A stretch of 64,000 bases of DNA from Myxococcota bacterium (GCA_036339465.1 JAYZAY010000033.1:1-64000), one strand, 5' to 3'; shown: positions 1-64,000, numbered from the stretch's first letter. Translations and numbers: made by a program. Notes: generated from the sequence alone by a model not told the origin.

Positions 1-2
1 AA

Positions 3-548
3 CTAGCACAAAGAGAATTTAAGAAACTGCTCTACCTAGCACCCAATTATCACTTGGACCCTTATTCGGTCCCCCCCCCTATTATCGAAGCATTTGAGAC
101 CATTAGACAACAACTCATGCCCAAGCTGGATACGGCCCAAGATCAGCGGGAGCAAGGTATGGATAACCACTTAGAACTCAAAATCAAACCGCTCTACTCA
201 CTAACCCAGCATAGCGCGTGGCTTACGCTTCTGCCATTTGGCATTGGACAATTCCAAAATGGAAACAAGAAACGAGGAATTGCTTTGGCTATCACACAAG
301 CTGTTTTTCTAGGCATCAATATCGGTTCATACCTAACCAACCGTTACTCAATCCAAAACCCCAAGAACAAGCAAAGGTGGGTTGTCGCCCAATACTTGGG
401 ACTCACCCTTTTTGGGCTAAGCTGGAGCCTGGGCATTTTCGAAGCCCGCATAAATTTCACTCCCTACATTATCCAGCAAAACTTCGATACGCCCCCTACC
501 GGAGGAGGAAAAGCCCTCGATTTTCAACTAAATCTAAACCTACCGTGA
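3..548 (+). CDS. 5'-truncated hypothetical membrane protein (TPR-associated type)
   Basis: Frame is open from the window edge (LAQREFKKLLYLAPNYHLDPYSVPPPIIEAF) with C-terminal hydrophobic segments (LLPFGIGQFQNG...). Stop lies 3 nt before the next ATG. Confidence 0.6.
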   Translation, partial: LAQREFKKLLYLAPNYHLDPYSVPPPIIEAFETIRQQLMPKLDTAQDQREQGMDNHLELKIKPLYSLTQHSAWLTLLPFGIGQFQNGNKKRGIALAITQAVFLGINIGSYLTNRYSIQNPKNKQRWVVAQYLGLTLFGLSWSLGIFEARINFTPYIIQQNFDTPPTGGGKALDFQLNLNLP

Positions 549-551
549 ACG

Positions 552-2339
552 ATGAACCAAAGAGAACGAAATAAGCAACCAAGCGCCCATTTGGTAAAGG
601 TTTCCCAAAACAAGCTCGAGTGGTTTCCCTTGGGAAAACCCATTACTCCAATCATCGCGGAACCGAATGAAATCCTGGGTTATGTCCATCAAAGTGCAAG
701 CACATTCCTACTCCGAGTGGCTGGCGGAAAAACGCGCATGCTGGTCAATAACAAAAAACAAAGAGAAGTCGATTTAGTCCCTGGCGATCAAATCCTCCTC
801 GGAGAAAGTATCTATTTTTTCTGTTATATTCAGCCGCCCCAAGCGACAACCGGAACCTCCAAGAACAGCCAAGAGTTGTTCAAGAAACTCGTCACTTTCT
901 CCGAAAAATTAGTCGAGATTCGAAGCCCTCGAGACGTACTGGAAACGTTAGTTGACCTATTGATCGAATCAACTCACGCGCAAAAAGGATTCGTTTTAAT
1001 CTCCGGTAACCCCGACAGTCGGGTTTTGGTGGCGCGTAATATCACACAAGCCCCGCTCAAGAGTCCTGAAAATGCCCATTCAGACAGTATTGTCCAGACC
1101 GTCCTTAAGAATGGCATCCCAATTCTACTCGGAGATGCCCTACAAGACACTCAATTCAATTCGAGTCATTCCGTATTAAGTCTCAGACTGTCATCTGTCC
1201 TGTGTGTTCCTCTCTGGGAATCACAACAGGTCATTGGCGTTATCTATTTGGGCACCGAAGGTATCCGCGATCTCTTTGACCAAAACTCCGTAGAATTCGT
1301 CACTGTCCTCGCCGCCCATGCATCACTTCTCCTACAAAATGCCAACAAGCTGGCCGAACTACAAGGGGACAACGAAAGCCTCAAAACGGCACTCGATACC
1401 AAGAAGTTTGGCCAAATTATCGGTAGCTCCCCAAACATGGCGAAGATCTTTAAAACGATTGAGCGCGTAGCGCCCACCGACGTCTCTATTCTGATTCAAG
1501 GTGACACGGGCACCGGCAAGGAATTGATCGCCCGAGAACTCCACCGTCGTTCGGAAAGAGCTGCCGGAAAATTCGTGGCCATAAACTGCGGAGCAATTCC
1601 AGAAAATCTGCTTGAATCCGAACTTTTTGGACATATTAAGGGCGCATTTACCGGAGCCGTTGCAACCCGACCCGGGAAATTCCAGCTCGCGAATGGTGGC
1701 ACCCTTTTCCTCGATGAAATTGGTGAAATGCCTCCAGCACTGCAAGTGAAGCTACTCAGGGCACTGCAGGAGCGTGAAGTTTGTCCCGTTGGAGACGAAA
1801 AAGCTGTCAACGTGGACATTCGATTAATTTCTGCCACCCACAAAAACCTCGAAGACGCCATTTCTCAGGGCACTTTCCGAGAAGATCTGTATTACCGACT
1901 CAATGTCGTAAATATTCTCCTTCCCAGCCTGAGAGAGCGAACTGAAGATATCCCCCTCTTAGCGCGTTATCTATTAAGAAAAGTTTTGAACGAATACGGG
2001 CTCGGTCCACAGGAGTTTACAACACAAGCCACCATCGCCATGAAAAGCTATCATTGGCCCGGGAATATTCGGGAACTCGAAAATAGGATCCGCAAAGCCA
2101 CGGTCTTATCAGATAATGCCTTTCTCCATCCCGAGGACCTAGGCTTGACCCATGAAAGTTTGGTTCCTATCAAATCCCTTTCAATGGCCAAAGATAATTT
2201 TGCCCATCAATATATAACAGACGCCTTAGCCCGGTTTAATGGTAATAAAACCCAAGCCGCAAAGGCACTCGGAGTTGATCCAAGGACCATTTTTCGATTC
2301 CTCGAAAAACAAACAAACACGGCGACCAAAGAAACATGA
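552..2339 (+). CDS. sigma-54 enhancer-binding protein (FHA-like + GAF + AAA+ + Fis HTH)
   Basis: Walker A GDTGTGKE, ESELFGH.KGAFTGA, GTLFLDEIGE, WPGNIRELEN, HTH GNKTQAAKALGV. GAF segment SVLCVPL..VIGVIYL. Confidence 0.93.
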   Translation: MNQRERNKQPSAHLVKVSQNKLEWFPLGKPITPIIAEPNEILGYVHQSASTFLLRVAGGKTRMLVNNKKQREVDLVPGDQILLGESIYFFCYIQPPQATTGTSKNSQELFKKLVTFSEKLVEIRSPRDVLETLVDLLIESTHAQKGFVLISGNPDSRVLVARNITQAPLKSPENAHSDSIVQTVLKNGIPILLGDALQDTQFNSSHSVLSLRLSSVLCVPLWESQQVIGVIYLGTEGIRDLFDQNSVEFVTVLAAHASLLLQNANKLAELQGDNESLKTALDTKKFGQIIGSSPNMAKIFKTIERVAPTDVSILIQGDTGTGKELIARELHRRSERAAGKFVAINCGAIPENLLESELFGHIKGAFTGAVATRPGKFQLANGGTLFLDEIGEMPPALQVKLLRALQEREVCPVGDEKAVNVDIRLISATHKNLEDAISQGTFREDLYYRLNVVNILLPSLRERTEDIPLLARYLLRKVLNEYGLGPQEFTTQATIAMKSYHWPGNIRELENRIRKATVLSDNAFLHPEDLGLTHESLVPIKSLSMAKDNFAHQYITDALARFNGNKTQAAKALGVDPRTIFRFLEKQTNTATKET

Positions 2340-2899
2340 AACAAGAGCGCACCATACAAAAAAACAATCACGTTTTTCTCCTGTCTATTGCTCTCTCCAT
2401 AAACAGTTGTTTACTCCCCCCTCCTTTTGAAGCCGAAGACAATTATCTCAATTTACCCCCACGAATAGAAGCTAACTCCTTAGACCCACACCCAGCAGAA
2501 GGCGCCGTTCGCATTTACACCGTTTGTGGTACCATGAGGTTTAGCGCCCGGCTTGTAGATCCCAACCTCGGCGATACGCTCTACTGGAGAGTATTCTTAA
2601 ACTACGACCTTGAACCAACCCCCCTAGAAAGCCAGCTCCTAGAATTCGACACCGTTGCCTCCACCGAATCAGGCCTAACCATCGAATTCGAAATCGATCC
2701 ACAAGACTTTCGGTTCACCTTAAGAAACGAAGAAAACAATCAACACTATGTGGAACTATTACTGAGCGACCGACCATTCAGTGACAATACCTTTCCAAAA
2801 AATCGTTTCGTGGCAGATCAATTAGGTTACCAAGACTTATTCGCTTGGCCTGTCTTTCTCGATGAGAGCACCGAGTCTTGTCCGGGAGGCAATCAATAA
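2336..2899 (+). CDS. hypothetical lipoprotein
   Basis: ATGA overlap with upstream stop; signal peptide ending in lipobox-like INSC. Confidence 0.65.
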   Translation: MKQERTIQKNNHVFLLSIALSINSCLLPPPFEAEDNYLNLPPRIEANSLDPHPAEGAVRIYTVCGTMRFSARLVDPNLGDTLYWRVFLNYDLEPTPLESQLLEFDTVASTESGLTIEFEIDPQDFRFTLRNEENNQHYVELLLSDRPFSDNTFPKNRFVADQLGYQDLFAWPVFLDESTESCPGGNQ

Positions 2900-4545
2900 T
2901 GCATGTGAACCAACTCATCCCAATCGGACTTGCCTTATGCCTCGTGCACTCAGCTTGTTCAATCTCTGCAACGACCGACTCGGAGCGCACGGTCGAATGT
3001 CGCGAGAGAATGGACTGTATTAAGGGGAATATCTGCTATCAAGGACAATGTGTACCTGCTATGGACGGACAAATCCTCGACATTGACAAGATCTATTTTG
3101 ACCTCTCAGTACCCCCACGATCATCTTATGTTTCCCAAGCCGACCAAATGAGTCCTCGACTGAATGAGGACCTCCAGAACTTAGAAATAGAACTGCTCCC
3201 CACGACCACCGTGAAAATTGATTGGCCCAATAGCAATACGGCCCTCAATGGAGAACTCCACGTTTTCCCGGAGTCCCCCGGAGCTCTCGCCGAAATCGCG
3301 AGTCAGAAAAAAGCGACCTTTACCAGCATAAGTACGAAAGAAGACACCTATCTTGACCTGGTTCCCGGTGCTTACCGATTTCGACTTTCAAAAATAACAA
3401 ATCAATTTTCCGGTGAAGCACACCCCCCCCTTGAAATAGGCATTATCGACATCCGAGCCAATCACCCACCCATTTCATTGGACTACACCTCAGACACCGA
3501 CTCAAAAAAAATAGGCGGTAAAATACAACTACTCGGTTTGCCCCCTGACGCGGAAAGTACCATCTTCGCCTACATCGATGATCCAACTTTTGGGATCAGG
3601 CAAGTGTCCAATACCGCCAGTCTGGTTCCATATGAAAGCTTTGCCCTGTCGATCATTTCTGGACTTGAAAAAGTGAATTTCATGGTCGAGATAGAGACCG
3701 CCAATATGACTCTCATTGCGCGATTTCTCGATCACAGCACCTCAACCCCAGAAACGGCCATCTCACTGGAATACGACTTTCGGGAAATTCCAATAAATAT
3801 CAACCTCAATGCCCAGTCTGTGGATGTCCCTCTAACTGGTACGCTCTTACTCGAAGGCTGCCTTAGTGAATCTCCCAAAACCGTGGTCAGTGCCACTGGC
3901 TCGGTCCAAATAGACTCTCCCTTAAACCAACGCACTCGGCTCCCAATTGGCCGCTATCAAAGCATGTGGATCCCCCGAGATAAATCCCTCAGCGCAATAA
4001 CATCCCTATTCTGTATTGGCGAACCAAATCTGAACACCCCCTGCACTCAGACCGAGAAACGAGAAACCCAGCTATCCATCAACCTCTTGCCTGCACAGGC
4101 CATTAGAGGCACGATTTCCGATGCGCTATCACAACCCGTCCGGAACGCAGAAATCCAAGTAGAATACCCCATTCATAGACAAACTAGGTCCTTTTCAACC
4201 ACCACAAACGCCGAGGGAAGTTTCAGCCTTACCATTGACCATCTATCCGAGCTCCAAGATATATCCAACATCCGTCTTTCGGTGAGCCCCACCCCAGGGC
4301 AAATCGCCCCTCGAATCACACGTTCAATTGCCTTAAACAGCCTGACTTCGATGCTCTCATTCTCTTTGCCTGCCCCCCTCTTTCTTCCAGGCCAAGTAAC
4401 GAGTTCATTGGGAAACCCGGTCAAAGATGTTACCGTTTTTGGGTACCAATACTGGCAAGAAGAGCAGAAAATGGAATTGGTCGGGGTTTCAACCACCAAT
4501 AAAAATGGTGAATTCGTCTTGCTTTTACCAATCAATGAAAGATAG
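2899..4545 (+). CDS. Cys-rich lipoprotein with carboxypeptidase-regulatory-like (Ig-like) domains
   Basis: TAATG overlap; lipobox HSAC; Cys cluster CRERMDCIKGNICYQGQC; motifs GTISD..SQPVRNA, TTNAEGSF, TTNKNGEF. Confidence 0.7.
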   Translation: MHVNQLIPIGLALCLVHSACSISATTDSERTVECRERMDCIKGNICYQGQCVPAMDGQILDIDKIYFDLSVPPRSSYVSQADQMSPRLNEDLQNLEIELLPTTTVKIDWPNSNTALNGELHVFPESPGALAEIASQKKATFTSISTKEDTYLDLVPGAYRFRLSKITNQFSGEAHPPLEIGIIDIRANHPPISLDYTSDTDSKKIGGKIQLLGLPPDAESTIFAYIDDPTFGIRQVSNTASLVPYESFALSIISGLEKVNFMVEIETANMTLIARFLDHSTSTPETAISLEYDFREIPININLNAQSVDVPLTGTLLLEGCLSESPKTVVSATGSVQIDSPLNQRTRLPIGRYQSMWIPRDKSLSAITSLFCIGEPNLNTPCTQTEKRETQLSINLLPAQAIRGTISDALSQPVRNAEIQVEYPIHRQTRSFSTTTNAEGSFSLTIDHLSELQDISNIRLSVSPTPGQIAPRITRSIALNSLTSMLSFSLPAPLFLPGQVTSSLGNPVKDVTVFGYQYWQEEQKMELVGVSTTNKNGEFVLLLPINER

Positions 4546-4554
4546 CTGCACAGC

Positions 4555-5022
4555 ATGAACCCAGGAAGACTCATCACCTATCTAGGCTTTACCGCTTTCG
4601 TCGGATTTTTTGTATACGCAATATTGGGCGGAATGCTCACCTCTATGCATGAAAACTTAGGCGAATTAGACCTCAACCCAGAAAACAGATTAGCCCCCTG
4701 CACGCGACAACTGACCATCGCAGAGGACGATCTCCACTGGCTTCTCTCCCAACGGAGTAAAGAGACATCGGCCCTAGCGCTAAACTCCAACAATACCATC
4801 GAAAAATTCGGAGAAACCTCCAACCGAATCGACCAACTCGAAAAGCATTGCTATGGGAAAATAACAGCCCTCTTTGACCAAGCCATTGAATCGCTTAAAT
4901 CCCTGAGACACACGGGAAGCCTCTCAATCGATACTCTAAATCAATCGAAAGTTAACGCGAGATCAGCAACTTCGAAAATCACCGCCAGTAATCAGACCAA
5001 AGAATCACCGCCCCTGAAGTAA
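4555..5022 (+). CDS. hypothetical membrane-anchored protein
   Basis: 155-aa ORF 9 nt downstream of previous gene; N-terminal TM helix. Confidence 0.55.
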   Translation: MNPGRLITYLGFTAFVGFFVYAILGGMLTSMHENLGELDLNPENRLAPCTRQLTIAEDDLHWLLSQRSKETSALALNSNNTIEKFGETSNRIDQLEKHCYGKITALFDQAIESLKSLRHTGSLSIDTLNQSKVNARSATSKITASNQTKESPPLK

Positions 5023-5952
5023 TTACCCGCTCTATTCAATTTCCAGCCTCGTAAAACTTCAAGAAAGAATGCGCTTAAATCAATTAATCGGCTAGAACCT
5101 TCACTTCTGCTACAGGCCCTACTAAAGACTGCCCTCGATAATGAATCTCTGCGGCTCCATTCAACGTCCGGAAATCCAAAGTTGCAGCACGATGACATGA
5201 AATGGTCCAATCAAGTGTCGACACCACCCAATGACAAAGGCCGTGGGGCCACCTGAGAAGAGGGCCCAACCAATGCCTCTATTGCGCCCTGGCCCGGTCC
5301 GGTCACCGACACTCTCCATACCGAAGCCATATGAAAATCCCCCCCCAAGCCATAACACTCCTAGGATCGGTTCATCATCAGTAAAGCGTAGAGTCTCTTT
5401 TCTCTGATTGGGCTAACCCTCCCAACGGTCGGCCGCCGCAGGGTCAAATGGTTCAGAAAAAGAAGTTCTTTGAGAAACTCTCAATAAAGACGAAAACAAA
5501 CCTCTGACGCTGACTCTGACTCAACTTCAGGAAACATTCCACGCTCATCCGTTCCAATACCTTCGCCGTCTTGGTGCGGTTCGAATTCCTTTTGTCCATT
5601 TGAGTCGTCACGGTAAACAGAAGGAGAATTATGTGATTCATTTGCCCTAAAACCACCTCCGTCTCAGGAACGGATTCATCATAGATTTCGAGCCCATCAC
5701 CCTGCTCGAAGCAACCGTTCTCGATTGCTCACAGCCAGTCATTGTAGTTTCGCCAACAGCAGTAATTAAGTGTGAGCGCCTTTTCGAAAAGAAGAATCTG
5801 ATTCTCCTTTAGAGACGAATGTTTTAAAATACGAATCCAATACAATCTAGCCACAAGCGACAAATAGTCGCACCGAAAAAAGGAGAGACAGCGATCAGAT
5901 AAAAGTCATAAGAAAATCAGGAAAGGGTATCGCTGACTAAAGAAAAATAAGA

Positions 5953-6468
5953 TTATACCAAACTATTTATATGTCGTTTGGCGAGTTCAACATAATGAGG
6001 CGCTGAACTCTTTATTAATTCTCGTTCCGATTCTCTGATGGGACGAAGCACCTTCGCCGGAGTACCTGCCACCACATGCCCGGAAGGCACCCGCATCCCC
6101 GGTGGAACCAAAGCTCCCGCCGCAACAAGAGAAAATGGTTCGATCACGGCCCCATCCAATATAATTGCCCCCATCCCCACCAATGTATCATCACCGACTT
6201 CACAGCCATGTAAGATCGCCCGATGTCCCACGGTGACTCGATCTCCGATGATTGCGTCAAATTGGTCAGTCGTAACATGAATCATCGTGAGATCCTGGAT
6301 ATTCGTATCCATACCTACTCTGATTTTCCCAACATCCCCACGTAGAACAGAACCATACCAGATGTTCGATCGGTCCCCTAAATCAACATCGCCAATCACA
6401 TCTGCGGTTGGTGCCACAAAGACCGAACTGCCCAGCTGTGGTTGGATTCCTTCAAAATCACGCAACAT
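5953..6468 (-). CDS. gamma carbonic anhydrase family protein (YrdA/PaaY-like)
   Basis: Hexapeptide repeats; LRGD, NIQD...H, VGHRAILHGC Zn-ligand motifs. Confidence 0.92.
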   Translation of the reverse strand: MLRDFEGIQPQLGSSVFVAPTADVIGDVDLGDRSNIWYGSVLRGDVGKIRVGMDTNIQDLTMIHVTTDQFDAIIGDRVTVGHRAILHGCEVGDDTLVGMGAIILDGAVIEPFSLVAAGALVPPGMRVPSGHVVAGTPAKVLRPIRESERELIKSSAPHYVELAKRHINSLV

Positions 6469-6471
6469 TTT

Positions 6472-6795
6472 TTATCTCCTCGTCCATAGAAACGCCCCCA
6501 TAATACCGGTCAAGCCGCCTGCACAATCACATAACCAATCCAAGATGTCCGGATTTCGAGAAGGCACAAAACCTTGCATAAATTCATCGGCGGCGGCCAA
6601 CAAAGACAAGCCGAGAAAGGCAAAAATGACCCGCACATTGTAAGCCAAAAAGCTCAAGGCACCCGCGATACCATACTCAACAAAATGAACCAACTTATCT
6701 ATTCCTGGAATATCAATTGTCTTTTCGGGGCCCATTGGGAGGTGGTTTACAAACAACACCAGGGCAAGCCATGCCCAAAAAATCCAAGGCGGCAT
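6472..6795 (-). CDS. VanZ family membrane protein
   Basis: DKLVHFVEYG and DEFMQGFVPSR..DILDW motifs. Confidence 0.88.
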   Translation of the reverse strand: MPPWIFWAWLALVLFVNHLPMGPEKTIDIPGIDKLVHFVEYGIAGALSFLAYNVRVIFAFLGLSLLAAADEFMQGFVPSRNPDILDWLCDCAGGLTGIMGAFLWTRR

Positions 6796-8091
6796 CTAAA
6801 ATGACTCACCAGCATCGACCGCCAAAACAACCACGGATTCTATATGTGGTGTTTCAGGAAACATATCAAAAGCGTTCACCTTACATGGCTTGTACCCAAC
6901 TTCTGAAAGAATCCGGATATCGCGAGCCAGAGTGCCGGGATCACAAGAGACATAGACAATAGTGGGGCGATATTTGTGTTTAACAATCCACTCGCACACA
7001 TCGCGCATTCCAAACCGCGGTGGGTCAGCCAATAAAATGTCGGATTCCGCCATCCACTTCATTGCATCCACATCATTGAGTGCCTCAATACTTAGGGATA
7101 GCCCATTGTCTTGAGCATTTCGGCGACAATAATTTACCGCCTTTGGATTAGCTTCCGTCACCCGAATCAAATGTTGCGCCTTTGCCAAAGGTATGGAGAG
7201 ATTGCCAACGCCTGAATGAAGTTCAAGAATGCCCATCGTTCGCTGTGGATTTAAGGCATCGAAAATCTCCAGAACATGGTCAATCAAGCGATCGTTGACC
7301 GCGGGGTTGGCTTGGGTAAACATACCGGGGCTATAGAAAAGCTTGTACTCATTGCTACGTTGATGGTCATAAAGTAATTCGACATTGCCTACTTGGCGCT
7401 CCGTGTCCTCACCTGACCACCACAGCCCCGCAATTCCTATTTTTTCTAGCCATTCCATCGTTGGAACCCAAACGTTCGAATTCCCTTCAAAAGAGAAAAA
7501 AGCCGCCGCTCGCCCACTAATCCGAGAATAGGACAATTCAACTTCACGCAAGCCCAACTCCCCGGGTAATCGATGAGTTTCACTGACCAGCTTCCTCAAA
7601 ACTGTCTCTAACTCAGGCCACAAAACCGGACACCCCTTAAATGGAGCCAATTTCCTAGAATTTCTTTGATAAAAGCCCAAACGCCCCCGGCGATCCGCAT
7701 GTAGCCGTACTCGGTGCCGATAATTCCAGCCATCACCAACCTGAACCAAGGAAATATTCTGTTCCCAATCCACACCCGCAATTCTACGAAGGGCCTCGTG
7801 TAGACGTTTGAGTTTCGTTCGCGCCTGACCCAAATAGGAATAATCCTTCAAAACACAGCCACCACAAAGTTTATCATGACAGCGACTCAGTACTCTATCA
7901 GGGGACTCCTCAAGCCATTGCGATACTTTCGCAATCTGAAGCTTTTTCTTTTTTCCAAGTAACTCAAGTCGGACTTTGTCCCCAGGTAAGGTTCCCTTAA
8001 CAAAAACCACTTGGCCAGATTCTAACCGTCCAATCCCATCACCCTCGGAAGACACATCTTCAATGATTACTTCGTTCATGACTTTATCCAC
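6796..8091 (-). CDS. rlmD: 23S rRNA (uracil-5)-methyltransferase, RlmD/RumA family with TRAM domain
   Basis: TRAM N-terminus, CGGC Fe-S motif, FTQAN, DPPRFG, YVSCDPGTLARD, FDMFPETPHIE. Confidence 0.88.
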   Translation of the reverse strand: MDKVMNEVIIEDVSSEGDGIGRLESGQVVFVKGTLPGDKVRLELLGKKKKLQIAKVSQWLEESPDRVLSRCHDKLCGGCVLKDYSYLGQARTKLKRLHEALRRIAGVDWEQNISLVQVGDGWNYRHRVRLHADRRGRLGFYQRNSRKLAPFKGCPVLWPELETVLRKLVSETHRLPGELGLREVELSYSRISGRAAAFFSFEGNSNVWVPTMEWLEKIGIAGLWWSGEDTERQVGNVELLYDHQRSNEYKLFYSPGMFTQANPAVNDRLIDHVLEIFDALNPQRTMGILELHSGVGNLSIPLAKAQHLIRVTEANPKAVNYCRRNAQDNGLSLSIEALNDVDAMKWMAESDILLADPPRFGMRDVCEWIVKHKYRPTIVYVSCDPGTLARDIRILSEVGYKPCKVNAFDMFPETPHIESVVVLAVDAGESF

Positions 8092-8103
8092 ATAAACCTC
8101 ACC

Positions 8104-8910
8104 TTAAGACATCACACGAATCTCAAAGACACGCTCTAGGAGACCATCCCCAAGAAAAGCTCTTGCCGAACCATTTCGAATCGCGAATTCGACATAACCA
8201 CTTGAGCTTGCCAAAGCGAGAAAATCACCCTCAGGCACCTCTCCATATGTTCGACAGAAAGGGGCCCGCTTTATCTCGTCACCATGAACCACGACCTCTT
8301 TAACGCCCATTGGCAATTCTTGAACCTTCAGATTCGTGATGACATTCCCAAAATTATCGTTCCACTCGCAACGGACTTTCCATGTTAACTCGCCCGATTT
8401 CACCGCTTTGATCCTTCGCTTGACGACCGGATCATCGATCAATGGCCCTACCTCACAAAGATCGAGCCCCATTGAAATCTCAGCGGCAACCGGTGCAAAA
8501 ATATCGCGACCATGGAAGGTCGTCGAAACCTCTGGTTGAAATAAGGCCCTATTGGTCAGCTCATAAACTTCGGCATCAGCTTGCTCGAGAGGCCAACTTA
8601 AAACCCCATTGTCTGGACCCACAAAAGTCATTCCTTTGGACCGAACAGCAATGCCTCGGCGACCCGTCCCGACACCAGGATCCACCACCACCACAAACAC
8701 CGTTCCCAACGGAAAGGCAAAGGCCGTTTGCTCTAACAAATACCGAGCTTCATCGATGGATTGCGCCTTTATTGCATGGGAGATATCCACGAGGTTTATC
8801 CCTCGCCCTATGGAAAAGAGGACCCCTTTCATCTGGGCCACATAGGCACTTGCTTCACCAAAATCCGTCATCAAGGCAATCGTATTCATCAGCGCTATCT
8901 TACGCGTCAT
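8104..8910 (-). CDS. SAM hydroxide adenosyltransferase / halogenase family protein (DUF62)
   Basis: TDFG, VVDPGVGT.R, GPDNG, STTFHGRDIFAP, DNFGN motifs. Confidence 0.92.
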   Translation of the reverse strand: MTRKIALMNTIALMTDFGEASAYVAQMKGVLFSIGRGINLVDISHAIKAQSIDEARYLLEQTAFAFPLGTVFVVVVDPGVGTGRRGIAVRSKGMTFVGPDNGVLSWPLEQADAEVYELTNRALFQPEVSTTFHGRDIFAPVAAEISMGLDLCEVGPLIDDPVVKRRIKAVKSGELTWKVRCEWNDNFGNVITNLKVQELPMGVKEVVVHGDEIKRAPFCRTYGEVPEGDFLALASSSGYVEFAIRNGSARAFLGDGLLERVFEIRVMS

Positions 8911-8942
8911 CCCCGACTAAACAAGTAGAGAAGTATTGAAGA

Positions 8943-10061
8943 TTAACTCTTAGGGCTAGAACCCGAAGAAATATCAAAAAACGCGTACGCCATTTCGGTG
9001 TCCGCCCCCAGCTCCTCAGCCAATTCAGCTGACTCAAGCCCTTCCGGTGGTGGTACCATCGAGTTCGTCCAGAATCGATATTTCCCAATCGCCGGCGCAT
9101 TGACCAATGGGTCCTCAATGGCCTCTGCCACCGTAACCACGGGCTCACAACATGTCGAGACCCCCTCAAAAGCCTTGACCCACTCGTCCTGAGTCCGGCT
9201 ACGAAAACTCTCCTCTAATTGCGAAACAGCCGAATCTCGCTCCTCACCGGAAGCAAAGGCCTTATCGGTCAACTCTGGTCGTCCAACAATCTCGCAAATG
9301 GTCTTAAAAAACTTGGGTTCCAGAGCACCCACGGCCATAAATTTCCCGTCAGCTGTGGGATAGGCCCGGTAACATGGAAGTCCACCGCTCAAAAAGCTAT
9401 TACCTCCTTCAAGGGGCAAAAAACCCATACCCTGGGCAAGATAGGACAACCGTGCAAGCTTATGAACTTCGCGCGCCATGGAAATCTCAATGTGACGCCC
9501 TTTTCCAGTCCTCGTGCGTTCCAATAAGGCGGCAAGAACGGCGCTTACCGCACCTTGAGCTCCACCAAACACATCGCCTATCTGCACACCAGGAATCGCG
9601 GGAACCCCTTCGGAACAAGGCATCAAAGACATCACGCCCGCTCGCGCCAGAAAGTTAACATCGTGCCCCACCAAACCAACAGGCGATTGCGTGGTGCCGT
9701 AGCCCGTAATCGAACAATGAACCAGTTTAGGATTAAGTTTCAAGAGCGCCCCAGACTCCAACCCCAATTTACCCATCACCCCCGGTCGAAAAGAGTCTAT
9801 AAGCACATCCGCCTTCGTAACCATCTCTCGAAAAATATTTTGTTGTTCCTTAAGGTTCAACCTCACGCTTTTCTTCCCTGCATTGAGAGCATGGTAAAAA
9901 GCAGACGCCCCCTCTAATACGGGTGCCATATGACGGGCTGGGTCTCCTTCAGAGGATTCCAACTTAAATACTGTTGCGCCCATGTCCGCCAATAGGCGCG
10001 TCGCGTAGGGACCCGGTAAGTGACGGGAAATGTCTAGAACAATACAATCGGACAGGACCAT
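8943..10061 (-). CDS. CaiB/BaiF class III CoA-transferase (AMACR-like)
   Basis: LPGPYATRLLADMGA, FRPGVM.KLG, GHDVNF, GALEPKF. Start placed at ATG 10061 to avoid overlap with the SCP2 gene. Confidence 0.9.
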   Translation of the reverse strand: MVLSDCIVLDISRHLPGPYATRLLADMGATVFKLESSEGDPARHMAPVLEGASAFYHALNAGKKSVRLNLKEQQNIFREMVTKADVLIDSFRPGVMGKLGLESGALLKLNPKLVHCSITGYGTTQSPVGLVGHDVNFLARAGVMSLMPCSEGVPAIPGVQIGDVFGGAQGAVSAVLAALLERTRTGKGRHIEISMAREVHKLARLSYLAQGMGFLPLEGGNSFLSGGLPCYRAYPTADGKFMAVGALEPKFFKTICEIVGRPELTDKAFASGEERDSAVSQLEESFRSRTQDEWVKAFEGVSTCCEPVVTVAEAIEDPLVNAPAIGKYRFWTNSMVPPPEGLESAELAEELGADTEMAYAFFDISSGSSPKS

Positions 10062-10098
10062 TCTAGGCCCCTTATGGTGAATCGTTAAGGAATCAGAA

Positions 10099-10428
10099 TT
10101 AACCGAGCAGTGCACCCAACTTCATGGCCAAAGCCATGTCTCCAGCGACTTTCAATTTGCCCGTCATAAACGCCATTTGCCCATTAAGCTTCCCATTGAT
10201 AATATCGAGGAAATCTTCGGTGGTAATTGTGATGTTGCAATTTGCTTCCGCATCACCGGACACCACTTTGCCACCAGGTTCGGTAAGGTCAACAACCCAA
10301 ATCCCACCTGCATCGCCGGTGACCTCGAATTTATATTTTGCGTTGATTTGGTCAATCAATTCGGGTTTCTTTTCAAGTCGAGCGGGAATATGCTTTTCAA
10401 AAATTTCGTTTACAGATTCAACGGCCAT
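10099..10428 (-). CDS. SCP2 sterol/lipid-binding domain protein
   Basis: AFMTGKLKVAGDMALAMKL signature; AGGAG RBS upstream. Confidence 0.92.
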   Translation of the reverse strand: MAVESVNEIFEKHIPARLEKKPELIDQINAKYKFEVTGDAGGIWVVDLTEPGGKVVSGDAEANCNITITTEDFLDIINGKLNGQMAFMTGKLKVAGDMALAMKLGALLG

Positions 10429-10500
10429 TGGCTACTCCTTAAATTTTCCCTTAAGATCAAGGGTCCTGATATCATCGGCCTCTAAGGGCGTCAATAATAC

Positions 10501-11172
10501 CTAAAAAAAGCGATTCTCTATCAATTCCATCACCCTTAACAGCACTTCCTCAAATCCCATGGCAGTCGTATCGATCCGAATAGCATCATCAGCCGCCCTT
10601 AAAGGTGCAATAGCCCTAGAGCTATCACTCAAATCCCGAACCTTAAGGGCTTCGAGAATTGTCTTTTGATCCGCCGGTTCTCCCCGGGCGAGAAGCTCAG
10701 CCGCACGCCGACTCGCTCGAACCTCCGGACTCGCTTCAATAAATAGCTTCAGCTTAGCCTCAGGAAAAACCACAGTACCGATATCCCTCCCTTCCAACAC
10801 CGCCGGACCAGGATTGGCCGCCCGCCGTTGCTGTAATACGAGTGCCTCTCGCACCTCTGAATGTCGCGACACCACCGATGCCCCCTGAGAAATCTCTTCG
10901 GTTCGAATCCGTTCGGTAACGTCGTTATGGTTTACAAAGACTCTATTCACTTCACCTTCAAACTCAAACCGAAAATCCAGATTTGCCACCAGTGATTTTA
11001 AACAAGCACCATTGCGCCAATCCAAACCCTCCTCTAAAGCTAAAAGAGCTACTGTCCGATACATTGCTCCCGTATCGACCAAAGAAAAACTTTTGGTCTG
11101 TGACACCGACCGAGCAATAGAACTTTTCCCCGAACCTGCAGGACCATCAATCGCAACTACATTTGAAGCCAT
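10501..11172 (-). CDS. cmk: cytidylate kinase
   Basis: AIDGPAGSGKS, DTGAMYR, EGRDIGTVVFP. Confidence 0.96.
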   Translation of the reverse strand: MASNVVAIDGPAGSGKSSIARSVSQTKSFSLVDTGAMYRTVALLALEEGLDWRNGACLKSLVANLDFRFEFEGEVNRVFVNHNDVTERIRTEEISQGASVVSRHSEVREALVLQQRRAANPGPAVLEGRDIGTVVFPEAKLKLFIEASPEVRASRRAAELLARGEPADQKTILEALKVRDLSDSSRAIAPLRAADDAIRIDTTAMGFEEVLLRVMELIENRFF

Positions 11173-11250
11173 GGGGACTTTGCTTATCTTTCTATTCCAT
11201 GAACAATCAAGGGGTCCCCTAAAAACACAAACGAATCTACACCGAGGACT

Positions 11251-12588
11251 TCATGGATCGATCTTAAATTTGGCACCCAATCGGGTCCCGTGCTCAACAA
11301 AGTCCGGATAAGAAACCGACGCAATTTGGAAATTGCGTAAATGGCTGGTGCCACTCGCGGCCATGGCCAAAACAGCCCCTGTTAAAGCAATTCGGTGATC
11401 CGTTCCGACATCTATATCCGCAGCCTGTAACTGAACGGGCCCAAAAACCTGGAAACCATCATCGAATTCTTCCACCTCTGCTCCAAAAGCGCGCAGTAGG
11501 CGTGCAGTTTCCTCGATCCGATCGGACTCCTTCACTCGAAGTTCACGCGCATTCGCGACCGTTAATCTTCCCTTAATACCGGTCCCCAAGGCCGCCAAAC
11601 ACACCAATTCGTCAATAAGGGTGGGAATAATGGGTCCGGAAATATCTAAATCCATGTCGGGAAGCTCGGCTTTTCTTTTTATAATCACCGTACCAATACT
11701 CTCTCCCCACCTATCCCCTTCCACCTTTACCTCTAAATCGGCACCCAAATCCCGCAGTACTCTGAGAACCCCATCTCTACTGGAATTAAGCCCCACAGAC
11801 CGTAACGTTAATCCTGAATTAGGGATCAGTTGAGCTGCCACCAGCCAAAAAGCCGCCGACGAGATGTCTCCTGGAACGTTAAATTCAGGAGTTGGCGGCT
11901 TAAGTTCACCTATAAAAGGAGCCGTCAATTGAATGCGATTCGGCGCACCACCCGAAGAGCGAATTCCCGCCCCCATCGCTTTGAGCATACATTCGGTATG
12001 GGTTCGTGATTCATGAGGCTCTCGTACTTCCACCTCTTTTTCTGCGCATAAACCAGCCAAAAGAAGTGCACTTTTAACCTGCGCACTCGCAACACCCTGC
12101 TCCCAAACACCACCCGCGAAGCTTCCTCTCTGAACCGAGAGAGGTGGTCGTTCTTTTTCTCCGATCATAACACCAGAAATAGACCCACCACACGCCCGCA
12201 AGGGTTTTCCAACCCGAGCCATCGGTCGAATAGAAAGAGATTCGTCCCCCGTGAGTGAAGCCGCGATTCCCGCCCCCACTAAAATACCACTTAATAGACG
12301 GATTGTGGTGCCACTATTACCACAATCGATCGGCAAATCAGAGCTGCTAAGGGTTTCCAATCCCCCTTCTCCAATGAACCAGCCACCTTCAACTTCTTGG
12401 ATATTGGCTCCAAGGGAACGCATGGCTTGGGCCGTGCTGTAGTTATCTGCGCCCGCACCATCGGCCTTAACGGTCACTGCCTGCTTAAGCAAACTTCCTA
12501 ACATAAGACCACGATGGGTCAGCGATTTATCTGCAGGGATCTCAATTTCACCTTGCAGGGGAGACCCACCTTCCACGATGAGATCCAT
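11251..12588 (-). CDS. aroA: EPSP synthase
   Basis: DKSLTHR, DCGNSGTTIR, SAQVKSA, LRVKESDRI, DHRIA. Confidence 0.96.
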   Translation of the reverse strand: MDLIVEGGSPLQGEIEIPADKSLTHRGLMLGSLLKQAVTVKADGAGADNYSTAQAMRSLGANIQEVEGGWFIGEGGLETLSSSDLPIDCGNSGTTIRLLSGILVGAGIAASLTGDESLSIRPMARVGKPLRACGGSISGVMIGEKERPPLSVQRGSFAGGVWEQGVASAQVKSALLLAGLCAEKEVEVREPHESRTHTECMLKAMGAGIRSSGGAPNRIQLTAPFIGELKPPTPEFNVPGDISSAAFWLVAAQLIPNSGLTLRSVGLNSSRDGVLRVLRDLGADLEVKVEGDRWGESIGTVIIKRKAELPDMDLDISGPIIPTLIDELVCLAALGTGIKGRLTVANARELRVKESDRIEETARLLRAFGAEVEEFDDGFQVFGPVQLQAADIDVGTDHRIALTGAVLAMAASGTSHLRNFQIASVSYPDFVEHGTRLGAKFKIDP

Positions 12589-13682
12589 TAAGATGTTTCC
12601 AGAGTTTCAATGGCTTTGAAGAGTTTGTTATTTTGCTCAGGCGTTCCAATGGTGATCCGTGCAGAATGCGGAAAGCCGTAACCCTGCATTGGGCGAACGA
12701 TAACCCCTTGCCTCAAAAGTCGGTCAAATAGCGGACCCACGTCCTGGCCAAAATCAGCCAAGACAAAATTTGCTTGACTGGGAGTACATTTGATCCTCAG
12801 CTGCGTTAACCCCTCGACGACTCGACCCATTTCTTTTCGGTTAAGGTCACAAGCTTTTTGAACATGTTCCTGATCATCCAAAGCAGCCAATGCCCCCACC
12901 TGGGCCAGAGAATTCACATTAAAAGGTTGGCGGCCACGATTCAGAAAATCAATGAGTTCCCCATTCCCTACGGCATAACCAATACGGAGTCCGGCAAGAC
13001 CGTAGCATTTTGAAAAAGTTCGGGTCACTACCAGCCGTTCCCGGTTCGCCAGATACTCTAGCCCATTGGGGTAATCCGGTGCTGTCGCGTATTCAAAATA
13101 AGCTTCATCCAAAACCACCAAAACATGTTCCGGAACTTGTGCCAAAAATGACTCCAAGGATTTGCGCCCAATATAGGTCCCCGTAGGATTGTTTGGATTG
13201 GCCACAAACACCAATTTCGTTTTTTCATCCATTACTTCTAAAACAGCATCAAGATTGTACTCCAATTCGGAAGTGAGGGGTACCTCTCGGATGTTTGCAT
13301 TGGCGCTAAGTCCACATAGTTTGTAGACAATAAATGTTCCTGGTACATAAATCATATGCTCGTCGGGGCGGAGACAAGTACGGATAATCATCTCCAACAA
13401 TTCATTTGTTCCGTTTCCTACAATGAGCTGCTCAGTAGAAAAACCGAGAAAACGAGATAAGCGCTCCTTGAAATAATAAGCACCTCCATCGGGGTAATCA
13501 TGCAAACCCGACAAAGCACATTGAATGGCTTCAACGGCTTTTGGAGAAGGGCCTAAAGGATTCTCGTTCGAAGCAAGTTTAACGACCCCTTCCAGTCCCA
13601 ATTCACGTTCGGTTTCACTGATTGGCTTCCCTGGAACATAGGGTTTCAATGTGAAAAAGGGCTCGTTGACCAACGGTAACAT
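12588..13682 (-). CDS. hisC: histidinol-phosphate aminotransferase
   Basis: KLASNENP, NPNNPTG, DEAY, RTFSK.YGLAGLRIGY. Confidence 0.95.
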   Translation of the reverse strand: MLPLVNEPFFTLKPYVPGKPISETERELGLEGVVKLASNENPLGPSPKAVEAIQCALSGLHDYPDGGAYYFKERLSRFLGFSTEQLIVGNGTNELLEMIIRTCLRPDEHMIYVPGTFIVYKLCGLSANANIREVPLTSELEYNLDAVLEVMDEKTKLVFVANPNNPTGTYIGRKSLESFLAQVPEHVLVVLDEAYFEYATAPDYPNGLEYLANRERLVVTRTFSKCYGLAGLRIGYAVGNGELIDFLNRGRQPFNVNSLAQVGALAALDDQEHVQKACDLNRKEMGRVVEGLTQLRIKCTPSQANFVLADFGQDVGPLFDRLLRQGVIVRPMQGYGFPHSARITIGTPEQNNKLFKAIETLETS

Positions 13683-13700
13683 GACACTAACTCCTTCATT

Positions 13701-14870
13701 TTATGGGAGGGGGCCCTCGATCACCCCGCCCCGAGGATAGGAACCCAACACTCGAATAAACACACAAGTTTCCTTTAGTTTCTCAATGGCCACAGAAACT
13801 TGGTCCTCGGCCTTATGCCCAACCAAATCGATAAAAAACAGATATTCCCATGCTCTTTGGCGAGACGGCCTTGACTCAATTCGAGATAAATTAATCCCAG
13901 ACGACGCAAAAGGGGACAGGGCATCATAAAGCACACCCGGACGGTCCTTCAGGGAAAACATAATCGAGGTTCGGTCATCTTCTGTGGGAGCCATTTCTCG
14001 GTCACCAACCACCAGAAACCGTGTCAGATTCCCTTGTAAATCCTCTACTCGGCTGTGGGCAATTTGCAATCCATGAATAGACGCCGCCAAATCACTGGCC
14101 ACCGCGGCCGCGGTTGGGTCCTCCGAGGCCAATTGAGCAGCTCTGGCCGTTGAAGAAACATCGATAAGAGGAATGCCTGCCATATTGTGTTCCAACCACT
14201 TACGACATTGAGCCAAAGCCTGTGGGTGTGAATAGACCTTGCTTACTGCCCCCATATCGCCAGTCACCGTAAGTAAATGGTGATTCACTTGTAAAAGAAC
14301 CTCCGCACAAATGGACAATCGACTGACCATGAAGGCATCTAACGTATGGTTGACAACTCCCTCCGTGGAATTCTCAATGGGGACAACGCCAAACTCAGCT
14401 CTACCCCGCTCGACGTCGTCAAAAATATCAGAAATTGTTTGCTTCGGGAGCAGCTTGGCACTGAGCCCAAAATGACTCTTCGTCGCCGTATGGGTAAAGG
14501 TACCTTCCGGTCCCAAATAAGAAACCTTGAGCGGACTTTCCAGGGACAAACACGCACTGATGATTTCCTTGTAAATCATCCTCAAGGAACCATTGGGAAG
14601 AGGGCCTGGATTTGAATCCAGTAGCCGACTCAAAAGCTGCCGTTCACGCTCGGGTGCATAAGCCTGCTGTGAATAAGTCGCTTTGACCCGCCCCACATCC
14701 TGAGCGACCGCAGCACGCTTGTTTAAAAGCCCAATGATTTGATTGTCTAACCCGTCGATCTCTACCCTATAACCCTGAAGGTCCGCCTGCGCTTGGGCCT
14801 TCGGATCGGCGAGTTTCTTGGCATCTGTCGATGACTCGTTTTCTTGATGCCCAGACATGAAAAGCCTCAT
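13701..14870 (-). CDS. pheA: chorismate mutase / prephenate dehydratase (P-protein)
   Basis: N-terminal CM domain; YLGPEGTFT, VVPIENSTEG, TRF; ACT domain SRIESRP. Confidence 0.95.
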   Translation of the reverse strand: MRLFMSGHQENESSTDAKKLADPKAQAQADLQGYRVEIDGLDNQIIGLLNKRAAVAQDVGRVKATYSQQAYAPERERQLLSRLLDSNPGPLPNGSLRMIYKEIISACLSLESPLKVSYLGPEGTFTHTATKSHFGLSAKLLPKQTISDIFDDVERGRAEFGVVPIENSTEGVVNHTLDAFMVSRLSICAEVLLQVNHHLLTVTGDMGAVSKVYSHPQALAQCRKWLEHNMAGIPLIDVSSTARAAQLASEDPTAAAVASDLAASIHGLQIAHSRVEDLQGNLTRFLVVGDREMAPTEDDRTSIMFSLKDRPGVLYDALSPFASSGINLSRIESRPSRQRAWEYLFFIDLVGHKAEDQVSVAIEKLKETCVFIRVLGSYPRGGVIEGPLP

Positions 14871-14929
14871 ACCTTAGGGAATCTTTAAATCCAACCAGCC
14901 TGGAGCAAAAAGGCGGTCAATCCCCGTGC

Positions 14930-15880
14930 CTATAACCCCAATCGCTGACACATCGCTTTTCCAAAATCCGCAGCAAAAACATCAAAATCTAGGCCCACAG
15001 AAAGCTTTTCCAGGGCCCGCTCCTTGCGAAACCATGTGCGTTGCCTTCGGGCATAGGTCCAGGTAGATTTGAAAATTCTTTTCTCCAGATCATCCGAGGT
15101 AGCCCGGCCTTCTAGCAAAGCACAAAGTTCCCGGTAGCCTACCGCTTTCATGGGTGTACAGTCAGAAGAAACCCCCTCATCCAATAGACCTTTCACTTCT
15201 TCGCGCCAACCAGACTTGAACATGGCCTCGAGCCTCGCCCGGATACGCGCCCGAAGGATCTCCGGAGACCACGCCAACTCAAAAACCCACATAGGAACCT
15301 GTTCTTCAGAAAAACCATGGGCTCTTCTGAGTTCGCTCGCCTTTTGCCCCGTGGATAAATAGATTTCCAAGGCGCGACTTAAATGCCGTATATTCCCTGG
15401 AGCCGTTTGCTCAGCACTCTCCGGATCCACCTCATGCAGACGTTTCCACAAAGATCCTGAATTGACCTTTTCATCTGCTTCCAAGGCCTCCCTCAAGGCA
15501 ATATCTGAGGCAGGTGCGTCAATGACCCCCCATCGTAACAGCCGTAAATAAAGCCCCGTACCACCCACAAGAACCACCGAGTCTTTGCCGTCCGCTTTGA
15601 GTGCTCGTAAAACTTTCAATGCCTCGCGTCGGTATTGCTCGGCATCAAACCGATTGTCCCAATCCACCATATCGATTAAATGATGCGGAACCAAAGCCCG
15701 GTCTTCAGAGGTCGGCTTCGCACTTCCTATATTGAATTTCCGATAAACCTGCACGGAATCACAACTTAATATATGGGTATCTAAGACCTGGGCCAAAGCC
15801 ATTCCCAACGCGCTCTTGCCCGAACCAGTGGGCCCCACCAATGCAATGACTTGGGGATATTCACTCGAATTCGCTGTCAC
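14930..15880 (-). CDS. miaA: tRNA dimethylallyltransferase
   Basis: GPTGSGKS, DSVQVY..IGSAKP, VGGTGLY, YARRQRTWF. GTG start overlaps the upstream stop (GTGA). Confidence 0.95.
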   Translation of the reverse strand: MTANSSEYPQVIALVGPTGSGKSALGMALAQVLDTHILSCDSVQVYRKFNIGSAKPTSEDRALVPHHLIDMVDWDNRFDAEQYRREALKVLRALKADGKDSVVLVGGTGLYLRLLRWGVIDAPASDIALREALEADEKVNSGSLWKRLHEVDPESAEQTAPGNIRHLSRALEIYLSTGQKASELRRAHGFSEEQVPMWVFELAWSPEILRARIRARLEAMFKSGWREEVKGLLDEGVSSDCTPMKAVGYRELCALLEGRATSDDLEKRIFKSTWTYARRQRTWFRKERALEKLSVGLDFDVFAADFGKAMCQRLGL

Positions 15881-16587
15881 GTAAGCAAACCCAAATTCGC
15901 CAATTGCTTTTCCGCAGCTTCCGCCCAACCACGATTGGCGATGGGACTGGCCGGACTGGGATGTAGAATACGTCCAATTTGGACGTCGGTATCATTGAGT
16001 GCAACCTTAGCCCGACCTTCAGCAAAGGCACCGATACCAACCACCCATTTAGCACCATAATACCGCACTAACTTCCTAAGGCCCTCATCACATATATCAA
16101 ATACAGCCTTTTGCTCATGCCGAGGAAGCTTATCGGGGGTCCTATTTTTCCCTGACTCCTCCATAAATACGAGGGGACAATAATTGACGACAAAAAAGCG
16201 GTCGAAAAAACGTTTTGGCGTCTCAAATCGGGTTTTCGCCCAGCCCCAAAGTCGCGCCCCGCTAACTTCGCTACGGGTACAATCAAATCCTTGAATCGGT
16301 CGTTTTGGGTGCTCTACGACCGGCTTGTTAACCTGACCTTGAATTCCCAACCAATCCCGTACAAAACCAATCTCTCCGAAAGGCACACCCGTTTGAGCCA
16401 TACCCCACGGCCCTGGGTTCATCCCTAAAAACAAGATTTCGCGGTGGTCTTCCCCAAACTTACCCAAATAATCACACAAAGGAGCTTTGGCATAGGACAG
16501 AGGATTGTAAACACAAGCAACGGGCTCAGAAAACAAAAGTTTGTCGAGTTCTTTGGTCATCCAGTTCGATACACGTATAGGCTTCAT
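15877..16587 (-). CDS. SMUG1-family single-strand-selective uracil-DNA glycosylase
   Basis: Family-3 UDG motifs GMNPGPWGMAQTGVPFG, SEVSG.RLW, NYCPL, HPSPASP. Confidence 0.93.
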   Translation of the reverse strand: MKPIRVSNWMTKELDKLLFSEPVACVYNPLSYAKAPLCDYLGKFGEDHREILFLGMNPGPWGMAQTGVPFGEIGFVRDWLGIQGQVNKPVVEHPKRPIQGFDCTRSEVSGARLWGWAKTRFETPKRFFDRFFVVNYCPLVFMEESGKNRTPDKLPRHEQKAVFDICDEGLRKLVRYYGAKWVVGIGAFAEGRAKVALNDTDVQIGRILHPSPASPIANRGWAEAAEKQLANLGLLT

Positions 16588-16666
16588 ACATCCTCTGACT
16601 ACCAGGGGAAACTTCTAAAGAAAAGACCTACCGGATGGGGATTTTGTGCCCCACCAAACCAAAAAG

Positions 16667-17083
16667 TCACCCCTCAACCACGCCAGAAAGTGTCGCCTCT
16701 GCGATGGTTAGCCCATCGTAACGCACATGACCAATACCACAAAGGAGCTTAAGTTTCGCTCGGCGTAGCCCAACCTCAATCTCCAAGCGTTGATTGGGAA
16801 AGGCTGGGTGACGAAATCGGGCCTCCTTGATTCCCACAAGAAGCACCGATTTTTTATCGGGATTTTCCAATAAGTACCCATAGGCCAAAGCCTGGGCCAT
16901 GGCCTCTACCAAAAAAACACCCGGTACAATGGGGCGACTTGGGAAATGCCCCTGAAAGGCTAGGTGCTCTTCATCCAAGAGCATGTGGGCAGTGATTCGA
17001 TCGGCAGTACATTGCGTGACCCTATCTAGGAGAAGCATGGGCTTCCGATGGGGTAGAATTTCAGTAGGTAACGGTAAACTCAT
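16667..17083 (-). CDS. fabZ: 3-hydroxyacyl-ACP dehydratase, FabZ family
   Basis: LPHR.PMLLLDRV, GHFP.RPIVPGVFLVEAMAQ. Confidence 0.82.
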   Translation of the reverse strand: MSLPLPTEILPHRKPMLLLDRVTQCTADRITAHMLLDEEHLAFQGHFPSRPIVPGVFLVEAMAQALAYGYLLENPDKKSVLLVGIKEARFRHPAFPNQRLEIEVGLRRAKLKLLCGIGHVRYDGLTIAEATLSGVVEG

Positions 17084-17210
17084 GAACAACCAAAAAAAAA
17101 AGTCTGTCTCAGTATTTTGTAGAAAAGTCCGTCTCGGCATTTTGTAGAAAAAGCATGTGAACGTCAATGACTACCTTTGATTCAAAACCGGAGCCCCAAC
17201 CAATACGCCC

Positions 17211-17933
17211 CTAAGTATAAAGCCCACCATTCACTGAAATGACCTGCCCTGTCACATAACCTGCACCTTCGGAACAAAGATAGGATACCGCCGCACCCAC
17301 TTCTTGAGGCTTACCCAACCGCCCCAATGGAATCATCTTCAATAAATTTTCCTTGGCATCGTCGGTGACCATCTCGGTTTCAATCAACCCCGGAGCCACT
17401 GCGTTGACAGTAATACCTCGGTTGGCGACCTCAAGCGCCAAGGCCTTCGTGGCACCAACCAATCCAGCCTTACTCGCCGCGTAATTAACTTGGCCTGGAT
17501 TACCCCGCTGTCCCGAAGTCGAAGCAATGGAAACAATCCTACCCCGGCGTTCTTTAAGCATCACTCTCAAAAGCGGTCGGGTCACCAAATAAAAACCACG
17601 TAAGTTGGTATCTAAGACACTGTCCCAGTCTGAGGTTTTCATGGCGATAAATAATTTATCCCGCGCAATCCCTGCATTGTTGATCAGGATGTAAGGCGCC
17701 CCACGCTCCCCAATCAGGTCCTTCAGCGCCCCGCCAACGGACTCTTCACTGGACATATCAAATTGTACGATAGAAGCCTTGCCACCGGATCCCACAAGGT
17801 CGTCGCGAAGCTTTTCTGCTGCTGCCTGATTTCGATTATAGTGTAAAACTAAATCATAACCATCTAGGCTAAGGGCTTTCGCGATGCCCCCACCAATGCC
17901 GCCGCTGGCCCCCGTAATAAGCGCATAGGACAT
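17211..17933 (-). CDS. fabG: 3-oxoacyl-ACP reductase, FabG family
   Basis: TGASGGIG, NNAGI, GQVNYAASKAG, VAPGLIETEM; GGGGAGG RBS. Confidence 0.85.
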   Translation of the reverse strand: MSYALITGASGGIGGGIAKALSLDGYDLVLHYNRNQAAAEKLRDDLVGSGGKASIVQFDMSSEESVGGALKDLIGERGAPYILINNAGIARDKLFIAMKTSDWDSVLDTNLRGFYLVTRPLLRVMLKERRGRIVSIASTSGQRGNPGQVNYAASKAGLVGATKALALEVANRGITVNAVAPGLIETEMVTDDAKENLLKMIPLGRLGKPQEVGAAVSYLCSEGAGYVTGQVISVNGGLYT

Positions 17934-18011
17934 TTCATACCTCCCCGTGCCTTGAAGAGCGACATCCCCCTTCAAAAAACCCTTTGCACAAATTCGCCCA
18001 TGAAGTCCAAG

Positions 18012-19397
18012 CTATTCGACGTAGCCCAACGCCCGTAGGGACGCCATATCTTGATTTGTGGGAGCCCTGGTTTTAATTTGGCGGCCACCTTTGAGAAAAC
18101 GCTTCAGGGATTTCTTTAACTCACGGGCATCTTTGCGACGTAAATTGACCCGCTTAGATGCATCCGGATCCCGCAACAAATCATAATACTCATACCGCCC
18201 ACGCTTGATTGGATAGGCAGGAAATTGCCTGCTGTCTTTACGGTGATAGACCAGTAGGCCTTCTTTCGAACGCGCCGCGACCTGTTGAGCAAAAAGATGC
18301 TCACTAAACACCACGTCGCGCCCCTTAACCAATCCGTCGACCAACGGCTTTAGGTCCCGTCCCCGCATGGTCCCTGGAACCTTCGCTCCCACCATGGACA
18401 AAATCGTCGGCGCAATATCAATGGTCTGAACAAGATCACGGCTCCTCTTTGCTTCCAATTTGGGCCCGGAAATTAAAAGAGGCACGTGTGTGGTCTCACG
18501 ATAGAGACCCCCGTGATGGAAAAACTGTTTTCTCTCCCCTAGATTCTCCCCATGATCACTGGTGAACACAATGTAGGTGCTATTAGAAGCCCCAATAACC
18601 CCTAACCCATCCCGTATACGTGCCAACGCCGCATCAACCACTTCTACTTCAGTCACATAACGCTTGAGAAGAACATCCGTACGACGAAACTTTCGAAAAA
18701 CCTGTTGGAACCATTCATTTTTCTTTTGAAAGCCCGGTGAATATTTCCGCACTCGATACATCGCTTCAGAAATACCCAAGGGAGCTTTGGGGGAAAGGTA
18801 ATCGTGGGATTTAATATAGGGCGCATGGGGATCGGTCATGTGTATCCAAACGAAAAATGGCTTATTGGTTTCACGGAGCTCCATAATCACCTTGAGACCC
18901 ATTTCGGCCATTTCCAATGCACCTCTTTCTTCGGAAGTCGATTCGATGATTTTATCGAAGCCCTGTCCCAAATTCGAAACATTTGGATTTAAGTGGGGAA
19001 AATTAATCACCGCGCCGGTAGCATAACCTGCGGTCTTCAAAAGCTCAGCAATCGTATCCATGTCATCGCTGATACCACGGGAGTTACTATAGACCCCGTG
19101 GTCCACAGAATAAGTCGAAGTCATGATAGATGCATGGGAAGGGTTTGTAAGCATTGAAGTAGAAAAGCAATTTTCAAACACCCAACCGTTTTGGGCCATC
19201 TCATTCAAGGTTGGCGTCAAAGCCGGTCCCCCGTTCAGCCCCGCCACGTCACCACGCATCGTATCGGCGGTGATCAAAATGAAACTGGGGAGAATTCTCT
19301 TTTGGTCTTCTGCATTGGCAACACCACTTAGAAGTCCCACTTGAAATATCAACAACACCCCCAACCGAATAAATTGTCCAAAGAAAGCTCTCATCAT
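18012..19397 (-). CDS. sulfatase-like hydrolase/transferase (alkaline phosphatase superfamily)
   Basis: Signal peptide; ADTMR.D, TNPSHAS, DPHAPY, SDHGE, DIAPTIL; C-terminal LRALGY. Confidence 0.88.
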   Translation of the reverse strand: MMRAFFGQFIRLGVLLIFQVGLLSGVANAEDQKRILPSFILITADTMRGDVAGLNGGPALTPTLNEMAQNGWVFENCFSTSMLTNPSHASIMTSTYSVDHGVYSNSRGISDDMDTIAELLKTAGYATGAVINFPHLNPNVSNLGQGFDKIIESTSEERGALEMAEMGLKVIMELRETNKPFFVWIHMTDPHAPYIKSHDYLSPKAPLGISEAMYRVRKYSPGFQKKNEWFQQVFRKFRRTDVLLKRYVTEVEVVDAALARIRDGLGVIGASNSTYIVFTSDHGENLGERKQFFHHGGLYRETTHVPLLISGPKLEAKRSRDLVQTIDIAPTILSMVGAKVPGTMRGRDLKPLVDGLVKGRDVVFSEHLFAQQVAARSKEGLLVYHRKDSRQFPAYPIKRGRYEYYDLLRDPDASKRVNLRRKDARELKKSLKRFLKGGRQIKTRAPTNQDMASLRALGYVE

Positions 19398-19497
19398 ATT
19401 CCCTTAAGATTTTAGGGCCAAGCCACATGGGCTCAGGCCACCCTCACATAACCCACTCTCTCTATGTCAAATTCAATCAAAGGCAAGAAAATCTGGA

Positions 19498-19938
19498 TTA
19501 TCCATCAAAGCCATGTTCATCCAAGAGCATGGAGACGGCATGGGCTAGGGATTTCGCCATCATTCCACGTTGGAACGCTTCCTCACAACACGCCATAAAT
19601 CCAATGCCAACCTGGAGTGTGGTGGTTCGGTCTCGAGCCGCCAACCAACCGGCCAACACCCCAAGTGCATCCAAAAAATCCCCCTCACTCACCGAGGAAG
19701 CTCCCGCTTCATGCCGTAAAAACGCCAAGGGTGCTTCGGTGTGCCCTTTTTCGATGGCCAGATGCACGAAGACACGGTGGATCCACGCAGCGCTGGGACA
19801 AACACCCATAAACCAAATCAGGTCGTCGCGCGCAAAAGAAAAACTCTTGAGCTTACCGAGCCCCATGACCCAAGCTTGCTGCTCAAATCGGCTTCCCGCA
19901 GACCGCTTTCGGACCAACGCTAATAGCCACGTTTCCAA
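19498..19938 (-). CDS. hypothetical protein
   Basis: 146-aa ORF co-oriented between metH and the sulfatase-like gene; GAGGG upstream. Confidence 0.5.
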   Translation of the reverse strand: METWLLALVRKRSAGSRFEQQAWVMGLGKLKSFSFARDDLIWFMGVCPSAAWIHRVFVHLAIEKGHTEAPLAFLRHEAGASSVSEGDFLDALGVLAGWLAARDRTTTLQVGIGFMACCEEAFQRGMMAKSLAHAVSMLLDEHGFDG

Positions 19939-19980
19939 TGCTAGACCCTCATCCTCTGGAATCCAATTCTAGAATCCGAC

Positions 19981-22900
19981 TCAGAAGCCATATCCTAAAT
20001 TAGGGCTCAACCATCGCTCGACCTCATCGACCGACATACCTTTGCGCTTTGCATAATCCTCAACCTGGTCACGCTGAATTTTACCCAAATTAAAATATTG
20101 GGCAGCTTCATGGCCAAAATACAAACCCGACACCGAACTTGCTGGAGTCATAGCGAAACTGGACGTCAAACGAGCCCCGGTGTATCGCTCGGCATCTAAG
20201 AGCTTCCATAATACTTCTTTTTCCGTGTGATCCGGACAGGAAGGATAACCAGACGCGGGACGGATGCCCCTGTATTTTTCCTTAATCAGAAAGCGATGAG
20301 GGCCTTCCTCAAGTTTTTCATCGGCTAAAAACCCTTCGCTGGCCCCAAAGCCCCATTGATCCCGAGCCTGTTTATGAAGATACTCCGCGGTGGCTTCTGC
20401 AAATCGGTCCCCCAAAGCTTGGATAATAATGGCGGTATAATCGTCGTCTTTTTCTTCCCGGTAATAGCGCGCAAACTCATCCACCTCCATACCTGCACTG
20501 ACCACAAAACCACCGATAAAGTCCTCGATGCCCAGTTCATGAGGCGCCACAAAATCCGCCAAGGACATGCTCACCTTCTGGCTATCGACTTCTCGTTGTT
20601 GTCGGAGAAAATGGAATCGTCCAATCTCATGGTCTCTTTCTGTGGGCGACATAACCGCAATATCATCCCCAAAACGTTTCACCGGCCAAAAAGCCCTGAC
20701 CGCCCGCAAATTAAAACGCTCATTTTCGATGATGTCTTCAAGAACCAACCGAGCATCCTCATATAATTTTCGCGCTTCTTCTCCCACATCCTTTTTCTCG
20801 AAAATCTCTGGGAAGATCCCCTTCAGCTCCCAAGTCCAGAAGAAGGGGGACCAATCGAAATAAGAGACAATCTTTTCCAATGAAAGACACTCGAATGCTT
20901 CAATTCCGAAAGACTCCGGACAACTTACCTCAGCACCACCAAACTCGAGCTTCGCGCCCTTCGCTCGCGCCACATCGATTGTCTGCCATGCATCCGGATC
21001 CGTCGTCCCGAGTGCGAAACGCTCCCTAAGACGGGAAAACTCTTCATTATTCTCTTTGATATAGGTCTCTCGGCCAGATCCCAACAGCGCACTGCACACC
21101 CCCACCACTTGGGATGCATCCGCCACCTGGCAAATCGCCCCCGAATACTTCGGCGCAATTTTTAGAGCCGTATGGACCTTGCTCGTGGTCGCCCCCCCAA
21201 TCAATAGCGGAACATTCAATCCACGTCTTTCCATCTCTTCTGCATTTCGGATCATCTCGTCGAGGGACGGCGTAATCAAACCACTCATACCGATAAAATC
21301 AGCATTGTGCTCCGCAGCTGCCTCTAAAATCGAACGACAATCAACCATCACCCCAAGATCAACAACCTTATAATGATTGCATCCCAAAACGACACCCACG
21401 ATGTTCTTGCCAATATCATGAACATCGCCTTTGACCGTCGCAATCACAAAAGTAGCCACACCATTATCGGCACCATCTTTTTCGTCTTCCATAAAGGGTT
21501 GCAGATAGGCAACCGCTTTCTTCATCACCCGTGCACTCTTCACCACTTGGGGCAAAAACATTTTACCCTCCCCAAAGAGCTTTCCAACCACGCCCATCCC
21601 GTCCATCAAGGGACCCTCGATAACATTGAGAGGGCGACCGTACTTCTTCCTTGCCTCTTCTGTATCCTCCTCAATAAAATCCCCGATTCCCTTCACCAAC
21701 GCATGGGACAGACGGCTTTCGACCGTGCCTTCTCGCCATACCAAAAGATCGGTCTTCTTTTTCACTTTTGTGTCACTCTTATAATCATCGGCGAGTAATA
21801 GAAGCTTCTCCGTTGCCTCGGGATCTCGGTCGAGCAAGACATCTTCAACCACCTTCAACAACGGCGCATCAATTTCCTCATAAACTTCAAGCATACCCGC
21901 ATTGACAATGGCCATATCAAGCCCCGCGGCGATGGCATGATACAAGAAAGCGGAATGCATTGCCTCACGAACAACATTGTTGCCCCTAAAAGAAAATGAG
22001 ATGTTGCTGACCCCACCACTGGTTCTCACTCCAGGACAAAGACGCTTAACTGCGCGCACCGCTTCGATGAAATTGTAAGCATACCGGTTATGCTCCTCCA
22101 TCCCTGTTGCAACCGTGAGAATATTTAAGTCAAAAATAATATCCGCCGGGGGAAAGTGTATTTTCTCAGTGAGTAGTCCGTAGACCCGCTGGGCGATTCG
22201 CACCTTGTCCTCTATGGTGGCCGCTTGCCCTGATTCGTCGAAAGCCATCACAATCACCGCCGCACCGTAGCGCCGACAGAGAGAAGCCTGCCTCAAAAAT
22301 TCATCCTCTCCCTCCTTCAAGCTCAATGAGTTAACCACGGCCTTACCCTGAACACATTGAAGCCCCACTTCCAACACCGACCATTTTGAACTGTCGATCA
22401 TAATAGGAACTCGACAAATATCTGGTTCTGATCCAATCAGATTGAGAAACTGCCTCATGGCCGCCTCCCCCTCAATCAAACCATCATCAAAATTAACGTC
22501 GATCATATTGGCGCCATTTTGAACCTGCTGCCGAGCAACAGCCAAAGCACCTTCGAAATCGTTCGCTTTAATAAGCTTTCTAAAACGCGGCGAACCCGCC
22601 ACATTGGTTCGCTCCCCAATCATCATAAACGCCGCATCTTTCTGACCAATAACCAAGGGCTCCAACCCACTTAGACGGGTCCCATGCAAAGCCACTGGCA
22701 ATTTACGGGGCGGGTAACTCTTAACCCTCTCGACAACCTCCTTAATATGTTCTGGCGTGGTACCACAACAACCACCCGCAACGTTTAAAAGCCCCCCTTT
22801 GGCCATCAACTCCAGCGCCTCGCCGGTGTCCTCAGGCGTTTCATCGTAGCCAGACTCTTTTAAGGGGTTGGGGAGACCCGCATTGGGATAACAATGCACA

Positions 22901-23727
22901 TGGCAATCGGCAATGCGGCTCAGGGTCTGTACATAGGGCAACATGGCGTTGGCCCCCAAAGCACAATTCAATCCCACACACATGGGGCGGGCATGTGCGA
23001 TGGAATACCAAAATGCCTCGGTGGTCTGTCCTGAGAGCGTTCGCCCCGAAGCATCGGTAATCGTGACCGAGATAAAGATAGGAAGCCGTTCATGGTGCTT
23101 ATCAAAAAACGTTTCAATCGCAAAAAGAGCCGCCTTGAGATTCAGCGTATCAAAGACGGTTTCTGGCATCAAAATGTCGACCCCAGCTTCAACCAAGGCC
23201 TCAACTTGTTCATAATACGCTTCGGACAATTCATCGAAAGTAACGGCCCGATAACCCGGGTCATTCACATCCGGCGAAAGAGAAGCGGTTCGGTTGGTGG
23301 GCCCAATAGCACCCGCCACAAAGGCTTGGCGACTTGGGTCTTCTTCTTTGAGCAACGCAACAGCTTCTTGAGCCACCCGAACCGAGGCGATATTAAGCTC
23401 TTTCACCAAAGATGCCATCCCGTAATCAGCCATGGCAATGGAAGTTGCGCTAAAGGTGTTGGTTTCCACAATGTCAGACCCGGCCCTCAAGAAATCCAGA
23501 TGGACATCGCGAATCACGTCGGGTTTCGTAATCGAAAGGAGGTCGTTGTTGCCCTTGAGATCGGATTGGTAATCTTTGAATCGCTCGCCGCGGTAGTCCT
23601 CTTCGGTCAATCCACGGCGCTGGATCATCGTTCCCATGGCACCATCTAGAAACATCACCCGTTGTCCCAAAAGGGATTCTAATTCCACGCCTTTTTGACT
23701 CAATGGCCGTTGGTTTCGTAAAGTCAC
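19981..23727 (-). CDS. metH: cobalamin-dependent methionine synthase
   Basis: [29 protein letters not shown]12 motif [22 protein letters not shown]. Confidence 0.97.
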
Positions 23728-23875
23728 ACAAGCACTCCTTACTTACTATCTAGTCATTAAGTGCCTTTAACGCATACCGCCAACTGGAGAGCAAGTATTC
23801 CGCTCCGGTATCAAACCATTCTTGACTTCAAACCAAGTGCTCAGGCAACCTAGGAGCCAATCGAAGGAAAAATCC

Positions 23876-24754
23876 ATGATCAAAAAGAGGCGAATATCAT
23901 CCATCCAGGGCAATTCACAACGACTCGACGGCGGCGCTATGTTCGGCAATGCCCCCCGGGAACTTTGGAGCAAGTGGCTGCCGCCTGACGAAAAAAATAG
24001 GGTGCCTCTCTGTTGCCGCGCAATGCTCGTCGAAGAATCGGACGGTCGCCGAATTTTATTTGAAGCAGGCATCGGCGCTTTTTTCGATCCCAAATTGAAA
24101 AACCGTTTCGGCGTGGTGGAATCAGAACATGTCCTGCTTCAATCGCTTCAATCCCACGGCATCAGCCACCACGAAATCGACCTCGTGGTACTTTCCCACA
24201 TGCATTTCGATCACACCGGCGGTCTTTTGAGTACTTTCAACCCCGATGCCCCCACCGAACTTCTATTTCCCAAGGCCACCTTCATCGTCGGGGAAGAAGC
24301 CTGGCAACGAATGTGTCACCCCCATCCCCGGGATAAAGCCTCCTTCATTCCTCAAATGAAACCCCTCCTGGAAAACTCCGGCCGACTCACCATCGTCAAG
24401 GCCGATGATGCCGAAAAAATATTGGGTCCCGGATACCGATTCCACCTTAGCCACGGCCACACCCCCGGACTACTCCTGGCCGAAATATCCATGCCCGGTG
24501 GCCCCGTGGTATTCGCTGGTGACCTCATACCCGCAACCCCCTGGGTGCACCTTCCCATCACCATGGGCTACGACCGATTTCCCGAACTTTTAATCGATGA
24601 AAAAACACGCCTCCTAGAAGATTTGTTGCACCGGCAAGGCCGCTTATTTTATACCCATGACCACGACGTCGCCATCTCAAACCTGACCCAAGACGAGCGC
24701 GGGCGATTCAAAGCCGACCGACCCTTGAATAAAATCATACACTTGGACCACTAA
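23876..24754 (+). CDS. MBL-fold metallohydrolase (YtnP-like)
   Basis: [34 protein letters not shown] before ATG 23876. Confidence 0.88.
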
Positions 24755-24756
24755 AA

Positions 24757-25812
24757 ATGAATTGGAGCCACGACATTGAGCCCAGACTGGTAGAAGAAGC
24801 AACGGCGCTTTGTGGTGAATTCAAAATAATAGATCTCCACCTCGATACCTTGATACCCTACCGGCTCTTCCACTACGACCTTAACAAACACCATGCCAAA
24901 ACCCCTTTGCGCGGAAATTTTTTCGGACACTTCGATTTTCCACAGGCATCGGCCTCCAATCTCAACGCGGCCATGTGGTCCATCACCACCAATCCATTTC
25001 AACAGCCAAAAGCCCGGTGGGACCACCTCCTTAAAACCTTCCGCCATTTTCAAACCGAAATCAAAACCACACATCAAAAGATATCCCTTGCGAAAACAGC
25101 ACCGGAGTTGAACCTCCAACTCGAAAATAAAGACCATGTGTGTCTCCTTGCCATCCAAGGAGGCAATAGCCTCCAGAAAGCCCCAGAGGATTTCTTTGAC
25201 CAACTCGACCAATCACTCACCCGGGTGACCATCGTCCACCTGACCAATTCAGTGTTCGGAGCAACCTCCAGCCCCCTAGGTTATCTCACCCGGAAAAAGG
25301 GACTCACCCGTGAAGGCCACCAACTCATCGAACGGCTCAACCACCACCGGATTTTCGTGGACCTCGCCCATGCCCATCCTGCCCTCTTTTGGGATACCGT
25401 TCGTATTCACGACAGACAACAACCCCTCATCTGCACCCACACCGGGGTGAACGGAGTGCGAAAACACTGGAGAAACCTCGATGACTCACAACTCAAAGCC
25501 ATCGCCGAAAGCGGGGGCACCATCGGGGTCATGTTCGAGAAGAGTTTTCTCAATCGTCCCACCGGTCCACTCAATGGGCGAATGGTAGTCGAGCATATTG
25601 CCCATATTATTAAAATCGTGGGAGAAGATCACGTCTCCATCGGCTCCGACTACGACGGCTTCATACGCCCCCCCCGTGGACTCGGCCCTAGGGCAACCTA
25701 CCTACCTCTCGTGGCTTGGATGCTTGAAAGACGTTTTAGTGAGGAAAGAATCGCCAAAATCCTCAGCAAAAACTTTCTTCGCTGCTTCGAACACCTAAGA
25801 CCCCACGAATAA
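24757..25812 (+). CDS. membrane dipeptidase (peptidase M19)
   Basis: DLHLDT, VDLAH, THT, RNLDD, IGSDYDG. Confidence 0.88.
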   Translation: MNWSHDIEPRLVEEATALCGEFKIIDLHLDTLIPYRLFHYDLNKHHAKTPLRGNFFGHFDFPQASASNLNAAMWSITTNPFQQPKARWDHLLKTFRHFQTEIKTTHQKISLAKTAPELNLQLENKDHVCLLAIQGGNSLQKAPEDFFDQLDQSLTRVTIVHLTNSVFGATSSPLGYLTRKKGLTREGHQLIERLNHHRIFVDLAHAHPALFWDTVRIHDRQQPLICTHTGVNGVRKHWRNLDDSQLKAIAESGGTIGVMFEKSFLNRPTGPLNGRMVVEHIAHIIKIVGEDHVSIGSDYDGFIRPPRGLGPRATYLPLVAWMLERRFSEERIAKILSKNFLRCFEHLRPHE

Positions 25813-25868
25813 TGATCAGATATAACTTCTTTAAATCCAGGTGGCCGCCATCGCCGCACAAAAATCCC

Positions 25869-25896
25869 TTGCGCCAATACAATAGAGTGCTACTAT
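25869..25896 (+). promoter_or_regulatory. putative sigma-70 promoter
   Basis: TTGCGC-N16-TACTAT with extended -10 TG. Confidence 0.5.
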
Positions 25897-26062
25897 GACC
25901 AGGATTTTGGCTTAATGCGTTAAATTCTGTTTAGAAAAACAAAAGCCAAATTGTTGGTGACCCAGGCCGGTTTGGATAGAATTTAGTCCGGGAGTAGTGA
26001 TTCAGCCTGCAGTGATTCATCCTAAAGTTTCGGCGCCCCTAATAAGAGCAAAAGGAATATCA

Positions 26063-26455
26063 ATGACCAATACCACTGCTAGAGTACAGAAACCGAAAAA
26101 TGAGGACGAACTCGAAACTACATTCCTCGCTCATAATCCACGTCTTGACCGCAAAATCATCAATGGAATGTTGAGTGATCCCGAAAAATTACTGAATGAT
26201 TTCGAAAAAGAAGGGATCGACAAAAACCTTGTGCTTCGACGCGCGGCTGACTGTGGTATCAGCGACTCAATCCTACGCCAAATGAAGCGGGTGGCATGTG
26301 ATTTGGCGGGTGAGAAAACAGTTAAACACAGCATAGGATCCAGCATCAAGGCCCGAGAATGCCTTTCTTGTGAGCGAATTTTTCTGTCCACCGGCCCCGG
26401 CAACCGACTCTGTAACCGCTGCCGCGGTGCAGACGCTGGACTCGCTTCGATCTAA
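26063..26455 (+). CDS. hypothetical protein with C-terminal Cys4 zinc-binding motif
   Basis: RECLSCERIFLSTGPGNRLCNRC; AAGGA RBS before ATG 26063. Confidence 0.75.
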   Translation: MTNTTARVQKPKNEDELETTFLAHNPRLDRKIINGMLSDPEKLLNDFEKEGIDKNLVLRRAADCGISDSILRQMKRVACDLAGEKTVKHSIGSSIKARECLSCERIFLSTGPGNRLCNRCRGADAGLASI

Positions 26456-26552
26456 TTGGCTCCTTCGTGCTAATTGGCTCCTTCGATCTAATTGGCTCCT
26501 TCGATCTAATTGACTCCTTCGTGCTAATTGGCTCCTTCGTGCTAATTGGCCC
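26445..26552. repeat. tandem repeat, 6 x 18 bp CTTCG(AT/TG)CTAATTGGCTC
   Basis: Units start at 26445, 26463, 26481, 26499, 26517, 26535; the first contains the upstream gene's TAA. Confidence 0.95.
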
Positions 26553-26725
26553 AAAGCCAGTCTCCCTAGCCACACCGCACTCTTGTGCCAATATCTATGC
26601 CATCTCAGTAAACAGGCAATCGGCAATAAATAGGCGGCATCTTACGCCCATGGCTGGGCCCAGCTTGAAGCAAACGCCGCCTGTTTTCTCCAAATGTCAA
26701 AGTGCGGTGGCATGTCCGCATTCAT

Positions 26726-27601
26726 TCAACCGATAAACCTCACGATTCTGTCCAGAGCCACTTTGCCCTCGGACATCCAAGTGAAGGTAGGCCAAATATG
26801 GAACATTCCCTCACCCTTCACAAATTCAACCTCAACTCCCTCGCCTTCAAGCTTGCACGCAAACTCCAGACAATCGGGATAGAGAATTTCATCCGTCCCC
26901 GCTGCCACCAAAGTGGGAGGAAAATCATGGTGTGCCCCGTTTATCGCCGACAAATAGGGATCATCCAAAGGCGTTTCTCCAGCATAACATGCGTTGATCC
27001 GATGAACCCAAGCAGCACGAATCATCAAATCCCGAGTCTCTATTTCCGGAATTTGAGGATGTTTTAATTCCATATCCACCAAGGGAGAAATCGTCACAAG
27101 CTTAAGGGGTAAAGGCTTGCCCAGTTCTCTAAGCTTTCGCGTTAAGGCCAAACTCAAGGTACCTCCCGCCGAATCCCCAACCAATATAATCTCAGAATGC
27201 GCCCGGTAATGGTCATAAATGTCCAAAACAGCATTGAGTGCGCAAGGATAGGGATATTCCGGCGCAAGAGGATAATCCGGCGCACTACAAGCATACCCAG
27301 TCTTCTTGGCCAACGCTGCCAAAAAGAGCCACTGGTTGAGAAACGGCCCTCCCACAAAGCCACCACCGTGAAGATAAAGAATCTTCACTCCCCTTCGCTC
27401 CCGTCGAGGCGTGACAACCTCTGTGGAAATTTCCCCGATATGAGCACGGTGATGCTTAGAACCAAGAAAAAGCCAAGACCGTGGCTTCGGCATATAATAA
27501 AATCCCCCTCGCCAATGATAAATAACATCCTCAGCAGAGGAATCCGGGGGCGGTTTCGTCAGCGAAACAAGTCTTTTAAAACCAAAAGTAGTGATGCCCA
27601 T
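26726..27601 (-). CDS. alpha/beta hydrolase, HSL-type esterase/lipase
   Basis: HGGG oxyanion motif, YPLAPE, GDSAGG nucleophile, MFH catalytic His. Confidence 0.9.
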   Translation of the reverse strand: MGITTFGFKRLVSLTKPPPDSSAEDVIYHWRGGFYYMPKPRSWLFLGSKHHRAHIGEISTEVVTPRRERRGVKILYLHGGGFVGGPFLNQWLFLAALAKKTGYACSAPDYPLAPEYPYPCALNAVLDIYDHYRAHSEIILVGDSAGGTLSLALTRKLRELGKPLPLKLVTISPLVDMELKHPQIPEIETRDLMIRAAWVHRINACYAGETPLDDPYLSAINGAHHDFPPTLVAAGTDEILYPDCLEFACKLEGEGVEVEFVKGEGMFHIWPTFTWMSEGKVALDRIVRFIG

Positions 27602-28068
27602 GACAAAGGTTCATATCGACTTCCAGAAATCCCTCAAAGACGCACCACAAAGTTTCTGCGGTTCTCAAATCCATTAAGATCATCCAAGTCCAAGGCGTTT
27701 CCCGAGCCCACCGTATTGGGTCGAGCCCTCTTCAAACTGTAGCCATCCAAAGATCCCAGACCTCCCCATCTTTGGCCAAGAAATGGGCCTCGAAACCCTA
27801 GAAGCCATCCAACTGTGGAATTATCTTATGCAACCCCAACTCAAACTCAAACACCAAATCTTCCAGCTTCTTTAGGATGTCTTTAGGATGTAGCCTCTCC
27901 TGTAGATCCCAATTAAACCATCAATGTTTTTTCGTCCCCGAGGATTGGCACCCGCCACCATTTCCATTTCGCCCATCTGTGGGTCTTTAGAGAGCCGTGC
28001 TTGTCTCTCCACAAAACAAACAGCCACCCACGCGCTTGAAGGCACCATCAACAGGCCCCTGGCTTCCC

Positions 28069-28878
28069 CTATGCCAAGAGCTTCCTGCTGCAGTATTTAC
28101 AGAATATCGAGTCAAAGTCGTGCCCTTCCGTGGAGCAAGACGGGCATGCCCTAGAAACTTTATGAACGTTTTTTTGGCTGGCTAATTCCGAGGTTACAAT
28201 ACCCGCAGGCACGGCAATAATCCCGTACCCTAGGAGCATGATCACCGCGGCAATGAATTGGCCAAAATTGGTACTCGGCGCCATGTCACCGTAACCAACA
28301 GTCGTGAGGGTTACAATGGCCCAATAAACGCTTTTGGGAATACTGGTAAAGCCGTTCTCGCTTCCTTCGATGGCATAAATAACCGCGCCCAAAATAGTGA
28401 CGAGAATCAGAACGGTAAAGATAAATACGCAAATTTTGCGCGCGCTGCCCTTTAGCCCTTGGACTAAAACATTGGACTCTTGCATAAATTGGACAAGTTT
28501 CAGGATCCGAAAAATCCGCAACACCCTAAACAACCGAATAACCGTTAGATACTGACTCCCCGGAAAAAAGACACTGAGATAAGTCGGAAGTATGGCCAAA
28601 AGATCGATCAACCCAAAAAAGCTCAAAGCGTATTTTAAACCAGGCCTGACCGTCCATAGCCTCAATCCATATTCAAGCTTAAATATAAGGGTAAAAATCC
28701 ACTCGAGTTTGTAAAGAAGTGGTCCGTATTCTGCCGATACGGAAGCCACACTATCGAGCATCACCACGAAAACACTGGCCAGAATCAAGGCAATAAGAAG
28801 AATATCAAAAAGTCTACCACCGGGGGTCTCAGATCCGAAAATAATACCGTCGATTCTCTCACGCATGGCGGGGCCCAT
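28069..28878 (-). CDS. 6TM voltage-gated-type potassium channel
   Basis: S4-like RLFRVLRIFRILKL, filter TTVGYGD, C-terminal CxxC...CxxC. Confidence 0.93.
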   Translation of the reverse strand: MGPAMRERIDGIIFGSETPGGRLFDILLIALILASVFVVMLDSVASVSAEYGPLLYKLEWIFTLIFKLEYGLRLWTVRPGLKYALSFFGLIDLLAILPTYLSVFFPGSQYLTVIRLFRVLRIFRILKLVQFMQESNVLVQGLKGSARKICVFIFTVLILVTILGAVIYAIEGSENGFTSIPKSVYWAIVTLTTVGYGDMAPSTNFGQFIAAVIMLLGYGIIAVPAGIVTSELASQKNVHKVSRACPSCSTEGHDFDSIFCKYCSRKLLA

Positions 28879-29217
28879 AGCACTCTCTCTCGAGCTAATC
28901 GAGACTTCGACCCGGAAACGCGTTCACTAAATGGAAGGTTATTTTCCAGCAAACACCAAGAAATCTCGAAATACTTGCCCGAGGCAATACAGTGGCCCAA
29001 AGACCATCACCTGCGCCCTTAGATTATTTCCTGGAAACAGAGTGGGACCAACCGAAAAAGCCGCTTTTTATCAATCGCCAAAAATTATTCGACCTAGGAA
29101 AGCGTAACCAAAGCTTATTTCTTTGACAAAATGGAGTTGATGACGGATTTTTCAATGATAGAGCCCACAAACACCTTTGTCCCGCGGCTCCTCACGACCC
29201 TTTAAACCCCTCGCCAT

Positions 29218-30921
29218 TTAAACCGGGCTCCTCGGGAGGGTTATTTCAAAACAAGCCCCTACCCCCTCACAATCCACGAGCTGGATCTCCCCATTCATCT
29301 CCGTCACAATCCGATGAACCAAGGCCAAACCCAAACCAGTACCCTGCGCTTTCGTGGTAATATAGGGCGTAAAAAGACGATCCCGAACCGTCTCAGCCAC
29401 GCCGGGACCTGAATCCTGAATCCGCACCCAACACGCCTCCCCTTCAATACCCGCCGATACCCCCAATACCCCTTCTCCCTCCATGGCCTCCACGCCGTTT
29501 TTCACCAGATTGCTAAACACCGTTCCCAAACGGTCGCGGTCCGCGAGCATCGTGATAGCCTCCGGTTCAAACGCCCGTTTAATCAATACTCCTGGATTGC
29601 TCTCGCCATAAAGGGTCAGGGCCTTATCTAAAACATCCATAAGATTGAGTTGCTCGGGCTTAGGCTCAGGAAGTTTGGCAAACCGAGAAAAATTATCGGC
29701 CATATTCTTCAAGCGATGAACCTCTTCTTTTACCGCCTCAGCCTGCTCCGATAAAATTTCGTCAAAATCCTCTCTGCCTTTTTGGTGGGCGCGCTCAACC
29801 ACCTGCAGAGCCCCCAAAATGGGGGTGAGGGGATTTTTCAGTTCGTGGGCCAAACCTCGCGCAATCTCTCTCCAAGTAGCCACCCTCTCAGCCTGGACCA
29901 ATTTTTCCCTTGAATGCCGTAAATCCTCAGCCATGTGATTAAAACTATCCACCAAATTCCGAATTTCAGAGGCAGAATTCTCTGGCACTTCGACTCTAGT
30001 TTCCAAACTTCCCTCCCTCAAACTCTGGGTAGCGCCTGCCAATTTCGATATCGGCTTGCCCAAACGGTCTGCCAAAATAAACGCCAACCATAGAGAAAGC
30101 AGAAGTCCGACCAAAGCAATACTAAAGGTTTGCCCAAAAAGTTGATGATTCAAAGAATCCAACCGGCTCCGCCCTAGACCAACCCACAACCTGTTACGTA
30201 GGTCCCCTTTTCCCAATAGCCCCGCTGAAACCCACTCTAAACCTATGTTTTCTGCCACACCTAAATCCCGCGATGAAACGTTGGAAAAATCCTCAGCCCT
30301 TGAAATCTCGCAGTTTCTTACACCACCATCATTTCGACACAACGCCAGAAGGTCACCGTCCAAACCCCGTCTCATCCGTTCAAGGAAATCCAAACCATAA
30401 AACCGACCCAACACGAAAACCAAGCTCTCACCGTTTCTCGCTGCTGCTTTCACCGGACGCTCCAAAGCGAAGGACTGTCCTCGCGCGGTAATTTCCGAAA
30501 TGAGAATCGTGGAATCGAAATGTTGACGATAGGTATCAAATTTCGGGTCAACAGCCCCATAGGAAGCAGGCCAATAACCCGAGGAACGCACCACCCCGTT
30601 TAAATCGAGAACCTTCAATATATCGAGAGGGCTTCCCTCTAACTCTTTGTTCGCCCAACGGTAACGTTCACTAATGGTTCCAGAAAGAAAATCCCATGGA
30701 ACCGAAGACCCCTCCCCCAATAAATCATCCACAGCCTCATTAATCGCCAAATCGGTTTCTCGCACCTCCGATTGTACTGCCCGTAAAATCCCCTTTGCTT
30801 TCTCATCGAGTTGTTCCACAAAATAATCACGAACCGTTTGGTAGTGCCAAACCGCCCCCAATGCGATCAAGAGCGTAATAGGAACCGCGAGGGTTAGAAA
30901 TATGCGACGGCGAAGGGTCAT
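29218..30921 (-). CDS. HAMP-domain sensor histidine kinase (NtrY-like)
   Basis: Two TM helices, HAMP, H-box LAHELKNPLTP, NLVKNG, DSGPG, GTGLGL; ATGA overlap with upstream gene. Confidence 0.92.
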   Translation of the reverse strand: MTLRRRIFLTLAVPITLLIALGAVWHYQTVRDYFVEQLDEKAKGILRAVQSEVRETDLAINEAVDDLLGEGSSVPWDFLSGTISERYRWANKELEGSPLDILKVLDLNGVVRSSGYWPASYGAVDPKFDTYRQHFDSTILISEITARGQSFALERPVKAAARNGESLVFVLGRFYGLDFLERMRRGLDGDLLALCRNDGGVRNCEISRAEDFSNVSSRDLGVAENIGLEWVSAGLLGKGDLRNRLWVGLGRSRLDSLNHQLFGQTFSIALVGLLLSLWLAFILADRLGKPISKLAGATQSLREGSLETRVEVPENSASEIRNLVDSFNHMAEDLRHSREKLVQAERVATWREIARGLAHELKNPLTPILGALQVVERAHQKGREDFDEILSEQAEAVKEEVHRLKNMADNFSRFAKLPEPKPEQLNLMDVLDKALTLYGESNPGVLIKRAFEPEAITMLADRDRLGTVFSNLVKNGVEAMEGEGVLGVSAGIEGEACWVRIQDSGPGVAETVRDRLFTPYITTKAQGTGLGLALVHRIVTEMNGEIQLVDCEGVGACFEITLPRSPV

Positions 30922-32291
30922 GGGCGACTCCGCCAAAAAGCATTGGCCAAACGAGGTAGGCCATCCACCCCTATGGTAATCCCTTCCAAGGCAATATCCA
31001 CATCGTACCACCGCTCAACCGTAGCCATGGGAAAAACGAGTCCTCGTTTCAGCATCAACCTCTCCAGCTTGAGACTAAATTCCAAACGCAACTCAGGCTT
31101 TGAAGAAAGCAAGCCGGCAATCATGTCGTCGCTTAAAAGGTCGGTCTTCACCTCTTTTAAGTCACTCCAATAACCCACCAAATGGATCAGTGCCAAACTG
31201 GCCTCGGAACAAGGAAAGCGCCAACGCACCATTCGAAGATCGGCTCGTTGGTCGCCCGCAAGGGTACTCCCATCGAGATTCAACACAATATTCTTAGAGC
31301 GAAGAACCAGGCTGAGACGTTCAGCCAAGGCAGTCAATACCGGATCTGAGTCCTGAAACCGGAGAGTCAGACTGGGTGCTCCCAATGATAAATCGCGAAT
31401 CGATAAGGGAGAAACCCCTGCTTTCTTATCTTGGGGCAAAGGCCGGGCAGGCGCGATACCCATGGGCAAGAGAGAACGAGCTCTAAACCCACGACCTTCG
31501 GCATGGACCGCCATGAGAAGGTCCACTGCCATATAATCATGGAACAACTCTAAATTAGCCACAGCATTTTCAGACCACCGAAAAGGGGTAAGTGCACGGG
31601 CAGACCCCGAAGACACCAAAAAGATGGAATCCCCATAAGGCGCCACCAAGGCCTTCCTATTTCGGGAAAGCCTCACATTCCCAAGCTTGACATCCGCTTT
31701 TCCTTTTTCAGTAACAAAAAGAACACGCTCCACCAGAGGCGAAGGAACATACCCCTTCGTGGCCTTGGCCAATCGCTTGGGAGAAGCTTCCTTAAATACT
31801 CCAGCTTCTCCACTCGCAGCGCCCTTAGGCCCCAAACGACATCCCATCAATAGCTCCGGAAAAGGGCCAAAGGGCTGCTTAAATTCCACATGGATCTCAA
31901 GTTTTTCCATCCGCATATCGGGCCTCAGCCCGAGCACCTCCAAAACCTGACCTGGCCAAGACGCAACTGCGCTTCCCACAAACAAACATTCCCTCAAGGC
32001 ATCGTAGACGGATTTGGTATTCATGGTGGTTTGAACCACCCAATGTTTAAAGTTAGCTCTCGTGATCAGCTTTTTGACCACAACCGATCGCCCGACAGAA
32101 CTCTGCTCTTTTTGCAATAGCCCATCCGAATCCTCATCCAAAAGGGGGATGCTCGTAAGCACCTCCTTTAATCGTTGCTCCATAGGCTCCGGAAGGACAA
32201 TTCTTATGTCACCTCCTAATTCGGGTAGGCGGCGCCCGTGTAAAGGCGTAGGCACAAATAAAAGCCCTAAAACGAGACAATGCCACCTCAT
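30918..32291 (-). CDS. exported hypothetical protein, possibly family-5 solute-binding-protein-like
   Basis: Signal peptide followed by RRLPELGG.IRI; translationally coupled on both sides. SBP fold is inference. Confidence 0.6.
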   Translation of the reverse strand: MRWHCLVLGLLFVPTPLHGRRLPELGGDIRIVLPEPMEQRLKEVLTSIPLLDEDSDGLLQKEQSSVGRSVVVKKLITRANFKHWVVQTTMNTKSVYDALRECLFVGSAVASWPGQVLEVLGLRPDMRMEKLEIHVEFKQPFGPFPELLMGCRLGPKGAASGEAGVFKEASPKRLAKATKGYVPSPLVERVLFVTEKGKADVKLGNVRLSRNRKALVAPYGDSIFLVSSGSARALTPFRWSENAVANLELFHDYMAVDLLMAVHAEGRGFRARSLLPMGIAPARPLPQDKKAGVSPLSIRDLSLGAPSLTLRFQDSDPVLTALAERLSLVLRSKNIVLNLDGSTLAGDQRADLRMVRWRFPCSEASLALIHLVGYWSDLKEVKTDLLSDDMIAGLLSSKPELRLEFSLKLERLMLKRGLVFPMATVERWYDVDIALEGITIGVDGLPRLANAFWRSRP

Positions 32292-33643
32292 TATCGCGTC
32301 TCCAAAAGCCACAGGGAAGACTCAAAGCCAGGCTGCTCTTCAACCAAGAAAATGGCATCGGGAATGTCGGAAGGATTCACATAAGCCATAGAAGCAATGC
32401 TTCCCATGGTCATAGAACGCCGAAAGACCACCCGCCATTGCTGAGTTTCGCGGTCAACTCGCCTTACCTGAACTTGGTCCAATTCTCCCAGAAGCGCTGT
32501 GGTCGTAGTAACAATCTCAAAATCACCATCGCCGTCGAAGTCCGTCAGCCTAATCCGATCGCCCACAGCTTTTTCCAAAACCGTCACCAGCTTTCCGTCC
32601 ACTCCTTGCAACTGTAAAATTCCCTCGGAACTCACCCAGGCCCACCCCCTGTCATCGCGAGTCCCCGTGAAATCCCGAAATTGTTTAGGTAAACCCTTCA
32701 CCGATAGATTGACGCCCTCTTTGTTGAAAATAGGCCCTTGGAGATTGGGCGTCCCCTTAATAAATCTCGCACCAACATTTTCCAATTCCCCCGTCATCAT
32801 AGAGATGGTATCTAAAGTTACCACTGGTTCTCGCTCACGCTTAAAATCCTTCGTCGTCAAATGATAACGCCAACCATCACCTCGGTTGGTGGTGATCCTC
32901 AGAATATTTTCATCGACCAATCCCAAACGACCCGCCTGTATTCGGGGCCAAGGTTCTTTGGTCGGTAGAGCAATCGGTCCGCCTTCCAAAACCAAGTCTG
33001 GTTCCAAAATATCGTAGCGGTAGAAGCGAAGACCGTCTGTATGCAGAGTGATCAGTTCAACATCCGTCGCAGCCATTCCCGGAGCAATGGTAAACAAATC
33101 AAGCACACCATCGGGCAACTCACCGGCACGCTCGAATCGCCAACCCCGTCGTAGACCATTGCCATCGGGGATACCCAAATAGGTTTGAAGTTCCCTATCC
33201 ATTTTAGACGTTACCACAATGGGGATTGCCCCACCCGGCGAAACTTCGTTGAGCTCCCCCAAAAGCCACAGAGAACCTCGCTGTAAAGAGAGGGTTAAAC
33301 GGATACTTGCGGTGGCCTGACGAACAGGTTTGATGAGCCCGCCTCGATTCAACCGCTCGTTTAGTCGGGCCCGAAAGTACTTGTCTACTGCCCGAGGCTT
33401 AAGCCCCTTTCCAACTTTCGCGATGAGCCGGACAGGCCCTGTAAAGCCAGCCTCTGAAGCACGCTCTTCAAGACCCCAAGCAACTTTTTCCACAAAACGA
33501 ACGAGAGAACTGCCCTTCACAGAGCTCCCTTTTCCATAACAGGGCACCACGAACAAGACTGCAACGATCACGAAAATAGCGGTTCGGATTACCCGGCTCA
33601 GAGTATCTACAAAGAAAATTCTCACCATCCAAAAATAGTCCAA
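32291..33643 (-). CDS. exported hypothetical protein with FG-GAP-like motif
   Basis: Signal/anchor segment; DFDGDGDFEI Ca-binding-type motif; TAATG overlap. Start uncertain. Confidence 0.65.
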   Translation of the reverse strand: MDYFWMVRIFFVDTLSRVIRTAIFVIVAVLFVVPCYGKGSSVKGSSLVRFVEKVAWGLEERASEAGFTGPVRLIAKVGKGLKPRAVDKYFRARLNERLNRGGLIKPVRQATASIRLTLSLQRGSLWLLGELNEVSPGGAIPIVVTSKMDRELQTYLGIPDGNGLRRGWRFERAGELPDGVLDLFTIAPGMAATDVELITLHTDGLRFYRYDILEPDLVLEGGPIALPTKEPWPRIQAGRLGLVDENILRITTNRGDGWRYHLTTKDFKREREPVVTLDTISMMTGELENVGARFIKGTPNLQGPIFNKEGVNLSVKGLPKQFRDFTGTRDDRGWAWVSSEGILQLQGVDGKLVTVLEKAVGDRIRLTDFDGDGDFEIVTTTTALLGELDQVQVRRVDRETQQWRVVFRRSMTMGSIASMAYVNPSDIPDAIFLVEEQPGFESSLWLLETR

Positions 33644-33970
33644 GCAACAACAAGATTGAAGATTTTTCTTCAGCCAAACAGTCCTTTTGATGTTTGTTCT
33701 TCCCTCGACTTACTGGAAAATGTTTGAAAGTATGTTCTCAAACGAGGCGTATGCACTAGGGACAGTAGCACTGGGCAATTTATCCCACACCCCTTGGGCA
33801 CCGATCTGAACCTGCCCGAATTCTACAATGCACGCCCTGAAATTCAAACGTTCATGGGTCAACACAGACGTGGCCCGACGATTGCCTAAAAAGAAGGCAT
33901 CGTTCTTGGGGCTCTCCCCAAAAGAAAGCCAATGAGTCTCTGGCAGCGGGCCAAACCTTTTGGTCTAAAA

Positions 33971-34003
33971 ATGACGATGACGATGACGGTGACGATGACG
34001 ATG
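33971..34003. repeat. hexanucleotide microsatellite (ATGACG)x5
   Basis: atgacg atgacg atgacg gtgacg atgacg atg. Confidence 0.85.
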
Positions 34004-34129
34004 GCAATAAAAATGAGTTGGAATTGTTCCACGAGGGTGTTTCAAAAAGAGTGCCTCGTTGGATGGAAACTTGGAAGACTAGGAGGGGAGAAGCTTGCAT
34101 TCATCGAGGTGAATACAAAAGCAAGGGGG

Positions 34130-35260
34130 CTAGGGCCCGGCTGAAGGCCCGGTTGGAGCCCCAGCATCATATGCCTTTGAAATTAAAGCTGTGTCAGTCA
34201 AGCCATCCACTCGAGGCTCAGTGGTTTTAGTCTCCTCATCTCTAACCGTGTCCACAAAAGCGACCATGTACTGGGCGCGTTCATCATCGGTAAGCACCGC
34301 CAAAAGGCGATCTCGGTTCAGATTTGCTTTGACATATCCAATCTTCATAGCCGAAGCTGTCTCATAAGCAGCCAAAGCAGCCAACTGTTGACCGGAACGC
34401 TCATAAGCAAGTCCCAGATTGTTCAACATATAAGGTTTTGCTTGGGTTTGATTGGTTGCTACCTCGAAAGCATACACAGCCATATCATCCTCACCAACCT
34501 GAAGTGCTGCAAAGCCTAAATTATTATGGGCATGGATATCATCTGGACGAATTTCGATGGCTTTCTCAAAAGCATCGATCGCTTCTTTCCACATCTCAAG
34601 CTGGGAATAAGCACGCCCAATCAGGTAGTATCCACCATAAGCCCAAGGCTTCAGTGAACTCAAAGATGCAGCGTGACTGAGTGCAGCATCACCGTTGTTC
34701 TCATCCAGAAACAGGCGAGCCATCACCGCATGACTCTCAGCATGATTCGGATCTTTCTGAAGAGCCTGCTCGATACATTCAGCTCCGCGCGCCTTCTGTC
34801 CATTTCTAAGATAGGACTGACCCAATTTGGCCCAAACATCTGCATTTTGAGGCTGGCGATCAAGTGCTCGTCTGAAGGCGTTTACTGCTTCATCATATTT
34901 TCCGCGAATAAAAAAGTCCGTTCCCGCTTCGAGATAGTTGGTGCCATCATCTTCGTTGATGGCCAATATCTCTCTGTCTGCAAAACTTGGAGATTTTACC
35001 TCTATCACCGAACCATCTACCTCATAGATTACCGGCATAGAAATACCTGTCGAACTAAAAGGATCAAATAGCTCATCCACTTCCGCGTCGGTATCGGTAC
35101 CTTTTTCCTGGGCTGACTTAGGAATTTGAGATAACACCAATTCCTTGTCATTTTTCTCTGTCTTTTGGGTTATGGTTGCTGCGTCGTTGCTACAAGCAAT
35201 ACTTGCAACGAGAGCACTGCACACCATAGCTCCTACTACCGGTCTCTTTAACTTCCACAT
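34130..35260 (-). CDS. TPR-repeat lipoprotein
   Basis: GGAGG RBS before ATG 35260; lipobox SIAC; multiple TPRs (AHNNLGFA, MLNNLGLAY). Confidence 0.85.
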   Translation of the reverse strand: MWKLKRPVVGAMVCSALVASIACSNDAATITQKTEKNDKELVLSQIPKSAQEKGTDTDAEVDELFDPFSSTGISMPVIYEVDGSVIEVKSPSFADREILAINEDDGTNYLEAGTDFFIRGKYDEAVNAFRRALDRQPQNADVWAKLGQSYLRNGQKARGAECIEQALQKDPNHAESHAVMARLFLDENNGDAALSHAASLSSLKPWAYGGYYLIGRAYSQLEMWKEAIDAFEKAIEIRPDDIHAHNNLGFAALQVGEDDMAVYAFEVATNQTQAKPYMLNNLGLAYERSGQQLAALAAYETASAMKIGYVKANLNRDRLLAVLTDDERAQYMVAFVDTVRDEETKTTEPRVDGLTDTALISKAYDAGAPTGPSAGP

Positions 35261-35302
35261 CGTATCCTCCATAGGGGGTTAATAGGTTCTGTGAAAGTTA
35301 AT

Positions 35303-35319
35303 TACAGGAAACGTGCCAA
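35303..35319 (-). promoter_or_regulatory. putative sigma-54 promoter of the TPR lipoprotein gene
   Basis: Minus strand TTGGCACGTTTCCTGTA: perfect -24 TGGCACG, variant -12 CTGT at correct spacing. Confidence 0.65.
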
Positions 35320-35366
35320 GCTATACTTCGAACAAAATCCATCACTTAAAAAAAGAATCCGTCAAA

Positions 35367-35418
35367 TGTGTCTCAGAAGACACAATGGGAAGAAGCGGGC
35401 TGTGTCTAGGAAGACACA
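35367..35418. promoter_or_regulatory. paired palindromic enhancer (UAS) boxes TGTGTCT-N4-AGACACA
   Basis: Perfect 7-bp inverted repeats at 35367-35384 and 35401-35418, 34 bp apart, upstream of the sigma-54 motif. Confidence 0.7.
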
Positions 35419-35422
35419 ATCC

Positions 35423-36784
35423 TTAGGGATACCGTTCTATCTGTAGAAAACGCATTTTCTTATACAAATGGCTGCGTTCTAGCCCCAAATCCTGCGCTGC
35501 CTTGGCAACCTTACCGTCGAATTTCTTAAGGCGTTTTTCGATGACCTCTCTCTCAAAGGTCTCCAACAAAGCGTAGAGTGCCCCCTCCTCAGGAGCATCC
35601 ATCTCTACATGGACAGACGCCCCCCCTGGCAACGCTTGCTTGACTGCTTCTACGTCAATAAGCGGACCCGGATTCATGATCGCAAGACGCGTGACAGTAT
35701 GAGAAAGTTCCCGAATATTACCTGGCCAATCGTACTTCTCTAAAGCAATAAAAGAATCATCGGAAAAATGTTTTTCCCCTAACTCGTTTTCACGACAGGC
35801 AGCTCCTAATAGAAAAGACGCCAATTCAGAAACATCTTCCTTGCGTGCCCTCAAGGACGGCACCACCAAAGGTATCACATTGAGTCGATAGTATAGATCT
35901 TCACGAAAACGCCCTTGGGCCACTTCTTCTTGGAGGTTGCGGTTGGTAGCAGCAATTACGCGAACATTGACCGGGATCGGCGCTTTTCCTCCAACCCGTT
36001 CTAGCTCCCCCTCCTGCAAAACTCGAAGTAAACGGGGTTGGACACTCAAAGGCATCTCCCCGATTTCGTCTAGAAAAAGAGTTCCGCTATCGGCGCGTTC
36101 GAACTTACCGATATATCGACGCTCGGCACCTGTAAATGCGCCTTTCTCGTGCCCAAAGAGTTCAGATTCCACAAGATTCTCCGGAATAGCTGCACAATTA
36201 ACCTTGATAAAATCTGCACCACTTCGAGGTGACATTTCATGGATAGCTTGAGCCACGAGTTCCTTACCGACCCCGCTTTGTCCCGAAATGAGTACGCGCG
36301 CCTTGGTCGGCGCCGCTTGATGAATTTCTTGGATCAGTTTTTTCAAGGCCGGTGATGAGCCCACCATCCCATGACGGCGCTCTACCGAACGTTGCATCGC
36401 GTGGCAAGTTTGGTCCAATTCCACCAGACGTAGGGCATTCCTTAAGGTCAGAGCCACCCGATCCACCGCCACGGGCTTTTCAATGAAATCCACCGCACCA
36501 AGTTTCACAGCCTCCATCGCCACTTCAAGGGTACCATGACCACTCATCATCACAATAACCGGTTGATGCTCTAAGCCCTTGACCTTAATCAACACCTCAA
36601 GACCAGTACCATCACCTAATTTGAGGTCCAATAAAACCAATTCAGGACAATGCACCGATATTTTCTCTACTCCTTCCGCACAGGAAAAGGCATGCAACAC
36701 TTCAAACCCTTCAAGCTCTAGCCCCCGTCCCAGGGTTGTATGTATATTTTTTTCGTCGTCGATAATTAGAAGCTTTTTCGCCAT
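35423..36784 (-). CDS. sigma-54-dependent response regulator (NtrC/NtrX family)
   Basis: Receiver domain (IIDDE, LLD, MSGHG, EKP), GQSGVGKE, GAFTGA, WPGNIREL, HTH LERSHLYKKM. Confidence 0.94.
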   Translation of the reverse strand: MAKKLLIIDDEKNIHTTLGRGLELEGFEVLHAFSCAEGVEKISVHCPELVLLDLKLGDGTGLEVLIKVKGLEHQPVIVMMSGHGTLEVAMEAVKLGAVDFIEKPVAVDRVALTLRNALRLVELDQTCHAMQRSVERRHGMVGSSPALKKLIQEIHQAAPTKARVLISGQSGVGKELVAQAIHEMSPRSGADFIKVNCAAIPENLVESELFGHEKGAFTGAERRYIGKFERADSGTLFLDEIGEMPLSVQPRLLRVLQEGELERVGGKAPIPVNVRVIAATNRNLQEEVAQGRFREDLYYRLNVIPLVVPSLRARKEDVSELASFLLGAACRENELGEKHFSDDSFIALEKYDWPGNIRELSHTVTRLAIMNPGPLIDVEAVKQALPGGASVHVEMDAPEEGALYALLETFEREVIEKRLKKFDGKVAKAAQDLGLERSHLYKKMRFLQIERYP

Positions 36785-37196
36785 GATATCACTTTGCTTG
36801 CTATACCAGTTCGAATCAACCCCAAAAGAATTCCCCTATGGAGTCCCGAAGCTGGTTGGTTTAAATGAACACCCGGTAAGTAATTGCGCCGCAAATTAAT
36901 ATTGTGACCAAATCCATAGTAATAAAGCCTCACAGTCATGAGAAGGTAGGACACATCATGAGGCTTTAAGCTCTCTTAGACGGTTTTGATCCAATTTTGA
37001 TTCAACAAATTCACACGCTCAAAAACATAGAACACAAAAAAGTCTGTTCATTCATCGGCGAGTTGACTGCAATAATATCAAAAAGAAAAGCCCGTATCAT
37101 AACGAGATATTGTTGACAGACAAGTCTCCCATTCCTTCACGACCTTTTACAATATTGTCCATTGCACATTGCAACTGAACATCGTAAAAATAAGTT

Positions 37197-38276
37197 ATGA
37201 TAGGAATAGGCCGATACTGGATACTTCTGTTTACGGGGATTATAGGTGTTTGTTTTTACTTCCCTGCCCAAGCTCATCGCATGGGTCGGAGCTTTTCAAA
37301 TATACAAGTCAACGATGCTGGCGTCGAGGGCGTAACCTACTTCGATGCCAATGACGCCCTTCCAAGCCAACCATGGTACGAACAAACAACGACCGACATC
37401 TTAGACAGCGCTGCGATCGAGGCTGCTCGGTTTCAGGTTGCTCAGTGGCTGACTGAAAATCTGATTCTGCGACGGGGGTGGAAGCAGTGCCCCCCACAAG
37501 TCAACGATATTACCATCACCGACAAGCCCAAGGTCGTGCGTGTTGATATATATTACGACTGTCCCAGTGAAGGTCCGATTACCATCGTCGGAAAACTCCT
37601 CGAAAAAACACGTGAGGGCCATCTCCATACCATCACCCTCCGACGAGGAGACCAGGAAAAACAGGTCCACGTCCTAACCCAAAGCAGCATTCGCTTCGAA
37701 GAAACGCGACCCATTTCCTTATTGGAAACCTTCGCCGCCTTCACTCCCATCGGAATAGAACACATCGCCATTGGCTTTGACCATATCCTTTTTCTCGCCG
37801 CCCTGCTCTTGGCCTTAGCAACCTGGTACGACTTGCTCTGGGTCGTCACCGCCTTCACCCTCGCACACTCCGTAACCCTTTCTATGGCCGCGCTGGATAT
37901 CATCCGGTTTTCATCCGAATGGGTAGAACCTCTCATCGCCCTTTCGGTAATCGTGGCCGCCCTCGAAAATCTCCGCTGCTCCAATCCGAGGTCCAGAAAA
38001 GTTATTGCTCTAGCCCTCGGACTCCTCCACGGCTTTGGTTTTGCCGGCGTTCTAGGAGAAATTGGGCTCCCTCAGGATGGGAAACTCAGTGCCCTCATTG
38101 GCTTCAATCTTGGGGTGGAAATGGGTCAACTCCTGATCGCCCTGGCTATTTTCCCCATTCTCCTTCGACTTCGTCACCAAAAAACCTTTTCCTACGAAAC
38201 CACCGTGCTAAAGGGTGGTAGTCTGGTTATCGCAGCCGTTGGCTGCGTCTGGTTGGTGGAGCGCTTAGTAAGCTAG
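37197..38276 (+). CDS. HupE/UreJ family membrane protein
   Basis: Signal ending AQAH; GIEHI..GFDHILF, TAFTLAHSVTL, GLLHGFGFA, FNLGVE.GQ. Confidence 0.88.
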   Translation: MIGIGRYWILLFTGIIGVCFYFPAQAHRMGRSFSNIQVNDAGVEGVTYFDANDALPSQPWYEQTTTDILDSAAIEAARFQVAQWLTENLILRRGWKQCPPQVNDITITDKPKVVRVDIYYDCPSEGPITIVGKLLEKTREGHLHTITLRRGDQEKQVHVLTQSSIRFEETRPISLLETFAAFTPIGIEHIAIGFDHILFLAALLLALATWYDLLWVVTAFTLAHSVTLSMAALDIIRFSSEWVEPLIALSVIVAALENLRCSNPRSRKVIALALGLLHGFGFAGVLGEIGLPQDGKLSALIGFNLGVEMGQLLIALAIFPILLRLRHQKTFSYETTVLKGGSLVIAAVGCVWLVERLVS

Positions 38277-38328
38277 CTGTGGCTCCCAAAAATGCTAAAC
38301 GTAGATCAAAAGAGCAAGAGCAAAAGCA

Positions 38329-41300
38329 ATGCAGAAACGACGGGGAACGGTGAAAACAAATCCAAAAATTGGGGATGAGCGATTCGATCCCATCCGAGAA
38401 ATCCGAGTCCGAGGCGCCAAAGAGCATAACCTCAAGAATGTGGATGTCGATATTCCCCGGGATCGATTGGTGGTCATCACCGGACTCTCCGGCTCAGGAA
38501 AATCCTCGCTCGCCTTCGACACCATTTTTGCCGAGGGCCAGCGCAAGTATATGGAATCCCTTTCTGCTTATGCTCGGCAATTCTTAGACCAGCAGAAAAA
38601 GCCTGATATCGAGAGCATTGAGGGCCTCCCACCCACCATTGCCATTGAGCAACGAAACACCGGTCATACACCACGTTCCACAGTCGCCACCACCACAGAA
38701 ATCAACGATTACCTTCGTCTACTCTTTGCGAGGATTGGAAAACCCCGTTGCTGGTTCCCAATAAAACAGACCAAGCAAAAACGGGCGAAAGAACGTTGTA
38801 ATCAAATCATATCCGGTGCGGAGCCCAGTCAGATTACTGACACCGTCGTCGACTGGGAGATGGGTACAAAACTCCTCGTCCTTGCTCCAATTATCCGCGA
38901 CCGCAAAGGCCACCACAAAGAGGTGGCAGAAAACCTTCTCAAAGAAGGATTCATTCGCGCAAGGGTCAATGGAGAAATCATTCAACTCGACCAAGCACTC
39001 GTTGGAAGCGGTGAAAACCCACTTAACCTCGGGCGCTATGAAAAACATTCCATTGAAGCGGTCGTCGACCGCCTTGTCGCTAAACCAGGAATCGAACAAC
39101 GTCTCTCCGATTCCATCCAGATCGCACTGAAATTGGGCAATGGGGTCGTCATCATCACCCGACAAGATTTGAACGAGGCCTGGACCAACGACACCCTCTT
39201 TTCAGAGCACTTCTCCTGCGCACTCCACCCAGACATCGCCCTCGAAGAGCTGGAACCCCGATTGTTCTCATTTAACGCTCATCAGGGCGCCTGCCCCAGG
39301 TGCCAAGGGTTGGGCACCCTGCTAGAATTCGACGAAGAGCTTGTGCTCGAGGATCAAGAAAAGCCGGTTGGAAAAGGTGGTATCGCCCCTTGGAAGCGTA
39401 ATGGCCCGGGGGGATTATTTAGCCGCCCCTTCGTACGGCGCTTTTGCAGCATTTATGGTATTGACCGCATGGAACCCGTGTCCAATTTCGACGCCGAACT
39501 CAAGGAAGCTCTTCTTTACGGAGAAGATGATACCGGCTGGGAAGGCGTGCTTCCCCTTTTACAAAAGTGGTTTGAAAATACCGATTCCGATTGGGCCAAG
39601 GAGTTCCTCCACCAGTTTATGAGTGAGCATCACTGTGAACTTTGCGACGGCGACCGACTGAATATTCAAGCTCAATCGGTCTTTGTCGAGGTAGCCAAGG
39701 AACTTCCAGCAGAGATTCTCAAGGCCCGTCTGAACCACGGCCTAAGTCAGGACTCTTGCTTACTCAATATCTCAGATTTTAGTCGTCTCAATATAAAAAT
39801 CGCCCTTGAAGTCATCCAATCCATGAAACTCACTCAAGAATCGGAAAAAATTGCCCGCCCCATCGTCCGAGAAGTCAAAGCCCGCCTAGAATTCCTTGCC
39901 TCCGTAGGACTTGAATACCTCACCTTAGACCGCCGGACCAATTCTCTATCAGGCGGCGAGGCCCAACGCATACGCCTTGCAACCCAGGTTGGATCGGGAA
40001 TCGTCGGCGCGGCGTATATCCTCGATGAGCCCACCATTGGACTGCACTCCAGAGACAACGACCGTCTCATTAAGACCCTTCGTCACTTAGCAGACATCGG
40101 AAACTCCGTTCTCATCGTAGAACACGACGAGGAAGTTATTCTCGCTGCCGACCACGTCATCGACATAGGCCCTGGCCCCGGTGTACATGGGGGAGAGATT
40201 GTAGCCCAAGGCAATATTGCCGATATCTGCGAAGCTCCCAACTCCGAAACAGGTAAGTATCTATCTGGGAAGAAATCCATTCATGCACCAAAGCCAAGCG
40301 AACGTCGAAAATTAACGACCCGTAAAGCACTAACGGTGCACGGAGCGAAAGAAAACAATCTAAAATCCATCAAAGCCCAATTTCCACTTGGTGGATTGAT
40401 TTGCGTTACCGGTGTTTCTGGTTCTGGAAAATCCACTTTGGTCAATGATATTCTTCTGAAGTCCGTGCGTAAAAATCTGCATCAGAGCAAAGTGAAACCT
40501 GGCTTCCACCAGAAGGTGACTGGCCTTCAGTATATCAGTCGTATCATAGAAGTAGACCAGTCTCCCATTGGTCGAACACCCCGCTCAAACCCCGCCACCT
40601 ATACCAACATGTTCGACCCAATTCGAAAACTCTTTACCATGACATCGGAATCTAGGCAGCGAGGCTATCAACCGGGTCGGTTTTCCTTCAATGTTAAAGG
40701 AGGCCGATGCGAAGCCTGTCAGGGCCAAGGCGTTAAGAAAATAGAGATGCATTTTCTTCCTGATGTCTTTGTCGAGTGCGAGATCTGCAGGGGCGCTCGC
40801 TACAATCGGGAAACCCTTGAGATAAAATATAGAGATTCCACCATCGCAGATGTGCTCAACATGACGGTGGAAGATGCCTGTAACTTCTTTGACGCACATC
40901 CCAAAGTAAAACAAATGGCCAACTGCCTTCATGCGGTAGGCCTTGACTACATCACCTTGGGCCAACCTTCAACCACGCTCAGCGGTGGGGAAGCCCAACG
41001 CGTGAAGCTCGCATCTGAATTGGGAAAGGGAGATCCGCTTAGACGAAAGGAATCCGACCACACACTCTATATCCTCGATGAGCCCACCACTGGACTCCAT
41101 TTCGCAGATGTGCACAAACTCATTGATGTCATGAATCGTCTCGTGGACCAAGGAAATACCATGGTGGTCATCGAACATAACCTCGACGTCATTAAGAATG
41201 CGGATTGGGTTATCGATCTGGGACCCGAGGGCGGTGACAAGGGCGGTGAGATTGTAGCCTGCGGAACCCCCGAAGAAGTGGCCGAAACCAAAGGTAGTTT

Positions 41301-41331
41301 TACCGCCACTTACCTCAGAGAACTTCTTTAA
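38329..41331 (+). CDS. uvrA: excinuclease ABC subunit A
   Basis: Two ABC modules ([24 protein letters not shown] x2), Zn fingers. Start may be GTG 38350. Confidence 0.97.
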
Positions 41332-41499
41332 TCAAAGTACCATAGCTCCCGTCGCTAAAGCCCCCTTAGAACACGACTCCCAGCTAGAGAACAATGGGGA
41401 TTCACTCAATAAGAGCTTATGCTTAGGGACAAGAGTTCACCCTGAAAAGGATGCATGCAGGCATTTTCCTGAATGGGGGCCCCAGAAAGGACCAGAAAG

Positions 41500-42342
41500 T
41501 TATTGCCCCTGTAGAATAGCCCTGTAACCCTCACGGTATGATGGAAATCGAAATTCATAACCTGAATCACGCAGTCGTTGGTTGGAGCATCGTTTATTCC
41601 CCACCACACGACCGCCTGACGCCGCTCCCCGCTTCGGTATCTCACGGCCAAGTTGCGCCGACAGCCAAGTGAGCACCTCATTGTACGGAGCTGGATGGTC
41701 GTCGACTGCCACATAAGTATCTGCACAAGTGCCTAACCGAATCAGATGTAGTAGAGTTCCCACACAATCATCGATATGAATTCGATTGCTGAAAAAAGCA
41801 TCATCGAACTTAGCCCTGGCCTCTCCAGAACGAATTCTCCTAACCAAAAAAGTACGTTCCGGCCCGTAAATTCCGCCAAAGCGAATAGAGCAGCTCTTTA
41901 CCGGATAATTGGCAACAAGCGCTTCTGCCTCACGCATAATTGAACCGGTGTAACCCAAGGGTACAGAATCAGTATCCTCGTCCACCCAAGCTCCATGATG
42001 CTCTCCATACACACTGGTACTCGAAACAAAGAAAATTTGTTGTAATCGGCCCCCAAAGAGTTGAGCCGCCTCCAGCATGGTCTTTAAACCATCGATGTAC
42101 GTGGCTCGGTAGCTCTCAACGTCCCGAGAAGCCGCAGCCGCCGTATAAACCATCATGTCCGCCGGTGGAATGTTACTCAGTCCACCGGAGGGGTCATTTA
42201 AGTCAAGTCGACAACCATGAAAGGAACTCGGCAGTAATTCAATACGACGCCGGATCCCCGTAACATCGTAGCCCAATTCAATCAGGCGCAGCCCCAAACG
42301 TGTTCCGAGATCTCCACACCCCGCAATACAAACCCTCATCAA
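41500..42342 (-). CDS. NAD-dependent epimerase / atypical SDR (YeeZ-like)
   Basis: GCGDLG, SSTSVYG, GIYGP.R, NRIHIDD. Confidence 0.85.
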   Translation of the reverse strand: MMRVCIAGCGDLGTRLGLRLIELGYDVTGIRRRIELLPSSFHGCRLDLNDPSGGLSNIPPADMMVYTAAAASRDVESYRATYIDGLKTMLEAAQLFGGRLQQIFFVSSTSVYGEHHGAWVDEDTDSVPLGYTGSIMREAEALVANYPVKSCSIRFGGIYGPERTFLVRRIRSGEARAKFDDAFFSNRIHIDDCVGTLLHLIRLGTCADTYVAVDDHPAPYNEVLTWLSAQLGREIPKRGAASGGRVVGNKRCSNQRLRDSGYEFRFPSYREGYRAILQGQ

Positions 42343-43661
42343 GCCTCCACTTGTAACCTCATCATCTTAGACTCAATCCGGGAAACCCTCTTTTGGCTCA
42401 AATGCCGCTCTTCCAAAGGCGGCGACAATCTTGCGTAGTGCAGAGCTTTGGTAAGGTCTTTGAGTTGATGCTCATAGATTTTAGCCAACACGAGATGGGC
42501 TTCGTTTAAGGGTGCTGAATCGAAGGCCCCATCATCCTTTGCCAAAATCATCTCCAAACAATCGGCCGCGTCGCGGTAGAGTTTTTGTCGACGATACATC
42601 TGCGCCAAAAGCAACGCGCCCTGGAGAGCCACATTCGCCGCGTCAGAACACGCACAAACTTCCTTCGCCCTTTCAATGGCATCCGTATCCCAACTCAAAC
42701 GTCGGTTAAGTTTCGCAACTGCCAACCACACCCTTGCGTCGTCATGGGATTGCGGCTTGTGGGTGTAAAGCCCACTGGCATTCATGAGTGCTGCCATGGC
42801 CAAAAGGTCCCAGAGATTATGTTTCGCTATCTGATGTATTTTCTTCGTTTCACCACTTCGCAGAAACTCGAAATAGGCCTCGGGGATTTCTGCCCCTGGA
42901 ATATCGTCCTCGCGAATAAAACCCAATATATCACGTTCGAGGGTCGTTAATCTCCCGTCGGTCGTAATACCACCAAAAATACGCCGGCAACCATGCAGAA
43001 GGTCCAGGTGCAACCCCGGCTCCCTAAGCTTGACCCGCCCCAACACGCACCGGCTGCGAATGAGAGGCAAATCATAACTCTTACCATTGAAGGTAATAAG
43101 TGCATCCGCTGCTTCTATTTTCTCGGCCACATATCGAAGAATAGGTTTTTCTTGACCTGGCTGTCGTAAAATCAATTGCTCCGTATTAAAAGTCCCACCT
43201 TGAAAATAACCAAGACCAATCATAAAAGGAATTGTTCCTGTTCCACCTGCCAACCCCGTTGTTTCAGTATCTAGAAATAAAACATTCGGACCAATATTTT
43301 CCCCAAGGTCGGCGCCATTCAAGAAATTTCCAAGTTTGGGATAATCCCGCCAGAGACTATCTACCATAAAATCCCCATGACTGGCTTTCCCATGGAAAGT
43401 CTCCCGAACAATCTGGATTTTACTCTGACCGAAGTTCTCTTCAACCCCCGGTAAATCAACGCGTTCGATATCGGCGATAAGAGATGAATCTTCATTTCTC
43501 TTTCCGCGCCCTAAGCCCCGTAATCGCCCTCGAAACTGAGCCAACTTCACCCCATCCAAAGCCCCCCCAGACGACTTGGCGGAAATGGTCTTTGGGGCTT
43601 CATCCTCTTGCCGCCCCCCACTTCCATTCAAACGCGCTAAACGCCGTTTAATGTGCGACAT
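42339..43661 (-). CDS. RNase H-like DEDDh exonuclease with TPR-like C-terminus (YprB/MrfB-like)
   Basis: FLDTETTGLAGGTG, TFNGKSYD, HLDLLH, HNLWDL. Confidence 0.88.
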   Translation of the reverse strand: MSHIKRRLARLNGSGGRQEDEAPKTISAKSSGGALDGVKLAQFRGRLRGLGRGKRNEDSSLIADIERVDLPGVEENFGQSKIQIVRETFHGKASHGDFMVDSLWRDYPKLGNFLNGADLGENIGPNVLFLDTETTGLAGGTGTIPFMIGLGYFQGGTFNTEQLILRQPGQEKPILRYVAEKIEAADALITFNGKSYDLPLIRSRCVLGRVKLREPGLHLDLLHGCRRIFGGITTDGRLTTLERDILGFIREDDIPGAEIPEAYFEFLRSGETKKIHQIAKHNLWDLLAMAALMNASGLYTHKPQSHDDARVWLAVAKLNRRLSWDTDAIERAKEVCACSDAANVALQGALLLAQMYRRQKLYRDAADCLEMILAKDDGAFDSAPLNEAHLVLAKIYEHQLKDLTKALHYARLSPPLEERHLSQKRVSRIESKMMRLQVEA

Positions 43662-46107
43662 CGTCAATAACCTCGGAAGGATGATTGGAAAGCCATGAAC
43701 CAATTCTTAAACTCAAAGATTTTCGACTCCCAAAGTTCTGGGTTTCCTGAGATATTTGGTCGTCCCCAATGCTCGGTCCAATACAAGCCGGACAGCCATG
43801 GCGACATGTACAGCGTTCAATGAGCAAGTATGCCCCCTTTACCAGTCCGTCACGTTCATCAAAAATGCGTGGCGCCAAGCCCACCCCACCCGGAATTTTG
43901 TCGTAGATAAAAACAGTCGGCGCATAAAGAGAATGACCCTCATCCAAAGTTTCTTCACCGGTTTGAGGATCTTTAACCGTATGGCCCAGATCCTTGGGAT
44001 CGGTCATCAGGCCCACCGCCGACACCGTATGTAAAGCCTTCGCAAAACCTCGAAGCGCATCCACCACCACCGGCCGAGGAGCATCGAGTTGGGTCACCAT
44101 TTCATTGGGAATCGTGAGCCAAAAGCTGGTGGTGTGCATCTGCATATCCGGTAATCGGACATCGCCGTAACCCACATTTTCATGGGTATTGTACTTAATT
44201 TTCTTATACCCAACTATTTTTTCCGTAAGATTAACCTCGCCCAATCCAATTTGTGCATTGATACCAATGGAAGTCGGCAACACTTCGCCTTCATCCTGGT
44301 CCAACACAGCAACCCTGACATAGGTCATCGCATCGGTATAATAATCGGGTTTCACCTTGCGCACAAAAGCCTTATGGTTATCAAAATCCAATTTCTCAAC
44401 CTGAAACTGTTCACCCATATGTTGGTAGATCGCTTGTTCATGAAGCATTGTATGGGTGGAGCGCCAATCCATTTCCGCAATGGTTTTTTCGTTCTCCTGA
44501 TCAATAATCACAAAATTATCCCAGCTAACACTCCTTAGAGAAACATGGTTGGCGGGATAAGCATCGGCCGCCCAATGGTACATGGTGACACCATCCTCTG
44601 ATTCAGATCTATAAAGCAATTTGTTTTCAACCAAATACTCCAGACCATCCACCAATCCCTCAGGGGGAACATCCCCAAAAGTGTGCCCAACCTCAAAGGG
44701 CAATTCAAAGGCAGCACATTTTAGATGCTGTATAAAAATTTCGATATTATCGGGGTCAATCCTAGCATGCTCCGTGCCCGATTCGACCAAGGCCTCAGGA
44801 AAATGTGCGAAAAACTGGTCCACGGGTGAACTATTGGTCACCAAGACCGCCAAACTTAAATCGCGACGGCGCCCCGCCCGACCAAAACGCTGCCAAACAC
44901 TCGCAATAGACCCGGGGTATCCTGCGCATACCACTGCATCCAAAGAACCAATATCGATACCGAGTTCAAGAGCGTTGGTCGCAACCACACATTTAATTCT
45001 CCCCTCCCTTAAGTTCTTTTCGATTTCGCGACGCTTGCCCGGCAAATAGCCTCCCCGGTAGGCATGAATCTGTTCTGGTGAAATCTTATCCCTCGCCAAT
45101 CGCTCGCGAAGATATTTCAACATCACTTCCACCCCATTACGACTTTGTCCAAATACAATGGTGGAAACATCAGCGCGCACCAAATCCGCCGCGAGTCGGA
45201 CAGCTGCTTTGACACAACTCTCCCGAATACCCAGTTCCGCATTCACCACCGGTGGATTATAAAGTAACACCCGCTTATCTCCGGTTGGCGCCCCACTCTC
45301 CGAGACCAACCGAACCGATTCACCAATCATCTGTCCTGCATGTTCAGCCGGGTTGCCTATGGTCGCAGAGGCGAAAATAAAAGTGGGATCCGCGCCATGA
45401 AAATTCGCAATTCGCTTTAATCGTCGGAGTACGTTCGCAAGGTGGGAACCAAAAACCCCACGATAGATATGAAGTTCATCGACAACCACATATTTAAGTT
45501 CCGAAAAGAGTCGCGCCCAGGATGCATGGTGAGGTAAAATGCCTGTGTGAAGCATATCCGGATTAGTAAGCACCACCCCGCCTCTATTCCGAGCCGCTCT
45601 ACGTGCATCCGCTGGCGTATCGCCGTCATAGGTAACGGCCCCAGCATGGATGCCACAATCCTGCATCAATCCACGTAAGTTCTCCTCTTGGTCCCGAGAT
45701 AAAGCTTTGGTTGGAAAGAGATAAAGCGCTCGGGTGGATGGTGCCTCGCTCAAGGCCTGAAGAACCGGCAAGTTATAGCACAAACTCTTCCCCGAAGCCG
45801 TAGGGGTAGCAATGACCAAATGCTCTCCCTTCATGGCGTAGTCGACAGCCTGCGCTTGATGAGAATAGAGTGATGGTATCTCCTTTGCCCCTAGTGCCTT
45901 GTGAATCGTCGCCGACAGATGCGAAGGCAATGGAAGAGATTGGCCCTCAGCTGCGCCCACACGATGGTCAAAAACAAGATTATTCGAAATCCTTCCTGTC
46001 CCTAGCCATTTCTGTAAAACTGCGGCGACCCCGGTCATTTTCTTCCAGGGCTCGCGGCGGTCTGGGGAAGATTGAGCGAACTCGCTCCTTTGATTTGAGT
46101 TAAGCAT
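43648..46107 (-). CDS. DEAH-box helicase with DUF1998 (YprA/MrfA/SftH family)
   Basis: TPTASGKS, DELH, SAT, QRFGRAGR, C-terminal CTCRHGCPAC; GGAGGG RBS before ATG 46107. Confidence 0.92.
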   Translation of the reverse strand: MLNSNQRSEFAQSSPDRREPWKKMTGVAAVLQKWLGTGRISNNLVFDHRVGAAEGQSLPLPSHLSATIHKALGAKEIPSLYSHQAQAVDYAMKGEHLVIATPTASGKSLCYNLPVLQALSEAPSTRALYLFPTKALSRDQEENLRGLMQDCGIHAGAVTYDGDTPADARRAARNRGGVVLTNPDMLHTGILPHHASWARLFSELKYVVVDELHIYRGVFGSHLANVLRRLKRIANFHGADPTFIFASATIGNPAEHAGQMIGESVRLVSESGAPTGDKRVLLYNPPVVNAELGIRESCVKAAVRLAADLVRADVSTIVFGQSRNGVEVMLKYLRERLARDKISPEQIHAYRGGYLPGKRREIEKNLREGRIKCVVATNALELGIDIGSLDAVVCAGYPGSIASVWQRFGRAGRRRDLSLAVLVTNSSPVDQFFAHFPEALVESGTEHARIDPDNIEIFIQHLKCAAFELPFEVGHTFGDVPPEGLVDGLEYLVENKLLYRSESEDGVTMYHWAADAYPANHVSLRSVSWDNFVIIDQENEKTIAEMDWRSTHTMLHEQAIYQHMGEQFQVEKLDFDNHKAFVRKVKPDYYTDAMTYVRVAVLDQDEGEVLPTSIGINAQIGLGEVNLTEKIVGYKKIKYNTHENVGYGDVRLPDMQMHTTSFWLTIPNEMVTQLDAPRPVVVDALRGFAKALHTVSAVGLMTDPKDLGHTVKDPQTGEETLDEGHSLYAPTVFIYDKIPGGVGLAPRIFDERDGLVKGAYLLIERCTCRHGCPACIGPSIGDDQISQETQNFGSRKSLSLRIGSWLSNHPSEVIDDVAH

Positions 46108-46435
46108 GGTCCCTCCGACACTGTACAAATGTGCATATAATAACAAAACGGTCAAGCTTTCGGGACTGGTAAGCTTCTCCCCCCCTGAAACCTTCGGACC
46201 GAAAATCTAATATTGAAGGTGAGAGGAGAAAAAATGACCGGGCTTAACCACCAAAGTGGCGAATTACGACGCCACCATTTTAAAATGGCGGGGCCACTCA
46301 CAAAGAACAATTCCATGTTTGGGGCCAAAAGAGCTGGCTCCGCCCTTCAAGCCAAAGAAACGCGATCATCGATTCATAATTCCAAAAGTTGCGCAACACG
46401 ACACCAAATCGATTTTTAAAAGATCTAATTCACGA

Positions 46436-46451
46436 TGGCATGCAACTTGCT
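46436..46451 (+). promoter_or_regulatory. sigma-54 promoter (-24/-12)
   Basis: TGGCATGCAACTTGCT matches TGGCAyG-N4-TTGC(W) with exact GG-N10-GC spacing. Confidence 0.8.
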
Positions 46452-46461
46452 ACATAACAAA

Positions 46462-46700
46462 GGGTGACCCACCACCCACCAATGAGACTGCGAAAGTAGA
46501 TAGGTGGCGGCGAGTGCACAACCAACAAAAAGCGAGTTTAATTTGGCTCGCAGGAAGCTGATAAAATAGTAGATCTTCCCCTAGATCTCTCCGACGGGCC
46601 CGTCCCCCTTTTCCCCTTAGGGCCCTAGGAAAATTTCAGCTTTGTAAGTCTCCCCCGGACTTCCCTGCGAGCCATCCCCGCTCTTTTCCCCTAAATTTTA
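46462..46700 (+). ncRNA. candidate structured small RNA with repeated UCCCC loops
   Basis: Downstream of sigma-54 motif; 11-bp closing stem, nested 7-bp stem, three C-loop hairpins, GAAA tetraloop hairpin; no credible ORF. Ends are estimates. Confidence 0.65.
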
Positions 46701-47269
46701 TCCCACACAGCTTAAAAAGAGGTAAAAAGCCTCGGCCACTTCAGCGGACAATGGATTCCCAAGCACGCCGACTTGCACGGTTCAAACGATGCATAACCAC
46801 CAGCAACATCAACCACCCTTTCCCAGGCAATACCATAGACGATATTGTCGACCAAATCCCCTCAGGTCCTTTGGGACACCCATGAAATCCAATAATGGCT
46901 CGTTGGTGAGCAAAACCTGCGCCAAACAAAAAGCATTCCACTACTTTTGGGACCTCAAAACAGAGAGACGGCTGGATCCGTATGATTCAAGTACATGTCA
47001 TGGCGCATAAGTATGGCCTCCCATGGGAGAAAAATAAAAATCCCCTGTCAATTGATGTCCACTCACGTATTCAAAAACCTCAAGCCTAAATTCTATAACC
47101 CCCAATGGATAGGCCGAGCATTCACTTTTTTCAAAGGTGGCTGCGGAGACTACTTCTTCGTGGATTGTCACCTTGACCAAAATCACAAAGCCAAAGTATC
47201 GGCAACCTGAGACATTCACCCATGGAAGCTGGAATGCCCCATTTCGACGTGCTAACTGGAGAGTGAACT

Positions 47270-48604
47270 ATGAAAACTGAAGCTTTCGCAGTGCCCTTAG
47301 GCCCAAAACTCGAATCTGTCATCGCCACAATTCAACGCATGGGTGCGCAACCCATTCTCGTAGGTGGTTTCGTACGTGACTGGCTCCTAAACCGTCCATC
47401 CAAAGACTACGACTTTGAAATTCATGGTATGAGCCTCGCAAAACTCGAAGAAATACTTGGCCAATTCGGAGAGGTGCTAAGAGTGGGCAAAGCCTTTGGC
47501 GTTCTACGTGTCAGAGGATTCGACGTCGATTTTTCCCTCCCCCGTAAAGATAATAAGGTGGGAGCCGGGCATCGTGGATTCGAAATCGAAGTAGACCCCT
47601 TTCTACCATTCAAAGAAGCCGCGAAGCGCCGCGACCTTACCATCAACAGTATTGGGCTCAATCCCATTACCGGAAAACTCTACGACCCATACAACGGGCA
47701 AGAGGACATCAAGGCCCGCATTCTTCGACCAACCGACCCCCAACACTTCTCTGAAGACCCCCTTCGGGGCATACGAGCCGCCCAATTTGCCGCACGTTTG
47801 AATATGAATGCCCACCCAGATCTGATCAGTGTCTGCCAATCACTCGACCTTTCCGAACTTCCCTCTGAAAGAATTTGGACCGAACTCGAAAAACTGTTCC
47901 TAAAAGGAGAAACGCCGTCCCTCGGGTATCAGCTCCTTAAAGACACCGGTCTATTCAAGTTTTTCCCACGTCTTGGTACCGTACTCACATCCATGACCGA
48001 ACAAGAATGGACCCATTGGCTAGCCAAACAGGATCGCGCCATCAAGTTTCGCCCCAAAGACCCAACACACGCTATGGCATGGATGCTGTGGGCCATGATT
48101 CTACCTCTCCAATCCCAGGAAAGCCATGATTCCACCCTAAGCGCTCCACTCAGAGTTGAACACTGGGGTGGAGAGGCGCTTGAAGAGCTCCTGCAGCGAC
48201 TCAGGCCTCCAAAAGTGGTTCAAATTAAAGCGAAATTGTTCGGATATCTCTGCGAATTTGTGGGGCATCTCTCACCCAATAACAGTGCCGTTCCCGCGCT
48301 CAGACGGTGCACCCGAATCGCCGGGGAACACGGTCATACCTTTCAGCAAATCCTCGATGCCCGGCACATCCAGTCTCCCAATAGCAGTGAAACGCTCAAA
48401 GGATTGGGTCAGTGGGCCCAAACACATCAGCTTTTGCATCATTACGAGCCCGCCATTATTACTGGCCAGCATCTGATGAAAAAAGGTTTAAAACCAGGTA
48501 AACACTTTGCTCACTGGCTGGATAAATGCCTCCAATACCAAGACAGAACGGGCGAGAAGGATCCTGAAAAAATTCTTGGTGCCGTATTAACTTCCAACGA
48601 TTGA
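47270..48604 (+). CDS. tRNA nucleotidyltransferase, class II (CCA-adding type)
   Basis: VGGFVRD, DYDFE, RRDLTINS, EDPLR motifs. Confidence 0.88.
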   Translation: MKTEAFAVPLGPKLESVIATIQRMGAQPILVGGFVRDWLLNRPSKDYDFEIHGMSLAKLEEILGQFGEVLRVGKAFGVLRVRGFDVDFSLPRKDNKVGAGHRGFEIEVDPFLPFKEAAKRRDLTINSIGLNPITGKLYDPYNGQEDIKARILRPTDPQHFSEDPLRGIRAAQFAARLNMNAHPDLISVCQSLDLSELPSERIWTELEKLFLKGETPSLGYQLLKDTGLFKFFPRLGTVLTSMTEQEWTHWLAKQDRAIKFRPKDPTHAMAWMLWAMILPLQSQESHDSTLSAPLRVEHWGGEALEELLQRLRPPKVVQIKAKLFGYLCEFVGHLSPNNSAVPALRRCTRIAGEHGHTFQQILDARHIQSPNSSETLKGLGQWAQTHQLLHHYEPAIITGQHLMKKGLKPGKHFAHWLDKCLQYQDRTGEKDPEKILGAVLTSND

Positions 48605-48624
48605 CCCATCCCGAGAGTATGCTA

Positions 48625-48782
48625 CAGGGACGCGCGGATCGGTGGGGCAGGACAAAGCCGTCCCTGCGGGCAAGGTAAGCGCCCACAAAGGGAAGATCAC
48701 CGGTATGACCGAGTGTAAAGCGCAGTCGACCCGGGCCTTGTACGCGACGTGCTAGAAACGACCCACTTGTGGATCTCCCCAG
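48625..48782 (+). ncRNA. possible structured intergenic RNA / leader upstream of hslO
   Basis: Several nested inverted repeats in a GC-rich intergenic segment; family and strand unresolved. Confidence 0.3.
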
Positions 48783-48826
48783 GATTTCCCCCAGAAAATA
48801 GAACACATCTATGATAGGCTACAAGA

Positions 48827-49729
48827 ATGTCCGACTCCTTTCATCGAGCCCTGCTCCAAGATGATTCCATCGTAATCGGAATTACGATCACCACCCAACT
48901 CTGCCGCGACGTTCAGCGCCTCCATGAACTTAGTAACGGCTCCAGCTTAGCCCTTGGAAGATTACTCACCGCCTCCGCCCTCACCGGACTCATCCAAGAA
49001 AATCCAGGTACACTTAGTTTTCAAGTCGTTGGCTCAGGTAAATTTGGACAAATCTATGCCGACATCAATGATGAGGGAAAAATTAGAGGCTACATCAAAA
49101 ACACAGGTGTCCAACTTCCGGGTGCCGTAAAAACGATTGAGACCAAACGCCATTCCCTATCAAGCTTGGTAGGACAAGGTTGCATCTCAGTCATTCGAAT
49201 TGGTGAAAATAATCAGGTAACTCAAAGCACAACCCCCATCACCGCGGGCGAAATTGACCAAGATATACAAACCTTCATCGAACAAAGTGACCAAGTGCCC
49301 ACCTGCCTTGCGTGCGAAACCCTGCTGGATGAAAACGCTTCCGATATTCAAGTTGCGGGTGGGATTATTGTCCAGGCGATGCCCGACACCAAGCAAGACC
49401 GTATGGAGGAGATCAGGACGTTACTTGAAAATGGAAAATTTTCGAACCTACTCAGTAAATTTAATGGTGATTGGAAAGAAATACTGAATGAGATCGCTCC
49501 GGAATCGAAAGTTCTATCGGAATCAAAACACGTACAATGGCAGTGCAGATGTTCCTATGAACGCTGCAAAAACGCTCTCCGAATGCTCAACACCATTGAA
49601 CTCGCGGATATGGTCTCAAAACACGAAACACCAAACATAACCTGTGACTTTTGCGGACGACACTATACTTTAGAACTGTCCGATATTGAACAGATCTACG
49701 GTGAAACTCTCCAATCTACCGACACCTAG
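48827..49729 (+). CDS. hslO: Hsp33 redox-regulated chaperone
   Basis: LGRLLTA, QSDQVP, AGG.IVQ.MP, Zn motif CRC...CDFC. Confidence 0.9.
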   Translation: MSDSFHRALLQDDSIVIGITITTQLCRDVQRLHELSNGSSLALGRLLTASALTGLIQENPGTLSFQVVGSGKFGQIYADINDEGKIRGYIKNTGVQLPGAVKTIETKRHSLSSLVGQGCISVIRIGENNQVTQSTTPITAGEIDQDIQTFIEQSDQVPTCLACETLLDENASDIQVAGGIIVQAMPDTKQDRMEEIRTLLENGKFSNLLSKFNGDWKEILNEIAPESKVLSESKHVQWQCRCSYERCKNALRMLNTIELADMVSKHETPNITCDFCGRHYTLELSDIEQIYGETLQSTDT

Positions 49730-49873
49730 AAAACACCTTCATCCATAAAACACGTAAATCCGAGATCTCCATTGGGGAAAATCCCCCTGTATGCATTTCG
49801 GCATTGAGAGAAAGCCTCACTATCTGCGCCGCGTTTTCAAATAAGCGTCGAACCTTGTCAGCGACTCCCCTAC

Positions 49874-50629
49874 TTACGAACCATCAACTCTAACCCAAAC
49901 CTCCTCATAAATTGTGGCCACGGTTGCAGGCCAAATCCTGGCCCGTAAAAGATTTCCCATGGCCCTAAAAATTCCCTCCAAACGGCCAGGCGACGGATTT
50001 AACCACAAAAGCGGCTCATACTCTCCAAGAAGCCAAGCCGTGGCTCGGATCATCCCTACCAATGACAAGCACCTCGATGAATGACCATCCAATTCAAATT
50101 CACAACCCAGATAGGTGTTTTCATCATCCCCAAATGCCAAGAGACAACGACTGCCCAATTCCCAGTGAACCTCCAGAGGCATCCGCCGGCCCCAGACCAA
50201 CCGGATGCTCCCCTCGACAAACCCTACACCGTCAATGACACTCAATCTATCATCTCGCCAATGGACTCTGAAGACTTCTCGAGTTGATACTCCTCCCCAT
50301 TGCCGACTCTTCACCAACACCACATCTCCATCCTCGGGCTCTAAGGTCCAAGTCTCCTCCCAGCGCCCATATTTCCAATAGAGTTTCTGAAGCTCTCCTA
50401 TAGCCGAGAACTCAATCATGGTGCGCCCGTGATAACTTTCGCGACCATGCCCAAGAGTGTCCTCAGTTTCGCTCTCCAATTGGGCCACCAAGAATATGAT
50501 ACATCCAAAAACCATGGTCATCTGCTTTCTCCCGCATCCTAAGGACACGGCTAGTGCAATCAGTATACCAAGTAAAAACCGCCACAAACACGGGTCAATG
50601 TCCTCGCCTACACCGAAAGGATGTGCCAA
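49874..50629 (-). CDS. hypothetical protein
   Basis: 251-aa ORF with no recognised motif; start uncertain. Confidence 0.35.
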   Translation of the reverse strand: MAHPFGVGEDIDPCLWRFLLGILIALAVSLGCGRKQMTMVFGCIIFLVAQLESETEDTLGHGRESYHGRTMIEFSAIGELQKLYWKYGRWEETWTLEPEDGDVVLVKSRQWGGVSTREVFRVHWRDDRLSVIDGVGFVEGSIRLVWGRRMPLEVHWELGSRCLLAFGDDENTYLGCEFELDGHSSRCLSLVGMIRATAWLLGEYEPLLWLNPSPGRLEGIFRAMGNLLRARIWPATVATIYEEVWVRVDGS

Positions 50630-50843
50630 AATGCAACAGCGTGGTTCATATCAAAGCATCGAATACCCCACCGGTATAAGCTTACTCAAACTCAATTGTT
50701 TGATTCGTCCACGTCAGCCTTGCCCCCCTTTTCTAAGGAGACAAAAACGACCCCACTGTGCCGGCGGCATGATCCGGAGCAAACCAGTCGGCCAGGGGAG
50801 GGATAAACGCCGGGGATGAGATACGACACTTCCATAGACACCA

Positions 50844-50871
50844 TTGACATTCACGTCTGAAGAGTTAAGAC
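50844..50871 (+). promoter_or_regulatory. putative sigma-70 promoter of menB
   Basis: TTGACA-N16-TAAGAC, followed by AGGAG RBS. Confidence 0.45.
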
Positions 50872-50901
50872 CGCCCACCATATCTACGACAGGAGTTAGA
50901 A

Positions 50902-51792
50902 ATGACGGTTTCAGAAATATTTGACCCCAATCGTTGGTATGAGGTCCCCGGGTGGGACTTTCAGGATATCACCTATCACCGAGCCAAAGACCAAGGCACG
51001 CTGCGCATCGCCTTCAACCGCCCAGAAGTTCGGAACGCTTTTCGCCCCCAGACCGTGGATGAACTTTACCGTGCCCTAGACCACGCACGTATGCAAACCG
51101 ATGTAGGATCCGTATTGCTCACCGGCAATGGTCCCTCGCCCAAAGACGGTGGATGGGCATTTTGCTCCGGCGGTGATCAACGCATCCGCGGCAAATCCGG
51201 TTATGAATACCATGGTCCCGGCTCAGCGCCTACAAACCTAGGACGACTGCATATTCTCGAAGTCCAACGTTTAATCCGCTTCATGCCCAAAATAGTCATT
51301 GCGGTCGTCCCTGGGTGGGCGGTGGGGGGAGGCCACAGTCTGCACGTTGTTTGCGACATGACCATCGCCAGCAAGGAACACGCCGTATTCAAACAAACCG
51401 ACGCGGACGTCGCGAGTTTCGATGGGGGATATGGCTCGGCTCTCTTGGCTCGGCAAATCGGCCAAAAACGGGCCCGCGAAATCTTCTTCCTGGGGCTGAA
51501 CTATTCGGCACAGGAGGCGTTGGACATGGGGATGGTAAATACCGTGGTTGCCCATGCTGAATTGGAAGAAAAAGCGCTTGAATGGGCGAAACTCTGCAAC
51601 GAAAAGAGCCCAACAGCACAAAGGATGCTCAAATACGCCTTTAACATGATCGATGATGGTCTCGTAGGGCAGCAAATTTTTGCCGGTGAAGCCACACGCC
51701 TCGCATATGGAACCGACGAAGCCCAAGAAGGACGCGACGCATTCCTCGAAAAGCGCCCCCAAGAATACTCAAAAATCCCTTGGTTCTACTAG
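50902..51792 (+). CDS. menB: 1,4-dihydroxy-2-naphthoyl-CoA synthase
   Basis: RPEVRNAFRP, FCSGGDQ, GGGHSLHVVCD, SFDGGYGS. Confidence 0.96.
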   Translation: MTVSEIFDPNRWYEVPGWDFQDITYHRAKDQGTLRIAFNRPEVRNAFRPQTVDELYRALDHARMQTDVGSVLLTGNGPSPKDGGWAFCSGGDQRIRGKSGYEYHGPGSAPTNLGRLHILEVQRLIRFMPKIVIAVVPGWAVGGGHSLHVVCDMTIASKEHAVFKQTDADVASFDGGYGSALLARQIGQKRAREIFFLGLNYSAQEALDMGMVNTVVAHAELEEKALEWAKLCNEKSPTAQRMLKYAFNMIDDGLVGQQIFAGEATRLAYGTDEAQEGRDAFLEKRPQEYSKIPWFY

Positions 51793-51843
51793 AAACTTCA
51801 CACTGGCCCAATCGCCCGCTTCGATTACAAACACATTGATGAT

Positions 51844-52389
51844 TTAGGGGCGATATTCCGCCACCGATTCTACGGGATGTAGGGTCTCATAGATCCGCGT
51901 ATACACAATAGATACACGGTCATTGGCCAACTGCCGATGCGCCAAAGAATAAAGCCATTGAGCTAAACGCTCGCTCGTGGGCGTGAACGGAAAAACGGCC
52001 ACCTTTAATCCACCGGGATATTTGAGTTGCGCCCCCTCTAAGCAAAGCTCGGGAAAAGATTCTTCCCCCAAGTGGCCATGCACCACTTTTCGACTTTCCA
52101 GTAACTTTTCTCCGATGGGTTTCAGTAGAGTCTCGACATCGAAATAAGTATCTTCGCCAACGGCCAAACTATGGTCCAATAGGGCCTCACAGGGCTTTAG
52201 AATTCGCTGTGATAAATCACCAAAATCGACCACAAATCCCTGTGGGTCAAGAAACTCAGCCCCACAACCCACCTCAAATTTCCAAGTGTGACCATGAAGA
52301 TTAATACAAGCCCCCAAATGGCCACGGACGTGGTGCGCAAAGTCTAGGTCTACGCTTCGATGAATCACAAACACCAAACTACTCCTCAA
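51844..52389 (-). CDS. queD: 6-carboxytetrahydropterin synthase (PTPS family)
   Basis: FAH, CINLHGHTW, GFVVDF, LDH, PTSE, YET. Confidence 0.8.
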   Translation of the reverse strand: MRSSLVFVIHRSVDLDFAHHVRGHLGACINLHGHTWKFEVGCGAEFLDPQGFVVDFGDLSQRILKPCEALLDHSLAVGEDTYFDVETLLKPIGEKLLESRKVVHGHLGEESFPELCLEGAQLKYPGGLKVAVFPFTPTSERLAQWLYSLAHRQLANDRVSIVYTRIYETLHPVESVAEYRP

Positions 52390-52812
52390 AACCCCCGTGT
52401 CCCCTGCCTACGGAAGCCGCCTACCAGCCACTTGCAGCCCCGTCAACCGCTCTTACCCAGGGCCCATGGTTTAGTCTCTTTCTATTTACTTGAGCTAAAA
52501 CCTGGGGTTGTACGATGATTCACCCATTGACCAACTGTGCCCCCCCTTGCTTACCGGATCTGTCCCCCACATTTCTGGGGCTCTCTTTCCTCGTTTTAAA
52601 TTGCACATCATCCCACAATTTCAGACTCCGAGGCCAATCGCTTAAACCCCCGGACCAAATGGCCCGATATATCACCTCCTATGTTCAAATCACCCCACTA
52701 AAGTATGCAATCGAAGTATCCCCTTCGAAATCCAAAATCCTTAAAGGCGCCATGAAAGTATTGAGAGTGTGTGACCTAGGCCTATTTCCCAACGCATGAC
52801 ATACCACCGATT

Positions 52813-53814
52813 CTAACTGAACCAGCCCGCCGCTTCCAAGGCAGCGTAGGTCAGAATCATATCCGCCCCCGCTCGCTTCAACGAAATAAGAGATTCCCGC
52901 ATCGTCGACTCATACTCCAGCCATCCCTGCTGAGCTGCAGCGTGGAGCATACTGTACTCACCACTTACCTGGTAGACAGCGGTAGGGACCAAGAAAGTAT
53001 CTTTCACGCGTCGCACGATGTCGAGATAGGGTAATCCAGGCTTAACCATCACCATGTCCGCCCCCTCATCTAAATCCGACGCAACCTCCCTCAAAGCCTC
53101 ATCGGTATTGCGCGGATCCATCTGATAAGTACGTTTATCTGCTTTCCCTAGACTGGTCTTAGACCCCACCGCATCTCGAAATGGTCCATAATATGAAGAA
53201 GCATACTTCGCCGCATAGGAAAGGATGAGGGTGTTTTGGTGGCCATTGTTATCCAAAGCTCTACGTATTTCACCAATGCGGCCATCCATCATGTCCGACG
53301 GGGCAATCACATCACAACCTGCATTTGCTTGGGCGACCGCTTGCTTTGTCAAAACCTTTACGGTTTCGTCATTGAGAATCTGGCCGTCCTTCATCAAACC
53401 ATCCTGCCCGTGAGACGTAAACGGATCCAAGGCCACATCACAAATAATCCCAAGGTCCAATCCCAATTCCTTAATTGAGCGAACCGAGCGGCACACAAGA
53501 TTGTTCTCATCATAAGCTGCCCTAGCATCCTCCGATTTATCTCTTGCATCGACAACCGGAAAAACCGCAAGCCCTGTAATACCCAAATCTGCGGCCCGCC
53601 GACTCATCTCCTGAAGTCCCATAATAGAATAGCGTTTCACGCCGGGCATGGATGGTACATCAACCTCTGTATCGAACTCATGAACAAACACAGGATAGAT
53701 TAAGTCAGAAGGTGATAGGATGGTTTCAGCCACGGCTTCGCGGATCCATTGATGCGCCCGTCGGCGACGATGTCGCAACTCAGGATAACGTGCTCTAGAA
53801 CTGGCCCAAGCCAT
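52813..53814 (-). CDS. hemB: porphobilinogen synthase (Asp-rich, non-Zn type)
   Basis: DVALDPFTSHGQDG, APSDMMDGR, YGPFRDA, MVKPG, YQVSGEY; GGAGG RBS before ATG 53814. Confidence 0.96.
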   Translation of the reverse strand: MAWASSRARYPELRHRRRRAHQWIREAVAETILSPSDLIYPVFVHEFDTEVDVPSMPGVKRYSIMGLQEMSRRAADLGITGLAVFPVVDARDKSEDARAAYDENNLVCRSVRSIKELGLDLGIICDVALDPFTSHGQDGLMKDGQILNDETVKVLTKQAVAQANAGCDVIAPSDMMDGRIGEIRRALDNNGHQNTLILSYAAKYASSYYGPFRDAVGSKTSLGKADKRTYQMDPRNTDEALREVASDLDEGADMVMVKPGLPYLDIVRRVKDTFLVPTAVYQVSGEYSMLHAAAQQGWLEYESTMRESLISLKRAGADMILTYAALEAAGWFS

Positions 53815-53943
53815 ACTCAACCTCCATGAAATGAATAGGGCGCGAGTATCAGAAAACTCATTCCACCTGCAAGTAAGTCTTAGATGGCAGCGACAATGGG
53901 GAGTAGGCAATGGGGAGGCACCCCCGTGGCAAAATGACTCACC

Positions 53944-54453
53944 TCAAGGCTGGCTGGTACCTGCCAAGGCTTTCACCAATGCACCGCTGGTCCAACGAAG
54001 CCGAATACTAAGGGTCCGCGCAATCTTCTCCACAATGGTGAGTGCAACTTCAGCCTCATCCACCCTTAGGAGTTCGTAGTTCGAACCCGATAAAACCAAT
54101 AATTCAGTGGCTTGGTTCGCGCGCGCCGTAGCTGACCTGGGCTGTTGATCCAATAAAGACTGCTCTCCTACGATATTTCCCTTCGGAATGGTGGCTATAA
54201 CCTGCTCTTCATCGTCCAAATCCTGCTTTAGAATATCAACCTTTCCTTGAATGATGATCGCCAGAAAACGATCATGGTCATGCTCTTCAAAGATATTCTG
54301 GCCTTCGGGCACTCGATAAAACGACAAATATGTCGCCAACGTATAAACTTCGTCCCATTCCATGTCCCGGGCCCACCGACACGAGTCCAGCATTCCTTCC
54401 ATCTCTTTGGGCGTCGGCTGGGCCGCCTCATACAAACCAATTCGGGAAACCAT
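53944..54453 (-). CDS. standalone cyclic nucleotide-binding domain protein
   Basis: GNIVGEQSLLD..PRSATARA phosphate-binding cassette; no HTH. Confidence 0.88.
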   Translation of the reverse strand: MVSRIGLYEAAQPTPKEMEGMLDSCRWARDMEWDEVYTLATYLSFYRVPEGQNIFEEHDHDRFLAIIIQGKVDILKQDLDDEEQVIATIPKGNIVGEQSLLDQQPRSATARANQATELLVLSGSNYELLRVDEAEVALTIVEKIARTLSIRLRWTSGALVKALAGTSQP

Positions 54454-54662
54454 TCAATCCTCCCCAATCTAACTGACTCAGTGACTACAATTTCACACCT
54501 CTTGGTATAGTACCTCGATTGCGATTTGAAATCACCCTTGATAACGCACCAGAAAGACTGCATATCTCGAACAAAACTCGAGACAGTGGACCTTTACCCA
54601 TGTATAACCAAAACTTCTGGGTAATCCCTAATGCCGCAACGCATTGGAAACAAGGAATCAAG

Positions 54663-55712
54663 ATGTTCAGTTCAACTGATGATGTTCGCATCGAGCAATT
54701 GAAGCCCCTCATACCGCCCGCTATCCTCATGGAGGAGCTTCCTATTTTTGCGGCTGCAGAAAAAACAGTGAAAGAAGCACGTCAAGCGGTGGGCGATATC
54801 CTCGAGGGCAAAGACAAGCGGCTCTTAGTGGTCGTCGGCCCCTGCTCGATTCACGATCCCCATGCAGCCATTGAATACGGAGAACGTTTGGGCGAGCTTC
54901 GCAAAGCCCTGAACAACGAATTGTTCATTGTTATGCGCGTCTATTTCGAAAAGCCTCGAACCACCATCGGCTGGAAGGGTCTCATCAACGACCCACATCT
55001 CAATAATTCCTTTGCAATCAATTCCGGCCTCCGTATCGCCAGAAAACTCCTCCTCGACCTCCTCGACCTCGGAGTCCCACCCGGCACCGAATTTCTAGAT
55101 ACCATCAGCCCACAGTTCATCGCGGATTTGGTTTCATGGGGAGCCATCGGAGCCCGGACCACTGAAAGCCAAATCCATCGAGAATTAGCCTCCGGCCTAT
55201 CCATGCCTGTAGGTTTCAAAAACGGTACCGACGGTAACACAGAAATCGCCATCGCAGCCATTCAGGCAGCAAACAACCCCCACCATTTCTTGTCGGTAAC
55301 AAAACAGAGCATCGCCGCCATTGTGGCCACCAAAGGCAACCCCAATTGCCACGTCATTCTCCGGGGCTCCAATCAGGGCCCAAACTTTGGCCACGCCGCC
55401 GTAGCCCAGGCCGCTCAGAACCTGCAAAAAGCCGGACTCACACCCCAGGTCATGGTAGACTGCAGCCACGGCAACAGTCGCAAAAGACATAAACAACAAA
55501 TCGAAGTGGTAAGTGATATTCAAGGTCAATTAGCCCAAAAAGATTGTCCCATTATGGGCATCATGCTCGAAAGCAACCTCCAAGAGGGCCGTCAAAATGC
55601 AAGCCCCGGCCAACAGTTGGCTTACGGACAAAGTATAACCGACGCTTGTTTGGGTTGGGATGATACCGTTGGCACCCTTGAAAGCTTGGCAAACTCCCTA
55701 GCACAACGCTAA
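54663..55712 (+). CDS. DAHP synthase class I-alpha (AroF/G/H type)
   Basis: GPCSIHD, YFEKPRT.IGWKG, IGARTTESQ, DCSHGNS, SITDAC; AAGGA RBS. Confidence 0.95.
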   Translation: MFSSTDDVRIEQLKPLIPPAILMEELPIFAAAEKTVKEARQAVGDILEGKDKRLLVVVGPCSIHDPHAAIEYGERLGELRKALNNELFIVMRVYFEKPRTTIGWKGLINDPHLNNSFAINSGLRIARKLLLDLLDLGVPPGTEFLDTISPQFIADLVSWGAIGARTTESQIHRELASGLSMPVGFKNGTDGNTEIAIAAIQAANNPHHFLSVTKQSIAAIVATKGNPNCHVILRGSNQGPNFGHAAVAQAAQNLQKAGLTPQVMVDCSHGNSRKRHKQQIEVVSDIQGQLAQKDCPIMGIMLESNLQEGRQNASPGQQLAYGQSITDACLGWDDTVGTLESLANSLAQR

Positions 55713-55747
55713 TGTCTCTTGCCAATTGCCCAAAAACCCTCCCCGCT

Positions 55748-56512
55748 CTATGGCTGACCAGCTTGGTCGCTGGCAAAAGTCGCGGCGTTGTAAGCGTCGA
55801 TATAAAAGGTAGCCACGGCTAAAAGCCGAATGGCGACCCCACCGGCGGGAAGAGGTGTTCGGTCCCCTGGATCCAACGTCAAGTCCAATTCGGAGCTTAG
55901 CCGGATCGAAAACTCTTTAGTTTCATCCATAAGTTGGGCGGTGAAAAACGTTTCTCCGCCTTCAATAAAGGTGAACTCTTTGTCTCCAACTTTTCCCGCT
56001 TCGACCTTCTCTATGTACCCAATGGTTCTCCAAACTTCTTTATCGTAGGATTTTGCGTCTTTTTTATCAGCAAGCTGTAACTTTATTGGTGGAAGCGCCA
56101 TCGTTAAACTATTTTCGTCAATTCTCAATTTAAGACTATTGAGTTCTACCCTCCTGATAATGTTTGTAGCATCGGTGATCATCTCCACAGACTTCTCATT
56201 GCCACCCACCGTTTGGTCCAAGAGTTCCGTGAACGAAAATCCGACAGGTGGACTGGAAACCGCACGTAAAATCTCGATATTAGGGAGGTTTTCACTCCAC
56301 TGGGTTGGCATCTCACTCTTCTCAGCCAAAATCCCATGAGATTTAAGTAGGTCACCCGCTGCCTCGCGCGCGAAATCCAGATTGAAGGGCACCGTCATTT
56401 GATCGGTACGAACCTGAACAGGGATGCCTCCTCCGCAGCCGTTCAAGGAAAAGAGCCCCAAGATCACAACCCCCACTAAGCGTTTCCCGCCGGAAATAAC
56501 AATCGATTTCAT
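55748..56512 (-). CDS. hypothetical lipoprotein
   Basis: GGAGG RBS; lipobox LNGC. Confidence 0.7.
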   Translation of the reverse strand: MKSIVISGGKRLVGVVILGLFSLNGCGGGIPVQVRTDQMTVPFNLDFAREAAGDLLKSHGILAEKSEMPTQWSENLPNIEILRAVSSPPVGFSFTELLDQTVGGNEKSVEMITDATNIIRRVELNSLKLRIDENSLTMALPPIKLQLADKKDAKSYDKEVWRTIGYIEKVEAGKVGDKEFTFIEGGETFFTAQLMDETKEFSIRLSSELDLTLDPGDRTPLPAGGVAIRLLAVATFYIDAYNAATFASDQAGQP

Positions 56513-56528
56513 CACTGCCTCCTTCCCT

Positions 56529-59144
56529 CTATTGAATCGTAACATTGGGACTGTCCTTTAAAGTGTTGAAGAACGCCTTCATCGCATCAATGGCATCGGA
56601 CTCTTCAAAAGTAACGAAATGTGGGTCGCCGCTAGGAGACCCACTGGCATTATGATACACCACCCGCTTCACCGCTGCTGTCACACCATTGAGATTGTTC
56701 GACGCTTTCGTGGTTGTTGATACACCCGCCATCGCACTATCGGTATCGGCCTTATTAATAAGCGGTACCTCGGCGGCCGTGAAAAAGGCACTTTGGGTTG
56801 CATCCGGCGTATAACCATCGCCAATACCCGAGAGAATTAGCGTCGGGACCTTAAACACCTCGGAAGCATAACTGATCATATCCGCCGACGAAAACATGGC
56901 CCCAAAAAGACCTAAGATCGGATGCACTCTACCCAAGGACTGATCCCCTAAGAGAGGTCCAATACTCGCACGCACATCCAAGGGCTGCTTTTTGTTGAGC
57001 ACCGAAAGCGCCAAATCTCCTCCAATGCCGCTCAAAACCACACCACTCAAGTCTCCTTGATCAAGTGTCGCCAAAAAGGTGGGAGAAACCACTGCCCCTT
57101 GGGAATGTCCGAAAAAGAAAATACGCTCCGTATCTAGATTCACCACCTCACCATTGGCGGTGGTGATCTTTTTCACGGTCTTAATAAGCTTCAAAAGATA
57201 CATCAGGTCCGCGCCGCCTTGGAAAACATTTCCCCTCGACGCAGCCGGATTGAAGATATTGAAAAATAGTTGGCCTCCCAATTGGTCGGCCACGAGAGAT
57301 AGAGCTGTCATATCCGCAGCCCCATCACCCTGCTCACTCGCCCGGGTACCGTGCATCACATTATCATATCCAATCACCACAAAACCGGCTTCAGCCAAGG
57401 CTGCCGTTTGATCCGCAAACATGGACACAAAACTTCCACCGGTTCCATGGGCATAAATAATCACCGGCAGAGCTTGGTCTCTTGCCGTAGGCACGGCAGC
57501 AGAGAAACAGATCTCTTCTCTTTCGGTGGTTTCAAAATCGATATCCCCACCCTCTGCGAGATAAGGGCGCGTTCCGACTTGCCACCGAGGCGCCGAGTAA
57601 GCTCCCTGCCAACGCTCGTAACTTGCGGAACCACTTGTATTGCAACCGCGGGTGTCCAAACCCAATTCCTTAGCCAAAACCGCGGTAATATCTCCATCGA
57701 GGCCGGGAATGTTAATTTTTGCGAGGTCGGAACACTGCGCGATCTTCGAGGACGTTTCACCCTTATTGCAATTGCCCACTCCGTCAAAGGAATGCACAAT
57801 CCCTGGCCCGGTAGCACCCTTCACCGCGTTCTTAAATTTCCATGCAACGGAGGTGGGGCTAGAGGTTGTAAAAACAGTTGCGCCCACAACCGCACCTTTG
57901 GAAACCACCGCATTGGGGTCATCCAAATACGTGCGTAATTTTTCATATTTCGGCAAACTGCCCTTAAGAACTTCAGTAAAATGCGTGTCGGCCACCGCCC
58001 GTGTTCCCTTCCAATTTTTAATTCCATTGGTGACAATCGCCGCGTAGCTCGTACCGGGTTTCAGTAAGGTCCCATCCGCAGGGGTAACCCCCACCCAATT
58101 ATTGCAAATATATTGCCCCGATTTCCGACCCGTTCTTAATTGTAGCGAAATAGGATCTTCTGTCTTGTCTAGATTGACCAGATAAACGGTGGGTTTGTCC
58201 GTCTTCCCACAAAAATTCCCCTCACTTCCCGCCAAATCCGGGGCACCTACCTCGCCCGTAAAGCTCAGCCCCGCACCAAAGACAGTTGAAGCGTAGGTCT
58301 CAACGGTACTCATCATCGGATACCGCGATTCCCCTTCACCGACACAGAGGCTTTCTGCATCAATCAAATCACTGAAACGAAAAAAGATCATGGGATTGAG
58401 GGGATACCCACCCGCCAATGTTTCTGCCGCTCCTAAGTAAGCATCTTTAACCTTGATACCAAAAGCCTCGCCGGAGGCAACATGGCCACTCAATAAGAGC
58501 TTTTCGCCATCACGCCGAATATCATTGGGAAACGGCAAACGGTAAAACTCAAAATTGTCGGGAGCTTGGGTTGTCCCATCTAAGATATCTTCACTGGGGA
58601 TTTCAAAGAAAGCTCGAAAGTCCCCTGTGTCATTATCGGACTGAGAACAAAGAGCTGGTTTGTAATCAGGTAACCGAGAGCATTTTCCATTCACGCCACA
58701 GAAGAGAGGAAGCCGACAATCGAGAGTGAGGGTTTTGCACTCCTCTCCGAAGCCCTTTGCTCCATAAAACTCCGTGGGCAAATTTAGGTTTTTAGACCCG
58801 GGGCAGTCGTCGACAATATCCAATTCGTTACCATCCTGACTGGTACATTTACCGCACATAGCGTTACAGACCAGCCCATCTTGACACTCCCATGATAGGG
58901 CACAGGAGTCTCCATAAACACTTTTATAAGCTTCAAGAGGGACTGCGTTCTCAAATTGAGAAACAACCGCCGTGCATATTTGTTCTGAGCATTCGAAACC
59001 TGCTTCACAGTCTAGGGTTTGAATGCACCCTTCTCCCTTCTTAGCCGTCGCCAGCGGATGGTCTCTATTTTCTTCGGTACATCCACTTAGACAGACAAAG
59101 GATACACAGGTCAGCACAGACATCACGCTATAGGCAAACCTCAT
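56529..59144 (-). CDS. Cys-rich lipoprotein with C-terminal alpha/beta hydrolase (lipase-like)
   Basis: Lipobox LSGC; N-terminal Cys repeats; LPFPND, YAHGTGG, GHSQG nucleophile, D.YTP, C-terminal His. Confidence 0.8.
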   Translation of the reverse strand: MRFAYSVMSVLTCVSFVCLSGCTEENRDHPLATAKKGEGCIQTLDCEAGFECSEQICTAVVSQFENAVPLEAYKSVYGDSCALSWECQDGLVCNAMCGKCTSQDGNELDIVDDCPGSKNLNLPTEFYGAKGFGEECKTLTLDCRLPLFCGVNGKCSRLPDYKPALCSQSDNDTGDFRAFFEIPSEDILDGTTQAPDNFEFYRLPFPNDIRRDGEKLLLSGHVASGEAFGIKVKDAYLGAAETLAGGYPLNPMIFFRFSDLIDAESLCVGEGESRYPMMSTVETYASTVFGAGLSFTGEVGAPDLAGSEGNFCGKTDKPTVYLVNLDKTEDPISLQLRTGRKSGQYICNNWVGVTPADGTLLKPGTSYAAIVTNGIKNWKGTRAVADTHFTEVLKGSLPKYEKLRTYLDDPNAVVSKGAVVGATVFTTSSPTSVAWKFKNAVKGATGPGIVHSFDGVGNCNKGETSSKIAQCSDLAKINIPGLDGDITAVLAKELGLDTRGCNTSGSASYERWQGAYSAPRWQVGTRPYLAEGGDIDFETTEREEICFSAAVPTARDQALPVIIYAHGTGGSFVSMFADQTAALAEAGFVVIGYDNVMHGTRASEQGDGAADMTALSLVADQLGGQLFFNIFNPAASRGNVFQGGADLMYLLKLIKTVKKITTANGEVVNLDTERIFFFGHSQGAVVSPTFLATLDQGDLSGVVLSGIGGDLALSVLNKKQPLDVRASIGPLLGDQSLGRVHPILGLFGAMFSSADMISYASEVFKVPTLILSGIGDGYTPDATQSAFFTAAEVPLINKADTDSAMAGVSTTTKASNNLNGVTAAVKRVVYHNASGSPSGDPHFVTFEESDAIDAMKAFFNTLKDSPNVTIQ

Positions 59145-61225
59145 AGCGCACCTCCTTCCGTATTATGATCAGTTTGTGGAGCAGCTTCATCCTCAGCCAC
59201 TCCCAATGCACTCTCAGTTCCCTCAGTGGATTCAGCAACGACGTCCTGATCATCAAGATCCCGTGTATCGTCCGGGTCGGGAAAGTCTTGATCCACATCA
59301 TCATCGTCATAATTTGGAAATTCCCATCCCAACTCAATATCAAAATTCACCGTATGCACATTCTCGTAGAGCGTGCTGCTGGGATACAGCCTTTGCCACG
59401 TTTTATCGGCACCGGGAATGTTTTCGGTCCCTAGATGATACTCAGTCCCTGGCCCCTGGGTTTTTCGAAAAACCCGAGCGTAGTGTAAATTAAGAAAGAG
59501 GATAGGCAACACTTGAAGTCGAATCCCCCCCAACACGAAAGCATTTTCCTCATCCATAGAATCACCGGTGAACAGATCACCCATACTATTGGCATTATTC
59601 CTCATATAGGTGACAGAGAACTGAAGGATTTCGAGATAGGGCACTTCCAAGTGAACATAGAAACTCGAATCATCGTTTCCTGTAGAATCTTGAAGACCAA
59701 ACCCCGCGGATATTTTTTTATTGGTTCGAACCCCCCGAAATAATCCCCAAGAAAATTCTAAATTAAATCCATGACGGAATCCGTCCGCTGACCGTGTGAA
59801 ACCATTTTCTTCATCACCAAAAACCGCCTGGGCCTTGGTTGGTACTGCCTGATACATGTACCGTCTTGGAACAAAGCTGTATTTATTGACTTCATAAAAT
59901 GAGTCAAAGTAATCGGGCAAGAAGCCATCTCCATAGCCGATGTACTCTGCCCGAACCCGCAACGCATGAATATACTCTTCACCAAAATTAAGACGCCCCA
60001 AAACCCCCAAAGAGCTACCTACACCCCCACCCTCATTCATAAACTTGTGAACCGTGCCATAAAGCTTATAGTCGGTGGTTTTATCCTTAAGAAACTTGTA
60101 CTCGATGGATGTTCCCAAGGAATGAACAACACCGGTCCTTACAACCGGCAAACCCGACTTCTCGTGGGACCGAACAAAGGTCTGATTGAGCGATGAATCA
60201 TTGAGATCCGCTTGGTGCCCCCCACCACGTACACAGGTGTCATCACTCAAAGACTTCTGAACACACAAGGGCGCCTTTAGATCACTTAAGTATTCAATCC
60301 CCACCGAAAGACTTTTCTCATTAACATTATCGGAAACAAACGACAGGGGCTTAATGAACGCCAAGGCACCCAAGATTCGATTCGAAAAGGTCACGTCGTT
60401 CATCTGAAACTGAAAACCAGCATAATCATTGTAGGCATCAAACAGTAAACCCGTCATGGTTCGGTCGATGTCCATATTGGACTGATATTTGTCCATGACC
60501 AATGAGTGGCCAATGCTGGCTGGCCTTAAGCTATTGAGGCTGAGATAAAAACGGTCCTCTTTTCGTCCCATGGTCACAAAACGGATGATCTTGCCATAAT
60601 CAGAAACCTCGTCCCAATCTTGGCGTCGAATTTTCAGCCCACCATACTCGACTTCACCGGCACCCAATCGGCGTGCATCAACGGCCAAGAGACGTAAGGG
60701 AACATGGAATGAAAATGACAACGTCTTCGAATAGACCGCCAAACCCGGATCCAGAGTGGCATAGACATCCGCGTCTAGGACCTCTGCCCCCAAACGAAAA
60801 CCAAAATGGTCGTAGCGACTCAGTATTTGCCGAGTACCGGGATGAATTAAATGGCCCTTAATAAATTTGCGGCCCTTTATACTCGGTTCCACAAAGCCCG
60901 CACTTTCTTTGAAGACCTCCATAAAGGACTTTTCATCTTCCTCACTATTTTCGGGAATTGAATCGGTTCCGGTAGAAGCTTCGGAATTGTCCGTAGCGAT
61001 TCCATCTGGCGCTTCGTCCGCTTTTTCTTCCCCATCAGCCCCGAAGGCAACTCCAGAGGTGATCAAAAAGAACGCCCCCATGAAAACGAATAAGCGATTC
61101 AGTCTTGCTAAAATTATTCCAACCAACATGCCGCTCCCCAATGACCTCTCGCACCCCGAGGCGCCAAAAAATAACGAACGAAGAAATATCCAGTTAAGGA
61201 CATCACAACTTCGGCTTTGATTCAA
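59141..61225 (-). CDS. exported hypothetical protein, probable outer-membrane beta-barrel
   Basis: Signal peptide (..GVAFG/A), alternating aromatic beta-strand pattern, acidic termini; ATGA overlap with next gene. Start likely 61081-61129. Confidence 0.6.
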   Translation of the reverse strand: MNQSRSCDVLNWIFLRSLFFGASGCERSLGSGMLVGIILARLNRLFVFMGAFFLITSGVAFGADGEEKADEAPDGIATDNSEASTGTDSIPENSEEDEKSFMEVFKESAGFVEPSIKGRKFIKGHLIHPGTRQILSRYDHFGFRLGAEVLDADVYATLDPGLAVYSKTLSFSFHVPLRLLAVDARRLGAGEVEYGGLKIRRQDWDEVSDYGKIIRFVTMGRKEDRFYLSLNSLRPASIGHSLVMDKYQSNMDIDRTMTGLLFDAYNDYAGFQFQMNDVTFSNRILGALAFIKPLSFVSDNVNEKSLSVGIEYLSDLKAPLCVQKSLSDDTCVRGGGHQADLNDSSLNQTFVRSHEKSGLPVVRTGVVHSLGTSIEYKFLKDKTTDYKLYGTVHKFMNEGGGVGSSLGVLGRLNFGEEYIHALRVRAEYIGYGDGFLPDYFDSFYEVNKYSFVPRRYMYQAVPTKAQAVFGDEENGFTRSADGFRHGFNLEFSWGLFRGVRTNKKISAGFGLQDSTGNDDSSFYVHLEVPYLEILQFSVTYMRNNANSMGDLFTGDSMDEENAFVLGGIRLQVLPILFLNLHYARVFRKTQGPGTEYHLGTENIPGADKTWQRLYPSSTLYENVHTVNFDIELGWEFPNYDDDDVDQDFPDPDDTRDLDDQDVVAESTEGTESALGVAEDEAAPQTDHNTEGGAL

Positions 61226-61353
61226 TCAAGCAAAGAGAGATTGGTCACAACAAATAAATGGCAAAAAGAGAGAGAGAAAGTAACAAGCGATATCAATAAC
61301 TTATATTTTCTTTGAAGAAGCCATGAAGGCAAAGGTGGTCAAAGGTATGATGA

Positions 61354-63375
61354 TTATCTCACACGATCTCCAGGGATACCTTCGGGAACATAAACCGGCT
61401 TGGGTATGTCATCACCACCGGCTAGAATCATCCCTTCACTCATACCAAATCGCATTTTTCTCGGTTTGAGATTGGCAACCAATACCACATTATTTCCAAC
61501 CAGTTCCTCTGGTTGAACATGAGGCTTAAGACCCGCAAAGACATGGCGTTTACCGAGATCTCCTACATCCAATTGAACCGAAATCAATTTGTCGGCCCCT
61601 TCCACATGATTCGCCTCTTCGACCTTGGCCACCCGAAGCTCCACAGACATAAAATCATCATACGAAATTGTTGTGGCGTTTTCTTCTTTGGGCTGCACCG
61701 CTTTCGTCGTTTCAGATGTTTTTTGAGCCTGATCTATTTTTGATTTTTCCACCATAGACTTGATTTTTTTAGGATCTAGGCGCTCGAAGAGGCGAGGATA
61801 TTCCCCGACATACTCACCCGCCTCGAATGGAGCCAGCAAGTTGGCAAAAGTAAAAGCAGCCTTTAAACCAAACATTTCTTCGGTTCGTGTCGCCACGGTG
61901 GGAATGACTGGCTTTAGGAGTGCCACACAAACCTTGCCCACCCACAATGCTGTGGTTAGCTGCTTATGAGCCAGGACAGGATTTTCCTTAACCCCGACCC
62001 AAGGGGTGGCATCCTGAAAATACCGATTGGCCAAATCAGCAATCTCCACGACATCTCGTACGACGTGAGAATAAAGCCGAGCGCGATACTTCCCTTCAAT
62101 GCCTCCCGCGAGAGTTCTTACTTGTTCGACCATCTTTTCTGCCGTATCGTCCATCGCACCTAATTTGCCATCAAAGTGTCGATGCAGCATGGGAACACTT
62201 CGACTTAGAAGGTTCACTATCTTATTGACCAAGTCCGCATTGACTCGAGTCGTAAAGTCTTCGAGATTGAGATCGATATCTTCGACCTTTTGATTTAACT
62301 TACAAGCGAGATAATACCGCAGAGATTCGGGCTCGAGAAATTCCGCAAAAGTATCCGCTAAAATAAAAGTCCCCCGGGATTTGGACATCTTCTGTCCATC
62401 CACGGTCAGCATTCCATGCACGGCAACGGTGTGGGGCAGAGTGTATCCGGCTCCCATCAACATAGCGGGCCAAAATAACGTATGAAAATAAATGATGTCC
62501 TTGCCAATGAAATGAATAATCTCGACATCATCCGACTTCCAATAATCCTCCCAGGACAACCCCCGCTCCTTAGCTGCCCGTTCTGCTAAAGCAATATAGC
62601 CAACGGGTGCATCCAACCAAACATAGAAATACTTGTCGTCAGTTCCCGGAATTTTGAATCCAAAATATGGGCCGTCCCGACTGATGTCCCAATCCTGAAG
62701 TCCACCCTCAAACCACTTATCCAAATAATGCCTTACGTCCGAAGACAACACACCCTCCCGGCCTGTCCACTCCTGGAGCGCCTTTGAATAGTGTCCCAAC
62801 TGAAAGAAATAATGCAGACTGGATTTTAGCACGGGCGTCGCACCCGAAATCGCACTGCGAGGGTCGGCCAATTCACTCGGGGCATAGGTCGCCGAACAGA
62901 TTTCACAGCTGTCACCATACTGATCTTCGGCCTTACACTTGGGACACGTCCCCTTCACCATTCGGTCCGAAAGAAATCGATTCGCTTCCGGATCGAAGAG
63001 TTGCTCAACATCGCGCGTGGAAATGTGTTCCGCTTTTTCTAAGGCACCATAAATCTTTTGGGCATGGAACTCATTTTCAGGGGTATGGGTCGTGCCATAG
63101 CCACCATCAAATTCGATGCCAAACTTATCAAAACTCGCCGAATGCTCCCCATGACAAGCCTTCACAAAATCCTCTGGCGTCACCCCGGCCTTTTCAGCGC
63201 TAAGCTCGATGGCTGTGCCATGGGAGTCCGCTCCACAAACACATAAAACATCCTCCCCCGCCATCCGGAGAGCACGAACGAAAATATTAACCTGGACATG
63301 CTCCACCAAGTGCCCAATGTGGATGGCACCGTTGGCATAGGGAAGTGCCGGCGTTACTAAATATTTTTTTGGCAT
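61354..63375 (-). CDS. metG: methionine--tRNA ligase with C-terminal tRNA-binding domain
   Basis: HIGH, Zn knuckle CPKC/CEIC, KMSKS, ANLKPRKMRFG.SEGM. Confidence 0.97.
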   Translation of the reverse strand: MPKKYLVTPALPYANGAIHIGHLVEHVQVNIFVRALRMAGEDVLCVCGADSHGTAIELSAEKAGVTPEDFVKACHGEHSASFDKFGIEFDGGYGTTHTPENEFHAQKIYGALEKAEHISTRDVEQLFDPEANRFLSDRMVKGTCPKCKAEDQYGDSCEICSATYAPSELADPRSAISGATPVLKSSLHYFFQLGHYSKALQEWTGREGVLSSDVRHYLDKWFEGGLQDWDISRDGPYFGFKIPGTDDKYFYVWLDAPVGYIALAERAAKERGLSWEDYWKSDDVEIIHFIGKDIIYFHTLFWPAMLMGAGYTLPHTVAVHGMLTVDGQKMSKSRGTFILADTFAEFLEPESLRYYLACKLNQKVEDIDLNLEDFTTRVNADLVNKIVNLLSRSVPMLHRHFDGKLGAMDDTAEKMVEQVRTLAGGIEGKYRARLYSHVVRDVVEIADLANRYFQDATPWVGVKENPVLAHKQLTTALWVGKVCVALLKPVIPTVATRTEEMFGLKAAFTFANLLAPFEAGEYVGEYPRLFERLDPKKIKSMVEKSKIDQAQKTSETTKAVQPKEENATTISYDDFMSVELRVAKVEEANHVEGADKLISVQLDVGDLGKRHVFAGLKPHVQPEELVGNNVVLVANLKPRKMRFGMSEGMILAGGDDIPKPVYVPEGIPGDRVR

Positions 63376-63719
63376 TTCACGTTTTCTCCCGAATGACATC
63401 CGCACATCATTCACCGCTCATTTTCAATCATTTCGTGGGTCCAAAACCTTCAAAGACCTCAACCACCCATACGACCCTTGCCAGAAGCGCTCAAACAAGA
63501 ACCCAAACTTAAGGCAAATGGAAGGAACCGGTTTAGCCTTTTCAGGGAGGGACAACTAATCACAATGACTAGGTTTCGCAACTCATTGGAAAGCCCCAAA
63601 ACCAGTAAAACTTCCAACCGAGCCGGGCAAGTACAAAATATAGTACCGGCCGCGCAAAAACGGCAACGCCGCCACAGACAAACGAAACAAGTGTGCTGGC
63701 AAAAGATCCGGCGAGTCGG

Positions 63720-63998
63720 CTAGGGCAAAGAAAGTGCCAACCACTTTCGCAAAGAGGCCAGTCCTTCCTTCAGGGCTTGGATATCCTCACCGGAGCCTTC
63801 TTTGGCGTTCACAATGGCACCATAATGAAGACACCAATAATCAACCATCGCCAAACATAGGGGCCCCCGGTTCCTTTTCAGCTTGGGGCCAAGCCAATAA
63901 TCCATGGTGTCATAATCAGCAACCTCTCCCTTAAATTGCCAATGCATCACCACATAGGCCTTCACCCCTTCCAAAACCACCTCTTCCTCTTGGATCTC
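63720..63998 (-). CDS. hypothetical protein, 5'-truncated by window edge
   Basis: Frame is open to the window end (EIQEEEVVLEG...). Confidence 0.4.
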   Translation of the reverse strand, partial: EIQEEEVVLEGVKAYVVMHWQFKGEVADYDTMDYWLGPKLKRNRGPLCLAMVDYWCLHYGAIVNAKEGSGEDIQALKEGLASLRKWLALSLP

Positions 63999-64000
63999 CC

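Follow-up and report, generated by a model that had tools for sequence, protein, structure and literature searches.

An orphan small RNA candidate with C-rich loops and a sigma-54-type promoter in a lineage-specific spacer of an uncultured marine Myxococcota bacterium

Within a 64,000-nt stretch of DNA from an uncultured marine Myxococcota bacterium (GCA_036339465.1, JAYZAY010000033.1:1-64000; hereafter the window), positions 46436-46700 hold a sigma-54-type promoter word followed by a compact multi-hairpin fold that displays six UCCCC motifs. This observation is confirmed and statistically unusual. It is plausibly explained by an orphan, lineage-specific, sigma-54-driven small RNA (sRNA) candidate with C-rich loops, which is similar in design to sX13, 6C RNA and RNAIII and is not a member of the Pxr family. 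We place the probability of a functional + strand RNA starting from the promoter at 46436-46451 at about 0.45, while specific pairing of its C-runs with G-rich sites, as suggested by analogy with the known RNAs, is a doubtful proposition. The C-loop design is already known in several bacteria; the element itself is a new, orphan candidate. All of the coordinates given in a preliminary description of this DNA (promoter, stem arms, hairpins and TCCCC starts) proved correct when re-read from the sequence.

Promoter and sigma-54 machinery

Sigma-54 promoters follow the consensus TGGCAC-N5-TTGCW, with GG and GC elements 10 nt apart and the GC element 12 nt upstream of the first transcribed base. 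The + strand word at 46436-46451 (TGGCATGCAACTTGCT, read as TGGCAT-GCAAC-TTGCT) is a sequence match that shows one departure from this consensus. Given the spacing rule, transcription would start near 46462.

The strict form of the word, TGGCAY-N5-TTGCW, was derived from the same consensus and scanned over the whole 4.17-Mb genome, yielding 15 matches versus approximately 8 expected by arithmetic from genome size. Eight of these 15 are intergenic, where approximately 1.3 are expected by chance for a non-coding share of about 17% (obtained with a crude codon-based mask). Among the other intergenic matches, six of seven precede a co-oriented ORF by 11-252 nt, and the last one is located at a contig end. 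In the genome profile search, rpoN is found to be encoded (Sigma54_DBD match, 221 bits), and 12 of the 18 Sigma54_activat matches listed score above 150 bits, corresponding to about twelve strong activator genes. Given the intergenic enrichment, rpoN and the twelve activators, the near-consensus -24/-12 promoter of the preliminary description is credible and, judging by sequence, probably real. It is an unusual promoter in that the next co-oriented gene, which encodes the CCA-adding enzyme, lies 819 nt away, in line with the roughly 800 nt initially reported. No activator gene adjoins the element, the nearest being some 10 kb away, which was counted against a + strand RNA.

Overlapping dyad repeats, GTGGCG-N8-CGCCAC and CCACCATTTTAAAATGGCGG (46257-46291, no strand assigned), are located approximately 170-205 nt upstream of the predicted start. 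These repeats, which form an inverted repeat at -180 from the promoter (pair I3) and were read in a single genome without comparative support, could constitute an activator-binding enhancer. They are contained in a 61-aa ORF (46234-46419) of borderline codon usage, whose ATG is preceded at 6 nt by a strong AGGAG-type ribosome-binding site (RBS).

Another strict sigma-54 word, TGGCATCGAACTTGCT, whose spacer is similar, occurs at 27890-27916 of contig C47 (the last 30 bases of locus L123). It lies 11 bases before the contig end and is directed away from an apparent primase-like ORF, and the DNA it would drive is unassembled. The word TTGCGCAAC-N-CGACA has only two copies in the genome, one upstream of each of these two promoters (46436 and C47). 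It was rejected as a shared promoter element, being a probable coincidence; the C47 copy is inside the apparent primase-like coding region.

Fold, exposed C-runs and strand

Sigma-54 polymerase, together with one of the approximately twelve enhancer-binding activators, would initiate near 46462 on the + strand, and the resulting transcript would consist of an 82-nt variable leader followed by a rigid 131-nt scaffold. The 5' leader (46462-46543, +, ~82 nt) is weakly structured in the model, with an unstable fold of -17.4 kcal/mol and a z-score of about -1.5. The structured core (46544-46674, +) comprises helices P1 to P5. P1 pairs two perfect 11-bp arms (46544-46554 with 46664-46674, inverted-repeat pair I2), and the nested arms of P2 add 7 bp (46555-46561 with 46636-46642). 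The hairpins are P3 (46571-46588, loop UCCCCU), P4 (46596-46625, an 18-nt loop containing two UCCCC, with a 3-bp extension at 46590-46592 with 46628-46630) and P5 (46646-46662, loop CCCCC). The C/U-rich 3' tail (46675-46700, +) presents two further UCCCC and no canonical intrinsic terminator; on the + strand, the search for terminator-like sites found none beyond the core, which was counted against a discrete + strand RNA. In such a transcript, an 18-bp closing helix would enclose the three hairpins, and the loops and the single-stranded tail would display the six UCCCC, whose DNA counterparts start at 46577, 46603, 46612, 46651, 46675 and 46687.

For positions 46540-46680 (141 nt), the minimum-free-energy fold and the centroid fold are the same, and the architecture initially described was reproduced exactly. 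The fold reaches -54.9 kcal/mol versus -33.6 +/- 3.4 in 200 dinucleotide shuffles, none of which is as stable (z = -6.24). When the 249 nt from the predicted start are folded, the + strand scores z = -3.71 and the - strand z = -1.71. In a scan of the spacer with 140-nt windows, only 46540-46679 stands out (z = -5.5 on the + strand, -2.7 on the - strand), and the remaining windows range between -2.8 and +1.7. The partition function assigns unpaired probabilities of 1.0, 1.0, 1.0 and 0.81 to the loop C-runs, and of 0.86 and 0.40 to the tail motifs.

With six TCCCC per 160 nt, the element is the densest window for this word on either strand of the 4.17-Mb genome, whose mean is 1.19 per kb; the runner-up windows have five motifs each, and both are in coding DNA. 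The earlier reading of unlike stems with loops converging on UCCCC describes one sequence, and it does not stand as a comparative result.

Both arms of the P3 stem read AGATCT and both arms of the P4 stem read GGGCCC, each hexamer being self-complementary; a further AGATCT closely precedes the promoter, at 46422-46427. Neither hexamer is avoided in the genome. Given that identical palindromic hexamer pairs 3-20 nt apart are common (388 genome-wide), these hexamer-built stems may be due to chance.

A coding function for the region finds no support, as previously claimed: no ORF of at least 40 aa spans 46562-46711, and, from the promoter to 47270, the small ORFs of the + strand present non-coding-like codon usage. 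The small ORFs of the spacer have no Pfam or PHROG match, and the 61-aa and 73-aa ORFs return only a near-identical self-match among 5.8 billion proteins. A - strand ORF at 46998-47219 has gene-like codon usage and is without relatives.

Given that 42 of the 43 pairs in the modelled fold are Watson-Crick, the fold alone cannot set the strand. The sequence variation found in metagenomes bears on this point. The stretch is present in marine or seawater metagenomes of nine studies (22 listed runs), none of them on record as RNA, and four of the 22 listed runs were compared with the window, one of which (X1) yielded no contig. The contigs from X2 and X3 are more than 99% identical to the window and have one core SNP each, both in the P5 stem. 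In X2, G46657>A changes a U-G pair to U-A; in X3, A46647>G changes an A-U pair to G-U, and pairing is kept on the + strand only. On the - strand, the reference U-G and the X3 G-U become A-C mismatches, and the P5 of X3 is left with three contiguous pairs. These SNPs, possibly errors and each supported by a single contig (depth 3.4-5), weakly favour a + strand RNA, as a directional indication.

A transcript of the opposite strand would run from 46924-46909 to 46477-46462 and present six GGGGA in loops, as a GGA-type sponge or a G-quadruplex-prone RNA. A weaker sigma-54-like word on the - strand, TGGCGCAGGTTTTGCT (46909-46924, a relaxed match), points leftwards into the core from about 225 nt upstream of it, with a chance of about 0.002 per given 450-nt stretch, and was counted against a + strand RNA. 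Just past the core, a terminator-like hairpin is followed by the T-rich run TTTGTTATGT (46462-46477, -), overlapping the predicted + strand start, and the mostly Watson-Crick fold suits this reading as well. Nevertheless, the relaxed word is barely enriched (46 seen versus about 32 expected genome-wide), and the five terminator-like sites of the region do not differ significantly from shuffles (2.0 +/- 1.5). Moreover, the - strand z-scores are just -1.7 to -2.7, the P5 variants produce the mismatches described above, and the search of this 92.8%-complete genome yielded no CsrA (PF02599). A - strand RNA is thus very improbable indeed, and the fold z-scores and P5 SNPs favour the + strand orientation originally proposed.

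Two further candidates were rejected. For a CsrB/RsmZ-type sponge, CsrA/RsmA (PF02599) was not found; for a bacterial Y RNA of the YrlA type, neither Ro60/TROVE (PF05731) nor, in 45000-48000, a tRNA-like module (ARAGORN) was found.

Locus, lineage and allelic variation

The element is located in a 1,162-nt spacer (46108-47269, no strand) between divergent genes. The - strand gene encodes an MrfA-type DEAD/Helicase_C/MZB helicase (43648-46107; assigned by domain matches, with the start set by reading) and is followed by an RNase_H_2-superfamily gene (42339-43703). The + strand gene encodes a PolyA_pol-family CCA-adding enzyme (47270-48604), after which comes Hsp33. ARAGORN detected no tRNA-like gene in 45000-48000.

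Four genomes of the family retain the divergent helicase/CCA-enzyme pair, in which the two genes are separated by 78, ~100, 199 and 324 nt. Given the 1,162 nt found here versus 78-324 nt in these relatives, approximately 1 kb of the spacer is lineage-specific. The spacers of the relatives are without a sigma-54 word. Even in the nearest relatives the CCA enzyme shares only 39-56% identity, and the source species is the sole member of its genus among the genomes compared.

Searches for homologues returned the element itself alone. As regards Rfam, the whole window produced no match at the gathering score, in agreement with the absence of a known family first suspected, and at E <= 10 the region 46100-47300 produced only a chance PinT match (46253-46302). 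BLAST with 46430-46710 found nothing in 40 relatives and, in its own genome, only the element, with no paralogue. The spacer as a whole has no paralogue in the same genome and no match among phages and plasmids. A covariance model (R1), built from one sequence and its fold, found no match in 21 genomes of the order and 150 of the phylum (E <= 1), nor in 80 metagenome loci retrieved through the helicase (E <= 10). In these 80 loci the helicase is 56-69% identical, and none has a CCA-enzyme gene adjoining the helicase gene. An exact 23-mer from the best-conserved part had no match in the metagenome contig collection. Hence, in all collections searched, the element is found only in this uncultured marine bacterium's lineage. 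The conservation and covariation of stems and loops that selection on loop display would have led one to look for did not appear, which was counted against a functional + strand RNA: no relative carries the element, and the orthologous spacer is short in the family relatives.

These results are also compatible with spacer DNA that was recently acquired or has recently arisen and has no RNA function. The repeats would then act at the DNA level, for example as an insertion relic, a recombination site or protein-binding palindromes, and the sigma-54 word would be fortuitous or vestigial. The whole 1.16-kb spacer is an orphan, without homologue in the collections searched, and the four family genomes have just 78-324 nt at this place. 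The 42 Watson-Crick pairs out of 43 form equally in DNA, two stems consist of the self-complementary hexamers AGATCT and GGGCCC, and chance alone predicts about 8 strict promoter words genome-wide. However, the intergenic promoter words exceed expectation (8 seen versus about 1.3), the element is single-copy in its genome, and palindromic hexamer pairs at 3-20 nt are common there (388). Furthermore, the C-runs fall exactly in the loops at a TCCCC density that is the genome maximum, and both P5 SNPs are of the G-U/A-U type, as expected of RNA. Overall, we regard spacer DNA devoid of RNA function as fairly unlikely.

In comparison with the + strand sRNA, a cis-acting leader would make different use of the same promoter: the sigma-54 transcript would continue through the core into the CCA-enzyme gene, approximately 800 nt downstream, and the core would control read-through or mRNA stability rather than act in trans. 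This gene (47270) is the next co-oriented one, the + strand between it and the core is without coding signal, no + strand terminator follows the core, and the tail, rich in C and poor in G, is reminiscent of a Rho loading site. Against this, the relatives drive the CCA-enzyme gene from a spacer of 78-324 nt that has no sigma-54 word, the 570 nt from core to gene are unstructured, and an 800-nt leader would be unusual for a housekeeping tRNA-maturation gene. A cis-acting leader is accordingly considered quite unlikely. There is perfect 10-nt complementarity between the leader (46487-46496) and 47283-47292, in codons 5-8 of the CCA-enzyme gene (pair I5); chance alone would produce roughly one pair of this kind in 1.3 kb, and the X6 allele differs at three of these bases.

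This X6 allele is a 164-nt contig, 82% identical over 46427-46587. All of its 23 listed substitutions and both of its indels fall within 46457-46524, and 46525-46557 is free of them. The list omits differences less than 30 nt from either end of the contig, and four differences are unaccounted for. The leader thus differs by about a third between the X6 and reference alleles, and the start of the scaffold is unchanged, a pattern compatible with constraint on the scaffold or with a recombination mosaic. A hidden coding frame was rejected as an explanation, the codon-phase differences of X6 (10/3/9) not being significant.

The family relative G003 holds a different, 324-nt insert in the same spacer (L012 1165-1488), including an apparent small ORF. 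Given this insert, the helicase-to-CCA-enzyme spacer seems to accumulate lineage-specific DNA. If the RNA is real, the locus could serve as a case study of the origin of a regulatory RNA gene, given that no homologues were found and that the spacer content varies between lineages. An sRNA gene soon after birth, in which ~1 kb of orphan DNA gained a strict promoter and a six-motif scaffold, is an improbable scenario.

Beside the start of the MrfA-like helicase, an SOS-box-like word, CTGTAC-N4-GTRCA, occurs in the window (46121-46136) and also in relatives. The sites in relatives are at L012 1171-1185, L015 1418-1432, L029 (reverse strand, near 380), L093 1909-1924 and L099 1547-1562, and a full CTGT-N8-ACAG is present beside the helicase start in some metagenome loci. 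These words suggest LexA control of the repair helicase and of the downstream RNase_H_2-family gene (42339-43703).

Possible action and comparison with known RNAs

The most likely action of a + strand sRNA would be Hfq-independent pairing of its C-runs with G-runs at or near the RBS of some mRNAs, and such pairing would block translation as with sX13, 6C RNA and RNAIII. RNAIII acts through C-rich loops on G-rich sites, blocking translation. Hfq was not found in this 92.8%-complete genome. GGGG occurs at -18 to -5 of 276 out of 4,072 putative starts (6.8%), versus 166 in the coding control, and therefore a candidate target pool exists. The main Shine-Dalgarno words are AGGAG, AAGGA and GGAGG, not a G-run, and the 3' end of the 16S rRNA is canonical; the dominance of AGGAG was counted against the proposal.

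The complementary G-rich targets anticipated in the preliminary description showed no enrichment. Genome-wide, the words that complement the 18-nt big loop occur no more often than reversed controls, and a ranking of targets by duplex energy was discarded, as it produced implausibly strong energies for any G-rich window. Given an unspecific duplex ranking and k-mer counts equal to the reversed controls, no target is named here. Since the target searches were uninformative, the pairing mechanism rests on design, not on data.

Should the six UCCCC act together, the element would be a multivalent decoy for G-run RBSs or for a C-binding protein, rather than a one-seed regulator. The second of these options supposes that six evenly exposed UCCCC on a rigid scaffold titrate a protein that binds C-rich single strands. 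CrcZ, which is sigma-54-driven, and CsrB are sponge RNAs that titrate proteins, and CrcZ in particular offers a precedent for a sigma-54-driven sponge. The motif is shown six times, in loops and tail, and extended complementary targets are not enriched, both of which fit a sponge. Conversely, no protein emerged as a candidate binder, searches of the approximately 93%-complete genome returned neither Hfq nor CsrA, and we know of no bacterial sponge for C-runs. Titration of a protein is thus very unlikely.

Among sRNAs that would resemble the candidate in pairing through C-runs, one close in design is sX13 of Xanthomonas. It is a 115-nt RNA with three independent hairpins whose apical loops contain CCCC or CCCCC, and it needs no Hfq to act on mRNAs that carry GGGG close to the start codon; GGGG is found at the RBS position of about 5% of Xanthomonas genes (PMC3771888). 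Its expression is described there only as independent of HrpG and HrpX (PMC3771888). According to that description, sX13 and the element are alike in being intergenic and in having an unstructured 5' part followed by stable C-loop stem-loops. The frequency of GGGG near starts is likewise comparable (6.8% at -18 to -5 in the element's genome, about 5% in the host of sX13), and Hfq was not found in the former. The feature of the C-loop class is present in the element, which has three hairpins with CCCC/CCCCC loops and unpaired probabilities of 0.81-1.0. Unlike sX13, the element has an 18-bp closing helix, six motifs and a sigma-54-type promoter, and it shows neither sequence similarity to sX13 nor conservation.

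The 6C RNA of high-GC Gram-positives binds several mRNAs through C-rich loops without RNA chaperones, as reported (PMC6486639). It belongs, however, to another phylum and to a conserved Rfam family, and there is no 6C match at the element.

The analogy with Pxr of Myxococcus xanthus, put forward at the outset, survives for the promoter type. Pxr is a multi-stem-loop sRNA with a predicted sigma-54 promoter and an upstream enhancer region (PMC5684412, PMC5568312). The pxr gene is described as ~108 nt long, with three stem-loops of which SL1 and SL2 are conserved, and as confined to Cystobacterineae (PMC5684412, PMC5568312); all of its homologues are located between the nla19/pxrR activator gene and an NADH dehydrogenase gene (PMC5568312). 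The element shares the sigma-54 promoter type and the multi-stem-loop design, and is otherwise set apart by these descriptions rather than by sequence. Its neighbours are the DEAD/MZB helicase and PolyA_pol-family CCA-enzyme genes, and its core has five helices with a closing stem, in at least 210 nt from the predicted start. The analogy fails for the C-rich loops, which go unmentioned in the Pxr descriptions as far as these were available (PMC5684412, PMC5568312), and for the gene neighbourhood, which is absent here.

If the RNA is real, an uncultured marine lineage joins the short list of those using sigma-54-controlled sRNAs. It would likewise add to the scattered Hfq-free RNAs with C-run loops (sX13, 6C and RNAIII) and support a repeated origin of this design.

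Eleven matches to the loop pattern in genome contigs of unrelated phyla were discarded as chance C/T-rich stretches without the architecture. A cyanobacterial genome matched by the pattern holds, at L120 (1450-1600, - strand), an array of tandem units of ~41 nt that each form a hairpin with the C-rich loop GUYCCCCUUYUCCCCCUGU; this array has a similar loop word and is unrelated to the element. Finally, an intergenic stretch of contig C95 (~9100-9320; locus L122, 800-1020), which has no Rfam match and no sigma-54 word, is located upstream of a 334-aa ORF and presents a strong fold with C-runs in its predicted loops (CCCCCC; UUCCCCCCAAUCCCC).
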